From the IMG/VR virus record IMGVR_UViG_3300029528_000021, positions 1 through 5,684 of that record: a stretch of 5,684 bases of DNA; one strand, written 5' to 3'. The position numbers and the translations under genes are program-made. This document shows positions 1 through 5,684 of the stretch, piece after piece (position 1 is the first letter of the stretch; every line of letters begins with the position of its first letter). Under the pieces are notes generated by a model. It did no database searches, was not told the DNA's origin, and saw nothing but the letters and a program-made list of their open reading frames with translations. The stretch is from a virus.

Positions 1-5
1 CACTT

Positions 6-398
6 TTATTCCTCCTTTGCTTCAGTTTCTTTTTTCGGTTCTGCTGCTGCCATTTTTTGCAGTTCTTCGAGTTTCATGGCGTTTGCCTGTGCGGTCGCTA
101 CCATTCGATGATACTCGTGAATGTTCTGCGGAAATTCCGTAATATCCGTGTATGTATCGTTTAATGCTCCCTCCGACAGACTTTTCAGAAACTGCGGGTC
201 AAAACTTGCTTTTCGGACAATGCTTTTGATATCACACTCATCCGCATAGCTTTCAATTTCCTGTTGGATGTCGATTGGTGCAGTTTCTTGCAGTACTTCT
301 TTTCCTTTTTCGTCCTTCGTCCAAACGTATTGCTTTTGCTCTTTTTCTCCTGGGTTAGAAAAGAAGGGCTTTCGCCCTTCTTCGTATCGTTTATTCAT
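6..398 (-). CDS. 130-aa hypothetical protein, acidic Lys/Glu-rich C-terminus; possible internal scaffolding (VP3-like) protein, placed immediately upstream of VP1
   Basis: ATG at 398..396 preceded by GGGAGGG 8 nt upstream (minus strand). Stop TAA at 8..6. The last codons AAG GAG GAA TAA themselves form the SD for the VP1 GTG start 2 nt downstream (tight coupling). No catalytic motif recognised, so function is inferred from size, charge and position only. Confidence 0.55.
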   Translation of the reverse strand: MNKRYEEGRKPFFSNPGEKEQKQYVWTKDEKGKEVLQETAPIDIQQEIESYADECDIKSIVRKASFDPQFLKSLSEGALNDTYTDITEFPQNIHEYHRMVATAQANAMKLEELQKMAAAEPKKETEAKEE

Positions 399-630
399 GC
401 GGCTTGCCCTCCCATACTTTTTCAGTATCGTTTGTGAACGTGCCTACTTCGTCTTCAAAGACTGCCAGTTTAAAGCCGGTATAGTCCTGGGGGCTCTGGC
501 CGATGAAGGTCGTTTTGTCCTTCTCCATCACGTTGCACATGCGTGCGAACGTTGCATTGTTTTTGCTCTCGCCTACCCATGCATAGCACTTTGCTACGTT
601 GTCCCAGATGCCATAATATTCGTGCTTCAT
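391..630 (-). CDS. 79-aa hypothetical protein (candidate VP5-like or accessory protein)
   Basis: ATG at 630..628 with AAAGGAA SD-like sequence upstream. Stop TAA at 393..391, 2 nt before the next ATG. Same strand and tight packing as flanking genes. No recognisable motif. Confidence 0.5.
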   Translation of the reverse strand: MKHEYYGIWDNVAKCYAWVGESKNNATFARMCNVMEKDKTTFIGQSPQDYTGFKLAVFEDEVGTFTNDTEKVWEGKPHE

Positions 631-648
631 AATGATTGTTCCTTTCTT

Positions 649-771
649 TTACAGCCGGATGCCACCCCGCATGGGTTTCTGGCTGAGGTTGATGGTTTTG
701 GTTTTTCGTGCCGTTACGTTGAACATTCGGCGGTCTTTTGCGCCGTTCATCTTCTTACGATGTTGTGCCAT
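649..771 (-). CDS. 40-aa highly basic protein MAQHRKKMNGAKDRRMFNVTARKTKTINLSQKPMRGGIRL; likely J/VP8-like ssDNA-binding packaging protein (not in supplied ORF track, below its length cutoff)
   Basis: Hand translation of minus strand. ATG at 771..769 preceded by AAGGGAG with a 7-nt spacer. TAA stop at 651..649. 12 Arg/Lys and 1 Asp in 40 residues. Microviruses encode a small very basic DNA-condensing protein (phiX174 J, gokushovirus VP8). Confidence 0.5.
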   Translation of the reverse strand: MAQHRKKMNGAKDRRMFNVTARKTKTINLSQKPMRGGIRL

Positions 772-979
772 CGTTGTACTCCCTTCTGATTAGTTCTAGC
801 TCAATATCATTTGCAAAATTTTTTGTTCGCCAGATTTCCTCTAGCATAATTTTTGCATCTTCTATGTCGCTTAGCTTTCGTAGCATTTTATATCCAGCGT
901 TGATTTCTTTGTATTTTTTTTCTAGAAGGCGTTTTAGTGATTCTTCGGGCTGGTCTCTTATGTTCCATGTTTTGTGCAT
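755..979 (-). CDS. 74-aa hypothetical protein, predicted helical, mixed charge
   Basis: ATG at 979..977 with GAGGAG SD about 9 nt upstream. Stop TAA at 757..755. Co-directional and tightly packed. No motif recognised. Confidence 0.5.
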   Translation of the reverse strand: MHKTWNIRDQPEESLKRLLEKKYKEINAGYKMLRKLSDIEDAKIMLEEIWRTKNFANDIELELIRREYNDGTTS

Positions 980-985
980 CGTGGT

Positions 986-1108
986 TTACTCCTCTTCGTT
1001 TTCGTTGATGCTGTCATGCAATGCATGATAGATTTCGTCAAGCTTTTCCAAAATCTGCATCATAAGACGAATTGCCTGCTTGACGTCTTTAATGGAAATA
1101 AGCGCCAT
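986..1108 (-). CDS. 40-aa small protein MALISIKDVKQAIRLMMQILEKLDEIYHALHDSINENEEE (amphipathic helix plus acidic tail); function unknown
   Basis: ATG at 1108..1106 sits 1 nt after the peptidase TAA stop and is preceded by AGGGGG with a 6-nt spacer. The longer track ORF 986..1186 starts inside the peptidase gene in another frame and is less plausible. Confidence 0.4.
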   Translation of the reverse strand: MALISIKDVKQAIRLMMQILEKLDEIYHALHDSINENEEE

Positions 1109-1109
1109 C

Positions 1110-1502
1110 TTATACCCCCTTTCTGTACTTTTTGGTACGCGTGTCGATGTGTACCCATGTGTTGTACACGATGATGCCGCATCCATCCGGAATGATTTTG
1201 TTTAGTTTGTTGGCAATTTCTTTTGCGGTCATACCATTGACCCGTATGTCTGCTGCCATTCCTCGCATGTGGTATGAGTACTTTGCACCGTCTACCGCTT
1301 TATTCCTTGTCGGTGTCCTGTATCCGCTGTTGATGTATACTGGCTTACCGACTTGGTTTCTTAAGATGTCTAGGATAGACACTAGGTATTCATCTATAAA
1401 AACTACTTGTGAGCCATCTTTACAAGCAAATTCTCGCACTTTAAAGTGCTGCCCTATTTTTTCGTTTGCGTCTTTGTCCATGATATAGCATTTGATGGCC
1501 AT
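1110..1502 (-). CDS. Peptidase M15-family (M15_3 / VanY-like, L-alanyl-D-glutamate-type) zinc peptidase; putative endolysin, 130 aa from the ATG
   Basis: Motifs in translation: FKVREFACKDGS, SGYRTP, YHMRGMAADI (H-x-x-G-x-A-x-D zinc ligands) and C-terminal WVHID (third His ligand). Size and motif layout match small phage L-Ala-D-Glu peptidases such as the T5 endolysin type. True start is taken as ATG 1502..1500 (AGAGGTGA SD, 5-nt spacer), not the track's GTG at 1511. Stop TAA at 1112..1110. Confidence 0.85.
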   Translation of the reverse strand: MAIKCYIMDKDANEKIGQHFKVREFACKDGSQVVFIDEYLVSILDILRNQVGKPVYINSGYRTPTRNKAVDGAKYSYHMRGMAADIRVNGMTAKEIANKLNKIIPDGCGIIVYNTWVHIDTRTKKYRKGV

Positions 1503-1526
1503 GTTATTCACCTCTCTTCATTTCTA

Positions 1527-1555
1527 ATTTTACCATTTTTTTTATCGCTTGTCAA
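1527..1555 (-). promoter_or_regulatory. Near-consensus sigma70-type promoter on minus strand: TTGACA (1555..1550), 17-nt spacer, TAAAAT (1532..1527), A-rich UP-like tract upstream; drives peptidase and downstream small genes
   Basis: Minus-strand read: AAAACAAAAAAACAATTGACAagcgataaaaaaaatggTAAAATtagaaatgaagagaggtgaataacATG. -35 matches consensus 6/6, spacing 17, -10 5/6. It sits about 25 nt upstream of the peptidase ATG. Confidence 0.5.
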
Positions 1556-1574
1556 TTGTTTTTTTGTTTTGAAT

Positions 1575-1588
1575 GGCGCTTTAGCGCC
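1575..1588. other. Short GC hairpin GGCGC-TTTA-GCGCC just upstream of the promoter (minus-strand sense)
   Basis: Perfect 5-bp GC stem with 4-nt loop, flanked by T/A runs. Possible attenuator, ssDNA structural signal or protein site. Confidence 0.3.
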
Positions 1589-1650
1589 TTGCCGTGTGGA
1601 GCGTATGCGGAACTCGGCTAAATCCATTCATTTTTAGCGCTGTGCGCGTT

Positions 1651-1761
1651 TTCAACAGTTTCAACAGTTTCAACAGGTTTTCAACAAAATATTGCACAAT
1701 GATTTCCGTCATTTTGACGAACTTTCAACATTTCAACAAATTTTCAACAAATCTTTCAACA
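1651..1761. repeat. Iteron array: 8 direct copies of TTCAACA (TGTTGAAA on the coding strand) in two clusters of four, spaced roughly one helical turn apart
   Basis: Plus-strand copies start at 1651, 1660, 1669, 1680 and at 1724, 1732, 1743, 1755, spaced 8-12 bp. Degenerate copies also occur between the clusters (TTGACGA 1714-1720, TTGCACAA 1692-1699). All are intergenic. Confidence 0.7.
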
Positions 1762-1861
1762 ATGTTTTTTGTTTTTTATTTACGTTTTAACGTTAAATTT
1801 TAGTACTTATCAACTTTTCCACATTGCCTACTACTACTTCTACAACAAGTTAATATTATAT

Positions 1862-1907
1862 CGCGCGTGCGCGCGTGCGCGCTACCGCGCGTGTGCGCAC
1901 GTGCGCT
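1862..1907. repeat. GC-rich alternating purine-pyrimidine tract (CGCGCGTG x2 + CGCGC, then CGCGCGTGTGCGCACGTGCGC) with perfect 12-bp palindrome GCGCACGTGCGC at 1895-1906
   Basis: Two 21-nt runs of strict Py-Pu alternation (1862-1882 and 1886-1906) in an otherwise AT-rich genome. Flanked by TATA-rich sequence. Potential Z-DNA or cruciform and imperfect long hairpin (arms match 14/20). Confidence 0.6.
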
Positions 1908-1965
1908 ATAGATTTAGTAATTTGATAGACTGAGTAGTCTGATACATGGAGTCTTTAGATGACAA

Positions 1966-1998
1966 TAGCCCAGTACTTACTTGATAGGTACTGGGCTA
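1966..1998. other. Perfect inverted repeat: TAGCCCAGTAC (1966-1976), 11-nt loop TTACTTGATAG (1977-1987), GTACTGGGCTA (1988-1998), 13 nt after Rep stop
   Basis: 10-bp perfect stem (11 with flanking T:A). Loop contains ACTTGATA. A second small hairpin GACAC-N7-GTGTC (2002-2018) overlaps the Rep stop codon. Candidate terminator and/or ssDNA origin-type structure. Confidence 0.5.
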
Positions 1999-2008
1999 GG
2001 TGACACCG

Positions 2009-3028
2009 TTAGAGTGTCCCTCTCTTCTTCATTTGCTTCTTTATTACCCTTTCTTTTGTCTTGCACTGTTCTGCAAAGTCTGTGTTTTCATACTTTAGTC
2101 GGTTTTCTGCTATTGCTGCTGCTTGTCTGTTCTGTTTAATTCTCCACAATCTTTGTGGGTTTTCGGCTTCCATCATTTTTTCATAATAACGCGGAATTTG
2201 TGCTCGCTTGCCGTTTGTGCATTGGATATATCCTTGTTTCCAGATTTCCGCTTTGTGTTCTTGATAATAGTGGTCTCCTAAGCCCGGCTTGAGACTCATA
2301 CATGCAAAAGGCTTTTGTTGCCCTAGCTCATGGTATGCGTTTGCTTTCTGGCCGTTTATTTCGTACATTTTTTTTGTGACGTACCCTGCAACATATCTAT
2401 ATGTTTCTGGCACTGCTTGTGCTATCTGTATTTGACCCATGCCCCATAGGTTTTCTAACCATTTACTTGTAAAATATCCGTTGTGTTGTATCTTGTATAG
2501 GTGCTCTAGGTCTGTTGGTTGCCATCCGTATAGGATCATATGATAGTGAGGTCTTGCTGTCTGTTCTCCGTACTCTCCCGCTACAAAATAGCGTAATTTG
2601 CCCCTATAAGCCTTTCTGAGACGTTTTAAGAACTTTTGAATGTCAGGATATAGCAACGTTTGGACGCTTTCAGGACGCTTCTCTCCCGGCTTCCAGATGT
2701 ATTGCACTTTTCGCATGATTTCACCTGTGTTTACAATCATTCCTGGTACGTGTTCATCGTCATAGGTTAATGTTATAAACCAAACTTCTTCTTTTGGATA
2801 GTCTCGTGCTTCTAATTCTATACGTGTTGTCCAGTCCTCTCTCTGTCTTATTCTACATCCGATGCACTGCCCGCACGGTATTAACATGACATCTTTTCTA
2901 TACATTAAATCTTCATATTTGAGCTGTTTTCCCGATATTTCAGAAAAGCGGGCAAGTGAATACACCCGCCCGCTTATGTCTTTGTTTTCCGGGTTGTACA
3001 GCCTTATCAATGGCTTGTAACAACTCAT
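2009..3028 (-). CDS. VP4: Replication initiation protein VP4 (rolling-circle Rep, phiX174 gene A homolog), 339 aa
   Basis: N-terminal MSCYKPL...PCGQCIGCR Cys cluster typical of gokushovirus VP4. RCR motif I FITLTY, motif II PHYHMILYG (HxH), motif III YVAGYVTKK (paired catalytic Tyr plus Lys). ATG 3028..3026 overlaps the VP2 TGA stop (ATGA). AGGTGAT SD 8 nt upstream. Confidence 0.92.
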   Translation of the reverse strand: MSCYKPLIRLYNPENKDISGRVYSLARFSEISGKQLKYEDLMYRKDVMLIPCGQCIGCRIRQREDWTTRIELEARDYPKEEVWFITLTYDDEHVPGMIVNTGEIMRKVQYIWKPGEKRPESVQTLLYPDIQKFLKRLRKAYRGKLRYFVAGEYGEQTARPHYHMILYGWQPTDLEHLYKIQHNGYFTSKWLENLWGMGQIQIAQAVPETYRYVAGYVTKKMYEINGQKANAYHELGQQKPFACMSLKPGLGDHYYQEHKAEIWKQGYIQCTNGKRAQIPRYYEKMMEAENPQRLWRIKQNRQAAAIAENRLKYENTDFAEQCKTKERVIKKQMKKRGTL

Positions 3029-3882
3029 CTTAAGTAATCACCTGGCCTTCTTTTTTCCCCGTAGGACCCAGTTTTGTCTTGTGGTGCTTGATAGCCGCTT
3101 TTTCTGTCGCTCTTTTTTGGTACGTTTTTGTTGATAGCTTTGCTTGTGTCTTCTCCGATTTCTGTTAAGGCCTTTTGCAGTCCGTAAGGCGTCATTTGTG
3201 TAGAACTGAGCATCTGCTGCCAGCTTTGCGCTGCATTGTACCAGTCGCTTTTACTCCAACTGTTGCTTTCGTATGCGTTAGGTACAAATCCTCCGCTTCG
3301 GCTTACTCCTAGTGCGCTGCTGCTTGCAAGTCCCATACTTGCTCCACTGATTGTTCCTGCACTTCCTCCCGGTGTGCTTGCGCCGCCGTTTGCGAATGCT
3401 AAGATAGGGTTAATCCCTGCTTTTTTCATGTCCTCAACGGCTCGCTGGTACGCTGTGTTTGACATGTGCTCTTGCCATTCACGGTTTGCTAGTGCTTCTG
3501 CACTGTTGTAGTTCATTGCTACGCTGTTTTCAATGTGGTTGTATACGCCTTGCATGATTGCTTGTAGCGTGTTATAGCCCATCTGTTTTAACATACTCTG
3601 GCTGTTGTATTTGCCTTGCGTGGCTGCTTCTTGTCCTTGGTATGCGTATGCCTGTTTTAGCCAGTCATTGACTTGCTGCACGTTGGTGCCCGATTGACTT
3701 CCGCTTTCGGAGTGTCCACCGCCTTGGCTTATGCTGCTGCCACTACTTTGGCTATTGCCTGTTTGCCCCCATCCGCCAAACGCTCCGGCTACGTTTTTAG
3801 CTGCTCCTGCAAAAGTTCCGATTGTGTTTGCTACGTTTCCCGCTACGTTTAGTGCTGTTAAGAACCCAGATAATCCACTCAT
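3025..3882 (-). CDS. VP2: Minor capsid / DNA pilot protein VP2 (phiX174 H-like), 285 aa, Gly/Ser/Ala-rich
   Basis: Immediately downstream of VP1. Low-complexity N-terminal region (GNVANTIGTFAGAAKNVAGAFGGWGQTGNSQSSGSS...). Size and composition typical of gokushovirus VP2. Conserved-looking GINPILAFANGG segment. ATG at 3882..3880. Confidence 0.8.
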   Translation of the reverse strand: MSGLSGFLTALNVAGNVANTIGTFAGAAKNVAGAFGGWGQTGNSQSSGSSISQGGGHSESGSQSGTNVQQVNDWLKQAYAYQGQEAATQGKYNSQSMLKQMGYNTLQAIMQGVYNHIENSVAMNYNSAEALANREWQEHMSNTAYQRAVEDMKKAGINPILAFANGGASTPGGSAGTISGASMGLASSSALGVSRSGGFVPNAYESNSWSKSDWYNAAQSWQQMLSSTQMTPYGLQKALTEIGEDTSKAINKNVPKKSDRKSGYQAPQDKTGSYGEKRRPGDYLR

Positions 3883-3910
3883 TTAAAAATAGCCCGGATT
3901 TCTCCGGGCT
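3883..3910 (-). terminator. Rho-independent terminator-like hairpin between VP1 and VP2: AGCCCGGA-GAAA-TCCGGGCT followed by ATTTTTAA (minus-strand sense)
   Basis: 8-bp GC-rich perfect stem (3891-3898 / 3903-3910) with a 4-nt loop and a 5-T run, directly abutting the VP2 ATG. A perfect SD AAGGAGG (3917..3911) lies on the upstream side of the stem. Confidence 0.55.
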
Positions 3911-3920
3911 TCCTCCTTTC

Positions 3921-5588
3921 TTACAGTTTGTACAAGCCCGGTACACTGTACAACGGCATCCGTCTTGTGGTTTTGTTTGCTACTCGGATAGCGCCGAAAA
4001 ATTGCGGCTCATCCTGCATGACGAGTGTGCGTGCAATTTCGGTCTTGCCTTCTCCCATCCAGCCTTGCGATAGTGTTGGTACGGTTGAATAATTGTCTGC
4101 GTAGTGCCAGAAATCCAACGTGCCTGTTGCGTTGCTTCGCATGAGGCCGCTTACCCGGTTTGGTTTCATTCGGTAGTCCGCCCAGGCCTCCTGATAGCCG
4201 AACGTTTCTTCGTCCGTTGCCGTGCCGGTCAACATGATTTCCTTTTTCTTTACAGGCTGCTCTCCCAGGTTTGCAAACTGTGGTACATAGTAGTCCAGTC
4301 TGTCCTCTCGGCTCCAGAAACGTTCCAAGCCCTGCTGATAACTGCGATTGTGTCGCACACAACAGACACCAATTACAAACCCATGCTCTTCAAAAGATTT
4401 GGTAAAAGAGCTTTCGTTTATCGGTGTCACTGACATTGCACCAGTTTCGCCCAGCGGTGACCTATCGTTTTCCGCTGTCTGCACGATTTGGTTGATATTG
4501 ACGTGGTATCTGCCACCGCCCAGGTATTCTGGAATCTGTACCGTTTTGTCGCTGATATTTACATTCCACAGTGCTTGTACCTGTTCGCGGTATCGGCTGC
4601 CGCCTCGTGCGAGCGCTTCGTAGTACTGCTGTACTGCTACGGCTTTTCTTAAGCCGTTGATGGTTGCTGCGGTTACACTGCTTAGGTCTGCACCTAAGTA
4701 TCCGCCTTTTGGAGCAGTGCCTTGGCTTGTTGATGCGCCTACAACATGTGTAGCTCTTGGGTCGCTTACTGTTCCTACTTCATTGTATATTTCTGGTGCT
4801 CCTGAGCCTGTACCGTTCAAGTAAATGCTATTGCTTGGTGTCATCTTTTTTTTCAGGTCGGTGCTGTCGAATAGGTTTACTGCTGCGTTACCTTCCATCG
4901 GCAGTGTTACTGCCGGCCCGCGCTGCGGATACGGTAAGCAGCTGGTAAAATAGTCATGGAATTTGTTTACCGGTAAGCACCTGCCACCGCTTATTGCTTT
5001 TATTAAGATTTGGTTTATATCGCTTTCGTTTTCTTTGCCGTCTTGATAATTTATATTGTTGTCATCGGTTTTGATGGTTGCTGCATTATCTACGTTTTCA
5101 TCTCTGAAAAATTCATTCCAGATTTTTACATACGCTCTGATTGGTAGTGCGTTTACTTTAAAAACGTTTTCAATTAGCGTTGGGACTCCCATGTAATCTA
5201 GGATTGATCCTTCATACGGTTCCGGATTTTCTTTTCTTCCGTTGATGGTGATCATGGGCACTTTATAGTCTTTTTTCGGCATCCACGGCGTTTCTTCTAC
5301 TTCTCCCATGAACTGCTTGAAATTATCCCATAGGATTCGGTTTGGACAATAGAAGTAATAGAAGTCAATGAATGCATCGTCCATCACCGGATACTTCGGT
5401 GTGCTCATTCGAATGATTGCTGCTGTATTTACGTTGAAGGTATCGCCCGGTAATACTTCGTCAACATAAAATGGAATCAGCTTGCCGGAATCGAACGTTG
5501 TTAAAATTGTCTGGTCGCGGTTGAACCGCGTTCGACTTGCTTTCATTTCTGGAATCTGATTAAAGTGTCTTTCATTGTTTCGATTCAC
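3921..5588 (-). CDS. VP1: Major capsid protein VP1 (phiX174 F homolog), 555 aa, Gokushovirinae type
   Basis: N-terminus NERHFNQIP...RTRFNRDQTILTTFDSGKLIPFYVDEVLPGDTF matches the conserved gokushovirus VP1 N-terminal block (HxF..IP, RSxFDRS, TTFDAGxLIP, DEVLPGDTF). Length appropriate. GTG start 5588..5586 with perfect SD AAGGAGGA and a 6-nt spacer. The nearest in-frame ATG (codon 15) lacks an SD and would remove the conserved residues. Confidence 0.95.
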   Translation of the reverse strand: MNRNNERHFNQIPEMKASRTRFNRDQTILTTFDSGKLIPFYVDEVLPGDTFNVNTAAIIRMSTPKYPVMDDAFIDFYYFYCPNRILWDNFKQFMGEVEETPWMPKKDYKVPMITINGRKENPEPYEGSILDYMGVPTLIENVFKVNALPIRAYVKIWNEFFRDENVDNAATIKTDDNNINYQDGKENESDINQILIKAISGGRCLPVNKFHDYFTSCLPYPQRGPAVTLPMEGNAAVNLFDSTDLKKKMTPSNSIYLNGTGSGAPEIYNEVGTVSDPRATHVVGASTSQGTAPKGGYLGADLSSVTAATINGLRKAVAVQQYYEALARGGSRYREQVQALWNVNISDKTVQIPEYLGGGRYHVNINQIVQTAENDRSPLGETGAMSVTPINESSFTKSFEEHGFVIGVCCVRHNRSYQQGLERFWSREDRLDYYVPQFANLGEQPVKKKEIMLTGTATDEETFGYQEAWADYRMKPNRVSGLMRSNATGTLDFWHYADNYSTVPTLSQGWMGEGKTEIARTLVMQDEPQFFGAIRVANKTTRRMPLYSVPGLYKL

Positions 5589-5684
5589 TTTTATTCCTCC
5601 TTTGCTTCAGTTTCTTTTTTCGGTTCTGCTGCTGCCATTTTTTGCAGTTCTTCGAGTTTCATGGCGTTTGCCTGTGCGGTCGCT
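5586..5684. repeat. Terminal redundancy: 5586-5684 is identical to 1-99, marking a circular genome of 5585 bp (window wraps around)
   Basis: Direct comparison of the first and last 99 bases (cacttttattcctcctttgcttcag...gcggtcgct). The VP1 start codon and the 130-aa ORF stop are therefore adjacent on the circle. Confidence 0.9.

Follow-up and report, generated by a model that had tools for sequence, protein, structure and literature searches.

In phage phiX174, gene E accomplishes single-gene lysis by inhibition of MraY, and its product is a membrane protein overprinted in gene D; in the canonical holin-endolysin cassette a small transmembrane protein accompanies the endolysin. Roux et al. (2012; PLoS One 7:e40418, PMC3394797) described 11 M15_3 peptidase genes from human-associated Microviridae; of these, five belonged to Gokushovirinae, and four of the five were closest to Faecalibacterium prausnitzii; homologs were found in holin-endolysin cassettes, an endolysin role was proposed and Gram-positive hosts were speculated. 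Kirchberger and Ochman (2020; PMC7062461) also describe a microvirus M15 peptidase, peptidases are among the few microvirus accessory genes and are exchanged between families (Kirchberger et al. 2022; PMC9239249), and cultured marine microviruses carry M15 peptidases as well, the paper describing them mentioning no holin. Among tailed phages, the endolysins of Faecalibacterium phages FP_Toutatis (AUV56799), FP_oengus and Lelie are single-domain Peptidase_M15_3 proteins, and LysPM1 (Proteus phage Homer), the ST79 peptidase M15A (Burkholderia phage) and Spp64 likewise consist of this domain alone (116–150 aa) and have Zn-dependent muralytic activity. SxHxxGxAxD and (W/F)xH are the motifs quoted for such characterized M15A endolysins (PMC13461873, PMC5025407). 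The LysPM1, ST79 and Spp64 phages have diderm hosts and a holin, and ST79 has LysB/LysC spanin-type partners in addition. The type enzyme of M15A, the Streptomyces albus G zinc D-Ala-D-Ala carboxypeptidase (PDB 1LBU), is a secreted protein with an extra N-terminal PG-binding domain.

The DNA analyzed here (the window) is a virus record of 5,684 nt, IMG/VR IMGVR_UViG_3300029528_000021. Its first 99 nt are identical to its last 99 nt, a terminal redundancy that corresponds to a circle of 5,585 nt, and the window is a complete circular genome of a gut gokushovirus, a small ssDNA phage. All nine recognizable genes lie on the minus strand (Table 1), and among them the gokushovirus-type set (VP1 Phage_F, VP2 pilot, VP3 scaffold, VP4 Rep and VP5) is complete. 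Matches to four Pfam marker families (Table 1) and to PHROGs 514, 8742, 942 and 24309 agree, as does the circular genome, with the earlier assignment of this DNA to a microvirus. Purine-rich Shine-Dalgarno sequences (SDs) precede eight of the nine genes, VP2 being the only one without a recognizable SD. Its closest relatives in GenBank are gokushoviruses from the human and pig gut, several of them with an annotated “peptidase M15”; KX513868 is 84% identical in nucleotide sequence across 91% of the window. Gene order is counted here from the sole sizeable non-coding region, after which the peptidase gene comes first.

Table 1. Features of the window and of the related genomes discussed in the text
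Feature	Sequence	Coordinates	Strand	Remarks
Peptidase	window	1110..1502	minus	Peptidase_M15_3
orf40	window	986..1108	minus	no family match
orf74	window	755..979	minus	no Pfam, PHROG or NCBIfam lysis-related match
Highly basic J-like 40-aa protein	window	649..771	minus	PHROG 10695
VP5	window	391..630	minus	PF20577
VP3 scaffold	window	6..398	minus	PF09675
VP1 capsid	window	3921..5588	minus	PF02305, E=6e-137
VP2 pilot protein	window	3025..3882	minus	PHROG 8742
VP4 replication initiator	window	2009..3028	minus	PF23343
Non-coding region	window	1503-2008		sole sizeable one
Putative promoter	window	1527..1555	minus	TTGACA 1555..1550; spacer 17 nt; TG 1535..1534; TAAAAT 1532..1527
Peptidase SD	window	1516..1508	minus	GAGAGGTGA
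Hairpin GGCGC-TAAA-GCGCC	window	1575..1588	minus	19 nt upstream of -35 hexamer
Repeat region	window	1650-1761	minus	8 exact copies of TGTTGAAA
GC-rich tract	window	1857-1910		~50 nt, alternating purine/pyrimidine
Hairpin	window	1966-1998		TAGCCCAGTAC...GTACTGGGCTA, directly after VP4 stop codon
Terminator-like hairpin + T-run	window	3891..3910	minus	between VP1 and VP2
Antisense ORF, 118 aa	window	1132..1488	plus	inside peptidase gene
Oscillibacter sp. PC13 prophage	NZ_FOXE01000003	5765-10728		
Hydrophobic 42-aa ORF of PC13 prophage	NZ_FOXE01000003	10600..10728		3 nt after VP2
Prophage	Muriventricola aceti H5_61	6560-11465		
N-terminal-TM proteins	peptidase-less prophages	L092 6589-6927; L099 139-450; L100 6644-6898; L103 7655-7981		
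AcrIC5-like 66-aa ORF	KT264799	3702-3902		PF22147

The peptidase gene starts with ATG and encodes 130 amino acids; an alternative GTG start at position 1511 is unlikely, as it falls within the SD. The protein matches Pfam PF08291 (Peptidase_M15_3) over profile positions 2–108 of 108 (E = 3.8e-22; 78.9 bits against a cut-off of 23.2), PHROG 894 “endolysin” (9.4e-43) and PF05951 (M15_2/DUF882; 2.3e-8), with a sub-threshold NCBIfam match to the L,D-endopeptidase MepK, and the outcome that the first-pass annotation had named as refuting, profile searches failing to place it in the M15 fold, did not occur. Both zinc motifs are intact, S76-Y-H78-M-R-G81-M-A83-A-D85 (SxHxxGxAxD) and W116-V-H118 (WxH), and these motifs, R62 and D120 do not vary among 78 distinct coding sequences from relatives. 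In the PDB, 1LBU alone is matched significantly in sequence (E = 2e-4); its zinc ligands H154 and D161 align with H78 and D85, and its GGFR segment, with the substrate-carboxylate arginine R138, aligns with SGYR (R62). An AF2 model built from a shallow alignment is of moderate quality (pLDDT 75); its best PDB fold matches are all LAS/M15 enzymes (VanXYc, VanY, 1LBU, Ply500, LdcB and ChiX), and the best 13 in Foldseek are all VanXY, VanY, 1LBU or Ply500 (probability 0.75–1.0, E ~1e-2, TM ~0.45). Since these Foldseek E-values are weak and the PDB sequence search returned only 1LBU, the family assignment rests on profiles and motifs; by these the protein is a Peptidase_M15_3 or MEROPS M15A zinc enzyme, predicted to be active and consisting of a bare catalytic domain without a wall-binding domain. 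The first-pass annotation had called it an M15 zinc peptidase of endolysin type, which PF08291, PHROG 894 and the intact motifs bear out, but it had also placed it with the L-Ala-D-Glu enzymes, and this has to be revised: the protein belongs with M15A instead of M15C, neither PF02557 (VanY) nor PF13539 (Peptidase_M15_4) matches it at E ≤ 0.1, the nearest solved relative is 1LBU, and Ply500 is only a distant fold match of the model (rank 13). The summed entropies at codon positions 1/2/3 among the 78 coding sequences are 47/29/107, and together with the invariant catalytic residues they indicate purifying selection.

Hydrophobicity was scored as the 19-residue Kyte-Doolittle mean (KD19), for which the usual transmembrane threshold is ~1.6. 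The peptidase has no signal peptide, SAR or transmembrane segment, as had been claimed: its maximum KD19 of 1.07 is internal, at residue 36, and its N-terminus (MAIKCYIMDKDANEKIGQHF) is hydrophilic. Among all coding-strand ORFs of at least 20 codons with ATG, GTG or TTG starts none is transmembrane-like (maximum KD19 1.18), and no overprinted ORF with an N-terminal transmembrane helix like that of phiX174 E is present in any coding-strand frame, so the earlier statement that the coding strand has no small hydrophobic ORF stands, even with an E-like gene sought as its refutation. For comparison, 80 related microvirus contigs were fetched from IMG/VR through the peptidase (relatives are counted as 82 below). 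No small hydrophobic ORF recurs in the 82, and the sole recurrent, moderately hydrophobic stretch among them is the Gly/Ala-rich N-terminus of VP2 (KD19 1.05 in the window; median 1.16 in 23 relatives). A hydrophobic antisense ORF inside the peptidase gene was rejected as a candidate, being open for at least 110 codons in only two or three of the 82. Peptidase-less sister genomes are likewise without any transmembrane ORF, and the nine accessory ORFs scanned in peptidase-less relatives contain no lysis-related domain.

A peptidase without a holin in a gut gokushovirus is thus a correct description, but one already known since 2012 and largely ordinary, and the novelty implied by the first-pass annotation does not hold, the combination having been published (Roux et al. 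2012, PMC3394797; Kirchberger and Ochman 2020, PMC7062461). The gut Gokushovirinae M15_3 genes (Roux et al. 2012; KX513868, KX513876 and KX513877) agree with that of the window in virus group, Pfam family, Faecalibacterium affinity and proposed role, and database copies are 61–91% identical to the window protein; nothing essential differs, and the window is a further variant in which the peptidase comes first after the intergenic promoter. A protein search returned more than 1,300 clusters of this peptidase type, the best 120 all at least 85% identical. What is added here is support for the host, from prophages in Oscillibacter and Muriventricola isolates and from a Faecalibacterium siphovirus homolog that is followed by membrane proteins.

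The best non-microvirus matches in the phage collection are the FP_Toutatis, FP_oengus and Lelie endolysins, which are 44–47% identical to the window peptidase over their full length. Directly behind the FP_Toutatis homolog (137 aa) come two holin-like membrane proteins (KD19 2.59 and 1.91), one of 131 aa with a strong transmembrane segment at its N-terminus, the other of 105 aa and tail-anchored; judged by this layout the locus is a conventional lysis cassette, whereas the microvirus in the window has no such membrane proteins. In more distant homologs the domain is joined to wall modules (GH25, phage lysozyme, PG_binding_1 or SH3), which argues that the assembled wall is the natural substrate of the peptidase domain. 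A scan of GTDB genomes with a single VP1 protein found nothing, and prophages came only from a scan based on a VP1 alignment, which located integrated relatives (43–46% VP1 identity) in large contigs, including those of several Clostridia MAGs and of two isolates, Oscillibacter sp. PC13 and Muriventricola aceti. The PC13 prophage, flanked by a XerC-like recombinase gene and radA, has the gene order VP4, basic protein, M15 peptidase, VP5, VP3, VP1, VP2, and carries an M15 homolog 47% identical to the window peptidase. From the prophages, the strong SDs and the TG-extended promoter described below, we infer a host among the monoderm Clostridia, in the Oscillospiraceae/Faecalibacterium group, in keeping with the speculation of Roux et al. 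(2012), the prophage VP1 proteins being only as similar to that of the window as stated above.

Several features of these relatives may be recorded separately. Off-frame noise dominated when the prophage loci were scanned for hydrophobic ORFs, and only non-overlapping ORFs with an SD were kept. One of these, the SD-bearing 42-aa ORF behind VP2 in the PC13 prophage, is a possible small membrane partner that is absent from the window. Upstream of VP1, several peptidase-less prophages in Clostridia MAGs encode a protein of 84–112 aa whose gene has a good SD and whose N-terminal part contains a single transmembrane segment, and these proteins may be holin-like or E-like lysis candidates in those prophage lineages. 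In the M. aceti H5_61 prophage VP4 is split, with its C-terminal portion on the left and its N-terminal portion at the right end, and the prophage genome appears to have been opened inside VP4 on integration. The peptidase and orf40 (see below) occur in two lineages whose VP1 proteins share only ~43% identity (MNRNNERHF... and MPRMERPRSKF... at the N-terminus), which suggests that the module has been exchanged between them. The peptidase-less Gokushovirus WZ-2015a (KT264799) has a 66-aa ORF that matches AcrIC5 (E = 5.7e-21), a candidate anti-CRISPR in a microvirus.

The peptidase gene had been credited with its own consensus promoter and a strong SD. Both are indeed present ahead of it: TTGACA-N17-TAAAAT with a TG extension (TGG-TAAAAT) is the genome's only 11/12 match of sigma-70 type, and the GAGG core of the SD ends 8 nt ahead of the ATG. 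Because 9% of dinucleotide shuffles contain at least one 11/12 site, which makes the match by itself only suggestive, the element is called a promoter for its position and its conservation: of 28 relatives that share the hairpin-to-peptidase geometry, 24 retain the hexamers and have a diverged spacer sequence. Ownership is another matter. The window has a single intergenic region, genes 3′ of the promoter abut or overlap one another up to VP1, and many other relatives have the same control region followed by other small ORFs, with the peptidase gene later and without this promoter directly ahead of it; the promoter is therefore unlikely to be specific to the peptidase. The most economical interpretation makes it the genome's main promoter, at the head of the whole gene string, with the peptidase gene as an incidental first cistron in the lineage of the window. 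The hairpin upstream of the -35 hexamer (DNA fold energy -6 kcal/mol, z = -2.6) is kept in ~50 of the 82 relatives regardless of the gene that follows, and it marks a conserved intergenic control region. The hairpin between VP1 and VP2 ranks best among the terminator-like sites and is the sole one on the coding strand; it is likely the 3′ end or an attenuator of the transcript from the main promoter, and together with the SD-less VP2 it suggests attenuation between the capsid and pilot genes.

The intergenic region has further structure. The eight exact repeats form two clusters of four on the coding strand (expected count 0.33; eight were reached in 0 of 200 shuffles), many relatives carry six to nine copies, and they look like putative iterons, protein-binding repeats for an origin or for regulation. 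The GC-rich tract is an imperfect palindrome with 25-nt arms (80% complementary) and TATA-like flanks in an otherwise AT-rich region; its fold energy is -21 kcal/mol, with a z-score of only -1.8. The hairpin directly behind VP4 has a perfect 11-bp stem and a DNA fold z-score of -4.7, equaled in 0 of 200 shuffles, and it could be a terminator or an origin hairpin. No credible Rfam RNA family was found anywhere in the window.

The second gene in the string, orf40, encodes 40 amino acids and is found in all 82 peptidase-bearing relatives, and also in each of the five peptidase-less gokushoviruses checked (MG945136, KT264799, MG945391, KT264798 and MT135258). The orf40-bearing peptidase-less sister genomes have VP1 proteins that are 47–49% identical. 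Nearly all GenBank records that contain orf40 leave it without annotation, and its product has no Pfam, PHROG or NCBIfam match. In 76 distinct sequences the entropy is 32.1 at codon position 3 as opposed to 5.3 at position 2, and both other frames are closed; by these measures orf40 is a real, strongly conserved gene under strong purifying selection.

In the likely course of events, the window peptidase acts as an accessory M15A endolysin that is made in the cytoplasm from the main transcript and cuts the host wall late in infection. The gene would have been acquired horizontally by a gokushovirus lineage from the lysis cassette of a tailed phage or prophage of Clostridia in the Oscillospiraceae/Faecalibacterium group. 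The main transcript would run from the intergenic promoter through the peptidase gene, orf40, orf74, the gene for the basic J-like protein, VP5, VP3 and VP1, and as its first cistron the peptidase should be made in the cytoplasm throughout gene expression, without an export signal. At the end of infection it would cut stem-peptide bonds of the wall and so speed or complete virion release. Like phiX174 E it would serve microvirus lysis without a holin, but as a soluble, horizontally acquired hydrolase rather than an overprinted membrane protein; its zinc-dependent muralytic activity is predicted, that of LysPM1, the ST79 enzyme and Spp64 observed. Against such a role, a cytoplasmic endolysin without a holin, a signal peptide or a SAR segment is normally inert. 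Since orf40-bearing sister genomes do without the peptidase, the gene appears dispensable for the life cycle of the clade, hence accessory, and since those genomes also have no transmembrane ORF, some other, unrecognized breach of the envelope should exist in the clade. A conserved core function of the clade probably brings about the membrane breach or primary lysis step, and the peptidase would come as an addition to it. Speculative candidates for this function include the hydrophobic, Gly/Ala-rich N-terminus of VP2 and small core proteins, orf40 for instance. That such a core protein (orf40, or excess VP2 inserting in the membrane) is what lets the soluble endolysin reach the wall without a transmembrane holin is a rather doubtful proposal; if true, endolysin release would have a new route here, which might also be the primary lysis mechanism of the clade.

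The absence of an export signal and of a holin partner would also be accounted for if the enzyme acted at entry, packaged in or bound to the capsid and opening a thick monoderm wall from outside for a tailless particle of 25–30 nm. A holin would then be needless, the likely host group is monoderm Clostridia, and the peptidase shares its transcription unit with structural genes. However, the peptidase is neither fused to nor overlapping with VP1, VP2 or VP3 in the window or in homologs, its multidomain relatives carry wall-hydrolase or wall-binding modules and no capsid parts, and its nearest tailed-phage homologs sit in lysis cassettes beside membrane proteins. A T=1 capsid has little spare room, and the sisters without the gene indicate that it is not needed for entry in this clade. 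A virion-associated role thus seems unlikely.

Could orf40 instead be a dedicated release factor of the peptidase, as a holin substitute or an export chaperone? The first-pass annotation had named this amphipathic 40-aa peptide as one candidate for bringing the enzyme to the murein, and the two genes do appear translationally coupled in most relatives: orf40 starts one nt after the peptidase stop, and its SD (AAGGGGGT) lies within the last peptidase codons. The peptide is strongly amphipathic (muH 0.7), and the small chaperone Gp1 aids export of LysA in mycobacteriophage Ms6. Yet it is acidic (net charge -5) with a regular a/d heptad pattern (V9, I13, M16, L20, L23, Y27 and L30), which points to a soluble coiled coil more than to a membrane-active peptide. 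In ~20 peptidase-bearing relatives other ORFs put 150–420 nt between the two genes, and this separation and the occurrence of orf40 in peptidase-less genomes argue that it is a core gene of the clade and is not dedicated to the peptidase as its partner. The role of peptidase-specific partner was rejected because of that occurrence, and a release factor of this kind is quite unlikely.

Finally, it is very improbable that the enzyme works as a holin-independent “protein antibiotic” that cleaves murein precursors (UDP-MurNAc-pentapeptide, lipid II) in the cytoplasm so that growing cells lyse, an outcome that would parallel that of phiX174 E by destruction of the substrate and would explain the missing holin: VanX and VanXY do act on cytoplasmic D-Ala-D-Ala substrates, M15-clan enzymes are the top fold matches and the M15A type enzyme is a D-Ala-D-Ala carboxypeptidase, but the closest homologs either are classical endolysins encoded next to membrane proteins or carry fused wall-binding modules, M15A endolysins have been made in the E. 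coli cytoplasm with no self-lysis reported, the ST79 enzyme being over-expressed in and purified from that host (PMC5025407, PMC13461873), and no sequence feature sets the window peptidase apart from them.

Microviruses outside the phiX174 group are abundant in the gut. The M15 peptidases are the only recognizable lysis-type genes in many microviruses, and no holin has been reported alongside them. The clade of the window is well sampled; its sister genomes with and without the peptidase, together with related prophages in cultured Oscillospiraceae, make the question of microvirus lysis experimentally approachable.

Follow-up and report, generated by a model that had tools for sequence, protein, structure and literature searches.

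A conserved cassette of probable host-type DnaA boxes and DnaA-trios in a gut gokushovirus genome, a candidate second origin of replication

Few phages of the human gut are as abundant and persistent as the Microviridae, whose hosts are mostly unknown. Their replication has been modelled on that of phiX174, which uses a nickase of its own together with host elongation factors only, and we know of no need for the bacterial initiator DnaA in a rolling-circle phage. The theta origins of P1 (oriR), F, pSC101, and RK2 combine DnaA boxes with Rep iterons. The iterons of geminiviruses, circoviruses, and rolling-circle plasmids co-vary with their Rep proteins and adjoin the hairpin that carries the nick site. 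The A site of a DnaA-dependent "ABC primosome" was reportedly described by Masai and Arai in 1990 for plasmid DNA in single-stranded form.

The basal unwinding system (BUS) of bacterial origins is recognized by a DnaA box with at most two mismatches, a spacer of no more than 16 nt, and three or more DnaA-trios (PMC8287927). Trios are consecutive 3'-NAN-5' triplets with the consensus 3'-GAT-5', and boxes are scored against TTATCCACA or against a species-specific box (PMC8287927). Among phages, T5-like members conserve eight DnaA or DnaA-like boxes in their noncoding injection-stop region (bioRxiv 10.1101/866236). Literature searches that paired Microviridae or gokushoviruses with iterons, DnaA boxes, or a defined origin found nothing relevant, nor did they find a description of DnaA-trios in a phage. 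An earlier note on the DNA analyzed here had called its repeat arrays undescribed for gokushoviruses, and the searches agree with it.

The whole stretch of DNA under analysis (hereafter the window; 5,684 nt) is the genome of a gokushovirus-type microvirus. Because an identical run of 99 bases stands at the start and at the end of the window, the genome can be closed to a circle of 5,585 nt. Every real gene lies on the minus strand of the window (Table 1), and the closest GenBank relatives are gokushoviruses from human and pig gut that share about 84% DNA identity with it. An intergenic region of 497 nt separates the Rep (VP4) gene from the endolysin gene and contains the repeats that are the subject of this report. 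A search of the window against Rfam gave no matches, and a structured RNA was ruled out.

Table 1. Coordinates of genes, of the repeat cassette and its parts, and of neighboring elements in the window
Feature	Position	Strand	Remarks
Major capsid protein VP1	5588-3921	−	
Pilot protein VP2	3882-3025	−	
VP4/Rep, HUH rolling-circle initiator	3028-2009	−	Pfam REP_ORF2-G2P, 2.4e-18; phrog_942, 1.2e-109
Peptidase M15 endolysin	1511-1110	−	Pfam Peptidase_M15_3, 3.8e-22; phrog_894 endolysin, 9.4e-43
Remaining genes: small ORFs, VP8-like basic peptide, VP5, scaffold VP3		−	
Top sigma-70-type promoter of the window, TTGACA-17-TGgTAAAAT	1527-1555 (1555→1527)	−	11/12 matches, extended −10
Cassette border 2: GC-rich GCGCTGTGCGCG (minus strand CGCGCACAGCGC)	1637-1648		flanks both orientation classes
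Whole conserved noncoding cassette, oriC-like module, 213 bp	1648-1860	+	shared blastn borders
DnaA-box array B, four head-to-tail boxes: TTTTCAACA, GTTTCAACA, GTTTCAACA, TTTTCAACA	1649-1686	+	conservation 0.92
Repeat copies in array B (8-mer)	1650-1657, 1659-1666, 1668-1675, 1679-1686		plus-strand coordinates
Inter-array spacer with palindrome CGTCA-N3-TGACG (1707-1719)	1687-1722		conservation 0.84
DnaA-box array A, four head-to-tail boxes	1723-1761	+	spacing 8, 11, 12; conservation 0.91
Repeat copies in array A (8-mer)	1723-1730, 1731-1738, 1742-1749, 1754-1761		plus-strand coordinates
T-rich tract with palindrome TTTAACGTTAAA (1786-1797)	1762-1806		conservation 0.76-0.84
Tandem trio-proximal DnaA boxes: TTATCAACT (1807-1815), TTTTCCACA (1815-1823)	1807-1823	+	
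Box-to-trio spacer TTGC, 4 nt	1824-1827	+	conservation 0.38
Five DnaA-trios, CTA CTA CTA CTT CTA (minus strand 3'-GAT GAT GAT GAA GAT-5')	1828-1842	+	conservation 0.92
Invariant CAACAAG, then AT-rich TTAATATTATAT (1850-1861), presumed unwinding element	1843-1861	+	conservation 0.99 and 0.90
Cassette border 1: GC-rich imperfect palindrome, GCGCAC/GTGCGC units	1857-1910		25-nt arms, 80% complementary
Stem-loop (11-bp stem, loop CTATCAAGTAA) directly behind the stop codon of Rep	1966-1998	−	z −4.69

The motif TGTTGAAA occurs eight times in exact form, always on the minus strand of the window (it reads TTTCAACA on the plus strand), whereas 200 dinucleotide-preserving shuffles held 0.33 copies on average and never more than three, so that none of them reached eight. 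The earlier note had described eight repeats in two clusters as beyond chance, which this count confirms, although each start had been placed one base too high. It was also right in locating them between the Rep and lysis genes and in finding them nowhere else, as both strands of all 5,684 bases hold no further exact copy. The claimed spacing of about one helical turn is true of the average only: start-to-start distances are 9, 9, and 11 nt in one cluster and 8, 11, and 12 nt in the other (mean 10.0, with 44 nt between the clusters), and a phase that wanders between 8 and 12 is not strict. Degenerate copies between the clusters could not be recovered, given that 1687-1722 contains no match with one mismatch or fewer; two degenerate copies lie outside the array, at 1807-1815 (TTATCAACT) and 1815-1823 (TTTTCCACA). 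Because close relatives differ in copy number by steps of 8-12 nt, the repeat region is noncoding. Indels in the phage array are not multiples of three, which rules out a coding repeat there.

The repeats are part of a larger cassette that runs on the plus strand from the box arrays through the tandem boxes and the trios into AT-rich DNA. From 1807 to 1861 the phage plus strand reads TTATCAAC TTTTCCACA-TTGC-CTA CTA CTA CTT CTA-CAACAAG-TTAATATTATAT. Scanned with the BUS rule, the window yields exactly one module, and none of 2,000 dinucleotide shuffles yields any; nine boxes fall within 220 bp of one strand, against a maximum of two in shuffles. Relative to TTATCCACA, the tandem boxes carry two mismatches (TTATCAACT) and one mismatch (TTTTCCACA), the spacer of 4 bp lies within the range of 0-16 bp, and five trios are followed by an AT tract that is present at this place in all cassettes. 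The eight repeats themselves depart from the classical consensus TTWTNCACA in having A for C at position 6, and the only box that fits this consensus is that at 1815-1823. Because the consensus is broken at this position, the case for calling the eight repeats DnaA boxes is made by the place they occupy in host origins and not by biochemistry.

That place was revealed by a scan for three tandem copies of the motif across 185,579 species genomes, one for each bacterial or archaeal species. Its matches include many contigs of Ruminococcus, Ruminococcaceae, Oscillospiraceae, and Clostridia, none of which encodes microvirus proteins. The arrays directly adjoin dnaA in ten loci, which are chromosomal origins; the gene order is rnpA, array, dnaA, array, dnaN in one of them (L258) and dnaA followed by arrays in another (L210). 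In eight dnaA-dnaN spacers the commonest 9-mer is TTTTCAACA, with 68 copies that are mostly oriented towards the trios, and in the Ruminococcus and Oscillospiraceae origins it is mixed with the classical box TTTTCCACA. Some other matches of the scan are coding repeats or unexplained arrays, and not origins; coding repeats account for the unrelated matches L192, L225, and L251.

The host origins share the layout of the phage module as well as its boxes. L258 reads TTTTCCACA-GCCC-CTACTACTACTACTA-AT-rich, its trios being (CTA)5, and L210 reads TTTTCCACA G TTTCAACA-TACC-(CTA)5-AT-rich. In L205 and L286, which read TTTTCAACA G TTTCAACA-CCCC-(CTA)5, the phage motif itself occupies the position of the BUS box. 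The box-to-trio spacer is thus 4 nt long in the hosts too, whether it reads GCCC, TACC, or CCCC. Both phage palindromes are absent from the eight host dnaA-dnaN spacers in which they were searched.

The recognition helix of six DnaA proteins from box-rich hosts reads RDHSTIVY, compared with RDHTTVIH in B. subtilis and KDHTTVIH in Aquifex. This helix would fit an altered DnaA specificity, and we offer it only as a lead. The motif suggests that Ruminococcus and Oscillospiraceae are the likely hosts of this phage clade, an assignment drawn mainly from the motif itself and hence partly circular. The only hints to the host that do not depend on the motif are that the relatives come from the gut and that the genome has strong Shine-Dalgarno sites and a sigma-70-type promoter.

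More than 80 microvirus contigs have kept the 213-bp cassette, across Rep proteins that are 38-97% identical. Alignments by blastn end exactly at 1648 and 1860 in 87 microvirus loci, in both orientations. In GenBank, 62 microvirus records match 1648-1860, some of them sharing no further DNA similarity with this genome. The boxes-plus-trio screen was passed by 59 of the 62 close relatives that had enough flank. Two that did not pass (L041 and L056) carry variant trio runs together with 9-10 boxes; the sole relative among the 62 to lack the cassette is an odd contig of 8.8 kb (L009). The earlier note had proposed an alignment of related genomes as a check on the number and phase of the repeats. 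Among IMG/VR relatives with Rep proteins 88-97% identical the array is indeed kept, but its number is not, varying between four and nine exact copies in steps of 8-12 nt.

All examined cassettes have an identical layout, including those of the most divergent genomes. The trio-proximal position is filled by TTTTCCACA/T in some relatives and by TTTCAACA or TTTTCAACA in others; since both kinds occur at the same position, the "iteron" and the textbook DnaA box are interchangeable. Modules built from canonical boxes (TTATCCACA…CTACTACTA) were also sought in other microviruses, and none of the 89 matches in IMG/VR encodes relatives of VP1, Rep, or M15. Many of these 89 matches resemble real BUS modules in larger contigs.

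Relative to the genes, the cassette is inverted in 10 of the 87 loci, and these 10 represent at least two lineages. Independent genomes from GenBank bear this out: it lies inverted after VP4 in KT264801 (raccoon; Rep 48% identical) and inverted between VP2 and VP4 in KT264784 (human; Rep 38% identical), and it is oriented as in the window in MT135268 (pig; Rep 50% identical). Such variation in orientation and position fits a double-stranded, self-contained cis element. The borders of the cassette are GC-rich and quasi-palindromic, and recombination there could invert it; the palindrome at 1857-1910 folds at −21.3 kcal/mol (z −1.47) and has a conservation of 0.65.

These comparisons bear on which protein the array serves. 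The earlier note had seen a phased initiator-binding array at an origin-like region and had favored the phage initiator VP4 as the protein bound. The repeats would then be Rep iterons, as in iteron plasmids, geminiviruses, and circoviruses. Short direct repeats beside the rep gene of a small ssDNA replicon are in keeping with that view, and the more general part of it, an initiator array at an origin-like region, is supported. The choice of VP4, however, is probably wrong. Iterons should co-vary with their cognate Rep, yet the same repeat is found across the full range of Rep identities, and because it is exact even in microviruses with Rep proteins 38-58% and VP1 proteins 39-55% identical, co-variation is absent. 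Host oriC is filled with the repeat too, although no such Rep is present there. In the phages, the position and orientation of the cassette relative to Rep and to a nick-site hairpin are not fixed, as the inverted cassettes and the location upstream of VP4 in KT264784 illustrate. Iterons for Rep were rejected on the absence of co-variation and the abundance of the motif in host oriC, and we regard them as scarcely credible. An exact motif at Rep identities of 38-58% that is also dominant at host oriC therefore makes host DnaA a likelier binding partner than VP4 Rep.

The inversions likewise weigh on another proposal of the earlier note, that the repeats mark the region where the complementary strand is initiated on incoming viral DNA. 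Phages with ssDNA need such a signal, and none is known from gokushoviruses. Single-strand origins have extensive strand-specific structure, but neither strand of the cassette folds significantly (z −0.51 and +0.25), and direct repeats cannot form the hairpins that known single-strand origins use. Folding no better than that of shuffles and a cassette that occurs in both orientations therefore argue against a complementary-strand origin. With no significant folding of either strand, the proposal was rejected, and it is the one to which we give the least credence.

Column conservation, computed over 78 cassettes, is 0.89-0.92 in the boxes, and there is next to no variation in the first three trios. 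The 4-nt spacer (0.38) is the only poorly conserved stretch within the module. Boxes and trios are therefore constrained where the spacer is free, which supports a function of the cassette and matches the prediction of the unwinding model.

The main rival of a second origin is a pure sink for DnaA, in which boxes on the many replicative forms would titrate the host initiator without ever firing, and would thereby, to the advantage of the phage, block host initiation or derepress genes controlled by DnaA. Multicopy clusters of DnaA boxes inhibit initiation in B. subtilis, and examples of titration are datA and the multicopy inc regions of B. subtilis. A sink would share all of the DnaA-box evidence, namely the host oriC motif and its adjacency to dnaA. 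Independence of orientation and position, together with a copy number that varies from four to nine, is what a pure titration site would be expected to show, and T5-like phages keep their eight DnaA boxes in a region presumed not to be an origin (bioRxiv 10.1101/866236). A sink needs boxes only, yet the trios, CAACAAG, and the AT tract are equally or more conserved (0.90-0.99), and the geometry of box, spacer, and trio equals that of host origins. We therefore consider a pure sink unlikely, if still worth weighing against a second origin.

A role in transcription would make the array a promoter cluster, a sink for sigma factor (both suggested in the earlier note), or a set of DnaA- or Spo0A-type operators that control the endolysin promoter. 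Each unit contains TTGAAA, and a strong promoter stands about 95 bp downstream on the minus strand, upstream of the endolysin gene and outside the repeat array. DnaA and Spo0A are also transcription factors, phi29 makes use of 0A boxes, and the 0A box TGTCGAA is one base away from TGTTGAA. Clustered sigma-70 promoters should pair −35 with −10 elements at 16-18 bp, but only one of the eight TTGAAA copies has such a partner, and a weak one (9/12). The distance, orientation, or neighboring gene of the array differs in the inverted genomes and in KT264784, and the trios and AT tract would have no role. The promoter scan, with its single weak pairing, led us to reject both a promoter cluster and a sigma sink, which are further at odds with a cassette that occurs in either orientation; transcriptional control as a whole appears very improbable.

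A double-strand origin for an HUH protein has a conserved nick motif in the loop of a hairpin beside rep. The cassette has no such arrangement, and the stem-loop at 1966-1998 does. The loop (C)TATCAAGTAA of this element is conserved and its stems are wholly different between lineages. In all loci that yielded the stem-loop in a search seeded with TATCAAG, it lies on the Rep-sense strand, regardless of cassette orientation; the same search returned none in L103 and L151. In KT264784 a related hairpin with the loop ATAGACAAGTAAG, read by eye, is located just upstream of VP4. We regard the 1966-1998 stem-loop, which lies outside the cassette, as a candidate for the Rep-dependent rolling-circle origin. 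Given this conserved element linked to Rep, the genome appears to hold a Rep hairpin origin and an independent DnaA module.

The two functions might instead be united within the cassette, such that melting by DnaA exposes a nick site for Rep at the invariant minus-strand TAACTTGTTG. Inversion of the cassette would then switch which strand is displaced and packaged. No part of the cassette is better conserved than CAACAAGTTA (0.99), which the host origins lack. HUH nucleases need a single-stranded substrate, which melting would supply, and TAACTTGTTG resembles CAACTTG^ATA, which we take to be the phiX174 site. However, the separate stem-loop on the Rep side, with its conserved loop and covarying stems, resembles the usual HUH origin, and genomes with an inverted cassette would carry the nick site on the antisense strand, for which no precedent is known in Microviridae. 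A DnaA-assisted rolling-circle origin is accordingly improbable in our estimation.

We assign a probability of roughly 0.6 to the reading that the repeats are host DnaA boxes within an oriC-type unwinding cassette, which would serve as a second, Rep-independent origin on the replicative form. The motif is identical to that of host oriC, the architecture matches, and the cassette is conserved and independent of Rep sequence, of orientation, and of position. From this we infer that DnaA binds the cassette, unwinds it, and allows helicase loading, and that the phage benefits. On the double-stranded replicative form, host DnaA-ATP would fill the box arrays and the tandem boxes. The boxes next to the trios would hand it on to the trio strand, and it would open the adjoining AT-rich tract. 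That the trios and the AT tract are conserved speaks for unwinding and is silent on the step that comes next. The likeliest outcome of unwinding would be helicase loading and initiation driven by the host initiator on the replicative form, at an origin that would act independently of Rep and beside rolling-circle replication from the Rep-adjacent stem-loop. Host DnaA would inevitably be titrated to some extent as a by-product. Not accounted for by this model are the phage-specific invariants, namely CAACAAGTTA and two palindromes, one at 1786-1797 and the other at 1707-1719, in the spacer at 1687-1722 to which a second factor may bind.

More tentatively, the phage may possess a two-origin genome in which a captured or mimicked oriC module drives "minichromosome" replication of the double-stranded form, giving a plasmid-like carrier state that is coupled to the cell cycle. 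If so, the smallest known phages would have such a carrier state in Gram-positive gut anaerobes, and the variant of the box would be a direct read-out of host range. Should a DnaA-driven origin, conserved across a large clade of gut microviruses, be real, these phages would plug directly into the control of host initiation, and there would be a testable mechanism for long-term carriage or for shutdown of host replication. A host-specific DnaA-box variant could also serve as a sequence signature for the hosts of other uncultured phages. For studies of unwinding at DnaA-trios, the cassette offers a natural, minimal origin-like element of 213 bp that occurs in two orientations and with four to nine boxes.

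Compared with known systems, the cassette resembles the origins of P1, F, pSC101, and RK2 in that a mobile replicon would recruit host DnaA through boxes beside an AT-rich region. Those plasmids need an iteron-binding Rep of their own, whereas the phage is without a second family of repeats and its Rep is an HUH nickase. The iterons of geminiviruses, circoviruses, and rolling-circle plasmids are, like the phage repeats, short direct repeats near rep in a small circular ssDNA replicon, but the phage repeats are invariant across very different Rep proteins and match host oriC. The A site of the ABC primosome is a case in which a single-stranded replicon uses DnaA. That site is a hairpin which makes one DnaA box double-stranded, and the phage boxes are direct repeats without a hairpin.

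The boxes of T5-like phages include variants with A in place of C at position 6 (TTATCAACA; bioRxiv 10.1101/866236), as do those of the microvirus cassette. The T5 boxes differ in being pairs inside inverted repeats, for which neither trios nor an unwinding element has been reported, and the role proposed for them is to halt the injection of DNA at the membrane rather than to act in replication (bioRxiv 10.1101/866236). The BUS of oriC in Firmicutes and other bacteria shares with the phage the tandem boxes, the short spacer, the 3'-GAT-5' trios, and the AT-rich DNA (PMC8287927, PMC6669920). Further head-to-tail box arrays point at the trios in both, and the origins of Ruminococcus and Oscillospiraceae have the same geometry of a 4-nt spacer and five trios. 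Unlike oriC, the phage module does not adjoin dnaA and dnaN but belongs to an ssDNA rolling-circle phage of 5.6 kb, has about 10 boxes compared with 12-23 per dnaA-dnaN spacer in box-rich host origins, carries phage-specific invariants (CAACAAGTTA and the two palindromes), and behaves as a cassette with two orientations and two positions. DnaA boxes in mobile replicons were already known; what appears to be new here is that a phage with ssDNA and rolling-circle replication carries an unwinding module of the chromosomal type.

The window carries a terminal direct repeat of 99 nt, in which positions 1-99 are identical to positions 5586-5684. This repeat shows that the sequence represents a complete, circularly permuted genome of 5,585 nt. 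Features within and around the conserved non-coding cassette, including several that are distinct from host origin elements, are collected in the table below.

Features of the window in and near the cassette
Feature	Position	Strand	Remarks
Endolysin upstream signals	1527-1555 and 1575-1588	−	promoter, Shine-Dalgarno site, hairpin
Shorter GC-rich partner element	1637-1648		cassette flank
Conserved palindrome CGTCA-N3-TGACG	1707-1719		inside cassette
Conserved palindrome TTTAACGTTAAA	1786-1797		inside cassette
CAACAAGTTA	1843-1853		− strand reading is TAACTTGTTG
GC-rich imperfect palindrome of GCGCAC/GTGCGC units	1857-1910		cassette flank
Stem-loop beside Rep gene	1966-1998	−	loop (C)TATCAAGTAA conserved

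The stem-loop adjacent to the gene for the rolling-circle initiator Rep has counterparts at eight other loci (L092, L120, L145, L155, L174, L194, L408, and L410), and is located on the Rep-sense strand wherever it is found. Its loop is retained across lineages, and the stems covary and are wholly unlike from one lineage to the next. The complement of the loop, ACTTGATAG, resembles the phiX174/pC194 nick motif CTTG^ATA, yet it resides on the antisense strand. This structure is likely to be a Rep-dependent origin or another type of single-strand signal.

Both elements that border the cassette are alternating purine-pyrimidine tracts in a region that is otherwise AT-rich. Because these flanking elements are quasi-palindromic, they could mediate the cassette inversions observed among relatives. 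Within the cassette, neither of the two conserved palindromes occurs in the host dnaA-dnaN spacers examined, and these may be sites for a second factor. The most highly conserved sequence of the cassette (0.99), CAACAAGTTA, likewise is no part of host origins.

A Rep protein 95% identical to that of the window is encoded in the region 4100-6600 of L009 (IMGVR_UViG_3300045988_086966; 8,781 nt), where the hairpin also is present. The sequence that comes after Rep and the hairpin is unrelated and lacks both the GC palindrome and the cassette. This contig far exceeds the size of a microvirus genome, and may be chimeric or represent some other element.

The M15 endolysin (1110-1511) is 74-76% identical to those of three relatives (L103, L130, and L151) whose VP1 and Rep proteins are only about 38-43% identical to those of the window. 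This contrast suggests that such phages have exchanged modules with one another. Upstream of the endolysin gene, an extended −10 promoter close to the consensus is accompanied by a strong Shine-Dalgarno site (AGAGAGGTGA), and a hairpin (GGCGCTAAAGCGCC) is located immediately upstream of both. Signals of this kind are typical of Firmicutes.

Canonical modules of the type TTATCCACA TTATCCACA GCCC CTACTACTA are also present in viral-labelled IMG/VR contigs of 20-160 kb (L321, L337, L389, L334, L347, L376, and L387, among others), with 6-10 DnaA boxes nearby. Either these modules are host origins in contigs wrongly classed as viral, or they belong to phages or plasmids of larger size that carry oriC-like modules. 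Dense TGTTGAAA arrays on both strands extend to Thermotogota and Chloroflexi genomes, specifically those of Mesoaciditoga (L230, L271, and L306, the first with groEL near the array), Athalassotoga (L264), and Anaerolineae (L236 and L204).

In six genomes with TTTTCAACA-rich origins (L205, L210, L220, L247, L258, and L286), the encoded DnaA proteins have the domain IV recognition helix RDHSTIVY, which may account for the change in the box. The same helix reads RDHTTVIH in the structure of B. subtilis DnaA and KDHTTVIH in that of Aquifex DnaA.
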